Source: Alphaproteobacteria bacterium (GTDB lineage: Bacteria; Pseudomonadota; Alphaproteobacteria; RF32; CAG-239). From it: a stretch of DNA of 64,000 nt. A program made the position numbers and the translations under genes. The stretch lies in the NCBI GenBank assembly GCA_017501665.1, contig JAFVWM010000043.1, forward strand, positions 24,541-88,540, written 5' to 3'. The stretch's first letter is position 1, and the number at the start of each line of letters is the position of its first letter. Under the pieces are notes generated by a model. It was not told where the DNA came from. It saw only the letters and a program-made list of their open reading frames with translations, and did not search any database. This document shows, piece after piece, positions 1-64,000 of this stretch.

Positions 1-74
1 TAATCAAAACTAAGATAAATTTTTTCATACTATCAACCATAATTTAATAAATACAACCTATAATAAATATTATC

Positions 75-737
75 ATGAAAAAGCTTTTTTTTATATTAAC
101 ATTATTACTTTTTTTTACATCATCTGCACTTTGTAATGATGATTGTTCAAATTTACAAACATATCCAAATATAAAAGTTATTTCATCTTATGGAAAACTT
201 ATATATGACCACAACAAGTCAAAAGAAGAGCTTACCTATTTGGCTGAACAACAAAATTACTTAGAAAAAGGACTTTTTGCAAACGGTTTATCAACCGCAA
301 ATTTAAATTTTGATATAACTCTAAAAACTAAAACAATTAGTTTAAGTGATGGTGTTTATTGTGTTGTTCCTGATGAAATAATGTTATTTTTAGGTTTTGA
401 TGCGCCTATAATCTATATATCAAAAGAATTAAAAGAAAATTCATGCGAATATAACATCGTATTAAGACATGAAAAAACACATCAACAAATAAATAAAAAA
501 ACTCTTGAATACTATTTACCTTTATTCAAAAGTGCATCAACGAGTATTATAAAAAATATAAAACCATCTTTCATAAAAAATACAGAAGATTTAAACAATA
601 TTACTAATTACTATATACAAAGATACAACCAAAAACTAAATCCTTTGGTTGATTTCATAAAAAACGAAATATTAAAACAACAACAAAAATTAGATAATAT
701 TGATAATTACAAATATGAAAATTCTTTATGTAATTAA
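75..737 (+). CDS. Secreted hypothetical protein. It has an N-terminal signal peptide and an HExxH motif (VLRHEKTHQQ), so it may be a DUF922-like zinc peptidase.
   Basis: Hydrophobic N-terminus MKKLFFILTLLLFFTSSALC. HEKTH motif. No other recognisable family. Confidence 0.45.
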   Translation: MKKLFFILTLLLFFTSSALCNDDCSNLQTYPNIKVISSYGKLIYDHNKSKEELTYLAEQQNYLEKGLFANGLSTANLNFDITLKTKTISLSDGVYCVVPDEIMLFLGFDAPIIYISKELKENSCEYNIVLRHEKTHQQINKKTLEYYLPLFKSASTSIIKNIKPSFIKNTEDLNNITNYYIQRYNQKLNPLVDFIKNEILKQQQKLDNIDNYKYENSLCN

Positions 738-1393
738 CCTATTACATTATCTAAAAAGCTTTCAATTCCTTTATAAGCATAATCAATATAAGTTTTATCT
801 TTAGCTGAATTATTTTTATAATAAATTCTTACGGTTGTCATACCTGTTTCTTTTGCAAATTCCAAATTTGAATAACTATCATCAACAAAAACACAATCTT
901 TGGGATCTACATTTATTTTTTTACAATATTCATAATAAACATCTGTGCTTTCATTTTTCTTAAAAACACCAAAATCTTCAACAGAATAGTATCTATCCTT
1001 AAAAAATTCATATAAACCGAGATGTTTTAATATTTTTTCAGAAGCATATCTATCACTTGCGGTAAAAATATATTGTTCAGCATCTACTTTTTTTATTTTT
1101 TCCAATAAATTATTATAAGGAACTATTTTTTCTACCGGTTTTCTTTTATGATATGCAATAAATAAATCTTGTGGTTTTATACCATAATCTCTATAAAAAA
1201 TTTCACCACCATCGCGATATATTTTATAAGACAAAGTAACTAAATCTTTAGCTTCATTAATATCCATTTTTAAACCAAGATCATAAACCAAAGCTTCAGC
1301 CATTGTAGTATCTAATATTTCGGCAAATTCACTTGTTTTATTATATAAAGTATCATCTAAATCATATATAACTACATTTTTGCCTAAAACCAC
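734..1393 (-). CDS. HAD-superfamily hydrolase (pyrimidine 5'-nucleotidase-like)
   Basis: HAD motif I near the N-terminus (IYDLDDTLY). DD motif IV (VFVDDS). Confidence 0.7.
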   Translation of the reverse strand: MVLGKNVVIYDLDDTLYNKTSEFAEILDTTMAEALVYDLGLKMDINEAKDLVTLSYKIYRDGGEIFYRDYGIKPQDLFIAYHKRKPVEKIVPYNNLLEKIKKVDAEQYIFTASDRYASEKILKHLGLYEFFKDRYYSVEDFGVFKKNESTDVYYEYCKKINVDPKDCVFVDDSYSNLEFAKETGMTTVRIYYKNNSAKDKTYIDYAYKGIESFLDNVIG

Positions 1394-1464
1394 GATATAA
1401 ACTCCTATAAAAAAGTATTAAAATACTGAAATCTAACAAATAAAAATAAAAAAATCAATAAAAA

Positions 1465-2151
1465 TCAAAGTTTCCAAATTGGATTTTTAATTTTATTATC
1501 CAAAAATAAATTATGTAATTCATCAAAATTTTCTTCTATATCAAAAACTCTGGGTTCCCTATATTTTTTATCACTGAGATTTTCTATAATATTTGTTATT
1601 TTTGTTTCTTTTTTCTTATCAAGCAAAAGACTTGGTTCTTTTCCTCCTAATAATTCCAAATAAACCTCAGCCAATAATTCGGCATCAAGTAAAGCTCCGT
1701 GATATGTTCTGGCACTGTTATCTATTTCAAATCTTTTACACAAAGCATCCAAACTACATCTTGCACCGGGAAACATTGAACGTGCAATTTCTAGTGTATC
1801 TATACAATTATCCCAACTCATTTGCTTTTTAGAAAGTTGTTTTAATTCATAATTTAAAAAATTCATATCAAACGTTGCATTATGAGCAACTAATTTAGCA
1901 TCACCTATAAATTCAAGCCATTCATCAGCAACCTTATCAAAAGTAGGATAATCTTTCAAAAAATCATAAGTAAGTCCGTGTACTTTTACAGCATCTTCAG
2001 GCACTTCTCTTTCAGGATTTATATACTGATGATATATTTTTCCGGTTGGAATATGATTTATTAGTTCAACCGCACCTATTTCAATCAGTCTGTCACCTTT
2101 ATCATAATTAAAACCTGTTGTTTCCGTATCAAATACAATTTCTCTAACCAT
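1465..2151 (-). CDS. dnaQ: DNA polymerase III epsilon subunit (3'-5' exonuclease)
   Basis: Exo I motif FDTETTG. Exo III H..D motifs. Classic coaE-dnaQ neighbourhood. Confidence 0.85.
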   Translation of the reverse strand: MVREIVFDTETTGFNYDKGDRLIEIGAVELINHIPTGKIYHQYINPEREVPEDAVKVHGLTYDFLKDYPTFDKVADEWLEFIGDAKLVAHNATFDMNFLNYELKQLSKKQMSWDNCIDTLEIARSMFPGARCSLDALCKRFEIDNSARTYHGALLDAELLAEVYLELLGGKEPSLLLDKKKETKITNIIENLSDKKYREPRVFDIEENFDELHNLFLDNKIKNPIWKL

Positions 2152-2747
2152 TACAAAATCCCGATATTTTCAATTAATTTAATTAATTCTGCTTTTAATA
2201 AATTTTTTTTCTTATTTGTATCAATTACAATATCACATAAAAATTTTTTATCACTGTTTTTTATTTGAATATCGTTTATCTTATCAAAATCTTCTGCCGA
2301 TATATTATCTCTTTTCATAACTCGTTGTTTTTGAGTTTCATAATCAACATCAGCTAATATTATAACATCACAATACTTAGACCATCCTTTTTCAAACAAT
2401 AAAGCAGCATCTAAAAAACAAATATAATTTTTTCTAGCATACTTACTTATTGTATATCTTATTTTCCTATTTAAAAAAGGATATATCAAATTTTCAAGTT
2501 GTTTTAATTTATTATTATCCGAAAAAACAATATTTCTCAAATATCTTTTATCAGCGACACCATTAATAACACTATTTGGAAATAATTTACCTAATTTACT
2601 TAAAAAGATTTTGTTATAATAAATACTTCTAACCCAACTGTCTATATCAAAAACACAATAACCTAAATCGTTAATAATATTTGCAAGAGTTGTTTTTCCG
2701 CATCCTATAGAACCTGTTATTCCTACCAGTTTCATTTTAAATCTCAC
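2151..2747 (-). CDS. coaE: Dephospho-CoA kinase
   Basis: P-loop GITGSIGCGKTT at the N-terminus. About 200 aa. Stop/start junction with dnaQ. Confidence 0.85.
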   Translation of the reverse strand: MRFKMKLVGITGSIGCGKTTLANIINDLGYCVFDIDSWVRSIYYNKIFLSKLGKLFPNSVINGVADKRYLRNIVFSDNNKLKQLENLIYPFLNRKIRYTISKYARKNYICFLDAALLFEKGWSKYCDVIILADVDYETQKQRVMKRDNISAEDFDKINDIQIKNSDKKFLCDIVIDTNKKKNLLKAELIKLIENIGIL

Positions 2748-3201
2748 ATAATCAAAAAGTTAAATATCTTATCCACAAAAACACCAAAATCTGTGTATAA
2801 AAACTGATTTCAAAACATATTCAAAAATATATTACCAATATACAAAATAAAAGTTACAAAGTTATAAACATTCTAATTTTATATAAACAAACTGTTGATA
2901 AATTTTTTTTCAAAAATCATTGATAAAACACTTTAAATGAATATATCTGAAGAGATTCAAAATATTAAGAAAATATTAAATCTCGGATTCTATCAACTTT
3001 ATCAACAGATAAATAGTTGTGCAAAACTTTGTTACAAAAAAATAATCCACAAATCTAACAACGATATACTAATAACAACTATTTTTTTAAATATATATTT
3101 GGTCATTCGGTGTGTGAATAAAAATAATTGACTTTTATTTATAAAACCAATATATAAATTCATGTAATTTATTCTATATTATATTTCCCAAAAAGGTAAA
3201 C

Positions 3202-4455
3202 ATGAATTTAAAAGATTTAAAACAAAAATCTCCTACTGAGCTTTTAAATAAAGCTGAGGAGTTAAATATTGAAGACGCTTCATCTATGCGTAAACAAGAT
3301 CTTATGTTTGCAATATTAAAAAAGACTGTTGGCGAAGATGAAGCTATTACCGGCGAAGGAACTATTGAAGTCATGCAAGACGGTTTCGGTTTTTTGCGTT
3401 CGTCAGAATCAAATTATCTTGCAGGACCTGATGATATATATGTATCTCCGGCTCAAGTGAAAAGATATGGATTAAGAACAGGTGATACTGTTGAAGGAGA
3501 AATAAGAGCACCTAAGGAAAATGAAAAATATTTTGCTTTAGTCAGTGTAAATAAAATAAATTTTGATGATCCTGAAAAATCAAAATTAAGAGTAAATTTT
3601 GACAACCTTACACCTTTATACCCTACCGAAAAATTAAATTTTGATATTATATGTGGCGAAAAAGATTATACCACAAGGGTTATTGATTTAATTTCACCTC
3701 AAGGAAAAGGACAACGAGGTCTTATTGTAGCTCCTCCTCGTACAGGTAAAACGGTTATGTTACAAAATATTGCTCATGCCATAGCTACAAACCATCCTGA
3801 ATGTTATTTAATGGTATTACTTATTGATGAAAGACCTGAAGAAGTAACCGATATGACACGCTCAGTAAAAGGCGAAGTTATTTCATCTACCTTTGATGAA
3901 CCGGCAACCAGACATGTTCAAGTTGCCGAAATGGTTATAGAAAAAGCAAAAAGACTTGTCGAACATAAAAAAGATGTTGTTATTTTGCTTGATTCTATTA
4001 CTCGTTTAGGTCGTGCTTATAATACAGTTATTCCATCATCAGGTAAGGTATTAACAGGCGGTGTCGATGCAAATGCTCTGCAACGCCCGAAAAGACTTCT
4101 CGGAGCAGCTCGCAACATTGAAGAAGGTGGTTCTTTGACAATTATAGCCACAGCATTGATTGATACCGGATCACGTATGGATGAAGTTATTTTTGAAGAA
4201 TTTAAAGGAACCGGTAACTCAGAAATTATATTAGATAGAAAATTGACAGATAAAAGATTATTTCCGACTATTGATATTACTCGTTCAGGCACTCGTAAAG
4301 AAGAACTTTTGGTTGATAAAGATATATTGACTAAAATGTGGGTATTACGTCGTGTATTGATGCAAATGGGTATAACAGATGGTATGGAATTTTTACTTGA
4401 TAAATTAAAAGTAAGTAAAGATAATAATGATTTTTTTGCTAATATGAATTCTTAA
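3202..4455 (+). CDS. rho: Transcription termination factor Rho
   Basis: N-terminal RNA-binding domain. Walker [13 protein letters not shown]. RecA-like ATPase motifs. 417 aa. Confidence 0.95.
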
Positions 4456-4462
4456 AAATATT

Positions 4463-4491
4463 AAAACCCCGCAAAAAAAAGCGGGGTTTTA
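4463..4491. terminator. Rho-independent terminator, bidirectional. It lies between rho (+) and the convergent 402-aa ORF (-).
   Basis: aaaaccccgc-aaaaaaaa-gcggggtttt hairpin followed by a U-run. Confidence 0.8.
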
Positions 4492-4509
4492 TATATAAAA
4501 ATATTTTTT

Positions 4510-5718
4510 TTATTTGTTATTGCGTATTTTTTCCTCATCAATAAGAATTCTTGCATGGGGTTCATTATCTATTTTAATAGAATTCCAATTTTTCCAACCA
4601 GCTTGTTTCGCAACAAAATCAAGCATTTTAGAATGTTGTTCACCTGTTTCTCTTTTTAATTTTCTGGCTTTTTGTTTCAACATTTCTATATAAATAGTTG
4701 ATGCACTTTTTTGGAATTCGGGTAATTTGTTATATATTTGTTTTATACATAAATCAGAAACACTCATAAAATATAATTCTTTATCTGGAAAAATATTTTT
4801 TAATTCTTTTATAATTTCACCATTATTACTTGAAACAACCAGACCGTCAGAAAAAACAGCATATTTTGCAATATCAGGATTCATTTCATTTCTTTTGTAA
4901 TCAGGATTTGTAACGGTTATACAATGACGATTTTTAAAAAAACTATTAACTTCTTTATTTATATTTTCTATTTTATCTATATCTTCTAATGGTAAAAACC
5001 ATTCAAATTCTTCTGCCTTTTTATAAATTGAATTTATCAAATCTTGTGAAATATATTCAATATTACATAAAATATATTCTTGTGAATATTTAGAAAGTAT
5101 ATTCTTTATTTTTTTACTTTTTTCTTTATTTTTTTCTACTTTGTAATCATTTGAAACAAGGACTTTTCCATTATCAAAAAAAGCCACATATTCACGCAAT
5201 TCTGCAGGTAAAGCATCATTTTTAGAAGCTGTCAATAATATACTGTTATTTGCAAAACATTCTTCAATAAAGCTATCTAAAGAAGGTAATTCTTCTACAT
5301 ACAAATCAGTTTTATAAGAATAATTTATAAGAGCCTGCTCAGATATAAAACGCAACATTTCACTATAAGTAAAATAGTCCATTTGTGTTTGTGGGGCATA
5401 TTCATTTATAACAGTTAAATTATTAGCCCTAAGCAACTGATATATTTTTTGTAATTTCTTATAATCTTTTTTTGCATCACAACGATGTATTAAGGTACCA
5501 TCAGAAAAAAAGTGAAAATCAGGATTATATTTACTTATAGGTAATTTTGCTGTTTTTGATCGAACGCGAATATTTTTTGATTTAAATTCTTTTTCTAATT
5601 CTTTTACATGTAAAAAAGCAGACATAGATTCCAAAGGATTATATGTCAAACAAACGCTGTTTTTAAACAAACGCAAAATAGTTTCATGATTGAGGGAAGT
5701 TTTGATAGTATCAGTCAT
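4510..5718 (-). CDS. Hypothetical 402-aa protein with an internal duplicated motif (FFSDGTLIH and VFSDGLVVS). No family recognised.
   Basis: Strong RBS aaggag 9 nt upstream of the ATG. Long ORF in an AT-rich genome. No recognisable catalytic motifs. Confidence 0.6.
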   Translation of the reverse strand: MTDTIKTSLNHETILRLFKNSVCLTYNPLESMSAFLHVKELEKEFKSKNIRVRSKTAKLPISKYNPDFHFFSDGTLIHRCDAKKDYKKLQKIYQLLRANNLTVINEYAPQTQMDYFTYSEMLRFISEQALINYSYKTDLYVEELPSLDSFIEECFANNSILLTASKNDALPAELREYVAFFDNGKVLVSNDYKVEKNKEKSKKIKNILSKYSQEYILCNIEYISQDLINSIYKKAEEFEWFLPLEDIDKIENINKEVNSFFKNRHCITVTNPDYKRNEMNPDIAKYAVFSDGLVVSSNNGEIIKELKNIFPDKELYFMSVSDLCIKQIYNKLPEFQKSASTIYIEMLKQKARKLKRETGEQHSKMLDFVAKQAGWKNWNSIKIDNEPHARILIDEEKIRNNK

Positions 5719-5925
5719 AGTGTTAACTCCTTAGCGGGAATAATATTTGATGCCTGCCAGTCAAAAATCCCTTTTGCAAAGAGTTTAAACTATGTATAAA
5801 AATGGTTATTCCATCCGGATTCGCCTTAGGGCAGGCAACAAGCACTAACCAATGCTCTAAGAGACAATATACCATTTTTATAAAAGATAGTCAATAAAAA
5901 AAATAAATAATGAAAAAACAAAATA

Positions 5926-6582
5926 TTAAATAATGTTTAGTATAAAATTTTCAACATCTCGCATATCTTCAAAAATATTTTTGATACCAAGTTTTTTTAT
6001 GTCTTCCAAGAAGTATTTTTTACTATATTTAACAAAGGCAACAGGTATCATACCTGCTCTTTGTGCAGCTGTCAAACCGGCAACAGAATCTTCAATAACT
6101 ATGCAATCTTCAGGTTTGAATCCCATTTTTTTTGCAGCCAATAAAAATATGTCAGGTTCAGGTTTTCCTTTTATTACCATATCAGAGGTAAAAACAGATT
6201 CATATGGAAAATATTTTTCAATATTTACTATTTTCATTTTATTTTTTGTTTTTTCCAAAATTCCGCCTGTTGCAATATATTGCTTTATTTTTTTATTACT
6301 AAAGATATTTTCAATATATTCTGTCAAAGCAAAACCGTTTTTTGCTTTATCTTTATCTCTTAATAAAGCATCTTTCCAAAAATTATTATTAACATTTATA
6401 CCTAATTTTTTCAAAACAATATCTTTATCTTTATCACTCATACCGCCGATAAGGCTCATTGCTTTCTCAAAAGTAAAATCAATCCCTAAATATTCTTTTA
6501 ATAATTCAACTCGTGATTGTACCCATAATTTTTCTGTATCGGCAATAACGCCATCAAAATCCCATATCACTAATTTTTGCAT
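5926..6582 (-). CDS. HAD-superfamily phosphatase (beta-phosphoglucomutase/phosphoglycolate phosphatase-like)
   Basis: Motif I WDFDGVIADTE. Motif IV IVIEDSVAG. Confidence 0.75.
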   Translation of the reverse strand: MQKLVIWDFDGVIADTEKLWVQSRVELLKEYLGIDFTFEKAMSLIGGMSDKDKDIVLKKLGINVNNNFWKDALLRDKDKAKNGFALTEYIENIFSNKKIKQYIATGGILEKTKNKMKIVNIEKYFPYESVFTSDMVIKGKPEPDIFLLAAKKMGFKPEDCIVIEDSVAGLTAAQRAGMIPVAFVKYSKKYFLEDIKKLGIKNIFEDMRDVENFILNII

Positions 6583-6759
6583 AAAAACTCCTTAAAAAAA
6601 ACGAGCTCGTATAAAGCTCACAGAAAGATTTTTTAACGATTCTATGATAGAATTATTAAAAAACAATAAAAACACGCTGTAGAGTCAAAAAACACCCTTT
6701 TTTATGCTTGCAACATTTTTTGAATAATTTTATAACTCTATGCAAAGAGGAAATAAAAA

Positions 6760-8091
6760 ATGACTAAACAAACAATTTATGCCTTATCTACGGTTTATGG
6801 AAAATCCGGTGTTGCTGTTATTAGAGTATCCGGAACATCATCACTAAAAGTCATAGAACAGATGACAGATATAAATATTAATGAAATAAAACCTCGTTAT
6901 ACATATTTTACTAATATCTATGATAATAATAAAAATATACTCGATAAATCTCTTGTAATATATTTTAAGGCACCTCATTCTTTTACCGGAGAAGATATAG
7001 TCGAATTTCATATCCATGGTTCAAAAGCTGTTATATCATCTGTTTTGGACAGTTTTTCTAAAATAGATGAGTTAAGACTTGCTGAGGCCGGAGAATTTTC
7101 AAAACGTGCATTTTATAATAATAAAATGGATTTAACCGAAGCTGAAGGACTGGCAGATTTAATAGATGCCGAAACATCAGAACAACAAAAATATGCTCTT
7201 CGCCAAATGGAAGGTAATTTAAGAGGTTTATATGATGGATGGAGAGAAGAGTTACTCAAAATATTAGCTCATTTGGAAGCTTATATAGATTTTCCGGATG
7301 AAGAACTACCTTCTGATATTATTGATAATATTCAAAACACTGTATTTAAAATAAAAGAAAGTATTTCAAAACATCTTTCCGATGGAAATATTGGTGAGCG
7401 TTTGCGTGATGGTTTCAGAGTTGTAATATTAGGCGAACCCAATGCCGGTAAATCATCATTACTAAATGCTATAGCTAAAAGAGAAGCCGTTATTGTTTCA
7501 GATGTTGCCGGTACCACCCGAGATGCGATAGACATTCACCTTGATATAAATGGATATCCGGTTGTTTTTACCGATACGGCCGGTTTAAGAAATACAGATG
7601 AAAAAATAGAACAGAAAGGTATAGAAATAGCGTATAAAAAAGCTCAAGATGCAGATGTCGTTATATGTTTATTTGATGGTTTAAAAAATATACCGCAAGA
7701 ATTTGAAAATATTGTAAAAAATCAAAAAATATATGTTGCTAATAAAGTTGATAAACTTAGTGATGAACAAAAAATTGATATTTTAAATAAAGGTTGTTTA
7801 CTTATATCTGCAAAACATAACCAAGGTGTAGATGCCCTACTTCAAAATATAAGTTCTAAAATCAAAGAAAAATTTACGTCTTCTTCCGGTGTTTTAATAA
7901 CCCGTCAAAGATACAGAGAAGCTTTGTATAATACAATAAACTATCTCTCAGAATTTGGTTTTAACAAAGAAATAGAATTATCTGCCGAGGATATAAGACT
8001 TGCTTGTCGCGAAATAGGAAAGATAACCGGCAGAATAGAAGTTGATGAAATATTGGATAAAATATTCGGATCATTTTGTATAGGTAAATAA
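6760..8091 (+). CDS. mnmE: tRNA modification GTPase MnmE (TrmE)
   Basis: G-domain GEPNAGKSSLLN, DTAG. C-terminal CIGK. Followed by mnmG. Confidence 0.93.
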   Translation: MTKQTIYALSTVYGKSGVAVIRVSGTSSLKVIEQMTDININEIKPRYTYFTNIYDNNKNILDKSLVIYFKAPHSFTGEDIVEFHIHGSKAVISSVLDSFSKIDELRLAEAGEFSKRAFYNNKMDLTEAEGLADLIDAETSEQQKYALRQMEGNLRGLYDGWREELLKILAHLEAYIDFPDEELPSDIIDNIQNTVFKIKESISKHLSDGNIGERLRDGFRVVILGEPNAGKSSLLNAIAKREAVIVSDVAGTTRDAIDIHLDINGYPVVFTDTAGLRNTDEKIEQKGIEIAYKKAQDADVVICLFDGLKNIPQEFENIVKNQKIYVANKVDKLSDEQKIDILNKGCLLISAKHNQGVDALLQNISSKIKEKFTSSSGVLITRQRYREALYNTINYLSEFGFNKEIELSAEDIRLACREIGKITGRIEVDEILDKIFGSFCIGK

Positions 8092-8092
8092 T

Positions 8093-9940
8093 ATGGAAAA
8101 TATTTACGATGTAATAGTAGTTGGTGGCGGACACGCCGGTTGCGAAGCAGCCGCTTCTTCAGCTCGTATGGGTGTAAAAACAGCTCTTATTACCCACAAA
8201 ATATCAACTATTGGCGAAATGTCTTGTAATCCTGCCATAGGAGGTCTTGGAAAAGGTCATTTGGTAAGAGAAATAGATGCTCTTGACGGACTTATGGGAA
8301 AAGTTATTGATAAAGCCGGTATTCAATTTCGTATGCTTAATGCATCTAAAGGTCCGGCTGTTCGAGGTCCTCGTGCTCAAGCAGATAGAAAACTTTATAA
8401 AAAATATATGCTTGAAGAACTACAAAAACAAGAAAACTTAGATATTATAGAAGCATCTGTAGAAGGTTTATTATTTACTGATGATAAAATAAGCGGTGTA
8501 ATATTAGCAGATGAAACATCTATTTTATCAAAAACAGTGATTCTGACTTCCGGAACTTTTTTAAACGGTGTAATGTTTACCGGACACAAAACTACCATAG
8601 GTGGTCGGGTAAACGACGTTACATGCACAGGAATAACACCGTATTTAAAGCAAAAAGGATTAAATGTAGGAAGATTAAAAACAGGAACTCCGGCACGACT
8701 AAACGGTAAAACCATAAATTGGGATATTCTTGATAAACAACAAGGTGACAGTGACTTAAAACCTTTTTCCTTTTTAACCAAAGAAATAACCACTCCGCAA
8801 ATAAGTTGTTATATAACTCACACTAACGAAAAAACACATAAAATAATCAGAGATAATTTCGATAAATGTGCCCTATTCTCAGGTCTTATCACCGGTGTAG
8901 GTCCAAGATATTGTCCCAGTATAGAAGATAAATTAGTAAAATTCGCCGATAGAACATCTCATCAAATTTTTTTAGAGCCGGAAGGTTTAGATACCGATGT
9001 TATCTATCCTAACGGAATTTCAACATCATTACCTGCTGATGTACAAGAGGCATTTATTCATACTATGAAGGGCTTGGAGAACGTTGAAATATTACAACCG
9101 GCATATGCTATTGAATATGATTATGTTGACCCAAAGGAACTAAACAATAAACTTGAATGTAAAAAAATACCTAATTTATTTTTGGCCGGACAGATTAATG
9201 GTACAACAGGTTATGAAGAAGCCGGAGCTCAAGGTTTGGTTGCCGGTATAAATGCAGCTTTAAAATCACAAAACAGCGAAAAAGAATTTGTTGTTGATCG
9301 TTCTGAAGCATATATAGGTGTTATGATAGATGATTTAATAACTAAAGGTGTTGACGAACCGTATCGAATGTTTACATCTCGTTCTGAATATCGTTTATTT
9401 TTGCGTTCGGATAATGCAGATATGCGCCTTACGGAAAAAGGTTATGAAATAGGTTGTGTAAGTGGTTTAAGATACGCTGTATTTAAAGATAAAAAACAAC
9501 AAGTTGATAATTTTAGACAACAGAGCAACAATCTTTTTATTTTACCGGCAGAACTTGAACAATATGGAATAAATATAAAAAAAGACGGTATAAAACGTTC
9601 CTGTTTTAATGTTATGTCTTATAATGATGTTTCACATGAAACAATATTGAAAATATGGCCTGAGTTATCTGAAATACCATATGAAGTATATGAGCAAATA
9701 GAAATCGAAGCTAAATATTCCGGTTATATAAAAAGACAACTTGCAGATATAGAAATATTCAAAAAAGATGAGAATCTTAAAATAAGAGAAGATATAGATT
9801 ATAATTTAATCGGAGGTCTATCTAGGGAAATGACAACAAAACTTTCTTCTGTTCGTCCTTCTACCATTGGTGAAGCTTCTCGTATACCAGGAGTTACTCC
9901 TGCAGCTATAACCGCTCTTTTAGGATATATAAAAAAATGA
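8093..9940 (+). CDS. mnmG: tRNA uridine 5-carboxymethylaminomethyl modification enzyme MnmG (GidA)
   Basis: FAD-binding VIVVGGGHAGCEAA. 615 aa. Conserved GidA C-terminus. Confidence 0.95.
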   Translation: MENIYDVIVVGGGHAGCEAAASSARMGVKTALITHKISTIGEMSCNPAIGGLGKGHLVREIDALDGLMGKVIDKAGIQFRMLNASKGPAVRGPRAQADRKLYKKYMLEELQKQENLDIIEASVEGLLFTDDKISGVILADETSILSKTVILTSGTFLNGVMFTGHKTTIGGRVNDVTCTGITPYLKQKGLNVGRLKTGTPARLNGKTINWDILDKQQGDSDLKPFSFLTKEITTPQISCYITHTNEKTHKIIRDNFDKCALFSGLITGVGPRYCPSIEDKLVKFADRTSHQIFLEPEGLDTDVIYPNGISTSLPADVQEAFIHTMKGLENVEILQPAYAIEYDYVDPKELNNKLECKKIPNLFLAGQINGTTGYEEAGAQGLVAGINAALKSQNSEKEFVVDRSEAYIGVMIDDLITKGVDEPYRMFTSRSEYRLFLRSDNADMRLTEKGYEIGCVSGLRYAVFKDKKQQVDNFRQQSNNLFILPAELEQYGINIKKDGIKRSCFNVMSYNDVSHETILKIWPELSEIPYEVYEQIEIEAKYSGYIKRQLADIEIFKKDENLKIREDIDYNLIGGLSREMTTKLSSVRPSTIGEASRIPGVTPAAITALLGYIKK

Positions 9941-10554
9941 GTAATTACCCAAGTATCAGTCAGGCTATATTTTTATGGCAAGAAAGTTTATCGAGTATTA
10001 CAGAAACAGCACCGGAACAAAATCAAATTGAGTATATATATCACACAACCGGAGTGGCCGATTCAGCCTATAAAATAGCTCAAAAGTGTAACTTAAATCC
10101 TTATAAGGCTTATGTGTTAGGTTTATTACATGATTATGGTAAAATACAAAATGAAAAGGTTACGGGTAAAGCACATTTTATTGTCGGGTATAACAAGATG
10201 ATGGAAGTCGGCTTTTCTGATGTAGCAAAAATATGTTTGTCACACAGTTTTCCTATAAAAGATTTTCTTTTTAGTGATTATATTTCTTATAATATAGAAG
10301 ATCTTACTGCGGCAAAAACAATACTATCAACACAAGATTATGACGATTATGATCGTTTAATACAATTATGCGATATGTTTTTTGAGGGTATGTATAAAGT
10401 ATCATACGAAACAAGAATTGAAGGTATATGTAAAAGATACAATCTTAAAGAAGAACACGTCAGAAGTATTAAAAAAGGTGCTATAATCAATAAAGAATAT
10501 TTTGATAATCTTTGTGGCTGTAATATATACGATTTATTAAACATAAGATACTAA
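9937..10554 (+). CDS. HD-domain hydrolase of the YqeK family, a possible bis(5'-nucleosyl)-tetraphosphatase
   Basis: IYHTTGVADSAYKIA...LGLLHDYGK, which matches the H..GVA...A / LHDxxK motif pattern of YqeK HD hydrolases. The start overlaps the mnmG stop (ATGA). Confidence 0.65.
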   Translation: MSNYPSISQAIFLWQESLSSITETAPEQNQIEYIYHTTGVADSAYKIAQKCNLNPYKAYVLGLLHDYGKIQNEKVTGKAHFIVGYNKMMEVGFSDVAKICLSHSFPIKDFLFSDYISYNIEDLTAAKTILSTQDYDDYDRLIQLCDMFFEGMYKVSYETRIEGICKRYNLKEEHVRSIKKGAIINKEYFDNLCGCNIYDLLNIRY

Positions 10555-10586
10555 AATATCCTGAGTTTTAATAAAAAGGATATTAG

Positions 10587-11411
10587 ATGCAAAAGTTCAA
10601 TTTTCATTGTCATACAAATTTTGGCGGTATTTTTGATGGTAAAAATACAGCCGAAGAAATGATTTTGTCATATGAAAATAAAGGTTTTGAAACTGTTGGT
10701 ATTAGTAATCATTGTATATATAGCAAAAGTTTCGAAAATCTTCAAAAATCAAGCGTAATGAATTTTTTTGATTTAGAAAAACTTATAGATTTGCATAAAA
10801 GGTGTTTTGAGAACATAGATAAATGTGCATCTAAACATAAAATAAAAGTACTAAAAGGCTTAGAAACAGACTTTTTTATGTCAAAGGACTGGAGAAACGC
10901 ATTTGAAAAAATAATAAAAGAATTAAATCCTGATTATATTATAGGATCTACTCATTTTATTAGAAGTAAGGATGAAAAGTTTTTATATAATTTATACCAT
11001 TTGAACTTATTACCTTCCAATACTTCCCAAGAAGAACTGGATGATATGGTTAAAAATTATTGGAATAATGTGATAGAATCGGTAAAAAGCGGATATTTTA
11101 CGTTTATTGCACATCCGGATTATTGTTGTCAGTTTAATTTGGCTATCGGCAAAGAATGGGATGATCTCAAACATATGTTTATAGAAGCCTTAAATACAAA
11201 CAAGACACCTTGTGAAATAAACACCAAGTGTATCAGATTAAATGGTAATCCTTGTCCTTCATGGAATATGATAAAAGAAATGATTAAAAAGGAAATACCA
11301 TTACTTATAAGTGACGATGCACACAGAATTGAAGATACCGGAGCATATTTTAATGAAACGGAAGATAAACTCATTGAATATGGTTGCAGGGTGAGGTTTG
11401 ATTGTTTATAA
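10587..11411 (+). CDS. PHP-domain phosphoesterase (TrpH/YciV/RNase AM-like or histidinol-phosphatase-like)
   Basis: N-terminal FHCHTNFGG (HxH). Internal H motifs (STHF, AHPDY). C-terminal SDDAHR, the typical PHP metal-ligand set. Confidence 0.7.
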   Translation: MQKFNFHCHTNFGGIFDGKNTAEEMILSYENKGFETVGISNHCIYSKSFENLQKSSVMNFFDLEKLIDLHKRCFENIDKCASKHKIKVLKGLETDFFMSKDWRNAFEKIIKELNPDYIIGSTHFIRSKDEKFLYNLYHLNLLPSNTSQEELDDMVKNYWNNVIESVKSGYFTFIAHPDYCCQFNLAIGKEWDDLKHMFIEALNTNKTPCEINTKCIRLNGNPCPSWNMIKEMIKKEIPLLISDDAHRIEDTGAYFNETEDKLIEYGCRVRFDCL

Positions 11412-11533
11412 TTTGATTCAAAATCAAGTGTTTAATTTATTGATTTAAAGTAATTTTTGGTGTGGTTGTAAAATATGTTTATAACTGTAATTTTTATGTT
11501 TTAAATTTTTTATTAAAAATATAAAAATAAATT

Positions 11534-12184
11534 ATGAAAAATTTTACAGAAAAATATAATGTTTCATGTGAAACAATTGACAGATTAAAAACCTACCAAG
11601 AGCTTCTTTTTGAGTGGCAAAATAAGTTCAATTTGGTAAGTAATTCAAGTTTGCAAAATGTCTGGGAAAGACATTTTGAAGATTCTGCTCAGCTTTTTGA
11701 GTTTATACCTAAGGATGCAAAAAAACTTATTGATTTTGGCTCCGGTGCAGGTTTTCCTGCTATGGTTCTAGCTATAATGTCACTTGAAAAGACACCGTAT
11801 TTAAAAATAACAATGGTTGAAAGTATTAAGAAGAAAACACTGTATTTAAATGAGGTTGCGTTAAAGACAGGTGTTAATGTTAATATTAAAAACGATAGAA
11901 TCGAAAAATTACCATTGGAAAAGTACGATGTGATAACTTCGCGAGCCATGGCTTCGTTGGTTGATTTGCTAAATTATGCATACCCTTTTTGTGTAAAAAA
12001 TACTGTTTGTATTTTTCCAAAAGGTAAAAATTATGCACTTGAATTGGCTGAGGCGCATAAAAAATGGCGTTTTAAATGCAACATAGTGCAAAGTAAAATT
12101 TCTGAAGAAGGAAAAATTTTAATAATAACCGATATTAAAAATAAAAAGGAGAAAACAAATGCCAAGAATTTTAGCCGTCGCTAA
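11534..12184 (+). CDS. rsmG: 16S rRNA (guanine527-N7)-methyltransferase RsmG (GidB)
   Basis: SAM-binding DFGSGAGFP. Position between mnmG and parA. Confidence 0.9.
   Translation: MKNFTEKYNVSCETIDRLKTYQELLFEWQNKFNLVSNSSLQNVWERHFEDSAQLFEFIPKDAKKLIDFGSGAGFPAMVLAIMSLEKTPYLKITMVESIKKKTLYLNEVALKTGVNVNIKNDRIEKLPLEKYDVITSRAMASLVDLLNYAYPFCVKNTVCIFPKGKNYALELAEAHKKWRFKCNIVQSKISEEGKILIITDIKNKKEKTNAKNFSRR
11560..11575. promoter_or_regulatory. parS: parS-like centromere site TGTTTCATGTGAAACA. It has one central mismatch to the TGTTTCACGTGAAACA consensus.
   Basis: Perfect 7-bp palindromic arms. Located at the 5' end of rsmG, immediately upstream of parAB. Confidence 0.6.
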
Positions 12185-12935
12185 TCGCAAAGGAGGGGTC
12201 GGAAAAACCACAACAACGGTTAATGTAGCTACAGCTATGGCTGCCGCAGGTAAAAAAGTACTTGTTATAGATTTGGATCCTCAGGGCAATGCATCAACAT
12301 CGATGGGTGTAGATAAAAAAGGTTCAATGCGTTCATCTTATGATATTTTATTAGGAAACTCGCGTCTTGCTGAAGCTGTTGTATGGACAGAAGTTCCTAA
12401 TTTCTCAATGGTTCCGTCTTCTCCGGATTTAGCAGCCGCAGAAATAGAACTTATAGATGTAGAAAAAAGAGAGTTTGCTCTTAAAAGAGCATTGTGTAAA
12501 GATGGTATAAATTATGATTATATCCTAATTGACTGCCCGCCTTCATTAAGTTTGGTTACTATAAATGCGCTTGTTGCCGCTGATGCTGTTATTGTTCCTC
12601 TGCAATGTGAGTTTTTGGCTTTGGAAGGTATATCTGATTTGATAAAGAACATAAATACCATCAAAAAGAATTTTAATCCTAGCTTAACACTTCATGGTGT
12701 TGTTTTAACAATGTATGACAAACGTAATAATCTAAGCCAAATGGTTGAAGAAGATGTTAGAAACTTCTTCGGTAAAAAAGTATATGAAACGGTTATTCCA
12801 AGAAACGTAAAAATATCCGAAGCACCTTCACATGGTAAGCCTGTTTTATTATACGATTTCAGATGTTCCGGATCACAAGCATATATCGGTTTAGCAAAAG
12901 AAGTATTAAAAAGAGAAAGAGAGTTGGTAGCATGA
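12159..12935 (+). CDS. parA: Chromosome partitioning ATPase ParA
   Basis: Deviant Walker A ANRKGGVGKTTT. 258 aa. Confidence 0.93.
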   Translation: MPRILAVANRKGGVGKTTTTVNVATAMAAAGKKVLVIDLDPQGNASTSMGVDKKGSMRSSYDILLGNSRLAEAVVWTEVPNFSMVPSSPDLAAAEIELIDVEKREFALKRALCKDGINYDYILIDCPPSLSLVTINALVAADAVIVPLQCEFLALEGISDLIKNINTIKKNFNPSLTLHGVVLTMYDKRNNLSQMVEEDVRNFFGKKVYETVIPRNVKISEAPSHGKPVLLYDFRCSGSQAYIGLAKEVLKRERELVA

Positions 12936-13918
12936 GTGAAGATATCAAAAAGAAAAAAAGTCTCGGAAGAGGTTTGGAAGCCCTGCTGGGTGAAATGAAC
13001 GAAGATGTATTAAATAATGAATTAAATCAAGTTAAATTAGGTGACGTAGCACTCATAAACGATATATATGTAAGCCCTTTTCAACCTCGTAAGGATTTTG
13101 ATGAAGATGCTATAAAATCGTTAGCCTCTTCAATAAAAGAAAAGGGAGTTCTTCAACCGCTTATTGTAAGAAAAACAGATAAGGGGTTAGAATTAATTGC
13201 CGGCGAAAGACGATTAAGAGCTTCAAAAATTGCCGGATTAACAGAGGTACCTGTTATTATAAAGGATTTTTCTGATGGTGAAGTTTTAGAAATAGCTTTA
13301 GTTGAAAATTTGCTCAGAGAAAATCTTTCCGCAATTGAAGAGGCTGAGGCATATCAAAAACTTATGGTTGATTTTTCTCACACTCAAGAAAAAGTTGCAT
13401 CTATTGTTGGAAAATCGCGCAGTTATATTGCTAATACTTTAAGATTGTTAACTTTATCGGACGATATAAAATCTTACATAACAAACGGAAAACTGACAGC
13501 CGGCCATGCCAGATGTTTAGTAGGTCTTGAAAATGCAAATTTTTTAGCCGAAAAAATCATAAAAGAAGAATTGAGTGTACGTCAGGTTGAAGAAATTGTT
13601 TCAAAGCAAAAAGAAACAAAAACACAACCTGTTGACAAAGATGAAAAAAATGCTAAAAAAGTAGTTAACCGCGATATATCTGATATTGAAAGAAAACTTA
13701 AAGAAAAACTAGGTTTAAGAATCAAAATAAGCCAAAATAAACAAGGTGGTGGAAAGGTAGTATTGCAATATGCATCGACTGCCGAGCTTGATATGATTAT
13801 TAATGTATTAGATCAAAAAAAACAGGTAGATTTAGGAATAAAGAACAATGTATTTAAAGATGACGAAGTTCAACAACAAACCAAAAATGATAAATTTTCA
13901 ATCAAATTTATAGAATAG
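12932..13918 (+). CDS. parB: Chromosome partitioning protein ParB
   Basis: LGRGLEALL N-terminus. GERRLRA ParB box. HTH. The start MSEDIKK overlaps the parA stop by 4 nt. The six-frame ORF extends further upstream, but that part is not real. Confidence 0.9.
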   Translation: MSEDIKKKKSLGRGLEALLGEMNEDVLNNELNQVKLGDVALINDIYVSPFQPRKDFDEDAIKSLASSIKEKGVLQPLIVRKTDKGLELIAGERRLRASKIAGLTEVPVIIKDFSDGEVLEIALVENLLRENLSAIEEAEAYQKLMVDFSHTQEKVASIVGKSRSYIANTLRLLTLSDDIKSYITNGKLTAGHARCLVGLENANFLAEKIIKEELSVRQVEEIVSKQKETKTQPVDKDEKNAKKVVNRDISDIERKLKEKLGLRIKISQNKQGGGKVVLQYASTAELDMIINVLDQKKQVDLGIKNNVFKDDEVQQQTKNDKFSIKFIE

Positions 13919-13929
13919 AAAGGCAAAAA

Positions 13930-14157
13930 ATGACTATATTAGATAAAATGTTAGAAAATTGCGAAAAAGCAGGGTATGCAACTACAAAAAATGTTCAAAA
14001 AATAGCAAATGCTAAACAAATGATGTTCGGTGAAAACGAATGGCATCGTTGTCCTTGTGATGGTCAAAATCCTGAGCGTTATTGTATATCAGAATTGTGT
14101 CGATCTGATATTGAGCGAGATGGTGAGTGCCATTGTCATTGTTATTGTAAAAAATAA
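13930..14157 (+). CDS. Small Cys-rich protein, resembling the ferredoxin-thioredoxin reductase catalytic subunit
   Basis: CPC...C..C...CHCHCYC cysteine clusters reminiscent of FTR-catalytic CPC/CHC motifs. Followed by a terminator. Confidence 0.4.
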   Translation: MTILDKMLENCEKAGYATTKNVQKIANAKQMMFGENEWHRCPCDGQNPERYCISELCRSDIERDGECHCHCYCKK

Positions 14158-14167
14158 AACATAAACA

Positions 14168-14196
14168 ACCTCGTATAAAAAATACGAGGTTTTTTA
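14168..14196 (+). terminator. Rho-independent terminator
   Basis: acctcgtat-aaaaa-atacgaggt followed by ttttt. Confidence 0.8.
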
Positions 14197-14264
14197 ATAA
14201 TATATTTACTTAAACTATTATAGACTGACGCTATAAATTTATAACCTTTAAGAAAGAGAAAAAT

Positions 14265-15236
14265 ATGGGTTTCATAAAAAAAATTATGTATGGTTCTGTT
14301 GCTATAATATTCATTTTAATGGGTGGTTTCGGTACCCAAAGCAACAGCATGATTTTGCAATTAGGCGGAATAGTCGGTCTTATATTCGGTGCGGTCATTT
14401 TATACATATTTGCCAAGATGGCGTGGAGAGCAATGGGGTGTATACCATCATTGTTGGTATTAATATTAATAATTGTATTTGTTTTGTTTGCGATTGGAGG
14501 TTTTAACGGGGGTATAAGCAGTGTTGGTCAAAATGTTCAAACATTTCTTGGGCAACAAACTAATTCTTCTTCAGAAAACATCGTAAATACAAGCATAGGG
14601 CAAGGTGAAGAAAATATTGTAGCTCCTAATGATAATAAAAAACAGGATGAAGGTGTAATAAACCTTATTGGTGAAGATCAACACCCAATAATAACAGAGA
14701 ATTTTTTATCCAAGCAAGAAAAGAAACAAGAAAATACATTTAATCCTATGAATTTTCCTGCAATAGAAGGTGTTTCCAGAGTCGTAAAAGGTGATACAAT
14801 AACTTTAACAGGAAGAATCGTAAAGTTATTTGGTGTTGCAGCTCCGGACATTTCTCAAACTTGTGCTGATAGTCAAGGTCGAGGTTATCGTTGCGGACAA
14901 CAGGCTATTTCTTGGCTAAACAGATGGTTGTCAGACAATACCTTAAGATGTCATATTATAAATGAAGACGATAGAGGTGTTTTGACAGGTGTTTGTATGT
15001 TGGGTCAATATGACATAGGCGCTGCCATTATAAATGCCGGTTGGGCGGTAGCAGATGTTAAACAGACGCAAATATACACTGCTTATCAAAATCAAGCATC
15101 TCAAAACAGAAGAGGTTTATGGCAAGGTAAATTTTATATGCCATGGGATTGGCAAAAGATAAAAGCTCGAAAAGCAAATATAAAAGTAATCAAACCCAAA
15201 AGCGAAAGAAAATCAGTGTGGTCCGGCTTATTTTAA
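14265..15236 (+). CDS. Membrane-anchored thermonuclease (SNase-like) family protein
   Basis: Three N-terminal TM helices. C-terminal SNase motifs: VVKGDTITL, RIVKLFGVAAPD, RRGLWQG. Confidence 0.7.
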   Translation: MGFIKKIMYGSVAIIFILMGGFGTQSNSMILQLGGIVGLIFGAVILYIFAKMAWRAMGCIPSLLVLILIIVFVLFAIGGFNGGISSVGQNVQTFLGQQTNSSSENIVNTSIGQGEENIVAPNDNKKQDEGVINLIGEDQHPIITENFLSKQEKKQENTFNPMNFPAIEGVSRVVKGDTITLTGRIVKLFGVAAPDISQTCADSQGRGYRCGQQAISWLNRWLSDNTLRCHIINEDDRGVLTGVCMLGQYDIGAAIINAGWAVADVKQTQIYTAYQNQASQNRRGLWQGKFYMPWDWQKIKARKANIKVIKPKSERKSVWSGLF

Positions 15237-15698
15237 GTGAAAGAAATGTTAAGAGAACTAGTTTGTAAAACAGAAAAAGATACCGCTAAATTAGCTTGTG
15301 AATTTGCAAAAACAGCAAAAAAAGGAGATGTTTTTGCTTTATATGGTACGTTAGGCATGGGAAAAAGCGTTTTTGCCAGAGCTTTTATTCAAGCTTTATG
15401 TGATGTTGATGATGTTCCAAGCCCGACATTTACTCTGTTGCAAACTTATTCTTCACCGAAAGGAGATATATATCATTTTGATTTGTACCGACTAAAACAT
15501 CCTGATGAGGTTTTTGAGCTAGGTTTTGAAGATGCACTTTATAACGGAATAACTCTTATAGAATGGCCTGAAAATGCCGGCGGTTGGTTGCCTAAAAATA
15601 TTATAAAAATAAGTATTGTTTCACATGAAACAGGACGGCTTTTTACTATAGAAACCTTATCAGAAGAACAAGCGACTAAACCGGAGTGTGTAAGATGA
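15237..15698 (+). CDS. tsaE: tRNA threonylcarbamoyladenosine biosynthesis protein TsaE
   Basis: GTLGMGKSVFAR P-loop. SPTFTL and HFDLYRL motifs. GTG start at 15237, or ATG at 15246. Confidence 0.85.
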   Translation: MKEMLRELVCKTEKDTAKLACEFAKTAKKGDVFALYGTLGMGKSVFARAFIQALCDVDDVPSPTFTLLQTYSSPKGDIYHFDLYRLKHPDEVFELGFEDALYNGITLIEWPENAGGWLPKNIIKISIVSHETGRLFTIETLSEEQATKPECVR

Positions 15699-16108
15699 GC
15701 CAAAACATACACGCAACTTGTGTAAACATCGATTCTAAAGGTGTTTTGATTTTGGGTGATTCCGGAAGTGGTAAATCTGATTTGGCTTTAAGGCTTTTAA
15801 CATTGTTTTCGGCAAAACTTGTTAGTGATGACAGAACAGATATTTTTAAGGATTTAGATGTTATAAAAGCAAAAGCACCAAACGTCTTAAAAGGGCTGTT
15901 AGAGGTTAGGGGTGTTGGTGTTATAAAACAAGAATATCTGAAAGAATCAACGATTGACTTAGTCATAAAATTAACAAATGAAAAAATAGAAAGAATGCCT
16001 TTACCGCAAAAGTACAAAATAGAAGATATAGATGTACCTATGTATTATATAAATCCTTTTGAATCGTCGGCACCATCAAAAATAGTAACAATACTAAGTT
16101 TGCTGTGA
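15695..16108 (+). CDS. hprK: HPr kinase/phosphorylase, short alphaproteobacterial form (C-terminal kinase domain only)
   Basis: GVLILGDSGSGKSDLALRL P-loop plus the LEVRGVGV motif. About 137 aa. 4-nt overlap with tsaE. Confidence 0.75.
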   Translation: MSQNIHATCVNIDSKGVLILGDSGSGKSDLALRLLTLFSAKLVSDDRTDIFKDLDVIKAKAPNVLKGLLEVRGVGVIKQEYLKESTIDLVIKLTNEKIERMPLPQKYKIEDIDVPMYYINPFESSAPSKIVTILSLL

Positions 16109-16188
16109 GGATTTAAAAATCGCGGTTGATTTATTATAACCGACACTCTAAAATAACAACAAATTTAATTTAATACAGGATATTTAAT

Positions 16189-16983
16189 ATGTTGTTTTTT
16201 CGAAAAATAGAAAAGTTTTTACGCCGTCAGGGTACGCCAATGGTTAATTTTACTTTTAAGGTTGGCGAGTTATTTGTTTTTATTGCGCAGTCAATATATA
16301 ATTGCTTTACCCCGCCTTTTTACGGGCGTAATTTGTGGCGACAGGTAATGGATATGGGCTTTTATTCTTTACCTGTTGTTGGATTAACCACAATTTTTGC
16401 CGGTATGGTAATCGCTTTACAAAGCTATTCCGGTTTTGCAACAGTCGGTGCCGAAAGCATGGTTGCCAGTGTTGTTTTGATCTCAGTTACTCGGGAATTA
16501 GCTCCGGTGTTATCCGCTTTAATGGTTGCCGGCAGAATAGGGGCTGCTATGGCAGCAGAAATAGGTACAATGAGAGTAACAGAACAAATAGACGCCTTAA
16601 CAACATTATCAACAAATCCTTTCAAATATCTGGTAGCGCCAAGAATGTGGGCAGGTCTGATAGTTATGCCGATTTTGGTATTAATAGGTGATGTTATAGG
16701 TATTTTCGGCGGATATGTTGTAGGTGTATATAAGCTTGGCTTTAATGCGTCAAATTACATAAATGCAACTTTAAACGATTTGGAAGCCTTAGACATAACT
16801 ACCGGTGTTGTAAAAGCTGCTGTTTTCGGTTTCATTATATCTTTGATGGGATGTTATAACGGCTATAAATCAAAAGGTGGTGCTCAAGGAGTAGGAACAG
16901 CAACAACAAACGCTGTTGTTTCATCATCTATTTTGATATTGATATTCAATTACATTGTTACAGAACTTTTCTTCTCGAGATAA
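16189..16983 (+). CDS. mlaE: Phospholipid ABC transporter permease MlaE
   Basis: Polytopic membrane protein. MAAEIGTMRVTEQIDAL signature. Confidence 0.85.
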   Translation: MLFFRKIEKFLRRQGTPMVNFTFKVGELFVFIAQSIYNCFTPPFYGRNLWRQVMDMGFYSLPVVGLTTIFAGMVIALQSYSGFATVGAESMVASVVLISVTRELAPVLSALMVAGRIGAAMAAEIGTMRVTEQIDALTTLSTNPFKYLVAPRMWAGLIVMPILVLIGDVIGIFGGYVVGVYKLGFNASNYINATLNDLEALDITTGVVKAAVFGFIISLMGCYNGYKSKGGAQGVGTATTNAVVSSSILILIFNYIVTELFFSR

Positions 16984-16995
16984 GGAATATTACCA

Positions 16996-17760
16996 ATGGC
17001 AGAAACAAAAATAAAATTAACAAATGTATACAAATCCTTTGGAAAGAAAACAGTTCTTCGAGGGGTAAACTTAGATATAAAAAAAGGTGAATCTTTGGTT
17101 GTTATCGGCGGGTCAGGAACAGGTAAATCTGTCTTGATTAAATGTATCCAAGGTCTTTTAACGCCGGAAGAAGGTTCTATTTTGGTAGATGATCAAGAAG
17201 TTGTCGGAATAGAAGAAAACGACAAAGAACGACTTCACTCCAAAATGGGCATGCTTTTTCAGGGCGGTGCTTTGTTTGATAGTTTAAGTGTTTGGGAAAA
17301 TGTTGCTTTCGATTTACTTGAAAACAAAGGATATAATAAAAAAAATGCCAAAAGTGAAGCTATCAGAGTATTACGTTCTGTTGGATTAGATCCTGAAGTA
17401 GCCGATTTATCACCGGCAGAGTTGTCCGGAGGTATGCAAAAGAGAGTGGGTTTGGCAAGAGCTATAATTTCTAAGCCGGAAGTGATATTTTTTGACGAAC
17501 CGACGACCGGTTTAGATCCTATCATGGCTGATGTTATTAATGACCTTATTGTTGAGTCGGTAAAAGGTTTAGGGGCAACGGCGTTAACAATTACTCATGA
17601 TATGGCTTCTGCTCGTAAAATTGCCGATAAAGTTGCTATGTTGTACAAAGGCGAAATAATATGGCAAGGAACAGTAAAAGAAATGGATGAAACAGAAAAT
17701 CCATACGTTGTCCAATTTATTAACGGCAAATCTCAAGGACCTATAAAAACAGGAGTATAA
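16996..17760 (+). CDS. mlaF: Phospholipid ABC transporter ATP-binding protein MlaF
   Basis: Walker A GGSGTGKS. LSGGMQKR signature. Walker B FFDEPT. Confidence 0.88.
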   Translation: MAETKIKLTNVYKSFGKKTVLRGVNLDIKKGESLVVIGGSGTGKSVLIKCIQGLLTPEEGSILVDDQEVVGIEENDKERLHSKMGMLFQGGALFDSLSVWENVAFDLLENKGYNKKNAKSEAIRVLRSVGLDPEVADLSPAELSGGMQKRVGLARAIISKPEVIFFDEPTTGLDPIMADVINDLIVESVKGLGATALTITHDMASARKIADKVAMLYKGEIIWQGTVKEMDETENPYVVQFINGKSQGPIKTGV

Positions 17761-17762
17761 TC

Positions 17763-19136
17763 TTGTCTAAAAAAGAACTTAAACAATTTGTTTGTCAAAA
17801 CTGCGGAAGTGTGTATCCGAAATGGCAGGGAAAATGTGATTCTTGCGGAGAGTGGAATACAATAGTTGAAGAAGTTGCCGGCGGTGGCGGTTTTTCAAAT
17901 ATAAATTATAACAAGCGCAAAGGCAAAGAAATAGAGTTTGTCTCTTTGAGCGGAATACAAGAAAAGCTGGACAGATTATCAACTCAAATAAACGAACTGG
18001 ACAGAGTTTGCGGTGGTGGTTTGGTATCAGGTTCGGTAATTTTGGTGGGTGGAGATCCGGGAATAGGAAAATCAACGCTATTACTTCAAGCGTGTTCCAA
18101 GGTTGCTGATTTACCACAAAGACCTGAGGTTTACTACATATCAGGAGAAGAGGCTGTTGATCAGGTCAGAATAAGAGCTAAAAGGCTTGGACTTGAAAAA
18201 TCTCCTGTAAATTTAGCATCTTGCACCGAAATAAAAGATATTATTACAACATTAGAAAAATCAAAAGCATCTGTCGTAGTAATAGATTCTATTCAAACAA
18301 TGTATCTTGATGAAGTGGAATCAACACCTGGAAGTGTATCACAAGTTCGTGCTTGCTGTTATGAGCTTATAAAATTAGCTAAACGCAAAGGCTTTACTTT
18401 GTTTTTGGTTGGTCATGTAACCAAACAAGGTGAAATAGCCGGCCCCAGAGTGTTGGAACATATGGTAGATACAGTGTTGTACTTTGAAGGCGAAAGAGGA
18501 CATCATTTTAGAATTTTGCGCGCGGTAAAAAACCGTTATGGAGCCACAGATGAAATAGGCGTATTTGAAATGCAAGATAAAGGGTTGGTTGAGGTCGCTA
18601 ATCCCTCAGCCTTGTTTTTAGCCGAAAGGCAAGGAAATATCTCCGGATCGTGCGTTTTTGCAGGCGTAGAAGGTTCAAGACCTGTTTTGGTTGAGATACA
18701 AGCTCTTGTCAGTCCTACCGGCTACTCAAGCCCTAAAAGAGCGGTAGTAGGGTGGGACTCAAACAGACTTGCAATGGTTTTGGCTGTATTGGAAGCTCGT
18801 TGCGGTATAAATTTAAGTTCTCAAGATGTATATCTCAATATTGCCGGTGGTTTGCGCATATCTGAGCCGGCTGCAGATTTGGCCGTGGCTTTAGCTGTAA
18901 TCTCATCTTTAAGAAATAAACCTTTACCGGCAGATATGGTTATTTTTGGTGAAATTGGTTTATCAGGTGAGGTTAGGGCTGTTTCACAACCTTCATTACG
19001 GCTAAAAGAAGCCAAAAAACTCGGTTTTTCAAACGCAATAATTCCGCAAGGAAGAGCTAATGACAAAAAGTTCTTAGCAGATATAACCTTACACGAAATA
19101 GGCAATATTCAACGCGTAATAAACTTACTTGATTAG
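17763..19136 (+). CDS. radA: DNA repair protein RadA (Sms)
   Basis: C4 zinc finger CQNCGSVYPKWQGKCDSCGEW. RecA-like Walker A GDPGIGKST. KNRYG. Lon-like C-terminus. Probable TTG start. Confidence 0.9.
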   Translation: MSKKELKQFVCQNCGSVYPKWQGKCDSCGEWNTIVEEVAGGGGFSNINYNKRKGKEIEFVSLSGIQEKLDRLSTQINELDRVCGGGLVSGSVILVGGDPGIGKSTLLLQACSKVADLPQRPEVYYISGEEAVDQVRIRAKRLGLEKSPVNLASCTEIKDIITTLEKSKASVVVIDSIQTMYLDEVESTPGSVSQVRACCYELIKLAKRKGFTLFLVGHVTKQGEIAGPRVLEHMVDTVLYFEGERGHHFRILRAVKNRYGATDEIGVFEMQDKGLVEVANPSALFLAERQGNISGSCVFAGVEGSRPVLVEIQALVSPTGYSSPKRAVVGWDSNRLAMVLAVLEARCGINLSSQDVYLNIAGGLRISEPAADLAVALAVISSLRNKPLPADMVIFGEIGLSGEVRAVSQPSLRLKEAKKLGFSNAIIPQGRANDKKFLADITLHEIGNIQRVINLLD

Positions 19137-19144
19137 GATATAAC

Positions 19145-19858
19145 ATGTATAACTTAAATAATTTAGATTATGTAATTTTGGCCATAATATTTGTTTCTGC
19201 GCTAATAGCGCTTAATCGTGGTTTAATAAAAGAGGTTTTATCCATAGTCGGTTGGGTTTTATCTACAATAATTATCGTTTATTTATTGCCACCTATGCTT
19301 CCTTTTGTAAAAAAGTATATTGAAAATGGGATAATAGCAGGAATAGCAACGTCGTTAGCAGTTTTTGTAATGTTTTTTATAATATGGATATACTCTACAT
19401 CAAACATTGTAGGAAAAATAAGAACAAGCAAACTAAACGGATTAGATAGATTTTTAGGTTTATTTTTCGGTGTTATGCGAGCTTTTTTATTGATAATTTT
19501 GTTTAATATAATGATGAGTTGGATTATTCCCAATGAAAAACAACCTGAGCTTTTAGCAAATTCAAAATATTATCAAATAGCCGGAAGTTTTGCCAAACCT
19601 ATTGAAGAAATGATTCCGCAGGAAACCTTAAAACTTATTAAAGATCAGGCTTTGCCGGTATCAATTGATAAAAAAACAGAACAAAATGAGAAAGAAGATA
19701 TTGAAAAAGAAGACGATGCAGCAGTTTTGTTTGAGAAACTGTCTCAACCTAAAATCAAAAAGCCGTCCAAAGAAGAATTTTCTGAAGAGGTAAAAGGATA
19801 TAAAAAAGATGAAATAGAGGACTTGGAAAGGCTTATAGACAGTGTAGATAACATCTAA
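19145..19858 (+). CDS. cvpA: CvpA-family membrane protein
   Basis: N-terminal TM helices typical of colicin V production protein. Acidic C-terminal tail. Confidence 0.7.
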   Translation: MYNLNNLDYVILAIIFVSALIALNRGLIKEVLSIVGWVLSTIIIVYLLPPMLPFVKKYIENGIIAGIATSLAVFVMFFIIWIYSTSNIVGKIRTSKLNGLDRFLGLFFGVMRAFLLIILFNIMMSWIIPNEKQPELLANSKYYQIAGSFAKPIEEMIPQETLKLIKDQALPVSIDKKTEQNEKEDIEKEDDAAVLFEKLSQPKIKKPSKEEFSEEVKGYKKDEIEDLERLIDSVDNI

Positions 19859-20394
19859 CGAGTTCTGGGACCCCTTTCCATCATTCTTTGTCTTTCCATC
19901 ATCAAAGAGTATTCTCGTTGATTTCTTTCGCGTTTTTTTGTTTCTTCGGGAGTTTCTCTATAATTACTCTTTGCCTCACGCAAGGATTTAAGTTGTTTCA
20001 GTAAATCTTTTTGCGATATTCCGGTTGTATATTTTTTTAAGAAAGAAAATATTTGAGAAGGAGTAAAGATTTCTTGAAAATCAGCAAGTTTCTTTAGGTT
20101 GTCGTTTGCAACAATTTTATTAATTTCTACCGAAATAGCACTATCCCAATCGTCGTCGTCATCGTCAATAGCATCTTTTAATATTTTTACTAAATAAGTC
20201 TTAAATAGCTTATTCACTAACGATATAAAATTTTTATCGGTAACGGTTTCGTTGGAAGACGCATTCATCAAAGCAAATAGCAATAAGTTTTTTATATATT
20301 TTTTTTGTTGCGAATTCAAATTAAGGTTAATATCAATGCCTTGTTTTGCTAAATCTAAAACAAACTGACACTCTTTCTCAAACTTTTTATTCAT
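19855..20394 (-). CDS. Hypothetical acidic protein with a DDDDDDW run
   Basis: ORF only. No family recognised. Confidence 0.4.
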   Translation of the reverse strand: MNKKFEKECQFVLDLAKQGIDINLNLNSQQKKYIKNLLLFALMNASSNETVTDKNFISLVNKLFKTYLVKILKDAIDDDDDDWDSAISVEINKIVANDNLKKLADFQEIFTPSQIFSFLKKYTTGISQKDLLKQLKSLREAKSNYRETPEETKKRERNQREYSLMMERQRMMERGPRTR

Positions 20395-20852
20395 TTTTGT
20401 TGCTCAACAAAAGGTTTAAATTGTTCCGTTACTTTCTTGTAAACATTTTTTTTAAAATAAACTATTTCTTCAACAGCTACATCAATATTATCCCATTTAA
20501 ATGCCTTAAATTCAATACATTTTGGGTCTATGTCAAATTTTATTTCATCGTCATTTCCTAAGAATTCAAACAAACACCAATACTGATCTTGTCCCTTAAA
20601 TGGAAGAAATTCGAAGTTTTTTGGAAAATCATATCGTATAGGTTCGGATATTGTACATACAAGCCTCACATTTTGTATACCGGTTTCCTCATAAAGCTCT
20701 CTTTTTGCCGCATCTGTTAAACTTTCTCCTTCATCAATTCCACCTTGAGGAAATTGCCAATGATATTCGTCAAAATCAGCTCTGGCACAAAGTAAAACTT
20801 TGTTTTCCTTAAAAACTACTATACCGACATTTTTTCTATATGCTTCGGTCAT
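20391..20852 (-). CDS. rppH: RNA pyrophosphohydrolase (Nudix, RppH/NudH/IalA-like)
   Basis: Nudix box GGIDEGESLTDAAKRELYEETGI. About 153 aa. Confidence 0.88.
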   Translation of the reverse strand: MTEAYRKNVGIVVFKENKVLLCARADFDEYHWQFPQGGIDEGESLTDAAKRELYEETGIQNVRLVCTISEPIRYDFPKNFEFLPFKGQDQYWCLFEFLGNDDEIKFDIDPKCIEFKAFKWDNIDVAVEEIVYFKKNVYKKVTEQFKPFVEQQK

Positions 20853-22042
20853 TATTCCACCACAATATTAGAAACCGGCACTAACGCAAACGGCTTTATA
20901 AGGTTAACATTTTTTGCTTCTTCATAAGATAGTTGTGGTGAAAATGTTTCAAGCCACTTATAAAGTCCTACCAACACCACAGGTTTAGGGTCTGCTACAA
21001 TTAATACTTGTCCTTTATTAAAAGCAAGATGTTCAGCTTTTTTCAGTGCATTTTTTATATCTTTTTTGCTCATGTCTTTGTCAATAATGATATCAGCTTT
21101 ATGTCTGGGAAGATTCGCTATTTTTATGTCATCTATAATATTTGAAGATGTCGCATCTATTACCAACAAACCTCTGTTTTTTAAAAATTTTAAGATTGTC
21201 TGAATTGTTCGTTTATTATTATTATTCACTAAGCCATCTCTGATAACCATTCCTCCGACAGGAGCCTTTGTATCCAACAAATTAATGAGTTTTTTTGTAG
21301 CCTCTGCTTCATCAATGTTTAGTGATAACGAAAGAGGTCCTGTATCTTCTTTAAGATAATCTTTAGAAGATAACAATAAATCGACATAAGTCTCGTGACC
21401 AAGGTCTCTTGCATTTAAAATAGCCGATTTTTTATTTTGAGTATAAGGTGAGAAACTGAAAGAAACTTCTGATTCAAATATTTTATATGTTCTTTCAGAT
21501 ATTTTAGTATCAAATCCTAAGCCGGATATAACTAAGGCTATTTTTTTGAAGTTCGGTTGTGTGTTAACAAAATTTCCGTATTCTATCCAAGGTTTTGATC
21601 CGTTTGTAGCTATTTTCGGAATTATTGCACCTTCAGGAAGTTTATCTACCAAAGAGTAATGAACAGAAATATTTTTTAAGGTAGCTGTTTGTTTTTTTGT
21701 TTGAAGGTTAAATATATTCGGTAAGTTTATCAATAAATTTGTTACGGAAAAAACCTCTTCATTTTCATTTTTATCAGACACAACAATTTCTTCAAAAACA
21801 TCTGTTTCTATGTCATCTATTTTATTTTTATCACGGGGTTCTAGTTTATCCGGTAAAGTAAGTACCCATTTTGGTGATTTATTATCCTTATCAAACATAA
21901 GTTTATCTATCTTAGACGAATATTCCGGTGCACTTCGCTCCTCAGCAAACCACCATCCGATAGCCAAGACTGAAGCAATTATTATAAGAATAAAAACCAC
22001 AAGTTTATCATATTTTTCTAAGTTTTTGTTCACAGCAAACAA
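20852..22042 (-). CDS. Divergent polysaccharide deacetylase (YibQ-like) family protein, membrane-anchored
   Basis: N-terminal TM. Conserved position between ctpA and rppH in alphaproteobacteria. Family assigned mainly by synteny and size. Confidence 0.5.
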   Translation of the reverse strand: MFAVNKNLEKYDKLVVFILIIIASVLAIGWWFAEERSAPEYSSKIDKLMFDKDNKSPKWVLTLPDKLEPRDKNKIDDIETDVFEEIVVSDKNENEEVFSVTNLLINLPNIFNLQTKKQTATLKNISVHYSLVDKLPEGAIIPKIATNGSKPWIEYGNFVNTQPNFKKIALVISGLGFDTKISERTYKIFESEVSFSFSPYTQNKKSAILNARDLGHETYVDLLLSSKDYLKEDTGPLSLSLNIDEAEATKKLINLLDTKAPVGGMVIRDGLVNNNNKRTIQTILKFLKNRGLLVIDATSSNIIDDIKIANLPRHKADIIIDKDMSKKDIKNALKKAEHLAFNKGQVLIVADPKPVVLVGLYKWLETFSPQLSYEEAKNVNLIKPFALVPVSNIVVE

Positions 22043-22047
22043 ACTCC

Positions 22048-23340
22048 TTATTTTGAAGATGTATATACATTAAGAGCCTTAACTAAATCAACAGCACGAG
22101 CCAATTGATAATCTTTGCGCCATTCAGATTCTTTTGAATTGTCTTTTGCATTTTTTTTATCTTTTTTGGTCTTATCAACAGTTTCATTCTTTAAAGCATT
22201 GGTATATTCTGCTTCACTAAAACCATATTCATCGGTAAATTCTTCAATCTTAGCAGGATGAACAATAATATCAGGTTCAATACCTGTTGCTTGAATAGAT
22301 TTTCCGGAAGGAGTATAATATCTTGCTGTTGTTAGACGCATTGCACCATAATTTCCTAAAGGAAGAACAGTTTGTACACTTCCCTTACCAAAAGATTTTT
22401 CTCCAATAATTACGGCTCTCTTATGGTCCTGAAGAGCTCCGGCAACAATTTCAGACGCCGAAGCCGAACCGTTATTTATTAAAACAACAATCGGTAATCC
22501 GTTAGTAATATCTGGTCCTTTCGCTGAATATTTAAGAGTGTTTTCTTCATCACGAGCGCGAGTTGAAACAACCTCTCCTTGATTTAAGAAAAGTCCTGAT
22601 ACTCCTACAGCTTGATCCAAAAGGCCTCCCGGATTGTTTCTTACATCTAAAACAAGACCCTTAAATGGTTTTTTTCTTTTTTTTGTTTCATCATCAAAAG
22701 CCTTTTTTATATCAGCATCAACATCTTCAGAAAAAGAACTTATACGAACATATAAGACATCTTCATCCTTTACATCAACCTTAACTGATTTAGTTTTTAT
22801 TTCTTCTCTTTTTATTGTAACGTCAAAAGGCTTTTCATTTACTCTTCTAATAGTAAGCTTTACCTTAGTTCCCGGTTTTCCGCGCATTTTATCAACAGCT
22901 TCATTTAGTGTCATACCTATAATTGTTTCGCCATCAATATTGGTAATATAATCACCGGCTTTTAAACCGGCTCTGAAAGCAGGGGTATCATCAATCGGGG
23001 ATATTATTTTTACTAAACCTTGTTCCATAGTTATTTCAATACCTAATCCTCCGAATTTTCCGCTTGTTTGTTCTGTCATGTACTTAAAATCTTTTTTATC
23101 TAAGTAACTTGAATGAGGGTCTAAAGAAACCAACATTCCGTTTATAGCCGATTCTATAAGCTTTTTGTCGCTTATTTCTTCAACATAAGTAGCTTTAGCT
23201 CTTTCCATAACTTCTGCAAACAAATTCAGAAGTTCATAAGAGTTTATCTCTTCTTCATTATCTTTTTTATTTTCGGCAGCAAATGAGTTTAATATTGTGA
23301 AAAATGTTAACACTGTTACTAAAAGAGCTTTTTTTAACAT
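22048..23340 (-). CDS. ctpA: Carboxy-terminal processing protease CtpA (S41, PDZ-containing)
   Basis: Signal peptide. PDZ domain. Catalytic GSASASEI and K dyad region. Confidence 0.9.
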   Translation of the reverse strand: MLKKALLVTVLTFFTILNSFAAENKKDNEEEINSYELLNLFAEVMERAKATYVEEISDKKLIESAINGMLVSLDPHSSYLDKKDFKYMTEQTSGKFGGLGIEITMEQGLVKIISPIDDTPAFRAGLKAGDYITNIDGETIIGMTLNEAVDKMRGKPGTKVKLTIRRVNEKPFDVTIKREEIKTKSVKVDVKDEDVLYVRISSFSEDVDADIKKAFDDETKKRKKPFKGLVLDVRNNPGGLLDQAVGVSGLFLNQGEVVSTRARDEENTLKYSAKGPDITNGLPIVVLINNGSASASEIVAGALQDHKRAVIIGEKSFGKGSVQTVLPLGNYGAMRLTTARYYTPSGKSIQATGIEPDIIVHPAKIEEFTDEYGFSEAEYTNALKNETVDKTKKDKKNAKDNSKESEWRKDYQLARAVDLVKALNVYTSSK

Positions 23341-23358
23341 ATTTGTTTTCCTGTTTTA

Positions 23359-24594
23359 TTAAAGTTTAAACCAAGCAGACGGGTTTATAGGCTGGTTGTT
23401 TTTTCTAATTTCTATGTACAATTCACTTTTGCCATCAGAAGGCATTACTCCGATCGGTTCACCAGCCAATAACATTTGTCCCAATTCAACATTAAGTGTT
23501 TCCAGTCCGGACAACAATGACAAATAACCGTCACCATGTTCAATAATAATCATGTTTCCATATCCTCTGAAAGGACCGCTGAAAATAACATTACCGTCAA
23601 AAGGAGAAATTACCTGAGCCTGATTTCTGGAGGCTATTGTAATGCCTTTCGCGGATATTCCTGTTGCTTTTTCTTCACCATATTCGGTAATAATATTTCC
23701 TCTTGCGGGCAAAGGTAAATTTCCTTTGGCTTTTTCAAAACCCGAAACCACATTCGTTATAGTCGTTTTTTCGTATTTAATCAAGTCATCAGACAGTTTT
23801 TCCTCTGACATTCTTCTTAGAGCATCTTCTTCCTTGCGTTTTTTTTCTCGTTCTTTTCTTTCGTTTTCAACACGCTGTTTTTCCAATTTTGCCAATAAAT
23901 CTCGCAAATCTTGAGCCTGAGAGGCAAGTTTATCTACGTTTTTCTTTGCTTTTTCCGATTTTATCTCCACCAAATTGCGCAAAGAATGTTTTTGCTTTAA
24001 CAAAGTGTTTATCCGCTTGTGTTCTTCTTTTATGACAATTTTTTGTTTTGATATTTCTTTTATTTGTTGTTTTATTCGGTTCTTTTTATTTTTAATGCTG
24101 AGAAGATTGTCTCTTAAATCGTTTGCACGAGATTCCAAGTGAGGTATTGTTTCTCTCAAGATCATAGCACTTCGTATAATATCAACAGGATTTAATGGTT
24201 GGACTAATAGAGATTCTGTCGGTTTAAGAGCTAAATTTTGCAAAGCGGATATGGTTTTTATAAGGTTTTTGCCTTCATTGTCAAAATTGTTTTGTGTTAA
24301 CAATAAATCTTCCTCCAAAGAGGCTAATTGCTTTTCCATTTTTGATAGTTTTTCTTCATTGTTTTGTAAGTGTCTTGCCGTCTGAATCATTTTTTTACTG
24401 ACCTCAGACATTTCCAAAGAAATTTGAGTTGCTTGAGCTTGAAGTTTTTTGTGTTCCATACTTTTCTCAAACACTTGTTGTTCAACTTCTTTCAGTTGAG
24501 CATCAGACACTTGAACAGCATCTGCGGTGGTAGAGTGCCAAAACAAAACCACCGCAAATAGAACACTGTATTTAAACGCTGTTCGAAAGTTCAT
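23359..24594 (-). CDS. M23 (LytM) peptidase-domain protein with a long coiled coil (EnvC-like murein hydrolase activator)
   Basis: Signal peptide. Extended heptad or K/E-rich coiled coil. C-terminal M23 domain (IIIEHGDGYLS). Confidence 0.8.
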   Translation of the reverse strand: MNFRTAFKYSVLFAVVLFWHSTTADAVQVSDAQLKEVEQQVFEKSMEHKKLQAQATQISLEMSEVSKKMIQTARHLQNNEEKLSKMEKQLASLEEDLLLTQNNFDNEGKNLIKTISALQNLALKPTESLLVQPLNPVDIIRSAMILRETIPHLESRANDLRDNLLSIKNKKNRIKQQIKEISKQKIVIKEEHKRINTLLKQKHSLRNLVEIKSEKAKKNVDKLASQAQDLRDLLAKLEKQRVENERKEREKKRKEEDALRRMSEEKLSDDLIKYEKTTITNVVSGFEKAKGNLPLPARGNIITEYGEEKATGISAKGITIASRNQAQVISPFDGNVIFSGPFRGYGNMIIIEHGDGYLSLLSGLETLNVELGQMLLAGEPIGVMPSDGKSELYIEIRKNNQPINPSAWFKL

Positions 24595-24597
24595 TTT

Positions 24598-26130
24598 TTA
24601 CCTTTTTAGTAAAGATTTTCCGGTCATTTCCTTAGGCTGTTTTATATTGAGCAAATCAAGCATCGTGGGTGCTATATCAGCCAAACGACCATTACTTAAA
24701 GTTTTAACACCCGAGTTGTCATTAACCAAAACAGCTTGAACTTTCCCGACTGTATGAGCTGTGTAAGGTTGACCGGTTTTTTCATCAACCATTTTTTCGG
24801 CATTACCATGATCAGCGGTAACTATTAAAACACCGCCGACCTTTTTAATAGCTTGTTCCACCTTGCCCAAGCAGACATCAACTGCTTCTACGGCTTTTAG
24901 TGCAGCCTCCATAATTCCGGTATGTCCGACCATATCCCCGTTTGCAAAGTTACATATAATTACATCAAAACTTTTGTTTTCAATGGCTTTGACCAGTTGT
25001 TCGGTAACCTCATAAACGCTCATTTCGGGTTTTAAATCATATGTTGCAACCTTAGGGCTTGCAATCAATATTCTTTCTTCTCCTTTAAACTCTTTTTCTT
25101 CACCGCCGTTAAAAAAGAATGTGACGTGAGCATATTTTTCGGTTTCGGCGATTCTGAGTTGGGTTAAGCCGTTTTCGGCAACAACTTCACCCAAAATATT
25201 GACCAAAGGTTCCGGTGGAAAGATTGTTTTCATAAAACGATTGTGGTCAACCGAGTATTCGGTCATCCCGATGCTGTTTGACAGTTTTACGATTTTTTTG
25301 CGTTCGAAACCGCTAAATTCACTATCGGCCAGAGCATAAAGAATTTCACGAGCTCGATCAGCTCTAAAGTTAGCCATTAATACGGCATCACCATCTTCCA
25401 TACCGTTATAATCTCCGATTACGGCCGGAATTACAAATTCATCGGTAACTTTATCGTTATAAGATGCATCAATAGCTTCATCTGCTGTTTTATAGCGTTT
25501 ACCGTCAGCCGAAACAATATTATTATAGGCCGATTCTACACGATCCCAACGCTTATCTCTATCCATAGCATAGAAACGACCTTCAATGGTAGCTATTTCA
25601 ACACCGTTCATGTTTTTTATGCTGTCAGCCAATTGAGCCAAATATTCTTTTGCAGAAGAAGGCGGTGTATCACGACCGTCTAAAAAGGCATGAATTTTTA
25701 CATTTACACCGGCAGAAGAAATAATTTTTGCCAAAGCAACAATATGGTTTTGCATAGAGTGAACACCGCCCGGTGACATCAAGCCCATAAGATGACAAGT
25801 TTTTCCGTTATTTTTTAGTGTTTCTATCATATCTGTCAAAACAGGATTCTTTGCTAAAGAACCATCTTTTATAGCCATATCGATTTTAGGCAAATCTTGC
25901 ATAACAACTCTACCGGCTCCAAGGTTTGTATGTCCGACCTCCGAATTACCCATTTGACCTTCAGGTAAGCCTACCGCCAAACCCGAAGTTTCAATAAAAC
26001 TATTCGGACACTCATTTAATAATCTGTGCCAATTTGGAGTATTTCCGTTTTCGATAGCATTATCAGAAGTTTTTTCTTCGCGGTATCCCCAACCGTCTAA
26101 AATAAGTAACATTACAGGTTTTTGTGTCAT
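24598..26130 (-). CDS. gpmI: 2,3-bisphosphoglycerate-independent phosphoglycerate mutase
   Basis: 510 aa. N-terminal LLILDGWG. Conserved iPGM metal-binding motifs. Confidence 0.93.
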   Translation of the reverse strand: MTQKPVMLLILDGWGYREEKTSDNAIENGNTPNWHRLLNECPNSFIETSGLAVGLPEGQMGNSEVGHTNLGAGRVVMQDLPKIDMAIKDGSLAKNPVLTDMIETLKNNGKTCHLMGLMSPGGVHSMQNHIVALAKIISSAGVNVKIHAFLDGRDTPPSSAKEYLAQLADSIKNMNGVEIATIEGRFYAMDRDKRWDRVESAYNNIVSADGKRYKTADEAIDASYNDKVTDEFVIPAVIGDYNGMEDGDAVLMANFRADRAREILYALADSEFSGFERKKIVKLSNSIGMTEYSVDHNRFMKTIFPPEPLVNILGEVVAENGLTQLRIAETEKYAHVTFFFNGGEEKEFKGEERILIASPKVATYDLKPEMSVYEVTEQLVKAIENKSFDVIICNFANGDMVGHTGIMEAALKAVEAVDVCLGKVEQAIKKVGGVLIVTADHGNAEKMVDEKTGQPYTAHTVGKVQAVLVNDNSGVKTLSNGRLADIAPTMLDLLNIKQPKEMTGKSLLKR

Positions 26131-26202
26131 TTAACTATCCCTTCTTTTTTATTGTTTTTCGTTATTATATATAATATTTTTCAAACTAAAAGCACTAATT
26201 TT

Positions 26203-27978
26203 TTATTGCATAATTTTTTTCCAAATTCGTGCCGGCAAGCCCGAACCGTATATTCCCTGCATTGGTGAGTTGTCATCGTTTCCGACCCAAACGGCACAAA
26301 TCTTTTCTTCATCGAAGCCTATAAACCAAGCATCTCTGTTATCTTGCGATGTTCCTGTTTTTCCGAAAACTTCTTTACCGTAATGAGCATAACGACCGGT
26401 TCCGGTTTTTAATACCTCACGTAATAATTTGCGCATATAATCAACTTCTTTTTCGTTAAAAATTCTTATTTTTTCAGAAGGATTCCTTTGATACAACTGA
26501 AAACCCTCATTAGAATAAACCTCTTTTATACTATATGGCCAAACCGAAAATCCGCCATTGGCAATAGAGGCATAAGCTCGCGCCATATCTATCATTTTTA
26601 CACTGGAAGATCCCAAAGACAAAGACAAATCATTTTCTAAAACAGTTGTAATGCCAGCTTTTTTTGCGGTGTTTATTACGTTATTTATACCCATATCTTT
26701 AGCCAGACGAACGGTTGCCAAATTTAACGATTGAGCAAAAGCCGTTCTTAAGGTTACATCGCCATAATTTCTGCCATCATGATTTTGCGGTTGCCAATCA
26801 CCTATTTTTACCGGTTTATCTGATATAATATCGTCAGGCGCAAAACCTTTTTGAATAGCGGTTAAGTAAACAAAAAGCTTAAAAGCGGATCCCGGTTGAC
26901 GAAGCGCCTGAGTTGTTCTGTTAAACTGACTGTCAAAATAGTCGATTCCGCCAACCATGGCTTTTATTGCACCATGATAATCCATAATGATAACCGCCCC
27001 GTTTGTTACATTAAAATCTTTGGCTTTTTCTATTTCTTCGTGTAAAATAAGAGAAGCTTTTTCTTGTAAATCTTGGTCTAAAGTTGTTATTGCATAAACG
27101 TCTGTTTCTTGTTCTCCGACATTATTTTTAATTTCATTTAAGGCCCAATCGGCAAAATAAGCACCATTTTTCACTTTTGCTTCTTTTCCTTTTCCCAAAG
27201 GCATATTTTTAACTCGTTCCAAATCCTTATCTGACAACAAAAGGTTTTCATGCATAATACCTAAAACCACATTAGCACGTTTTAAGGCGTCATCTTTTGA
27301 ACGAATAGGATTATACTTTGAAGGAGCTTTAAGCATTCCGGCCAAAATAGCACTTTCCAATATATTCACATCACGAGAGGTTTTTTGGAAATACTTTTGT
27401 GAAGCCGCTTCGATTCCGTAGGCTCCATGACCGAAATAAACTCGGTTCAGATAAAGAGATAATATCTGTTCCTTGCTAAGTTTACTCTCAAGCCAAAAGG
27501 CCAAAAGAAGTTCTTGAACTTTGCGGTTTATGGTTTTTTTGTTGGTAAGAAACAAGTTTTTTGCCACTTGTTGAGTAATAGTACTGCCTCCTTGAGCATA
27601 ACGACCGGCAAAAATATTTGTAATCATGGCGCGAGTAAAGGATATAATATCAAAACCGAAGTGATTATAAAAACGCTTGTCCTCGGTAAAAACAATAGCA
27701 TCAACCAAATATTGCGGAAGCTCTTCCGATCGTACAAATTCAGAATAAACCGTACCAAAACTCTGTACTTCATTACCGTTTTCAGCCAAAATAGTGGTCG
27801 ACGGCAGGCGAGTTCTGTTTATGGCCTCCTCCATATCAGGCAAAGTAATTATGCAATAGGCTATATAAAGCAACATCGGCAAGGCAACAAAGCCTGCCAA
27901 TCTTATATATTTAAATAAACAACTTTTTTTCTTTTTTTTGCTTTTTGAATTTTTGCGTTTTTTAGTTCTTTTTACCAC
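26203..27978 (-). CDS. Class A penicillin-binding protein (glycosyltransferase + transpeptidase), short form
   Basis: GT51 motifs (EDKRFYNHFG, GGSTITQQ). Transpeptidase motifs SAFK, SLN, KTGT. Confidence 0.85.
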   Translation of the reverse strand: MVKRTKKRKNSKSKKKKKSCLFKYIRLAGFVALPMLLYIAYCIITLPDMEEAINRTRLPSTTILAENGNEVQSFGTVYSEFVRSEELPQYLVDAIVFTEDKRFYNHFGFDIISFTRAMITNIFAGRYAQGGSTITQQVAKNLFLTNKKTINRKVQELLLAFWLESKLSKEQILSLYLNRVYFGHGAYGIEAASQKYFQKTSRDVNILESAILAGMLKAPSKYNPIRSKDDALKRANVVLGIMHENLLLSDKDLERVKNMPLGKGKEAKVKNGAYFADWALNEIKNNVGEQETDVYAITTLDQDLQEKASLILHEEIEKAKDFNVTNGAVIIMDYHGAIKAMVGGIDYFDSQFNRTTQALRQPGSAFKLFVYLTAIQKGFAPDDIISDKPVKIGDWQPQNHDGRNYGDVTLRTAFAQSLNLATVRLAKDMGINNVINTAKKAGITTVLENDLSLSLGSSSVKMIDMARAYASIANGGFSVWPYSIKEVYSNEGFQLYQRNPSEKIRIFNEKEVDYMRKLLREVLKTGTGRYAHYGKEVFGKTGTSQDNRDAWFIGFDEEKICAVWVGNDDNSPMQGIYGSGLPARIWKKIMQ

Positions 27979-28124
27979 AATTACAACCTTTCAAAATATT
28001 ATTCGAAAACATAATAAAACAAAAAGGTTAAATAAAATTTTAATTGGGTAAATTCTTTTTAATTATTGGCTAAAAACTAAAAAGGTTTTATATTTAAAAA
28101 ATCAAAAATTTTAAGGAATAAAAT

Positions 28125-30857
28125 ATGTCGCAAAAAATATGTTTAATTGACGGATCAGGTTATATTTTCAGAGCTTTTTACGGTCTTCCCCCGCTTACAT
28201 CGCCCGAAGGAATTCCCGTAAATGCCGTTTATGGTTTTACCAATATGTTCCTAAAACTTACAACAAAGATTCCCTGCGACTATTGTTTAGTATTGTTTGA
28301 TGCCAAACGCCAAAATTTCAGAAATGAGATCTTTTCTGAGTATAAAGGAACCAGAAAAGATACCCCCGAAGAGCTTATTCCTCAATTTCCCATAATCAGA
28401 GAAGCGGTTAATGTCTTAAATATAAATCATTTGGAAATGGAGGGCTATGAAGCTGATGATTTAATAGCAACTTATGCCAAACAAGCTCTCGAGAAAGGAC
28501 TAGAAGTTGTAATTGTTTCCGGTGACAAAGATTTAATGCAGCTGATTCGTACCGGTGTCGAATTTTATGATCCGATGAAAGATAAATTTTTCACCCCCGA
28601 AGATGTAAAAGAAAAGTTTGGCGTATATCCTGACAAAGTTGTCGATGTTCAAGCACTATCGGGTGACAGCATAGATAATGTTCCCGGAGTTGCCGGTATT
28701 GGTCCGAAAACAGCTGCGCAACTGGTTGAAGAATACGGTTCTTTGGAAGGAATTTTGGAACACGTACACGAAATAAAGCAAGAAAAACGTCGTCAAACAT
28801 TGATAGATAATGCCGAAAATGCACTTATCTCGTTAAAATTGGTAACCTTAAAGGATGATGTTCCCGTTGAAAAAGGTATCGAAGATTTTCATTGTAAATG
28901 TCCTGATGCTGACAAAATGCACGAGTTTATTAACAAATATGGTTTCAATTCTTTAAAAAATCGTGTTGAAAAATGGCTTGTTGAACGGTGTTCGGTTGTT
29001 GAAAAACTTGATATTCCGCAAGTTATAAAAAAACAGTATTTTCTTGTTGATGATGAAGACACATTAAAACAACTTTCCGCTTCAATAAAACGATCTTCTC
29101 AAATGGCCGTTTCGGTTATAAGTACAGGACAAAATTATATTTTTGATGATATGATCGGCTTAGCTGTTTCATCAAATGTAGGTGAAAGCTACTATATACC
29201 GCTAAATCAAAAGACACAAAGCGATGATTTGTTTTCCGTTTCAACGCCGTCTAAACAAATAAGCAAAACACAATTTGAAAAATATTTAAAACCGCTGTTT
29301 GAAAGCAAATCAATTTTAAAAATCGGTTCCAATATTAAAAACTCTATGCATTTTATCATTAAATATTTCGGAAAAACAAATTTTGAACCATATGATGACA
29401 TATCGGTAATGTCTTATTGCTTATCAAGTTCGGAACATGCTCACGATATAAACACGCTTGCTAAGGTATATTTTGATGAAGATTTGCCAAAACTTGATGA
29501 TATACAAGGAAGCGGAAAAAATAAAATCGAGCTTTCAGTCTTAGAAACCGAAGTTTTAAAAAATTATATCTGCGAACAGGCCGATTATATCTGTCGTTTG
29601 CACGATATTTTAAAACAAAATCTTATATCCGAGAAAAGAACTTCGGTTTACGAAATTTTTGACAGACCTTTGATAAAAACACTGTTCAACATGGAATGTC
29701 GAGGAGTAAAAATAAATTCATCATCTTTAAGAGATTTGAGTTTTTGGTTCGATAAAGAAATGAAAGAAATTGAAAAAGAGATTTTTACGCTTGCCGGTGA
29801 AGAGTTTAATATAGGTTCACCCAAACAGATTGGCGAAATTTTGTTTACCAAAAAAGGATTAAAAGGTAAAAAAACCGCCTCAGGTGCATGGGCTACCGGA
29901 GCCGAAGTTTTAGAAGCTTTGGCTGAAGAGGGCGAGGACCTTGCTTCTAAAATTTTACAATGGCGAGAAATCAGTAAATTAAAGTCTACATACACCGATT
30001 CTTTGTTTTCGCTTATTGACAAAGAGGGCAGGATTCATACAACCTATGCGCAAACCGTAGCCAATACGGGAAGGCTTGCTTCAAACAATCCAAATTTGCA
30101 AAATATTCCAATCCGTAGCGAAATGGGTAAAAAAATCCGTTCATGCTTTATTGCCAAAGAAGGGTACAAATTGATTTCTTGCGACTATTCGCAAGTAGAG
30201 TTGCGTTTGTTGGCTGATGTTGCCGATGTAAAAAAACTTAAACAGGCGTTTGCCGAGGGAATAGACATTCATACCGCCACCGCATCACATGTTTTTGGTG
30301 TAAAACCGCAAGATGTTGATGCAAATTTACGCCGTCAAGCCAAAGCTATTAATTTTGGCGTGGTTTACGGAATATCGGCATTCGGATTGTCTAAAAACAT
30401 CAACTCAACTCCTGCCGAGGCCAAAGCTTATATTGATGCTTATTTTGAGCAAATGCCCGAAATAAAAGCATATATGGATAAGACAATAGCTTTTGCACAA
30501 GCTAACGGCTATGTCGAAACACCATTCGGGCGCAAATGTTCGGTCTTAGGTATTAACGATTCTAACAAACGCATTGTAGCCAATGCCGAAAGAGCCGCTA
30601 TAAACGCTCCGATTCAAGGCGGGGCAGCTGATATTATCAAACTGGCAATGAACAAGATAGAAACAGAGCTAAAAGATCGTGGATTAAAAACCAAAATGTT
30701 GCTTCAAGTTCACGACGAACTTGTTTTTGAAGCTCCTGAAAATGAAGTCGACGAAGCCTTATTGATAATTAAAGAGCATATGGAAAAGATTGTCGATTCT
30801 TCGGTTGAATTTAAAGCAGAAGCCGGTATCGGAAATACTTGGACCGAAGCTCACTAA
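28125..30857 (+). CDS. polA: DNA polymerase I
   Basis: 5'-3' exonuclease N-terminus. Polymerase motifs A (DYSQVELR), B (RRQAKAINFG) and C (QVHDEL). 910 aa. Confidence 0.95.
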   Translation: MSQKICLIDGSGYIFRAFYGLPPLTSPEGIPVNAVYGFTNMFLKLTTKIPCDYCLVLFDAKRQNFRNEIFSEYKGTRKDTPEELIPQFPIIREAVNVLNINHLEMEGYEADDLIATYAKQALEKGLEVVIVSGDKDLMQLIRTGVEFYDPMKDKFFTPEDVKEKFGVYPDKVVDVQALSGDSIDNVPGVAGIGPKTAAQLVEEYGSLEGILEHVHEIKQEKRRQTLIDNAENALISLKLVTLKDDVPVEKGIEDFHCKCPDADKMHEFINKYGFNSLKNRVEKWLVERCSVVEKLDIPQVIKKQYFLVDDEDTLKQLSASIKRSSQMAVSVISTGQNYIFDDMIGLAVSSNVGESYYIPLNQKTQSDDLFSVSTPSKQISKTQFEKYLKPLFESKSILKIGSNIKNSMHFIIKYFGKTNFEPYDDISVMSYCLSSSEHAHDINTLAKVYFDEDLPKLDDIQGSGKNKIELSVLETEVLKNYICEQADYICRLHDILKQNLISEKRTSVYEIFDRPLIKTLFNMECRGVKINSSSLRDLSFWFDKEMKEIEKEIFTLAGEEFNIGSPKQIGEILFTKKGLKGKKTASGAWATGAEVLEALAEEGEDLASKILQWREISKLKSTYTDSLFSLIDKEGRIHTTYAQTVANTGRLASNNPNLQNIPIRSEMGKKIRSCFIAKEGYKLISCDYSQVELRLLADVADVKKLKQAFAEGIDIHTATASHVFGVKPQDVDANLRRQAKAINFGVVYGISAFGLSKNINSTPAEAKAYIDAYFEQMPEIKAYMDKTIAFAQANGYVETPFGRKCSVLGINDSNKRIVANAERAAINAPIQGGAADIIKLAMNKIETELKDRGLKTKMLLQVHDELVFEAPENEVDEALLIIKEHMEKIVDSSVEFKAEAGIGNTWTEAH

Positions 30858-30876
30858 AGTTTAACAGGTTTTATAT

Positions 30877-31003
30877 GAAAATTTATGCACAAAAACAAAG
30901 AAAATTCTAAATCTTTTTTTTGGTTTTTTCATATAAAATGTTCTATATTTTACAAAGCAATTTTTTATAAAAAGAAACGAAAAAACGATTTCTGAAATTA
31001 CAA
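30877..31003. repeat. Direct repeat copy A, about 127 bp. It duplicates the gyrB promoter and 5' end.
   Basis: About 80-85% identical to 33291-33420, including a degenerate echo of the gyrB codons MVSEVTN. Confidence 0.85.
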
Positions 31004-31026
31004 ACTCTATACATAAATATTATGTT

Positions 31027-42604: not shown

Positions 42605-44589
42605 ATGTCTAAATCATCGACGAACTTTGCACGTTCAATAATAAACTTGAATCTTAATTCCGGATTTTTACCCATAAGTCTTTCAACCTGTCGCCTTGTT
42701 TCAAAAGCTTCTTCCTTTCCTTCTTCGGTAGTAGTAGAAGGAATCATAACCTTAAGCAACATACGATTCTTTTTATCCATAGTTGTTTCTTTTAATTGAA
42801 CAGCACTCATTTCGCCCAAGCCTTTAAAACGACTGATGTCGGGTTTTTGGTTTCCTTTAACAACTTTTGTTAAGATTCTGTCTTTATCTTCATCATCCAG
42901 AGCATAATAGTTTTTTCCGCCCACGGCAATTTTATAAAGTGGCGGTGTAGCAATAAACAAATGTCCGTTAGCAATAAGCTGGGGCATATGTTGATAGAAG
43001 AAAGTCATCAGTAATGATGCAATATGGGCGCCATCAACGTCGGCATCTGTCATGATAATGATTTTTTCATAGCGCAAATTTTCTTCTTTATAGTTATCTT
43101 TAGTGCCACAACCCAAAGCCTCTATCATATCTTTAATTTCTTGGTTTTGAGTTATCTTTTCCAAAGAAGCGCTGGCAACATTTAAGATTTTTCCTCTCAA
43201 AGGCAAAATTGCTTGCGTAACTCTGTCGCGACCTTGCTTTGCAGAGCCGCCGGCAGAGTCACCCTCGACAATAAACAATTCGGTATTTTCTGAAGATGCT
43301 TGAGAGCAATCAGCTAATTTACCCGGTAAACGAAGTCGTTTAGTTGGAGTTTTTCTAACCTTTTCTTTTTCTTCTTTCTTTTTCTTTCGTGCATCAGCAC
43401 GTTCAATTACATATTCCAACAAGGCGGCTGCATTTTCCAAATCGGAAGAAAGCCAATGATCAAAAGAATCTTTGACCGCCGATTCCACCAAACGAGTTGC
43501 TTTTGAAGAAGTAAGTTTATCCTTAGTTTGACCTTGGAATTGAGGGTCTCTGATAAACAAGGATAACATAATTGATGCATCGCTCAAAAAGTCTTCGGCC
43601 GTAATTGAAGAAGCTTTTTTATTGTTGGTCATTTCGCCATATTCTTTAAGACCTTTGAGAAGAGCAGATTTAAAACCTGTTTCATGTGTTCCGCCAAAAG
43701 GAGTAATAACAGTATTGCAATATGAATGGCAAAAACCGTTTTCATCTTCCGGCCAAGTAATGGCCCACTCGACTTTGCCTTCATCATTATCCAAATCGGC
43801 CTCACCGGCAAAGGGGCGACGATTGATGGTAGCTTTAGACCCGACTTGATAATTTAAGAAGTCTAATATTCCATTAGGAAAGCAAAGTTCTGTTTCGGTT
43901 GGTGTTGCTTCGCCTTCTCCGATAATCTCCGGAGCGCATTTCCAATTTATTTTAATTCCTTTGAACAAAAATGCCTTAGAGCGTGCCATACGAAAAATTC
44001 TGTTCGGTTGCAGATTTGAATTTACGCCGAAAATTTCCGGATCAGGCTTAAAAGTAATAGATGTTCCGCGTCTGTTTGGAGCATTGCCGACTAATTCTAA
44101 AGCTGTTTGCGGAATGCCTTTTGCATATTCTTGACGATATAACTTTTTATCTCTGGCTATTTCAACAATAAGTTTTTCTGAAAGAGCATTAACCACCGAC
44201 AAACCCACGCCGTGCAAACCACCCGATACTTTATATGCACCGCCACCGAATTTTCCGCCGGAGTGAAGCATTGTCAAAATAACTTCTAAGGCTGATTTGT
44301 TTGGATATTTTGGGTGAGGGTCAACAGGAATTCCGCGCCCGTTATCAATAATGCTGACCGAATAATCCGCATTCATTATCACGTCAATATGGTTTGCATA
44401 TCCGGCAACAGCCTCATCCATTGAGTTATCCAAAATTTCGGCAACCAAGTGGTGTAAAGCCGTTTCGTCAGTACCTCCGATATACATACCCGGACGATGT
44501 CTTACCGGCTCCAAACCTTCCAAAACCTCGATTGATTGAGCGCTATATTCTTGCGAAACTTTTTCTTCTTTTGCAAACAAATCAGACAT
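42601..44589 (-). CDS. parE: DNA topoisomerase IV subunit B
   Basis: GyrB/ParE ATPase and Toprim motifs ([19 protein letters not shown]). 662 aa and no GyrB insert, which makes it ParE rather than a second gyrB. Confidence 0.9.
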   Translation of the reverse strand: MSDLFAKEEKVSQEYSAQSIEVLEGLEPVRHRPGMYIGGTDETALHHLVAEILDNSMDEAVAGYANHIDVIMNADYSVSIIDNGRGIPVDPHPKYPNKSALEVILTMLHSGGKFGGGAYKVSGGLHGVGLSVVNALSEKLIVEIARDKKLYRQEYAKGIPQTALELVGNAPNRRGTSITFKPDPEIFGVNSNLQPNRIFRMARSKAFLFKGIKINWKCAPEIIGEGEATPTETELCFPNGILDFLNYQVGSKATINRRPFAGEADLDNDEGKVEWAITWPEDENGFCHSYCNTVITPFGGTHETGFKSALLKGLKEYGEMTNNKKASSITAEDFLSDASIMLSLFIRDPQFQGQTKDKLTSSKATRLVESAVKDSFDHWLSSDLENAAALLEYVIERADARKKKKEEKEKVRKTPTKRLRLPGKLADCSQASSENTELFIVEGDSAGGSAKQGRDRVTQAILPLRGKILNVASASLEKITQNQEIKDMIEALGCGTKDNYKEENLRYEKIIIMTDADVDGAHIASLLMTFFYQHMPQLIANGHLFIATPPLYKIAVGGKNYYALDDEDKDRILTKVVKGNQKPDISRFKGLGEMSAVQLKETTMDKKNRMLLKVMIPSTTTEEGKEEAFETRRQVERLMGKNPELRFKFIIERAKFVDDLDI

Positions 44590-44874
44590 TTTTATTCTCT
44601 AAACCTTCTAATGCTATATATTTCAAGGCTCAAGATAAAACAAAAGCCGAAATTAAACAAGAGCAAATTTTCACAATTTAACAGTCTTTTTTTGTTAAAA
44701 AACTCTTGCATTTTTAATATTTTATGTATAAAAAGAGTCCCGAAACCGTCAATGGTGGCGGTTTTTTAATTTCACACGCAGATTTGGTCGGGATTTATAT
44801 CTCGCTCCGGTGCTTGAAATTCAAGTTCTCTTAAAATCTGCGGAGGTTTAACCGGAAAAGAAGGATTATAAAAT

Positions 44875-45675
44875 ATGACACTTCCTACATTTACAATGCG
44901 CCAAATGATTGAAGCTGGTGTTCACTTTGGTCACCATGCTCGTCGTTGGAATCCGAAAATGGCACCGTACATTTTCGGCAAAAAAGACAATGTTCACATT
45001 ATTGATTTACAAAAAACTTACCCTATGCTTTATACAGCAATGGCTACAACTAAAGAAATTGCTGCTCAAGGCGGAAAAGTTTTGTTTGTTGCTACAAAGC
45101 GCCAAGCACAAGAAATCATTAAAGAAAATGCTGAACGTTGCGGTCAATACTATGTTAACCAACGTTGGTTAGGTGGTATGTTAACTAACTGGAAAACAGT
45201 TCACAAATCAATTACTCGATTGGTAAAGTTGAACGAAATGTTCGAAAAAGGCGATTTGTCCGGCTATACCAAAAAAGAATTGCAAGGTATGAAAAAAGAG
45301 CAAGAAAAACTCCAACTCGAATTGGGTGGTATTATGAATATGGGCGGTCAACCTGACTTAGTATTCGTAATTGACACTTGCAAAGAGGCTTTAGCTATTA
45401 AAGAAGCTAAAAAACTCGGCATACCTGTAATCGGTATTTGTGATACAAACGCAGATCCCGAATGTGTTGATTTGCCTGTTCCGGGTAACGATGATGCTAT
45501 CCGTGCAATCCAATTCTATTCAGAAATGATTTCATCTTCTGTACTGGACGGAATGCAAGCTTTGATCGCTGCTAAAGGCGTTAAAGTAGAAGAAATGGTT
45601 GAAGAAAAAGCCGAAGCTCCTAAAGTTGCTAAAAAAAGAACATCTAAAAAAGCAGCTGAAAAGACTGAAGAATAA
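44875..45675 (+). CDS. rpsB: 30S ribosomal protein S2
   Basis: MLEAGVHFGH-type N-terminus (MIEAGVHFGHHARRWNPKM). Confidence 0.95.
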   Translation: MTLPTFTMRQMIEAGVHFGHHARRWNPKMAPYIFGKKDNVHIIDLQKTYPMLYTAMATTKEIAAQGGKVLFVATKRQAQEIIKENAERCGQYYVNQRWLGGMLTNWKTVHKSITRLVKLNEMFEKGDLSGYTKKELQGMKKEQEKLQLELGGIMNMGGQPDLVFVIDTCKEALAIKEAKKLGIPVIGICDTNADPECVDLPVPGNDDAIRAIQFYSEMISSSVLDGMQALIAAKGVKVEEMVEEKAEAPKVAKKRTSKKAAEKTEE

Positions 45676-45752
45676 TTCAACTTAAAAATATTATCAAAAA
45701 GGGTGGTGTTTTTACACCACCCGCCAATTAAAAAAATCAGAGGGTTTATAAA

Positions 45753-46679
45753 ATGACAGAGATTACTGCCGCAAAAGTAAAAGAGCTTAGAGAATCTACC
45801 GGTGCCGGTATGCTTGATTGTAAAAAAGCATTGGTTGAAACCAACGGAAATATGGAAGAAGCTGTAGATTGGTTGCGTAAAAAAGGTTTGGCTTCTGCCG
45901 CCAAAAAAGCAAGTCGTATTGCTGCCGAAGGTTTGGTTTCAGTTTATGTTGAAGGAAACAAAGGCGCAATTGCCGAAGTTAACTCCGAAACAGACTTCGT
46001 TGCTAAAAACGATTTGTTCAAAGAGTATGTTGCCGATGCTGCCAAAGTTGCTTTGGCCTCAGCCGGTGAAGTTTGCGATATGAAAACATTTAATTGTCCT
46101 AAATGTGGCAAAACCTTTGAAGAACGCTTAACAGATTTGATTGCCAAGATTGGCGAGAATATGAATTTGCGTCGTGCAGCAATGCTTGAAGTAAACAATG
46201 GTGTTGTTGCTTCTTATTTGCACAGTTGCTGTGGCGATAATCTTGGTAAAATCGGTGTGTTGGTTGCTTTAGAATCAACAGCTGATAAAACAAAATTGGA
46301 AGAGTTGGGTAAGCATATTGCTATGCATATTGCCGCTTCTTCTCCGTTGTTCTTGGATATTGCTTCTGTTGATGCAACTGCCGTAGAACGTGAAAAAGCA
46401 ATCTTTACCGAACAAGCAAAAGCTTCGGGCAAACCTGAAAACATTATTGAAAAAATGGTTGAAGGTCGTGTTCGTAAATATTACGACGAAGTCGTTTTGG
46501 AAGAACAAGCCTATATTATGGATCCGGACAAAAAAGTTAAGCAAGTAATTGCTGATGCCGCAAAAGAACTCGGTGCCGACATTAAATTGGTTAACTATGT
46601 TCGTTTCAAATTGGGTGAAGGATTGCAAAAGAAAGAAGAAGATTTTGCTGCCGAAGTTGCTGCTCAATTAGGAAAATAA
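45753..46679 (+). CDS. tsf: Elongation factor Ts
   Basis: N-terminal UBA-like ITAAKVKELRESTGAGMLDCKKAL. Confidence 0.95.
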   Translation: MTEITAAKVKELRESTGAGMLDCKKALVETNGNMEEAVDWLRKKGLASAAKKASRIAAEGLVSVYVEGNKGAIAEVNSETDFVAKNDLFKEYVADAAKVALASAGEVCDMKTFNCPKCGKTFEERLTDLIAKIGENMNLRRAAMLEVNNGVVASYLHSCCGDNLGKIGVLVALESTADKTKLEELGKHIAMHIAASSPLFLDIASVDATAVEREKAIFTEQAKASGKPENIIEKMVEGRVRKYYDEVVLEEQAYIMDPDKKVKQVIADAAKELGADIKLVNYVRFKLGEGLQKKEEDFAAEVAAQLGK

Positions 46680-46696
46680 GCTTTTTAATACAAAAG

Positions 46697-46737
46697 CAAA
46701 ACCCCGACTTCAAATAAAGTCGGGGTTTTTTGTTTTT
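46697..46737. terminator. Bidirectional rho-independent terminator between tsf (+) and xth (-)
   Basis: aaaaccccgactt-caaataa-agtcggggtttttt. Confidence 0.85.
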
Positions 46738-47544
46738 TTATATTTTTATTTCTATCATAACCGGAACATGATCAGACGGACGTTCTTTTGAGCGAAATTC
46801 TTTTAATATTTGCGCGCTTAACACTCTGTTTTCCAGCGGTTTTGTAACCCAAATATGATCCAAACGACGACCTTTATCATTAGTTTGCCAATTGGGATTG
46901 CGATAGCTCCACCAAGAAAAAACTTTTTCCGGTTCTTTATAAAATTTACGTACCGCATCAACAAAATCTAATGAGTTAAATAATCTTGTCAGTCTGCCAA
47001 CTTCTATCGGTGTGTGTGAAACAATTTTTAAAAGTTGCTTATGATTCCATACGTCATTTTCGCTTGGAGCAACATTAAAATCACCGCAAAACAGGATTTT
47101 TTTATTTTTCTGCTCATCTTTTTTGTTTTCTAAATATTCAGATATATCGTCCATAAAACAAAGTTTATGTGCAAAAGACAGGTTTTCTATCGGATCGGGA
47201 ATATCTCCGCCGGCCGGAATGTAAATATTATTTATTTCAATATCGTCGAACAAAACACACTTGATATGGCGAGCATCTTTTTTACCAACCCAATTGAGTT
47301 CTTCAACAGCCTTAAAAGGATATTTTGATAGAATTGCCACTCCGTTATATCCGGCCATACCATATACACATATATGTTCAAAACCTAATTTTTTTATCTC
47401 GCCGAACGGAAAATCTTCTTTTTTTGCTTTAACTTCTTGTAAGCAAACCACGTCAGGATTCTTTTCTTCGACCAATTTTTTTAACAAATCCAGTCTGATG
47501 CGAATAGAATTAACATTCCAAGTAACAAGAGAAAATGAGTCCAT
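46738..47544 (-). CDS. xth: Exodeoxyribonuclease III
   Basis: LVTWNVNSIR N-terminus. EEP-family motifs. C-terminal SDHVPV. Confidence 0.9.
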   Translation of the reverse strand: MDSFSLVTWNVNSIRIRLDLLKKLVEEKNPDVVCLQEVKAKKEDFPFGEIKKLGFEHICVYGMAGYNGVAILSKYPFKAVEELNWVGKKDARHIKCVLFDDIEINNIYIPAGGDIPDPIENLSFAHKLCFMDDISEYLENKKDEQKNKKILFCGDFNVAPSENDVWNHKQLLKIVSHTPIEVGRLTRLFNSLDFVDAVRKFYKEPEKVFSWWSYRNPNWQTNDKGRRLDHIWVTKPLENRVLSAQILKEFRSKERPSDHVPVMIEIKI

Positions 47545-47546
47545 TT

Positions 47547-48158
47547 TTATTTTTTCTTTTTAAAATTACGAGAGCTTGTTTTTTTATTTTTGAATTTGAA
47601 TACTTCATCATCTATATCAAGGTCTTTTTTTGCATCATAAAGCGAAACACTGACCTCGACACTTTGCGGATCGACAATTTTCCACTGTTTTAGTTCCATA
47701 GGGTTATTTGAAAAAACCAAGGTAATAGGTCCGATATCGCCTTTTTCAGAATAATCTAAGGTAATAGATGTTGATCCGCTGTCTTGATAAAAATCGATAA
47801 TTTTTATTTTTTCACCATCTATCTTAATTTTGTCAGATAAAATCATCGAGGCAGGAATATCGTCATAATCAATGTGTGTAACTTGGTCTAAATCCAAATC
47901 ATTATAAACAATATTATCACCATTACCGACAATCAAAACATTTGTAGGTTCAGCATATTCCATTCTGATCTTATTCGGTTTTTTGATAAAAAGACGACCT
48001 TCTGCAGTAGCACCGTTTGAAGCCATTTGTACAAACGTTGCTTCAATACTTTTCATGGAATTAAGATACGTTTCAATTTTTTGTAAATTTTCAGCAGACT
48101 GAGCTCTTGTTTCAAAAGAAAAAAGCAATCCGCAAAGCAAACAAATTGTTTTTCTCAT
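47547..48158 (-). CDS. lolA: Outer-membrane lipoprotein carrier protein LolA
   Basis: Signal peptide. FxQ motif (ATFVQ). About 200 aa. Confidence 0.7.
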   Translation of the reverse strand: MRKTICLLCGLLFSFETRAQSAENLQKIETYLNSMKSIEATFVQMASNGATAEGRLFIKKPNKIRMEYAEPTNVLIVGNGDNIVYNDLDLDQVTHIDYDDIPASMILSDKIKIDGEKIKIIDFYQDSGSTSITLDYSEKGDIGPITLVFSNNPMELKQWKIVDPQSVEVSVSLYDAKKDLDIDDEVFKFKNKKTSSRNFKKKK

Positions 48159-48295
48159 TTATTATTCTCTCTATATAATCCTAATCATAAAAGTTATATT
48201 AAATATAATAATCGTAATTATAAATGTCTATACAAACCTACCCCCTGTCAACACCAAAATATTGACAGAGGGCAGAATGTATATGGTTAAATCAG

Positions 48296-48460
48296 TTAAT
48301 AACCGCCACAACCGCAACCTTTAGATGTTGATTCGGTAGATTCCGAATTTTTGGAAGAATTGTTTGCATCTTTTTCAGCTGAAGCAGACATAGATTTTGC
48401 TTGTTTTGAAGAAGCAGATTTCATAGAAGAAGACGAAGAATCTCTCATATCTTTACACAT
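48296..48460 (-). CDS. Unannotated small ORF encoding a 54-aa Ser-rich hydrophilic peptide that ends in KGCGCGGY
   Basis: Absent from the six-frame ORF track. ATG with an aggagt RBS 8 nt upstream. Imperfect hairpin downstream at 48238-48273. Sequence MCKDMRDSSSSSMKSASSKQAKSMSASAEKDANNSSKNSESTESTSKGCGCGGY. Confidence 0.45.
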   Translation of the reverse strand: MCKDMRDSSSSSMKSASSKQAKSMSASAEKDANNSSKNSESTESTSKGCGCGGY

Positions 48461-48552
48461 AATATATTACTCCTGTTAAAAGTTAAACAATTGCTTTCAA
48501 AAGCAATAAAGAAGTAAGATTTAATGTAAAATAAACAACCTATTCTTTAAGC

Positions 48553-49473
48553 CTACATATTACGCGGTTTGAATATACCGTCTTCAAAACCTTGTATTTG
48601 AGAGTTTTCTTCAGCCATTTCTAACCGCGTTAAAGCAAGAGCGACATATTCTTTTTCTTTTTCGATACCGATAAATTTGCGATTAAGTTTTTTTGCAACT
48701 ACTGCGGTGGTTCCCGAACCTAAAAACGGATCAAAAATCACATCGCCTTCATCAGAAGATGCCAAAACGAGCTTAGCAATAAGTTTTTCCGGTTTTTGAG
48801 TGGGATGATCGGTATTCTCACGCATAGACCAAAAAGGAACGGATATATCTGTCCAGACATTTGACGGATGAGTTAAACGCAGTTTTTTATTGCCTTTTTC
48901 AAACCAGTCTTTCGGAACACCGTCGTCGTTGCGATAAGGAGCGATAACCTCGCGCAAAACTTTAACTCTGTCCAAATAAAATTTATAATTTTTGCTTTTG
49001 GTAAAAAACCAAATATCTTCCAAACAATTTTTCCAATTATTTAGAGCTCCGCGACCTTTTTCTCTTTCCCATGATATACGATTTTGCAAAACAAAATACT
49101 TGCCGGCAATATAAGGAATGGCAATAGATGTTTTCCAATCAGCACATATATAGACCGAGGCATTATCTTTTAACAATCTGACGGTTTTTTTAAGCCATTT
49201 ATCCAGCCACTTTGCATAATCGTCATTATTCATTTCATGAAAAGTTGATTTTCCGAAGTTTTTGGTAAGGTTATAAGGGGGATCAACAATCATCAAATCA
49301 ACACAGTTATCCGGAAGTTTGTCCATCGCATTAAGAGAATCTTGCCAAATAACTTTGTTTACAACATCTTCAAAACAGGCATTTTTTGTCAGTTTCACGG
49401 CGCAAGAAACAAGACTGGAAACTTGTTTTTTTTCCAGTCTTATAGTTTTGTTTCGAGATGTTTTTTGAAGCAA
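48553..49473 (-). CDS. ccrM: Orphan adenine-specific (beta-class, DPPY) DNA methyltransferase, CcrM-like
   Basis: Motif IV VDLMIVDPPYNL, N-terminal in the sequence before the SAM motif FDPFLGSGTT (beta-class order). No adjacent restriction endonuclease. Confidence 0.75.
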   Translation of the reverse strand: MLQKTSRNKTIRLEKKQVSSLVSCAVKLTKNACFEDVVNKVIWQDSLNAMDKLPDNCVDLMIVDPPYNLTKNFGKSTFHEMNNDDYAKWLDKWLKKTVRLLKDNASVYICADWKTSIAIPYIAGKYFVLQNRISWEREKGRGALNNWKNCLEDIWFFTKSKNYKFYLDRVKVLREVIAPYRNDDGVPKDWFEKGNKKLRLTHPSNVWTDISVPFWSMRENTDHPTQKPEKLIAKLVLASSDEGDVIFDPFLGSGTTAVVAKKLNRKFIGIEKEKEYVALALTRLEMAEENSQIQGFEDGIFKPRNM

Positions 49474-49749
49474 CTATTCTTCTCCGAACTTGTTATCTAT
49501 AAGTTTTTCCAATGCTTCTAAAGCCTCTTTTGCCTGATTCCCTGAAGCAGAAACTTTGATTGTGGTTCCTTTTGAAGCAGCCAACATCATCAGCCCCATA
49601 ATTGAGCAACCGTTAACACATTGACCAATACGTTCTACCTCTATTTGAGCATCATAAGGCTCCAAAGTTTTTACAAAGGCAGCTGCCGCACGAGCATGAA
49701 GACCTTTAATATTTTTTATTTCCAAATCTTTTGTCAGTTTATCGGACAT
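49474..49749 (-). CDS. ptsH: HPr-family phosphocarrier protein (NPr/PtsH)
   Basis: Active-site His in KGLHARAAA. Ser region GCSIMG. 91 aa. Confidence 0.85.
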   Translation of the reverse strand: MSDKLTKDLEIKNIKGLHARAAAAFVKTLEPYDAQIEVERIGQCVNGCSIMGLMMLAASKGTTIKVSASGNQAKEALEALEKLIDNKFGEE

Positions 49750-49751
49750 TG

Positions 49752-50150
49752 TCAGTTTCCCAATAGTTGTGAAGCGATATTAATATATTTTTTGCCGGCA
49801 TCTTGAGCGCCTTCAACAGTATCTTTCATATTTTTTTCTTTGCGTAAAGAAGCGATTTTAATGAGCATAGGCAAATTAATACCGGCCAAGATTTCAACAT
49901 TGGCTCTGTCCATCATCGACAAAGCAAGGTTTGAAGGGGTCCCACCGAACATATCGGTAAGCAAAACAACGCCTTCACCGGTGTTAACGTTATTAACTTT
50001 CTCCAAAATCTCGTTACGACGCATTTCCATATCATCTTCCGGACCGATACATACACCGGCAACTTGTTCTTGCGGGCCGACAACATGTTGCATGGCCGAG
50101 ATAAACTCATTTGCCAAATTTCCATGTGTAACTAATACCAAACCTATCAT
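49752..50150 (-). CDS. PTS EIIA component, mannose family (ManX-like)
   Basis: GLVLVTHG with the phospho-His. About 132 aa. Confidence 0.8.
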   Translation of the reverse strand: MIGLVLVTHGNLANEFISAMQHVVGPQEQVAGVCIGPEDDMEMRRNEILEKVNNVNTGEGVVLLTDMFGGTPSNLALSMMDRANVEILAGINLPMLIKIASLRKEKNMKDTVEGAQDAGKKYINIASQLLGN

Positions 50151-50235
50151 ATTAAATCCTTAAATAAGTGTTGTTCAAAATCTTTTTCTATGGTACTATG
50201 CTATCATTAAACTGTCAATTTAAGGTTAATAAATT

Positions 50236-51987
50236 ATGCAAAAAAAACCACTCGGCTTTATTTACTATTATATCAAAGATTTTAAATACACTCTTTTATT
50301 CATAGTTCTTTTAATCGTTATAGCCCGAAGCCTCACGCAGATCGGCTTTTATCTTTCGGCCAAATTGTTCAGTTGGGCCGGAACGGAATTTCAAAATCCT
50401 GACTATTGGCAAGTAATGATAATGCTGTTAAGCGGTTTTGTTGCCTTAGATTTAATCGGGCATCTTTTTCAGACATGGTCGTTGTATATATCCGGAAAAG
50501 TAATACCTCACATCAGATCGTTGGTTATAAAAGACACTTTTGATTATGTTAACAAACAATCTATTTCTTATTTTGCTAACGAAATGACGGGTAATATTTC
50601 AAACAAATTTAATCAGCTTCAAAATAGTGTTGCCGAATTTTTTATGCATGCAAGCAACATTCTTTTTGATCTGTGTTATCTTTTGGTTAACATCGCTATT
50701 TTATTTTATGTCAATTGGATTTTAGGTGTGGCGGTTATATTATGGACAGTACTGATAGTGTATTGTGGTAAATATTTTGGTCTAAAACGGGCAGAGCTTT
50801 CTCGCAAAACATCTTCGGAACAAAGTTTATCAAATGCCCGAATAGTCGATTCCATAGCTAATTATTCCGAAATAAAAAGTTTTGCTAATTTTAAGTACGA
50901 AAGAATAAATTTATTAAAAGTTTTACGCAAATGGCGTCACGCCGAAACCTATGAACAAAAACAGCGCAATATGATAATGATGTCATTGGGTTTGATATCG
51001 GTATTTTCCGGTGCGTTTTTTAGTTTTTTTGCATTAGTGCTTTTTTATAACAAACAGCTTGATTTAACCGGATTTATTTTTGTTTTGACCATAATAACCC
51101 GTTTTAGCGGGCTTGCATTTGGTGTAAACTGGGCGGTAAATAATCTTTCTCGTGTTTTTGGTGTTATTAAATCGGCTTTAGAAACCTTGGCGGTCGAACC
51201 TGAAATTACCGATTCTGCAAATGCCAAAGAACTACACGCAAAAAAGGCAGAAATAACATTTGAAAACGTTGTGTTTGCTTATCAAAACGGTAATATTATT
51301 TTTTCCGACTTTAATCTTAAAATAAAAGCAGGAGAAAAGGTAGGCATTGTCGGTTCGTCAGGCGCCGGAAAATCAACATTAATAAAATTGATTGCTCGTT
51401 ATTTTGATACAACTTCAGGCTGTGTTAAAATAAACGGCGTTAACATTAAAGACATTACACAAGATTCTCTGCACAAGCATATATCAACGATTCCACAAGA
51501 TGTTTCTTTGTTTAACAGAACATTGGAGGAAAATATTCGCTATGGTAAAACAACCGCAACGACAGAAGAGGTAAAAAAGGCAGCCAAACAAGCCTCCGCC
51601 GATAAATTTATCGAAAAACTTGCCAACGGTTATGAAACTAAGGTGGGCGACAGAGGTGTTATCTTATCAGGAGGCGAACGCCAAAGAATTGCAATAGCTC
51701 GAGCCATATTAAAGAACTCACCTGTTTTAATATTTGATGAAGCCACATCCTCACTCGATTCCGAAAGCGAAAAATATATTCAAGAATCAATGAAAACACT
51801 AATGAAAAACAAAACAGTCATAGCCGTTGCGCATCGTTTATCAACCTTACGTGAAATGGACAGAATAATAGTTCTGGAAAATGGTAAAATAATAGAAGAG
51901 GGAACTCATACCGGATTATTGCGCAAAAAAGGACGTTATGCAAAATTGTTTAAGATGCAGTCTGATGGTTATATTCAAACCAACTAA
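50236..51987 (+). CDS. ABC exporter, fused transmembrane/ATPase (MsbA-like)
   Basis: Six-TM N-terminal domain. Walker A GSSGAGKST. LSGGERQR. Walker B IFDEATS. Confidence 0.85.
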   Translation: MQKKPLGFIYYYIKDFKYTLLFIVLLIVIARSLTQIGFYLSAKLFSWAGTEFQNPDYWQVMIMLLSGFVALDLIGHLFQTWSLYISGKVIPHIRSLVIKDTFDYVNKQSISYFANEMTGNISNKFNQLQNSVAEFFMHASNILFDLCYLLVNIAILFYVNWILGVAVILWTVLIVYCGKYFGLKRAELSRKTSSEQSLSNARIVDSIANYSEIKSFANFKYERINLLKVLRKWRHAETYEQKQRNMIMMSLGLISVFSGAFFSFFALVLFYNKQLDLTGFIFVLTIITRFSGLAFGVNWAVNNLSRVFGVIKSALETLAVEPEITDSANAKELHAKKAEITFENVVFAYQNGNIIFSDFNLKIKAGEKVGIVGSSGAGKSTLIKLIARYFDTTSGCVKINGVNIKDITQDSLHKHISTIPQDVSLFNRTLEENIRYGKTTATTEEVKKAAKQASADKFIEKLANGYETKVGDRGVILSGGERQRIAIARAILKNSPVLIFDEATSSLDSESEKYIQESMKTLMKNKTVIAVAHRLSTLREMDRIIVLENGKIIEEGTHTGLLRKKGRYAKLFKMQSDGYIQTN

Positions 51988-54900
51988 AATTTATACATTA
52001 CACTTAAACTGCCGGAGGTATTTTTGTAATCATCACCGACACTGTAAGATCCGGCTATTGAGGCACTAAGAGTTGATGTCATATCAAAAGACATACCTGC
52101 GGAAATCTTTGCTATTGTTCTGTCATCAGCCTGAGCCATAGAGTTTTCACTATCTATAACAAACTCAGAAGTGTCGTCCATAATATGAACAATAGAAGGC
52201 TTAATAAATATTTCGGCACGAGATTCGGGAAACTCCCAACGTTTAGCAAATTTTATACCTGCTTCAATTTCGGTGCGGCTGGCATTATCAAATTCTTGGG
52301 TCTTGCCGGCATTGTCTTCGACCGGATCTATTTCGACGGCCGTATAGCTAATTCTTACACCGGGCTCGATTCTGAGCCCGCTAATGTTTTTATATATATA
52401 GCTGACATCTAATGTTGCACCATAAAGAGTACCTGATGTGCTTGTATTTACATCGTCATTAGTGGATATATCGGCATCAATCATACCGGCATATCCGGCT
52501 AATATAGTTGACCAATTTTGTCCGTCATGACGCAAATAAGCACCGGCTAAATAACTGTTAATAGTAGTTTCGGCCTGACCGATAATTTGATATTGGTCGC
52601 CGTCTTCATCATAATTATACGTACCTTTTCTATAAGAAGCTAATAATCCCAGTTTGGTGTTACCATTACTCATCAAATCTAACCCACCGTCAAAACCGCT
52701 TATATCTGCACCATAAACATATGGAGAATCAATGGTAAGAGAAGTTGTTGCCGGAGCCACCCAACCGGTGAATACCGGTCGATTAGAACGACAAATATCA
52801 GATGCTCCTCTTTTAATATTTTTACAAGGAGCTTTTTGGTATTCGCTTATAGCAATATTATTGCGCAAGCTTTCACCCAAACTGCTTGTTTGCATAAAAG
52901 TATTATCAATTAATCCATAATAAGCTACCGCTTCGGGAACAAGAATATATTTATCACCGCTTATGGCGTTTTTCATAGAAGCAAACCATTGATTATCCTT
53001 AAAAACCGTATCCCAATGATAATACGAACCCTCTACACGATGAATCTTGAACACATTTTCCCCTGATGTGCTGCCTGCTTTGGCAAAGAGAATATCATCT
53101 CTTAAAGACGAACCATCATTAAGCGATGTTAAATATACGCTGGTTGAACCGGAAGCGTTTCCTGTTATAATAATTTTGTCGGCTTTTGCCGAAGCGATAT
53201 CTACATTTAAATTCAACTTAGAATTTGGGTTACCGGTATAATTCCCCTCAATTGTCAAACTGTTACCTGCAGTGTTATCGTTTGCAACAAGGTCGATTGT
53301 ACCGCTGTTGTTTATATCGCCGTTTTTCACGGCAATATTGCCGGAAATAAACAAAGATGAACTTTCATCTATATTCAAAGATCCGCTATTTAGAATTACA
53401 TTGTTGTTCGGAGTAAAAACTGCATTTATTAGTTTTACATCTTTCCACCCTTTAATTTCTGTTGTAGCATAAGATCCATCTTCTAAAAACAAATTATGAT
53501 CAGTACTTGAGTCGTTATTTATAATACCGCTTGCGAATATAGAATTTAATCCGCCGGTAAGCGTCAGATTCGATAAACCTGTACCTTCGGTAAATAACTG
53601 ATTTACATTCAATCCCGTTACATCTTTGCCCACGGTTAAAGTTCCTGTTAATGAGTTATAATCTTGAATGGTAATAATGGAAGAGCCTAAAAAGCTCGCA
53701 TTATTTATAGAAGAACCGGATTGTGCAATAAGCATGCTGTCTTCTTGAAATTTTATATTATTCGCAGTACCGAAGATTGATGCTGTACCGGATTCAAGTA
53801 CAGAGTCATATAAAGTTCCGCCGTCATCAACGTTAATAGTTCCGCTCTCAATGGTTAAGTTTTTTGCTTCATCTGTATCTTTAACTGTAAAAACAGAGTC
53901 GCTTCCTACATAAATCCATTCAGCACTTCCATCTGTAATACTTCCATTATATATAGTTCCGTCTGAAGATGTGGTGTTAATGTTTTCTATTTTATCATTA
54001 GTGGATAAAATAAATTTTCCTCCATCGTTTATAGTTACGTCATTCGCTGTAAAACTTGAATTATCGTCATAGTTTGATTCAAGCATTCCCCCATTTTCAA
54101 CGGTAACATTATTTATTGTACCGCCAACAGTTCCTGTTTCATCATAAAGTACAAGCCTACCACCAGCGTTTACTGTAATAGTTTCTATGGTTCCGCTGGC
54201 TGTATTAGGAACGATATTATTACCTACTGATATAGTGAAGTCATCTGTAACATTGGCGTTTAATAATGTACCTCCGGATAGTGAAATATTTCCTTTTTCT
54301 AAAATAAAATTTCTAGCTGTGGCCGAATCTTTTATTATTAAATCTCCATTTTCTATTTTATTTGTCCCATCATCTTCGGTATCTAAAATAGCACTTCCCG
54401 ATATTTCAACATAACCACCAGCGATAGTTGTGTTATAACCTTTGGCATCATTCTCAAATGTAGCCATAGAACCGGTGTTTATAGAAGAGTTTTTAGTTGT
54501 ACCATTGATGACACTTAAGGTTCCTCCCGTCATAGAAATGTTGTCTATTGTACCATTATCGATGACACTTAAGTTTCCTCCCGTCATAGAAATGCCGGTT
54601 GCCTCAACATTAGCCCCCTCAAGACTTACAAATCCTCCGTTAATTTCAAGTGTTTCAATTTCAGAGTGACCGCGTGCAGTTATATTTCCACCATTAATAG
54701 TTGTCTCTATGAGGGTACTGGTTTCCTCAGACTTTAGCTCTCCGCCCTCCACTGTTGTATCGGTAGCACTTGAATTTCCGGAATATGTTGCAGAACCACC
54801 GTCAGAAATAGTAACATTTGTTGTTGAAGCGTTATCCGAGACTTCCAGAGCGGTATTATCACCACCATCTCCTATCGTTAGACCTTCTTCATGCTCATTT

Positions 54901-55022
54901 CCTGTCAATATAATTTGAGCATAAACCGGTTTAAACCACAAAACAGCCCAACAAAACGTTAGGCATATAAATAATAGAAGTTTATTTTTTATAAAGTTCA
55001 TCGGGTTGGATCCAAACAACAA
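51984..55022 (-). CDS. Autotransporter (type Va) with a repetitive beta-helical passenger
   Basis: Signal peptide. About 650-aa passenger full of GGT/GSxT/N repeats. C-terminal beta-barrel translocator ending in SVMYKF. Confidence 0.8.
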   Translation of the reverse strand: MLFGSNPMNFIKNKLLLFICLTFCWAVLWFKPVYAQIILTGNEHEEGLTIGDGGDNTALEVSDNASTTNVTISDGGSATYSGNSSATDTTVEGGELKSEETSTLIETTINGGNITARGHSEIETLEINGGFVSLEGANVEATGISMTGGNLSVIDNGTIDNISMTGGTLSVINGTTKNSSINTGSMATFENDAKGYNTTIAGGYVEISGSAILDTEDDGTNKIENGDLIIKDSATARNFILEKGNISLSGGTLLNANVTDDFTISVGNNIVPNTASGTIETITVNAGGRLVLYDETGTVGGTINNVTVENGGMLESNYDDNSSFTANDVTINDGGKFILSTNDKIENINTTSSDGTIYNGSITDGSAEWIYVGSDSVFTVKDTDEAKNLTIESGTINVDDGGTLYDSVLESGTASIFGTANNIKFQEDSMLIAQSGSSINNASFLGSSIITIQDYNSLTGTLTVGKDVTGLNVNQLFTEGTGLSNLTLTGGLNSIFASGIINNDSSTDHNLFLEDGSYATTEIKGWKDVKLINAVFTPNNNVILNSGSLNIDESSSLFISGNIAVKNGDINNSGTIDLVANDNTAGNSLTIEGNYTGNPNSKLNLNVDIASAKADKIIITGNASGSTSVYLTSLNDGSSLRDDILFAKAGSTSGENVFKIHRVEGSYYHWDTVFKDNQWFASMKNAISGDKYILVPEAVAYYGLIDNTFMQTSSLGESLRNNIAISEYQKAPCKNIKRGASDICRSNRPVFTGWVAPATTSLTIDSPYVYGADISGFDGGLDLMSNGNTKLGLLASYRKGTYNYDEDGDQYQIIGQAETTINSYLAGAYLRHDGQNWSTILAGYAGMIDADISTNDDVNTSTSGTLYGATLDVSYIYKNISGLRIEPGVRISYTAVEIDPVEDNAGKTQEFDNASRTEIEAGIKFAKRWEFPESRAEIFIKPSIVHIMDDTSEFVIDSENSMAQADDRTIAKISAGMSFDMTSTLSASIAGSYSVGDDYKNTSGSLSVMYKF

Positions 55023-55157
55023 AGTTTATGCATATGCTAACAAGTTAGTACAAAAAACTTAACAGATTGTTACCGATTCCCTTTAACGATTCTAACGATT
55101 CGCCTCAAATCAAGACTCAGATTCGTTTTGAGTCTTATCAAAAATTTTTTCTTTTCT

Positions 55158-55222
55158 GACAGAATCGCAAAAATAAAAAAACAGAATCGCAAAAAAAACA
55201 GAATCGCAAAAACTAAAAAATT
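55158..55222. repeat. Three imperfect tandem copies of ACAGAATCGCAAAAA(n)
   Basis: acagaatcgcaaaaataaaaaa / acagaatcgcaaaaaaa / acagaatcgcaaaaactaaaaaa. Each copy carries a GAATC site. Confidence 0.8.
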
Positions 55223-56444
55223 AAAACGAAATAATCGTATTATTTCTCACTTCTAAAAATTGAGCATCATTTCTTAGCGAATCAAAAAGTTCGGGATTTG
55301 TGGTGGTAATCCATGCCTGAATATTTAAATCGCTAATCTTTTCGAGCAAGGCTTCTCTTTTAACGTCATCTAAATGCGCCGTTACTTCATCAAGTAACAT
55401 AACCGGTGCAAAACCTTGATGTAATGTTTGGCATTTTGTTTGGGCTAAAATAATGCTGACCAGTAAAGATTTCTGCTCTCCGGTTGAACAAAGATCAGCA
55501 GGCATGCCTTTTTTTCGGTAATAAACCTTAAAATCGCTTCTGTTAACACCCTCTAAATTTTCATAATCCAAAATAAAATTACGTTGTTTAGATAACATAT
55601 TTTTATATTCGTCCTCGACCAAAACAGCCGGTTTATTGTCGAGTAACTTTTCAATTTTACCATCCAGTTCAAGTCTGACCGATGGAAACACATCATCAGG
55701 CTCGTTTTCAATGAAGGCGTTTAATCTTGCTATTTGCTCGCGTCGAGCTGCTGCAATAGCTACTCCGGTTGTCGCCATATTTTCTTCTATTGAATCAAGC
55801 CAATGATTATCGTTTTTGCCTTCCTTTAGCAATCTGAACCTTTCTCTGTACAAATGCTCGAAAGTAGCCGTCCTTTTGGCATGTTCCATATCAAAAGCAT
55901 ACACTAACCTATCTAAAAATGAGCGTCTGGGTTGGCTTCCGCCTCTAAAAAGCCTATCCATTTGCGGAGTAAGCCAAGTCGCCGAGAAATATTTACCCAA
56001 ATCACCTTGTGAGGCAAGCTTTGTATTATCAACCTTGACTATGCGTCGTTCAAAAGAGCGAAATTCTTCGTTCTCACAATCATCTTTTGCTGATTTTTCG
56101 ACAGCAGTTGCAATCGTATATATTTCATCATTCTTTATAACATCTGCCGCCACTGCCCAATTTAACGGCGAAATGAACGAATATTCATTTTTACCGGTAA
56201 TTTGCGGAATAAAACGTTTTATATCAGCAAGTCTTGCCCCCCTAAGACCTCTTCCCGGTGTCAAAAAAGATATAGCTTCTAAGATATTAGTTTTTCCCGA
56301 ACCGTTTTCACCATAGACGACAATCGGAGCAATTTCTGTTTTTAACCTTAATGAAGCATAATTCCTAAAGTCAGTTAAAGTCAGGCGTTCGACACCTGAC
56401 TTTAACTTTGTTAAATTAGCTAAATTTTCGGCTAAATTGTTCAT
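55221..56444 (-). CDS. recF: DNA replication and repair protein RecF
   Basis: Walker A GENGSGKTNILEA. SMC-like signature. dnaA-dnaN-recF order. Confidence 0.9.
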   Translation of the reverse strand: MNNLAENLANLTKLKSGVERLTLTDFRNYASLRLKTEIAPIVVYGENGSGKTNILEAISFLTPGRGLRGARLADIKRFIPQITGKNEYSFISPLNWAVAADVIKNDEIYTIATAVEKSAKDDCENEEFRSFERRIVKVDNTKLASQGDLGKYFSATWLTPQMDRLFRGGSQPRRSFLDRLVYAFDMEHAKRTATFEHLYRERFRLLKEGKNDNHWLDSIEENMATTGVAIAAARREQIARLNAFIENEPDDVFPSVRLELDGKIEKLLDNKPAVLVEDEYKNMLSKQRNFILDYENLEGVNRSDFKVYYRKKGMPADLCSTGEQKSLLVSIILAQTKCQTLHQGFAPVMLLDEVTAHLDDVKREALLEKISDLNIQAWITTTNPELFDSLRNDAQFLEVRNNTIISF

Positions 56445-57563
56445 TTATATTCTCATTGGCATAAGCACATAAATAGCACTATTGTCTGATGTATCATGAA
56501 TAACCGAAGGAGAAGATGCATCGGCAAACGATATACGAACAGTTTCACCTTTAACTTCACCCAAAATATCCAACAAATAACGGAAGTTGTAACCGATTTC
56601 TAATGGTTGATAATCGTATTTTGCTTCCAAATCTTCCGATGCACTTCCTAAATCAGGACTAGACGTAACGATAGAAACTTTGTTCGGAGCGGTCAACATT
56701 TTAATAGCTCTGGTTCGCTCGGCAACAACCGAAACACGATCAACAGCCGAGGCTAATTCTTTAACGTTAAGCTCCAAAGATTTATCATTATCGGTAGGAA
56801 TTACTCTTTCATAATCAGGATATGTTCCGTCAATAAGCTTAGACGTCAAAGTAATATCGGTTACACAGAAACGAACCTTGTTTTCCGAAACTTCAACAGT
56901 AACATTTTCTATAGAAGCATCGTCTAAAAGCTTTCTTATTTCACCGACGGTTTTACGTGGAATAATAACACCTTTAAGATCTTCGGCACCTTTAGGAAGA
57001 GGAGATTCAACACAAGCAAGCCTGTGACCATCGGTTGCTACAACACGCAAAACTTCTGATGAACCTTCTTTTTTTGCATGAACATACAAACCATTCAAAT
57101 AATATCTGGTCTCTTCGGTAGAAACGGCAAATTGTGTACGATCAATAACGTCTTTTAACTCGTCTTTTGCCATAACAAAAGAAATAGGCAATTTGTCGCC
57201 GGAAATAACCGGAAAATCTTCAACAGGAATTGTCGATAACGAAAATTTTGAACGAGCAGACGAAATTGTAAGCTGACCTTTATCATCGGGATATATCAAT
57301 TCAACTTGGCTTCCGTCAGATAATTTTCTTACAATATCATAAAGCATATGAGCCGGAGCAGTAGTAGCACCTGCTTCTGTAATCTTAGCATCGGCAATTT
57401 CGGTAATTTCGGTGTCCATATCGGTAGCCTTAAAACTGATACCGTCACCCATGGTTTCGATTCTGACATTTGACAATACAGGTATTGTGTTTCTTTTTTC
57501 TACAATGCTCTGTACATGGCTCAAAGTTTTTAATAAATGTGCACGTTCTATAGTAAATCTCAT
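56445..57563 (-). CDS. dnaN: DNA polymerase III beta sliding clamp
   Basis: MRFTIERAHLLK start. Three-domain clamp length. The six-frame ORF extends 18 codons upstream to 57617, which is probably not used. Confidence 0.9.
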   Translation of the reverse strand: MRFTIERAHLLKTLSHVQSIVEKRNTIPVLSNVRIETMGDGISFKATDMDTEITEIADAKITEAGATTAPAHMLYDIVRKLSDGSQVELIYPDDKGQLTISSARSKFSLSTIPVEDFPVISGDKLPISFVMAKDELKDVIDRTQFAVSTEETRYYLNGLYVHAKKEGSSEVLRVVATDGHRLACVESPLPKGAEDLKGVIIPRKTVGEIRKLLDDASIENVTVEVSENKVRFCVTDITLTSKLIDGTYPDYERVIPTDNDKSLELNVKELASAVDRVSVVAERTRAIKMLTAPNKVSIVTSSPDLGSASEDLEAKYDYQPLEIGYNFRYLLDILGEVKGETVRISFADASSPSVIHDTSDNSAIYVLMPMRI

Positions 57564-57673
57564 GTTATTTTTCCAAAAAAAACGACTTATTGTTAATGTT
57601 GCTTCAAATAATAGCACAAAGCACCAAAATCAAAAGCTAAAACAATAAGTCGTCAACAGTTTTTTTACGTAAT

Positions 57674-59119
57674 TTAAGCTTCGAGACTTCTTCTTAAAGT
57701 ATCGACATTTTCAGCCAAAGAAACATCTTCCATAATGAGCTCCTCAACTTTGCGAACAGCGTGCATAACGGTTGTATGATCACGATCAAATTTGCGTCCG
57801 ATTTCGGGCAAAGAACGAGAAGTAAGTTGCTTTGCCAAATACATGGCAATTTGACGAGGGCGTGCAACAGTGCGAGCACGTCTGGAAGACTGCATCTCTT
57901 TAACCGAAATGTTAAAATGTTCGGCAACCTTCTTTTGAATCTCATCAATTGTTGTTCTCTTATCAAAAGAACGAAGCATATCTTTTAAGATGTCTTGAGT
58001 CATATCAAGAGTGATTTCATGATTACTCAAAAGTTGCGAATGAGCGATTACGCGACGCAAAGCACCTTCCAATTCTCTGATGTTAGAGGTAATTTTTGTA
58101 GCTAAAAATTCGGCCACCTTTTGAGGTAATTCAAGTCCTAGTTGCTTTGCTTTGTTGTTTAAGATTCCCATTCTCAAATCAAAGTCTGTCGGATGAATAT
58201 CGGCAACCAAACCGCAACCTAAACGAGATTTTAAGCGAGCTTCGATTCCTTCCAAATCGGCTGGTGATTTGTCGGCAGAAATAATGATTTGACGTCCTTC
58301 TTCAATCAACGAATTAAAAGTGTAGAAAAATTCTTCTTGGGTTGTGTCTTTTCCGCCCATAAACTGAACATCATCAACCATTAATACATCAACCGAGCGG
58401 AATTGTTCTTTGAAAGCGGTGGTGTCTTTATAACGAAGCGCTCTGACAAACTTGTACATAAACTTTTCGGCAGACAAATAAACAATATTTCTTGAAGGGT
58501 CCTGTTGTTTAATGTGCCATGCGATAGCATGCATAAGGTGTGTCTTACCCAAACCGACGCCCGAATATAAGAATAAAGGATTAAAAGATATATTGCGAGA
58601 TTCAGCTACTTTGCGCGCAGCAGCATAAGCAAACTCATTGGTTTTTCCGACAACAAAATTATCAAAAGTATATTGAGGGTTTAACGGCACCGACAAACTG
58701 TCACCCAATGAGCATTCGTTAGTGTTTGCCACAATAGATTTTACACCTGATTGATATATATTTTGTGGCATTGGAGATGTTGTAATCTTTTTTAATAAGG
58801 AACGACAAGTCGGGTTGTACAAACCTTTGTTTATAGCCATATCCTGACCGGCTTGAACAACAAAGTTAATGTTTTTTATTGCGGGATTTTTCTTTTCCCA
58901 AATTTTGTGGATTCGGTCACTGTAATTTGTGATAACCCAGTTTCGCATAAAGCGGGTCGGAACGCAAATATTCATTGTTCCTTCGTTAAAAGACCCTATT
59001 GTTAAAGGCTTGAGCCAACTATCAAACGCGGTTTCACCTACTTCTGTTTTAAGCTGCTCACAAATCTGTCCCCATTGATCTTGAACGGATGCATCATTAA
59101 CAATTGCTTCTTCAGCCAT
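57674..59119 (-). CDS. dnaA: Chromosomal replication initiator DnaA
   Basis: AAA+ Walker A GVGLGKTHL. C-terminal DNA-binding domain with the DHTTV motif. Confidence 0.95.
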   Translation of the reverse strand: MAEEAIVNDASVQDQWGQICEQLKTEVGETAFDSWLKPLTIGSFNEGTMNICVPTRFMRNWVITNYSDRIHKIWEKKNPAIKNINFVVQAGQDMAINKGLYNPTCRSLLKKITTSPMPQNIYQSGVKSIVANTNECSLGDSLSVPLNPQYTFDNFVVGKTNEFAYAAARKVAESRNISFNPLFLYSGVGLGKTHLMHAIAWHIKQQDPSRNIVYLSAEKFMYKFVRALRYKDTTAFKEQFRSVDVLMVDDVQFMGGKDTTQEEFFYTFNSLIEEGRQIIISADKSPADLEGIEARLKSRLGCGLVADIHPTDFDLRMGILNNKAKQLGLELPQKVAEFLATKITSNIRELEGALRRVIAHSQLLSNHEITLDMTQDILKDMLRSFDKRTTIDEIQKKVAEHFNISVKEMQSSRRARTVARPRQIAMYLAKQLTSRSLPEIGRKFDRDHTTVMHAVRKVEELIMEDVSLAENVDTLRRSLEA

Positions 59120-59687
59120 TTCTACTCCCCAATTTATTCTTATAAAAATTAAAACCTAAATCAGTTACAATACTATTTGTTATAGCTAAAAACGAAAATT
59201 TTGCCGTTTAATTATAAAAGACCATAGTTTATTTCTTAAAATCTTTCTTAAATATTCCCCTTATTTATAAAAGATTCTGTTTATACAGTTTTTATAAAAT
59301 TAAAAAGCAAGCTTTCTGTCTTATTTTAAACCATCATTACTGGATGTTTGTATCAAATCGCTTTAGTTAAATTTCATAAATATAAAACTGACAACTAATA
59401 CTTAAGACTATTCTGTCGCGCATTTCGGCAAAGCCGAGCATTTTCACTATTCTTTATCCTTCGGATTCGAAAGTTTTGATTCTGAGGATGTAGCGTTTAG
59501 TAAACTAAAAAAATTTTTAAGTATTCAAAAGCTTTCCTAAAAACAAAATCAAAACCCTCTTACAAAGTGATTTGGATATTAGAACAAAAAAAAAGAAAAA
59601 CAACAGAACTTTTGTAGAACATTGCAATTAAATTTCTTGACAGCGATTCTTCAAGAGTCGGACGGATTCTGCCTGTTTTAGACGAAA

Positions 59688-59742
59688 AGAGCGCAAACCA
59701 TATCACTCTAATATATCAAAATAGAGTTTCGGTTTGCGCTCT
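59688..59742 (-). terminator. Hairpin with a 12-bp perfect stem (agagcgcaaacc...ggtttgcgctct) just downstream of rpsT. It is a probable rpsT terminator or a regulatory palindrome upstream of dnaA.
   Basis: Perfect inverted repeat seen directly. Weak U-tract. Confidence 0.5.
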
Positions 59743-59767
59743 AAAACAAAGCCTGTTTAATACTAAA

Positions 59768-60028
59768 TTACAAAGCTTTAATTTTCTGAGAAAGGCGAGA
59801 AATTTTACGAGATGCTGTATTCATTTTGAAAACACCTTTTCTAACAGCTCGCATCAATTCAGATTCGGCAGTTCTAAAAGCTGTACTTGCCAATTCCTTA
59901 TCACCGGCAAGAATAGCGGCTTCAACTTTTTTTACAAAAGTGCGAACACGGCTTCTGCGAGCACCATTGATAACAGCTCTCTTATTATTTCTTACGATTC
60001 TGCTTTTTGCAGATTTATGATTGGCCAT
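59768..60028 (-). CDS. rpsT: 30S ribosomal protein S20
   Basis: [19 protein letters not shown]... basic 86-aa protein. Confidence 0.93.
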
Positions 60029-60149
60029 TTTTATTTCCTATTACTATTAAAAGTTATTCCGATATTTTATTAAATGTAATGCTTTATAGACTTGAACACT
60101 CACTAAAGTCAACAATAAATTTGCCTACAATGTCGATTCTTTTACTTTT

Positions 60150-60899
60150 TTACTTAAAATTGTTCAAAATATTGGCAAAATCCGGAGTGTTCATACTCAA
60201 TCTGCAACTTTTCAGCTCCAATTCCAGACCATTTTGTAAATTCATATTCTCTACTTGGCGTAAGGTTTCTTTTGCTTGAATAACGGCCTGATACGGCAAA
60301 GAGGCGATTCTGTTTGCCACTCTTAAGGATTCGGCAAACAAATCTTTTAACGGAACAACCCTGCTTATAAGACCGCAAGCAGATGCTTCTTCGGCACTTA
60401 AGGCCTTACCTGTCAAAATTATTTCAGAAGTTTTTGCTTTTCCGATTCTGTGAATCAGTCTGGAACATCCTCCAAAAGAAGGTATTGTTCCGATGGACAG
60501 TTCGGGATAGCCGAACTGTGAGGATTCGGCAGCCAGTATAATATCTCCGGCCAAAGCTAAATCACAGCCCAAACCCAAAGCATAACCGGATATGGCCATT
60601 ACAATCGGCTTAGAACAAGTTATGATTTTATTAAATTCATCTTGCCAAGCTTTTAGAGCTAAGCTTTGCTGAGCAACTTCTGCGCTAAAATCTTTTATAT
60701 CGATTCCGGCCGCAAAAACATCATCGGTTCCTTTTATGACAATACATCTTATGGTATCGTCATAATCCCATTCTTGAACTTGATATGCAATTTCGTTAAG
60801 CATTTCCAGATTAACGGCATTCATCTCGCTTAGTCTGTTTAATGTTATAACACCGATAGTGTCTCTTATTTCCGTTAATATAGTATTGTTTTCATTCAT
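60150..60899 (-). CDS. Enoyl-CoA hydratase/isomerase family protein
   Basis: Crotonase fold motifs (VIKGTDDVFAAGIDIK; GYALGLGCDLAL). Confidence 0.8.
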   Translation of the reverse strand: MNENNTILTEIRDTIGVITLNRLSEMNAVNLEMLNEIAYQVQEWDYDDTIRCIVIKGTDDVFAAGIDIKDFSAEVAQQSLALKAWQDEFNKIITCSKPIVMAISGYALGLGCDLALAGDIILAAESSQFGYPELSIGTIPSFGGCSRLIHRIGKAKTSEIILTGKALSAEEASACGLISRVVPLKDLFAESLRVANRIASLPYQAVIQAKETLRQVENMNLQNGLELELKSCRLSMNTPDFANILNNFK

Positions 60900-60909
60900 G
60901 GTATGTTCC

Positions 60910-61278
60910 TTATTGTTGTTTGCTTTTTACAACCAATCTTAAGATTAAAGGTTTTTCCGATTCTTTTGTTATTTCTAACGATTCGCCATCACGTTCAAAA
61001 GATATTTTTTGTTTGGCAGAGCCCTTTTTTTGCCAGCCCATCTGAGGAAGTGTATCATTATAAAATTTTACTACATGTTCAAAATTTTGCTTTTCAACAG
61101 CCAAATACGATTCAAAAAAACGAATTTCTTCATTATCAAAACTGAGCGATCCGTTTTCTATTTGAGTAACGTTTTTCGGCAAAGGAACATCTTCCAACCC
61201 CTCAACAAAAGAAGCTTTGGCGGAAAAGACAACAAACAAGAGTGTTATAAAGAGTAAAAGGACAATATTTTTTTTCAT
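60910..61278 (-). CDS. Secreted hypothetical protein
   Basis: Signal peptide. No family recognised. Confidence 0.45.
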   Translation of the reverse strand: MKKNIVLLLFITLLFVVFSAKASFVEGLEDVPLPKNVTQIENGSLSFDNEEIRFFESYLAVEKQNFEHVVKFYNDTLPQMGWQKKGSAKQKISFERDGESLEITKESEKPLILRLVVKSKQQ

Positions 61279-62114
61279 TTTTGTAAACTTTCACAATAAA
61301 AAGTTGAGCGTCCTGCCATAATAACAGATTTTATTCCGCCCGTTTCTTTTATATTACATGTACAATGAGGACATTTTTGTCCCTTTTTATTATAAACGCA
61401 ATGCATATTTTGAAAATACCCGATACTTCCGTCCGGTTTTTTGTAATCACGCAGAGTTGAACCTCCTGCATCAATGGCTTTTTGCAAAACTTTTTTGGTG
61501 TTTTCTATAATCAAGTCACAATCTTTCAGGTTGATGCTTTCACAAAAACGAGAAGGAAGAATTCTCGATTCGTAAAGAATTTCAGATGCATAAATATTAC
61601 CGATTCCCGAAATTATTGATTGATCAAGAAGAGCCGCTTTTATTGGCGTTTTTTTCTTCTTTTGCAGTTTTTTTAATAAATAATCAGCGGTTAATTCGTT
61701 GCCGAAAGGATCCTTTCCCAGCTTTTTCAAAAACTTATTAGATGCTAATTCGTTATTCCTACAATATGTAAAAAGTCCAAATCTGCGAGGGTCATTATAA
61801 ACAATAAAACCGTTACTTGTTTTTAAAATAATATGGTCATGTTTTTCTTCTAAAGGCAAGGTGTCCGATATTTTAACTTTTCCGCTCATGCCCATATGCC
61901 AAATTATGCAAAAATCGTTATCTAAAGAGATGATAATATATTTAGCTATCCGCTCATATTTTGTAATATTTGCTCCTTTTAATTTTTGTTCCAAATCACA
62001 AGGTACTTCATCTCGCAACTTGCGATTCCTTATATCAATATTTAAAATTTGAGCATTGCCGATTCCTTTTTCAACGGCTTTTTTTATAGTTTCTACTTCG
62101 GGCAATTCGGGCAT
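61275..62114 (-). CDS. mutM: Formamidopyrimidine-DNA glycosylase
   Basis: N-terminal PELPEVE. C-terminal zinc finger CPHCTC...C. Confidence 0.9.
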   Translation of the reverse strand: MPELPEVETIKKAVEKGIGNAQILNIDIRNRKLRDEVPCDLEQKLKGANITKYERIAKYIIISLDNDFCIIWHMGMSGKVKISDTLPLEEKHDHIILKTSNGFIVYNDPRRFGLFTYCRNNELASNKFLKKLGKDPFGNELTADYLLKKLQKKKKTPIKAALLDQSIISGIGNIYASEILYESRILPSRFCESINLKDCDLIIENTKKVLQKAIDAGGSTLRDYKKPDGSIGYFQNMHCVYNKKGQKCPHCTCNIKETGGIKSVIMAGRSTFYCESLQK

Positions 62115-62246
62115 ACTGTTACCTTAAAATTTAAATTTAACACATAAAAAAGTATAAATATTTTTTTGTTTCAAAACAACAACTAACTTAAAAATGTACA
62201 AAGGATATCCGTTTTAATCGTGTAAATACAACAGTAAATTAATACT

Positions 62247-62277
62247 TTGTAAAGTCCATTTTTTATGGTAGTATAAT
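62247..62277 (+). promoter_or_regulatory. Putative sigma70-type promoter (TTGTAA-N19-TATAAT) followed by an AAGGAG RBS
   Basis: Perfect -10 hexamer 62272-62277. Good SD 7 nt before the ATG at 62300. The -35 spacing is slightly long. Confidence 0.4.
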
Positions 62278-62299
62278 CACAGGGCTTACGTAAAGGAGA

Positions 62300-64000: not shown

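Follow-up and report, generated by a model that had tools for sequence, protein, structure and literature searches.

An HD and PHP phosphohydrolase gene cluster of variable copy number between mnmG and rsmG in uncultured gut Alphaproteobacteria

Genomic setting of the HD and PHP genes

In the window (the whole 64,000-nucleotide stretch of DNA analysed here), two hydrolase genes, one encoding an HD-domain protein and the other a PHP-domain protein, lie next to the tRNA modification gene mnmG, which raises the question of what such a pair does at this site and whether its place in the operon says anything about its function. On the basis of sequence comparison, we conclude that the pair is an old, vertically inherited accessory cluster of variable copy number, built from known enzyme superfamilies.

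The first-pass annotation had placed the pair between mnmG and rsmG, upstream of rsmG-parAB, and both the open reading frames and the Pfam matches agree with this placement: the order is mnmE-mnmG-HD-PHP-rsmG-parA-parB, with every gene on the + strand (Table 1). The overlap of the HD start with the mnmG stop as ATGA, also proposed there, can be read directly in the sequence, where the HD ATG (9937-9939) shares bases with the mnmG TGA (9938-9940), as can the PHP start 32 nt after the end of the HD gene. Both are real genes, with homologues matching at E-values down to 1e-131 (HD) and 1e-188 (PHP).

Table 1. Features of the mnmE-parB region, in positions of the window.
Feature	Position	Strand	Basis or remark
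mnmE, tRNA U34 modification GTPase	6760..8091	+	Pfam TrmE_N, MnmE_helical, MMR_HSR1; heads co-directional block
mnmG (gidA)	8093..9940	+	Pfam GIDA E=1.5e-168, GIDA_C_1st, SAM_GIDA_C
ATGA overlap, HD start and mnmG stop	9937..9940	+	read in sequence
HD-domain (HDIG-type) phosphohydrolase, orthogroup HD-A, 205 aa	9937..10554	+	ORF, Pfam
AAGGA, Shine-Dalgarno-like	10576..10580	+	6 nt 5′ of PHP ATG, within the HD-PHP spacer; read in sequence
HisJ/HisK-family PHP phosphoesterase, orthogroup PHP-A, 274 aa	10587..11411	+	ORF, Pfam
TGTTTATAA, conserved non-coding 9-mer	11476..11484	+	~58 nt 5′ of rsmG start, in 122-nt PHP-rsmG spacer
rsmG (gidB)	11534..12184	+	Pfam GidB E=2.8e-40
parA	12159-12935	+	ORF; Pfam on identical gene in locus L001
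parB	~12932 (gene-caller start) to 13918	+	ORF; Pfam on identical gene in L001
Terminator-like hairpin, first on + strand 3′ of mnmE	14167..14191	+	terminator prediction

Since no terminator-like site was predicted on the + strand from 6760 to 14167, co-transcription from mnmE to parB is plausible, and the gene spacing likewise makes it plausible that HD and PHP are transcribed with mnmG. Positions 5700-14400 were also screened for regulatory RNAs with Rfam, and no match was obtained at E<=1. The spacer between PHP and rsmG is itself conserved, with a mean column identity of 78% in an alignment of 8 species, and TGTTTATAA is found at an identical offset in 53 of 62 loci; this 9-mer is probably part of an internal promoter or operator of rsmG-parAB.

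Conservation and paralog arrays in related genomes

The distribution of the pair was examined with a genome scan seeded with the PHP protein, the counts of which cover PHP-carrying loci; with this seed, HD-only arrays would escape the scan. It recovered PHP relatives from 80 species-level genomes, every one of them from a clade of uncultured gut or rumen Alphaproteobacteria to which 'Proteobacteria bacterium CAG:495' and the 'uncultured Azospirillum sp.' UMGS genomes belong. The first-pass annotation had proposed a synteny comparison of HD and PHP downstream of mnmG, and the arrangement proved to be conserved: PHP is linked to mnmG/rsmG in 60 of the 80 genomes and HD is also present in 56 of these 60. 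The overlap geometry of the ATGA (offset 0) recurs in 11 related species-level loci. Whether the two genes always occur together had been raised as well; their pairing is not obligate, because four of the linked loci carry PHP only and some HD relatives elsewhere stand alone, without PHP.

Across these genomes the mnmG-rsmG gap holds a variable tandem array, with zero to three copies of HD and one to four of PHP, and in a few arrays NUDIX and MurA-like genes as well. The HD paralogs fall into three orthogroups and the HisJ-like PHP paralogs into two, with ~33-36% identity between groups. Metal-ligand sets are complete in all 71 HD and 68 PHP gap proteins, and the paralog groups vary at residues beside the active-site motifs: position 69, which follows HDYG, is K, E, R or Q, and position 212 is N or S. 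Furthermore, the identity of HD and PHP declines across loci in step with that of mnmE, mnmG, rsmG and parA.

Family membership of the two proteins

The 274-aa protein matches Pfam PHP (PF02811; E=1e-11, 45.9 bits against a cut-off of 26.4), and the metal ligands quoted in the first-pass annotation are borne out (H7-x-H9, H42, H123, H176 and D244-x-H246), together with D17 and E93. H7, H9, D17, H42, E93, H123, H176 and H246 are invariant among 108 PHP relatives and D244 is kept in at least 90% of them; the nine ligands are retained in every PHP gap paralog. The protein shows a HisJ-type fold and NCBI names some of its orthologues HisJ family. It scores 88.9 bits on the HisJ family model TIGR01856 (cut-off 90.2), 92.3 on PRK07328 (cut-off 202) and 56.9 on the HisJ equivalog NF005996 (cut-off 133). 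The PHP domains of bacterial PolX and YcdX are clearly less like it than the HisJ enzymes, and it has no polymerase domain.

On a housekeeping reading, PHP would be the histidinol-phosphate phosphatase (HisJ/HisK type) of the clade, set after mnmG by chance, with HD an unrelated neighbour. We consider this unlikely, while leaving it appreciable weight. PHP is 16-20% identical to the HisJ/HisK phosphatases of T. thermophilus (2yxo), Listeria (3dcp) and L. lactis (4gc3) and, unlike them, occurs in tandem paralog arrays beside HD genes after mnmG, where as many as four intact PHP paralogs can follow one another and HD paralogs almost always accompany them. Residues Y157, R160, Y161 and R197 of the L. 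lactis enzyme are reportedly in contact with the substrate, R160 being said to bind its phosphate. In a profile alignment these correspond to Y179, Q182, F183 and K214 of PHP, so that Q182 stands where L. lactis has R160 and the T. thermophilus and Listeria enzymes have lysine; R197 is not conserved in 2yxo or 3dcp either. PHP also appears broken in three loci (L011, L068 and L094), possibly through assembly error. Distant relatives of the PHP family are kept in Ca. Enterousia, the sub-1-Mb genomes of which reportedly lack amino-acid biosynthesis. The absence of his genes near ~95 loci weighs little against this reading: E. coli HisGDCBHAFI gave no matches in the window and all loci (1.7 Mb, ~20 kb per genome), a result that is uninformative because the fraction of each genome covered is too small.

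The 205-aa protein matches Pfam HD (PF01966; E=1.2e-10, 42.1 bits against a cut-off of 22) and passes the HDIG model TIGR00277 (30.7 bits against 27.6). The HD motif quoted in the first-pass annotation is present (H36, H65-D66 and K69 within LLHDYGK) and forms part of an extended H..HD..H..H..D metal-ligand pattern that places the protein in the HD superfamily; neither the 90 HD relatives compared nor any HD gap paralog departs from H36, H65, D66, H80, H103 or D146.

By sequence, YqeK-type and HDIG proteins are nearest to HD, and YqeK, the symmetrical Ap4A hydrolase (8jja, 8wmy and BH1327 2o08), is its top match among solved structures. A structure model of HD was also compared for fold against the PDB. 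Like YqeK, HD is a single-domain protein of ~200 aa with the H..LLHDY(G/A)K motif and the same ligand pattern. HD could be a functional equivalent of YqeK, with PHP dephosphorylating the product downstream, a proposal that we find rather improbable. The 'YqeK type' assigned at first pass is not supported, as HD reaches 20.5 bits on TIGR00488 against a cut-off of 70.15, with only residues 34-108 matching, and its alignment to solved YqeK is limited to residues 31-76, short of full-length similarity. Our best guess is still that HD may hydrolyse nucleotides or dinucleoside polyphosphates.

Candidate roles of the pair

The HD family, of 576 cluster representatives at E<=1e-10, offers further indications through its fusions and neighbours. 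Fusions include NUDIX-HD, NT5C-HD, HD-DHH/DHHA2 and HD-AAA_33 kinase; other partners (GNAT, GDSL and peptidase S51) fit a purely nucleotide role poorly. A NUDIX gene adjoins HD in two loci (L093 and L094). In the Firmicutes Lachnospira eligens (ATCC 27750) and Bacillus bombysepticus (pBb), HD is directly followed by a HAD hydrolase gene. The HD of these pairs and of the NT5C-HD, NUDIX-HD and HD-DHH fusions belongs to the same subfamily as ours (31-37% identity or profile E<=1e-35) and, as here, is teamed with a phosphomonoesterase or pyrophosphatase; the systems differ in that the partner is HAD, NT5C, DHH or NUDIX rather than PHP and in that they lie away from mnmG. A HAD hydrolase gene 5′ of mnmE (5926-6582, minus strand) was considered as a partner of the Firmicute type and rejected, its similarity being at the level of motifs only. 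Distant HD relatives carry generic names only. A third protein search, with P0255, led back to HD-B paralogs from this clade, and only its weakest matches gave contexts outside it.

The explanation that we favour, with about even confidence, is that HD and PHP are two metal-dependent phosphohydrolases of the cytoplasm, paired in this lineage only and passed on vertically at a permissive site, the 3′ end of mnmE-mnmG. Under this hypothesis, HD, with a binuclear H..HD..H..H..D site, would cut a nucleotide-type substrate at a phosphodiester or phosphoanhydride bond; candidate substrates are NTPs and dNTPs, NDP-X compounds and dinucleoside polyphosphates. With its trinuclear site, the HisJ-like PHP would then strip the leftover phosphomonoester, and different paralogs would serve different substrates. 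We infer this two-step scheme from neighbours and fusions only. The link to mnmG would reflect a permissive site right 5′ of the conserved rsmG-parAB control region rather than a role in tRNA modification, with expression of HD and PHP secured by read-through and by the start/stop overlap.

A more ambitious version is that the HD/PHP arrays, together with NUDIX and the MurA-like enolpyruvyl-transferase, form an undescribed clade-specific nucleotide or nucleotide-sugar pathway, with one substrate per HD-PHP pair and a functional coupling to mnmG, for example through salvage or detoxification of xm5U-type nucleotides from tRNA turnover. We regard this as a long shot; a literature search for modules of HD, PHP, NUDIX and MurA returned nothing relevant.

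Next, the pair might work with MnmE, MnmG and RsmG, either in tRNA or rRNA end processing or in the supply or removal of a metabolite for xm5U34 synthesis. Such a link, suggested in the first-pass annotation, is very unlikely in our view: the location of the genes inside the mnmE-mnmG-rsmG block, a placement kept in 60 genomes, and the overlap with mnmG kept in 11 species speak for it, but position is the sole link, and distant relatives of both HD and PHP occur in unrelated gene contexts.

Finally, the other suggestion made at first pass, that the pair was acquired horizontally as a cassette for defence or second-messenger signalling and exploits a strongly expressed operon, is scarcely credible and was rejected on PADLOC and viral-contig scans: HD and PHP domains are known from some defence systems and some cyclic-nucleotide systems, copy number is variable and the G+C of PHP (0.25-0.28) is slightly under that of its neighbours (0.31-0.36), but PADLOC gave nothing meaningful (weak Cas3-HD motif matches for HD, E>=7.6e-5, and zero for PHP), 2.9 million viral contigs yielded no relative of HD and, for PHP, only relatives at 21-23% identity, plasmid matches were <=37% identical, with ordinary metabolic or regulatory neighbours in the four contexts inspected, the locus has no sensor, ATPase or effector partner, the HD translation has no GYP motif, and the locus is stable in at least 60 species, its divergence tracking that of the core genes on either side, in keeping with vertical inheritance.

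An accessory phosphohydrolase pair at a permissive site would leave our understanding of tRNA modification and of defence unaltered, and its value lies mainly in annotation and in what it adds to the biology of a gut lineage without cultured members. If the two-step model is true, it would open a first way into the function of a large, uncharacterised subfamily of HD proteins that recurrently partners phosphatases from different superfamilies, and HisJ-family labels in these gut Alphaproteobacteria should not by default be taken to mean histidinol phosphatase. Furthermore, a variable paralog array within a very stable core operon makes a tidy case of a permissive site for insertion and duplication.

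Organisation of the mnmE-parB gene block

The HD and PHP genes lie between mnmG and rsmG, at exactly the coordinates given by the first-pass annotation. The HD start codon overlaps the mnmG TGA (ATGA), and PHP follows after a 32-nt spacer, with AAGGA 6 nt 5′ of its ATG.

Features of the window, with strand and the basis of each assignment
Feature	Position	Strand	Basis
402-aa ORF	4510-5718	-	
mnmE	6760-8091	+	ORF + Pfam
mnmG	8093-9940	+	ORF + Pfam
HD ORF, 205 aa	9937-10554	+	Pfam HD PF01966, E=1.2e-10
PHP ORF, 274 aa	10587-11411	+	Pfam PHP PF02811, E=1e-11
PHP-rsmG spacer, 122 nt	11412-11533		
9-mer TGTTTATAA	11476-11484		
rsmG	11534-12184	+	ORF + Pfam
parA, parB	3′ of rsmG	+	ORFs
75-aa ORF	13930-14157	+	
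Terminator-like hairpin	14167-14191	+	
323-aa protein	14265-15236	+	

We found no terminator-like hairpin on the + strand from 6760 to 14167, and the gene block matched no Rfam family, making it plausible that mnmE to parB form one long transcription unit. The sole + strand terminator-like hairpin comes after a Cys/His-rich ORF (CPCDGQ...CHCHCYCKK) directly 3′ of parB, which matched no Pfam family and is conserved, at 75-79 aa, in relatives (L001, L005, L094). Relatives also keep the gene for the 323-aa protein 3′ of parB, with tsaE and an HPr-kinase-C-like gene after it; the protein shows hydrophobic segments at its N-terminus and a weak SNase (staphylococcal-nuclease) domain. On the other side of the block, the 402-aa ORF lies between rho and a HAD hydrolase gene and, apart from a weak tail match to Glyoxalase_8, belongs to no recognised family. 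The near-identical contigs L001-L003 share this ORF and L005 lacks it at that place, which indicates a narrow-range insertion.

The PHP-rsmG spacer is better conserved (78% mean column identity, 8 species) than the flanking proteins, which are 55-87% identical across species. Within it, TGTTTATAA keeps a fixed position about 58-60 nt 5′ of the rsmG ATG in 53/62 loci, with the blocks GATTCAA and GTTTAA further upstream; the spacer had no match in Rfam. This conservation suggests that the spacer, including TGTTTATAA, probably serves rsmG-parAB as an internal promoter or operator. Under this hypothesis, the HD/PHP array would occupy the 3′ end of the mnmE-mnmG unit, where added genes would disturb nothing and would be expressed by read-through.

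Conservation and content of the mnmG-rsmG array

HD and PHP relatives are numerous, and those with a named source belong to uncultured Alphaproteobacteria or Proteobacteria. A genome scan seeded with the PHP alignment yielded 80 species-representative loci, all from gut, rumen or faecal MAGs, under labels including Alphaproteobacteria bacterium, Proteobacteria bacterium CAG:495, 'uncultured Azospirillum sp.' and Ca. Enterousia. Scoring linkage by tblastn of the window proteins, we found that 60 of these 80 loci have PHP next to mnmG, rsmG or both. At least one HD gene was present in 56 of the 60, and the other four have PHP alone. The 20 unlinked loci comprise two closer copies (L029, L066) and distant relatives at 32-36% identity, six of them labelled Ca. 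Enterousia; around two other distant relatives (P0196, P0215) and around L029 we found unrelated housekeeping genes and no his genes.

The 4-nt start/stop overlap with mnmG was seen again in 11 species. Furthermore, HD and PHP identity drops in step with that of the flanking core genes (in example loci, mnmG at 94, 81 and 77% accompanies PHP at 67, 56 and 46%), which is what vertical inheritance predicts. The mnmG-rsmG synteny is real and old.

ORF extraction showed that the interval holds zero to three HD genes followed by one to four PHP genes, most commonly HD-PHP, as in the window, or HD-HD-PHP. Other forms include HD, a MurA-like gene and four PHP genes (L055), and, in another alphaproteobacterial MAG (L094), mnmG, NUDIX, MurA-like, PHP, HD, HD and rsmG. 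Clustering separated three HD orthogroups (A, n=44, holding the window copy; B, n=18; C, n=9) and two PHP orthogroups (A, n=57, holding the window copy; B, n=11). Identity between groups is 33-36%, indicating old duplications followed by differential loss. The metal-ligand set is complete in all full-length copies (71/71 HD, 68/68 PHP). Two positions distinguish the paralog groups: K69, which follows HDYG and may also be E, R or Q, and N212, which may also be S. In three loci PHP is broken up into two or three shorter ORFs (L011, about 10001-10828; L068, 10001-10828; L094, 5541-6359) despite an intact HD, which may reflect pseudogenisation or a frameshift error in MAG assembly.

The MurA-like enolpyruvyl transferase (473-475 aa; L048 and L049, 7715-9142; L055, 6893-8320; L094, 4110-5531) is divergent, scoring 253.7 bits against TIGR01072, well under the cut-off of 392.7, and keeps the P-G-G-C loop. 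The L094 array additionally carries the NUDIX hydrolase, a 138-aa ORF and a flavodoxin-like gene. The MurA-like and NUDIX genes hint at a nucleotide-sugar-type pathway.

Family assignment of PHP and HD

Judged by sequence, PHP is a HisJ/HisK-family protein and not an exotic PHP. It scores 88.9 bits against TIGR01856 (cut-off 90.2), and its family profile matches T. thermophilus HisJ (2yxo, E=1.6e-25), Listeria HisK (3dcp, 1.8e-19) and the L. lactis histidinol-phosphate phosphatase HPP (4gc3, 3.1e-10). The HPP ligands H9, H11, D17, H42, E81, H109, H154, D228 and H230 correspond to PHP H7, H9, D17, H42, E93, H123, H176, D244 and H246, and Y157 is kept as Y179. In contrast, R160 of HPP, K in T. 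thermophilus and Listeria, aligns with Q182, and distant relatives of the family have HLDLPKK in this region. R160 reportedly has a functional role in HPP; the Q182 difference is only a hint.

PHP of orthogroup A may simply be the histidinol phosphatase of the clade. E. coli His proteins had no match in 1.7 Mb of locus DNA, which at ~20 kb per genome is too little to inform. However, a plain role of this kind sits poorly with the tandem PHP paralogs, with the near-constant HD partner and with the retention of distant PHP family members in Ca. Enterousia, whose genomes of <1 Mb reportedly have no amino-acid biosynthesis (PMC12306168).

HD consists of a single HDIG-type domain in which H36, H65-D66, H80, H103 and D146 are invariant, and passes generic HD and HDIG models only. 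The first-pass annotation had matched its motif to the YqeK type. Its best solved match is indeed YqeK (8jja, E=4.9e-6), confined to residues 31-76, and it scores 20.5 bits against the YqeK equivalog TIGR00488 (cut-off 70.15), so YqeK-like is a fair lead rather than a membership. HD belongs to an uncharacterised HDIG subfamily.

HD partners and a proposed two-step model

We searched 1.84 billion representatives with the HD profile and found 576 relatives at E<=1e-10, of which 137 reached E<=1e-30. Fusion partners include NUDIX, NT5C (HAD-type 5′-deoxynucleotidase), DHH/DHHA2 and AAA_33 kinase, as well as GNAT, GDSL and peptidase S51 domains. In L093 and L094, HD has NUDIX genes beside it. Two HD relatives have a HAD hydrolase gene directly 3′, one in Lachnospira eligens (37% identity), the other in Bacillus bombysepticus pBb (31%), and their HAD partners are mutually homologous. 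In L098 a HAD hydrolase gene adjoins HD on the opposite strand; other relatives in the sampled contexts have no phosphatase neighbour. In pBb (NZ_CP007513.1, 100808-107275) the HD relative is within an apparent amino-sugar cluster of class III aminotransferase, GlmU-like acetyltransferase, Gfo/Idh/MocA oxidoreductase, TIM-barrel protein, HD, HAD and MFS transporter, which resembles kanosamine-type (ntd/kab) operons.

What recurs is an association of this HD family, by adjacency or by fusion, with phosphomonoesterases or pyrophosphatases from different superfamilies. Because of this pairing, we infer a two-step hydrolysis as the preferred model: acting on a nucleotide-type substrate, HD would break a diester or anhydride bond, and its partner enzyme, PHP in the window, would take off the remaining phosphate.

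The first-pass annotation had proposed a module tied to tRNA modification. Position is all that speaks for a dedicated tRNA/rRNA role, and outside the clade HD and PHP relatives never adjoined mnmG in the contexts sampled. Its other proposal, a defence or signalling module, is rejected: the PADLOC scan of HD and PHP gave nothing meaningful, viral contigs held no HD relative and PHP relatives only 21-23% identical, HD has no GYP motif, there are no partner genes, and the locus is stable.

Taken together, the parts, a HisJ-family PHP and an HDIG-subfamily HD, come from known superfamilies, and they form a lineage-specific accessory phosphohydrolase cluster, a finding of modest interest.

Follow-up and report, generated by a model that had tools for sequence, protein, structure and literature searches.

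A conserved GANTC-dense candidate control module in front of a surface autotransporter gene in uncultured gut Alphaproteobacteria

Why does the short spacer between recF and a surface autotransporter gene of an alphaproteobacterium hold so many copies of GANTC, and what could they do there? GANTC is the methylation motif of the Alphaproteobacteria, and promoters under methylation or cell-cycle control have been well studied in Caulobacter, Brucella and rhizobia, whereas almost nothing is known of them for the uncultured alphaproteobacteria that abound in the human gut. An earlier note on this locus had suggested that methylation state or the cell cycle controls the autotransporter, which is plausible on the comparisons set out below, or that a change in repeat number does so. 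The comparisons start from the window, a stretch of 64,000 nucleotides whose numbering is used throughout, and extend to related loci (L numbers) of uncultured gut Alphaproteobacteria, e.g. 'Proteobacteria bacterium CAG:495'.

The autotransporter combines a signal peptide, a variable passenger domain and a C-terminal beta-barrel, the organization of type Va secretion, and its relatives carry AIDA repeats (PF16168). Translation probably begins at the ATG at 55001, ahead of the Sec-type signal peptide MNFIKNKLLLFICLTFCWAVLWFKPVYA, and the spacer therefore comprises the 219 bp from 55002 to 55220. On the minus strand the gene order is fpg, enoyl-CoA hydratase, rpsT, dnaA, dnaN, recF, spacer and autotransporter, and past the autotransporter lie a convergent ABC exporter gene and then the genes for EIIA(Man), HPr, a DNA methyltransferase and LolA. 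The autotransporter is hypervariable. Even the proteins of strains with identical RecF (the window and L001-L003) are only 84-85% identical and range from 916 to 1023 aa, and species-level orthologues share 34-60% identity as against 73-91% for RecF.

Within 131 bp of the spacer (55075-55205) there are nine GANTC sites, four of them GATTC, three GAATC and one each GACTC and GAGTC in plus-strand letters. The earlier note had been right about a dense cluster but had counted ten sites, although its own list sums to nine. Shuffling the spacer with preservation of dinucleotides (n=5000) averaged 0.74 +/- 0.82 sites and never exceeded 5, and outside this cluster a 131-bp stretch of the window contains 3 at most. 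The window as a whole has 153 GANTC sites, one per 418 bp and slightly fewer than its dinucleotide-preserving shuffles (184 +/- 12); the majority of its other intergenic regions have none at all, and its remaining intergenic DNA has about one per 300-400 bp. The comparison with background for which the earlier note had called thus sets the spacer clearly apart. The same holds for relatives, as 14 autotransporter-upstream spacers contain 101 GANTC sites in 3293 bp, one per 33 bp, versus one per 393 bp elsewhere in those 14 loci. This corresponds to an approximately tenfold local enrichment of the methylation motif.

How is this DNA organized? An alignment of 17 sequences, 13 from recF-locus genomes and four from genomes with the gene after rpsA, gives a common layout on the minus strand. 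It starts with zero to three copies of TTTGCGATTC(G/T)G, followed by an A/T-rich spacer, found at the corresponding position in all relatives, and by the GACTC-N5-GAATC element, from which 17-18 bp lead to GCGAATCG and a further 16 bp to G(G/C)GAATC (17 bp in the sole rpsA-type genome that retains this third motif); then come (G/A)TAA-N7-TTAA and, after 11 nt, TANNNT. The positions in the window are collected in Table 1. Three core GAATC sites, 22-24 bp apart (about -42, -64 and -87 relative to the predicted transcription start), form the centre of this layout. GAATCG of core site 2 is invariant in all 17 sequences, with its distance to core site 1 fixed at 17-18 bp, and core site 3 is invariant in 13 of 13 aligned recF-locus genomes and lost or altered in three of the four genomes with the gene after rpsA. 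An extra site at 55088 is present only in the window, L001-L011 and L175. Relative to the predicted start, the nine GANTC centres of the window fall at -42, -55, -64, -81, -87, -97, -129, -151 and -168.

Table 1. Features of the spacer and its neighbouring genes in the window; positions with a minus sign are relative to the predicted transcription start.
Feature	Position	Strand	Description
Beta-class DNA methyltransferase, orphan	48553..49473	-	306 aa; PF01555 3.6e-47
Autotransporter gene	51984..55001	-	1005 aa; PF03797 9.5e-20, TIGR01414 3.4e-23
-10-like hexamer	55042..55047	-	TAACTT (TANNNT)
CtrA-like dyad	55059..55073	-	GTAA-N7-TTAA (plus strand TTAA-N7-TTAC)
Core site 3	55075..55079	-	GGAATCG, abuts dyad; centre about -42
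Extra lineage-specific site	55088..55092	-	AGAATCG; centre about -55
Core site 2	55096..55102	-	CGAATCG, full C-GANTC-G palindrome; centre about -64
GACTC-N5-GAATC element	55114..55134	-	GACTCAAAACGAATCTGAGTC
Core site 1	55120-55124	-	AAAACGAATC, about -87; CGAATC invariant in 17/17 relatives
A/T-rich spacer	55135..55158	-	CAGAAAAGAAAAAATTTTTGATAA
Distal repeats	55159..55212	-	three copies of TTTTTGCGATTCTGT (minus-strand reading), TRF
GATTC sites	55075, 55088, 55097, 55120		plus-strand letters
GACTC site	55114		
GAGTC site	55130		
GAATC sites	55162, 55184, 55201		within tandem repeats
recF	55221..56444	-	TIGR00611; last gene of the dnaA-dnaN-recF group

Is this conserved element read as RNA or as DNA? 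In the lineage of the window a GAGTC arm creates a 6-bp inverted repeat within the GACTC-N5-GAATC element, and since the corresponding hairpin (GACTCA...TGAGTC) exists in some lineages only, the element is conserved as sequence and not as structure. Moreover, a search of Rfam with 54500-55700 returned no family, and RNAalifold on the 17 sequences gave -0.64 kcal/mol without covariation or conserved structure, which excludes an RNA element or leader. Together with the lineage-restricted hairpin these results argue for protein-binding sites in DNA. Short invariant motifs joined by spacers of fixed length but variable sequence show that the module is a DNA-level element.

The part of the module next to the gene looks like a promoter. 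All 17 sequences share the T, A and final T of TANNNT, always 11 nt past TTAA, and conservation ends just downstream; a start predicted from this hexamer would fall at about 55035, 34 nt ahead of the ATG. No -35 hexamer is found 16-18 bp upstream of TANNNT, where the dyad is located instead, and a generic scan for sigma-70 promoters and terminators detected no -35/-10 pair, canonical promoter or terminator within the spacer. We infer that TANNNT is a predicted -10 element that works without a -35 hexamer. The dyad spans about -38 to -24. Its TAA-N7-TTAA is invariant in all 17 sequences and its first base is G or A, so that the first half is never TTAA, and in the window it fits the CtrA box TTAA-N7-TTAA at seven of eight positions. 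Full CtrA motifs of Caulobacter have their 5' base near -39 (PMC4287350). A CtrA-like box had been proposed here before and does exist, at 55059-55073 and not at 55062-55077 as then given; it is retained in every aligned relative and, relative to the -10-like TANNNT, lies where the box of a CtrA-activated promoter would be expected. The dyad is thus a putative CtrA-type site for class II activation, its 5' base lying at about -38. A tblastn search with approximate CtrA, GcrA and MucR queries found no match in the window and loci L001-L047, a share of each genome far too small to indicate absence.

To which gene does the module belong? It begins 8 bp past the recF stop codon, at a distance of about 52 kb to the probable oriC, and three species (L014, L016, L020) have it intact with neither an autotransporter ORF nor a conserved small ORF behind it. 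It could accordingly be pictured as serving the dnaA-dnaN-recF operon as a terminator or insulator, or as a cluster of sites for a replication-associated protein. Among 37 related species the cluster is found behind recF in the eleven nearest ones (RecF identity of 73% or more), with 4-9 GANTC sites in the 400 bp past the recF stop codon. Most relatives, however, have recF without the module, and in the more distant ones recF is directly followed by an ABC or EIIA gene. Furthermore, module and autotransporter occur together in three contexts, which are the recF locus, the same locus with another gene inserted behind recF, and the rpsA locus. The module is always directly upstream of the autotransporter, and six loci (L169, L170, L172, L174, L175, L176) have it without an adjacent recF. 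In L169, L170, L174 and L175, with a GC content of 42-46%, autotransporter homologues of only 26-30% identity lie behind cmk-rpsA, and the module that precedes them contains 7-11 GANTC sites. A Collar-domain gene (phage tail, PF07484; L176 1995-2708, L172 2-520) separates recF from the autotransporter in L176 and L172, and the module is found past the terminator of the inserted gene, directly upstream of the autotransporter, whereas the recF-adjacent spacer of L176 contains no GANTC at all. The absence of a terminator from the spacer and the poor conservation of the hairpin also speak against an operon terminator. The rpsA-linked and Collar-gene contexts rule out a functional tie to recF, and an element serving recF or the chromosome is scarcely credible. 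By its position and its travels with the PF03797 gene the spacer 55002-55220 is the predicted 5' control module of the autotransporter gene itself, in agreement with the earlier placement of the cluster in the regulatory region of that gene. The three species that retain the module alone could have lost the gene recently, or the module could have an additional role there.

Several observations concern the history of the site. That some relatives have the Collar gene inserted behind recF, ahead of the module, suggests a hotspot for insertions and deletions. A dnaK-linked homologue of the autotransporter (L168) has no upstream GANTC, and hence not every member of the protein family is preceded by the module. 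In L013 (2606-3395 and 3396-6533) a second autotransporter gene is located upstream of dnaN and has a different cluster of seven GANTC sites rich in GACTC and GAGTC, and the sister genome L012 contains a partly decayed copy of the module at about 6555-6660 with no gene there. In all, about 20 genomes have the module; they belong to uncultured gut Alphaproteobacteria, and their autotransporters are only 26-60% identical. A metagenome scan for GAATCGGTAAN7TTAA gave only chance matches among the matches listed, none of them with upstream phased sites.

Could the distal repeats switch the gene by a change in their number? The tandem repeat described earlier is present, as a 15-bp unit ACAGAATCGCAAAAA in three exact copies (55159-55173, 55181-55195 and 55198-55212; periods 22 and 17 bp according to TRF), each with CGATTCT on the minus strand and with predicted centres at about -129, -151 and -168, respectively. 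A phase switch would act by slipped-strand changes in these 17/22-bp repeats or in the A6T5 tract of the A/T-rich spacer. Variation of this kind exists. Copies range from zero to three among species, and ten contigs with identical RecF fall into two haplotypes that have either three copies, like the window, or two, and that also differ by 1 bp in the A6T5 tract. The comparison of strains that the earlier note had called for therefore does reveal variation in copy number, but this variation is not free: in the window and the ten strain contigs the 17-bp indel is fully linked to the 1-bp indel and to a T/C change, and with only two haplotypes this looks like slow lineage divergence. Phase variation by slipped strands typically involves a long tract of short repeats within the core promoter or the open reading frame and freely varying copy numbers. 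Here two or three imperfectly spaced copies are located far upstream, at about -129 to -168 and neither between -35 and -10 nor in the reading frame, and species without any distal copy (L017, L020, L035) nonetheless retain the core. Phase variation by repeat number, as the earlier note had proposed it, is weakly supported, and we regard a switch of this kind as quite improbable.

If the module is a set of protein-binding sites, what might bind it? The conserved unit is wider than GANTC. About 80% of the sites are versions of the palindrome C-GANTC-G: in the 14 spacers 80 of 101 sites are preceded by C or followed by G and 34 are full CGANTCG, as compared to 41% and 3% in the rest of the loci, with a Fisher p of 4.5e-13 that is indicative only, the sequences being phylogenetically related. 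The core sites have A as N throughout, and their flanks are conserved. Such an extended motif with a fixed N suggests a sequence-specific reader and not just a target of methylation. In the window seven of nine sites match the GcrA consensus YGAKTCK, which is that of Caulobacter, versus 47 of 144 (33%) elsewhere, and this points to a candidate reader protein with GcrA-like specificity. GcrA boxes of Caulobacter act at -20, at -30 or between +5 and +30 and are usually single (PMC9976885). The nine boxes of the window, with predicted centres from -42 to -168, lie outside these positions, which speaks against GcrA-type action, although GAATCG or GATTC does occur downstream of the dyad in some relatives.

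Three further observations speak indirectly for a role of GANTC in the clade. For enrichment in intergenic over coding DNA it ranks first of 24 control pentamers (1.95 in 625 kb, 2.94 in the window), and an intergenic bias of GANTC has been described for CcrM-bearing orders; in the window the enrichment is no longer distinctive once two cluster spacers are removed. Upstream of dnaA, a triple GAATC-N5-GACTC-N5/6-GA(A/C)TC with variable N at the third site is kept in most of the clade. In the rpsT-dnaA spacer of the window GATTC, GAGTC and GATTC (plus strand) lie at 59645-59669, just past the rpsT terminator, and next to the triple, at 59606-59620, GAAC-N7-GAAC (GTTC-N7-GTTC on the dnaA strand) resembles the alphaproteobacterial LexA box. 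The probable oriC at 2748-3201, between coaE and rho with mnmE, gidA, gidB and parB following, has six matches to the DnaA box in 350 bp, one of them perfect (2769), and the GC skew changes from negative to positive nearby. With DnaA boxes clustering at 2769-3121, a replication origin at the autotransporter spacer is ruled out. In addition, the probable oriC contains a perfect CtrA box TTAA-N7-TTAA (TTAAgaaaataTTAA, 2965-2979) with GATTC on either side (2954 and 2986), which is indirect support for the organism encoding CtrA.

Who could write the methyl mark? The candidate is the beta-class methyltransferase encoded 5 kb from the module, which has the N6-adenine core in the order DPPY (near residue 64) and FLGSGTT (near residue 250). 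No restriction-enzyme gene adjoins it and it is vertically conserved, as expected of an orphan enzyme. Most of the 37 related genomes encode it in synteny and with 68-91% identity, which is similar to that of RecF; the order EIIA(Man)-HPr-methyltransferase-small ORF-LolA recurs in nearly all related genomes whose locus is that long, and close homologues of 304-315 aa make up more than 120 protein clusters at least 70% identical. The earlier description as a CcrM-like orphan methyltransferase is correct for the gene and its orphan status but does not extend to orthology with CcrM. With the NCBIfam CcrM model NF050803 the enzyme reaches 114 bits, short of the 830 required, and with the best NCBIfam model, PRK11524 (YhdJ), 170 bits, below its cut-off of 292. 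Among PDB entries M.BceJIV (5e-36) and MboIIA (1e-32) rank before CcrM (1.5e-24). Members of the CcrM family have a conserved extra C-terminal domain of about 80 residues (PMC3973325, PMC6787082). This domain is missing from the window enzyme, whose alignment stops at its residue 284 and at residue 258 of the 366 residues of CcrM, and the alignment also lacks the CcrM insertion after DPPY. The bit score, the missing domain and insertion and the closer M.BceJIV and MboIIA rule out that the enzyme is a CcrM orthologue. In this respect the enzyme is like M.BceJIV and YhdJ, which are of similar length and likewise lack the C-terminal domain of CcrM. M.BceJIV, whose target is GTWWAC, is reported to be an orphan methyltransferase. 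As its base-reading residues are mostly replaced in the window enzyme (R180K, L182W, W188K, R203V, H205F, Q207S, T106D, Q108K, H147L), GTWWAC is an unlikely specificity here too and the target is probably a different one. An orphan methyltransferase this well conserved may have functionally replaced CcrM. Its start abuts the stop of the HPr gene (49473/49474), behind EIIA(Man), so that it is apparently co-transcribed with regulatory genes of the PTS-Ntr type.

Some neighbouring observations may be added. Between the methyltransferase gene and lolA a conserved ORF of 54 aa (48296-48460, minus strand), Ser-rich and ending in GCGCGGY, contains three GANTC sites and is called as a gene in L001-L003. 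A short HPr-kinase gene is found at 15686-16108. At 37038-37646 (plus strand) the window encodes a 202-aa protein with an OmpR-type winged-helix domain (PF00486) and no receiver domain at E <= 1e-5, which comes after a 358-aa protein without a Pfam match.

How could these elements work together? The reading that we favour, and hold to be somewhat probable, is a conserved control module of the autotransporter in which a CtrA-type site and a methylation-sensitive reader of extended GANTC tie expression to the cell cycle. The promoter would depend on an activator bound at the CtrA-type site in the -35 position, with TANNNT as -10 element and no -35 hexamer. The three core sites would lie on one face of the helix and, together with the distal repeats, would be bound by the reader. 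If the GANTC adenines are methylated, as they are in most Alphaproteobacteria, binding of the reader would depend on the methylation state and expression of the surface protein would thereby be linked to replication and cell cycle. Alternatively, methylase and regulator may compete for the sites, which could lead to heritable ON/OFF heterogeneity. A full switch of the agn43 or pap type, in which the 306-aa non-CcrM orphan would methylate C-GANTC-G in competition with a regulator at the three phased sites beside the CtrA-type site and the whole would move with the gene as a cassette, seems unlikely on present comparisons.

Does methylation have to be involved at all? The fixed A at N and the conserved flanks would be explained equally well by a transcription factor blind to methylation, and C-GA(A/T)TC-G may simply be the site of a dimeric regulator, of the OmpR family for instance, in which the embedded GANTC is incidental. 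For such an operator array speak invariant positions that reach beyond GANTC, the strict 22-24-bp phasing, which is typical of cooperative protein binding, the failure to find a CcrM orthologue and the location of the sites outside the positional window of GcrA. Against it, lineage-specific GANTC sites keep appearing at non-homologous positions of the spacer, and GACTC and GAGTC variants are found beside GAATC and GATTC. The conservation of GANTC with varying N at dnaA and around the CtrA box of the probable oriC and the retention of the core orphan methyltransferase throughout the clade likewise disfavour it. A methylation-independent array is therefore a serious possibility, though in our view a rather doubtful one. 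The methylation-sensitive, cell-cycle-tied module remains the preferred reading. Whichever protein reads it, a non-coding module that is more conserved than its surface protein and follows the gene to different chromosomal sites is of interest, and conservation, mobility and GANTC density together make it a concrete candidate, open to testing, for epigenetic or cell-cycle regulation of an adhesin-like protein exposed to the host.

Which known systems does the module resemble? Its closest likeness within the Alphaproteobacteria is to the CtrA/CcrM/GcrA promoters of Caulobacter (ctrA P1/P2, ccrM and pilA). Both combine a TTAA-N7-TTAA-like dyad, its 5' base predicted near -38 in the module and located near -39 in Caulobacter, with the lack of a -35 hexamer and with GANTC in the promoter region. 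Moreover, the flanks of the module sites match the Caulobacter GcrA box YGAKTCG, and in both cases extra upstream sites could tune timing; the pilA promoter has one CtrA site at -35 and three further sites upstream. The two differ in the first half of the dyad, which is GTAA or ATAA and never TTAA in the module, and in the number of methylation motifs, as each spacer has 7-11 GANTC sites whereas most Caulobacter promoters have one; among 96 cell-cycle-regulated starts of Caulobacter with GANTC at most 50 bp upstream, 11 have more than one. They also differ in position, the module sites being located upstream of the window in which GcrA is active.

A second likeness is to clusters of the MucR type. 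At P169 of Caulobacter a cluster of four GANTCs is kept hypomethylated through occlusion by MucR, and in Brucella a hypomethylated GANTC site lies beside the autotransporter gene BAB2_1107. As in the module, several GANTC sites are found in the A/T-rich promoter of a gene for a surface or secreted protein, and competition between regulator and methylase, as in MucR-type occlusion, could likewise set local methylation at the module. MucR, however, binds A/T-rich DNA with low specificity, whereas the module consists of fixed, phased and extended motifs.

Finally, outside the Alphaproteobacteria the module recalls two methylation switches of surface structures. The E. coli gene agn43 encodes an AIDA-type autotransporter (Ag43) that is controlled by a Dam/OxyR switch with three GATC sites inside the binding site of the regulator, and AIDA repeats also occur in relatives of the autotransporter of the window. 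The pap operon is governed by a Dam/Lrp switch with two sets of three phased sites. Those switches use GATC and not GANTC, and they belong to another class of methylase and another phylum. The module of this strain resembles them in arrangement, with three phased core sites and three distal sites, of which the distal set, unlike the core, is not conserved among relatives.
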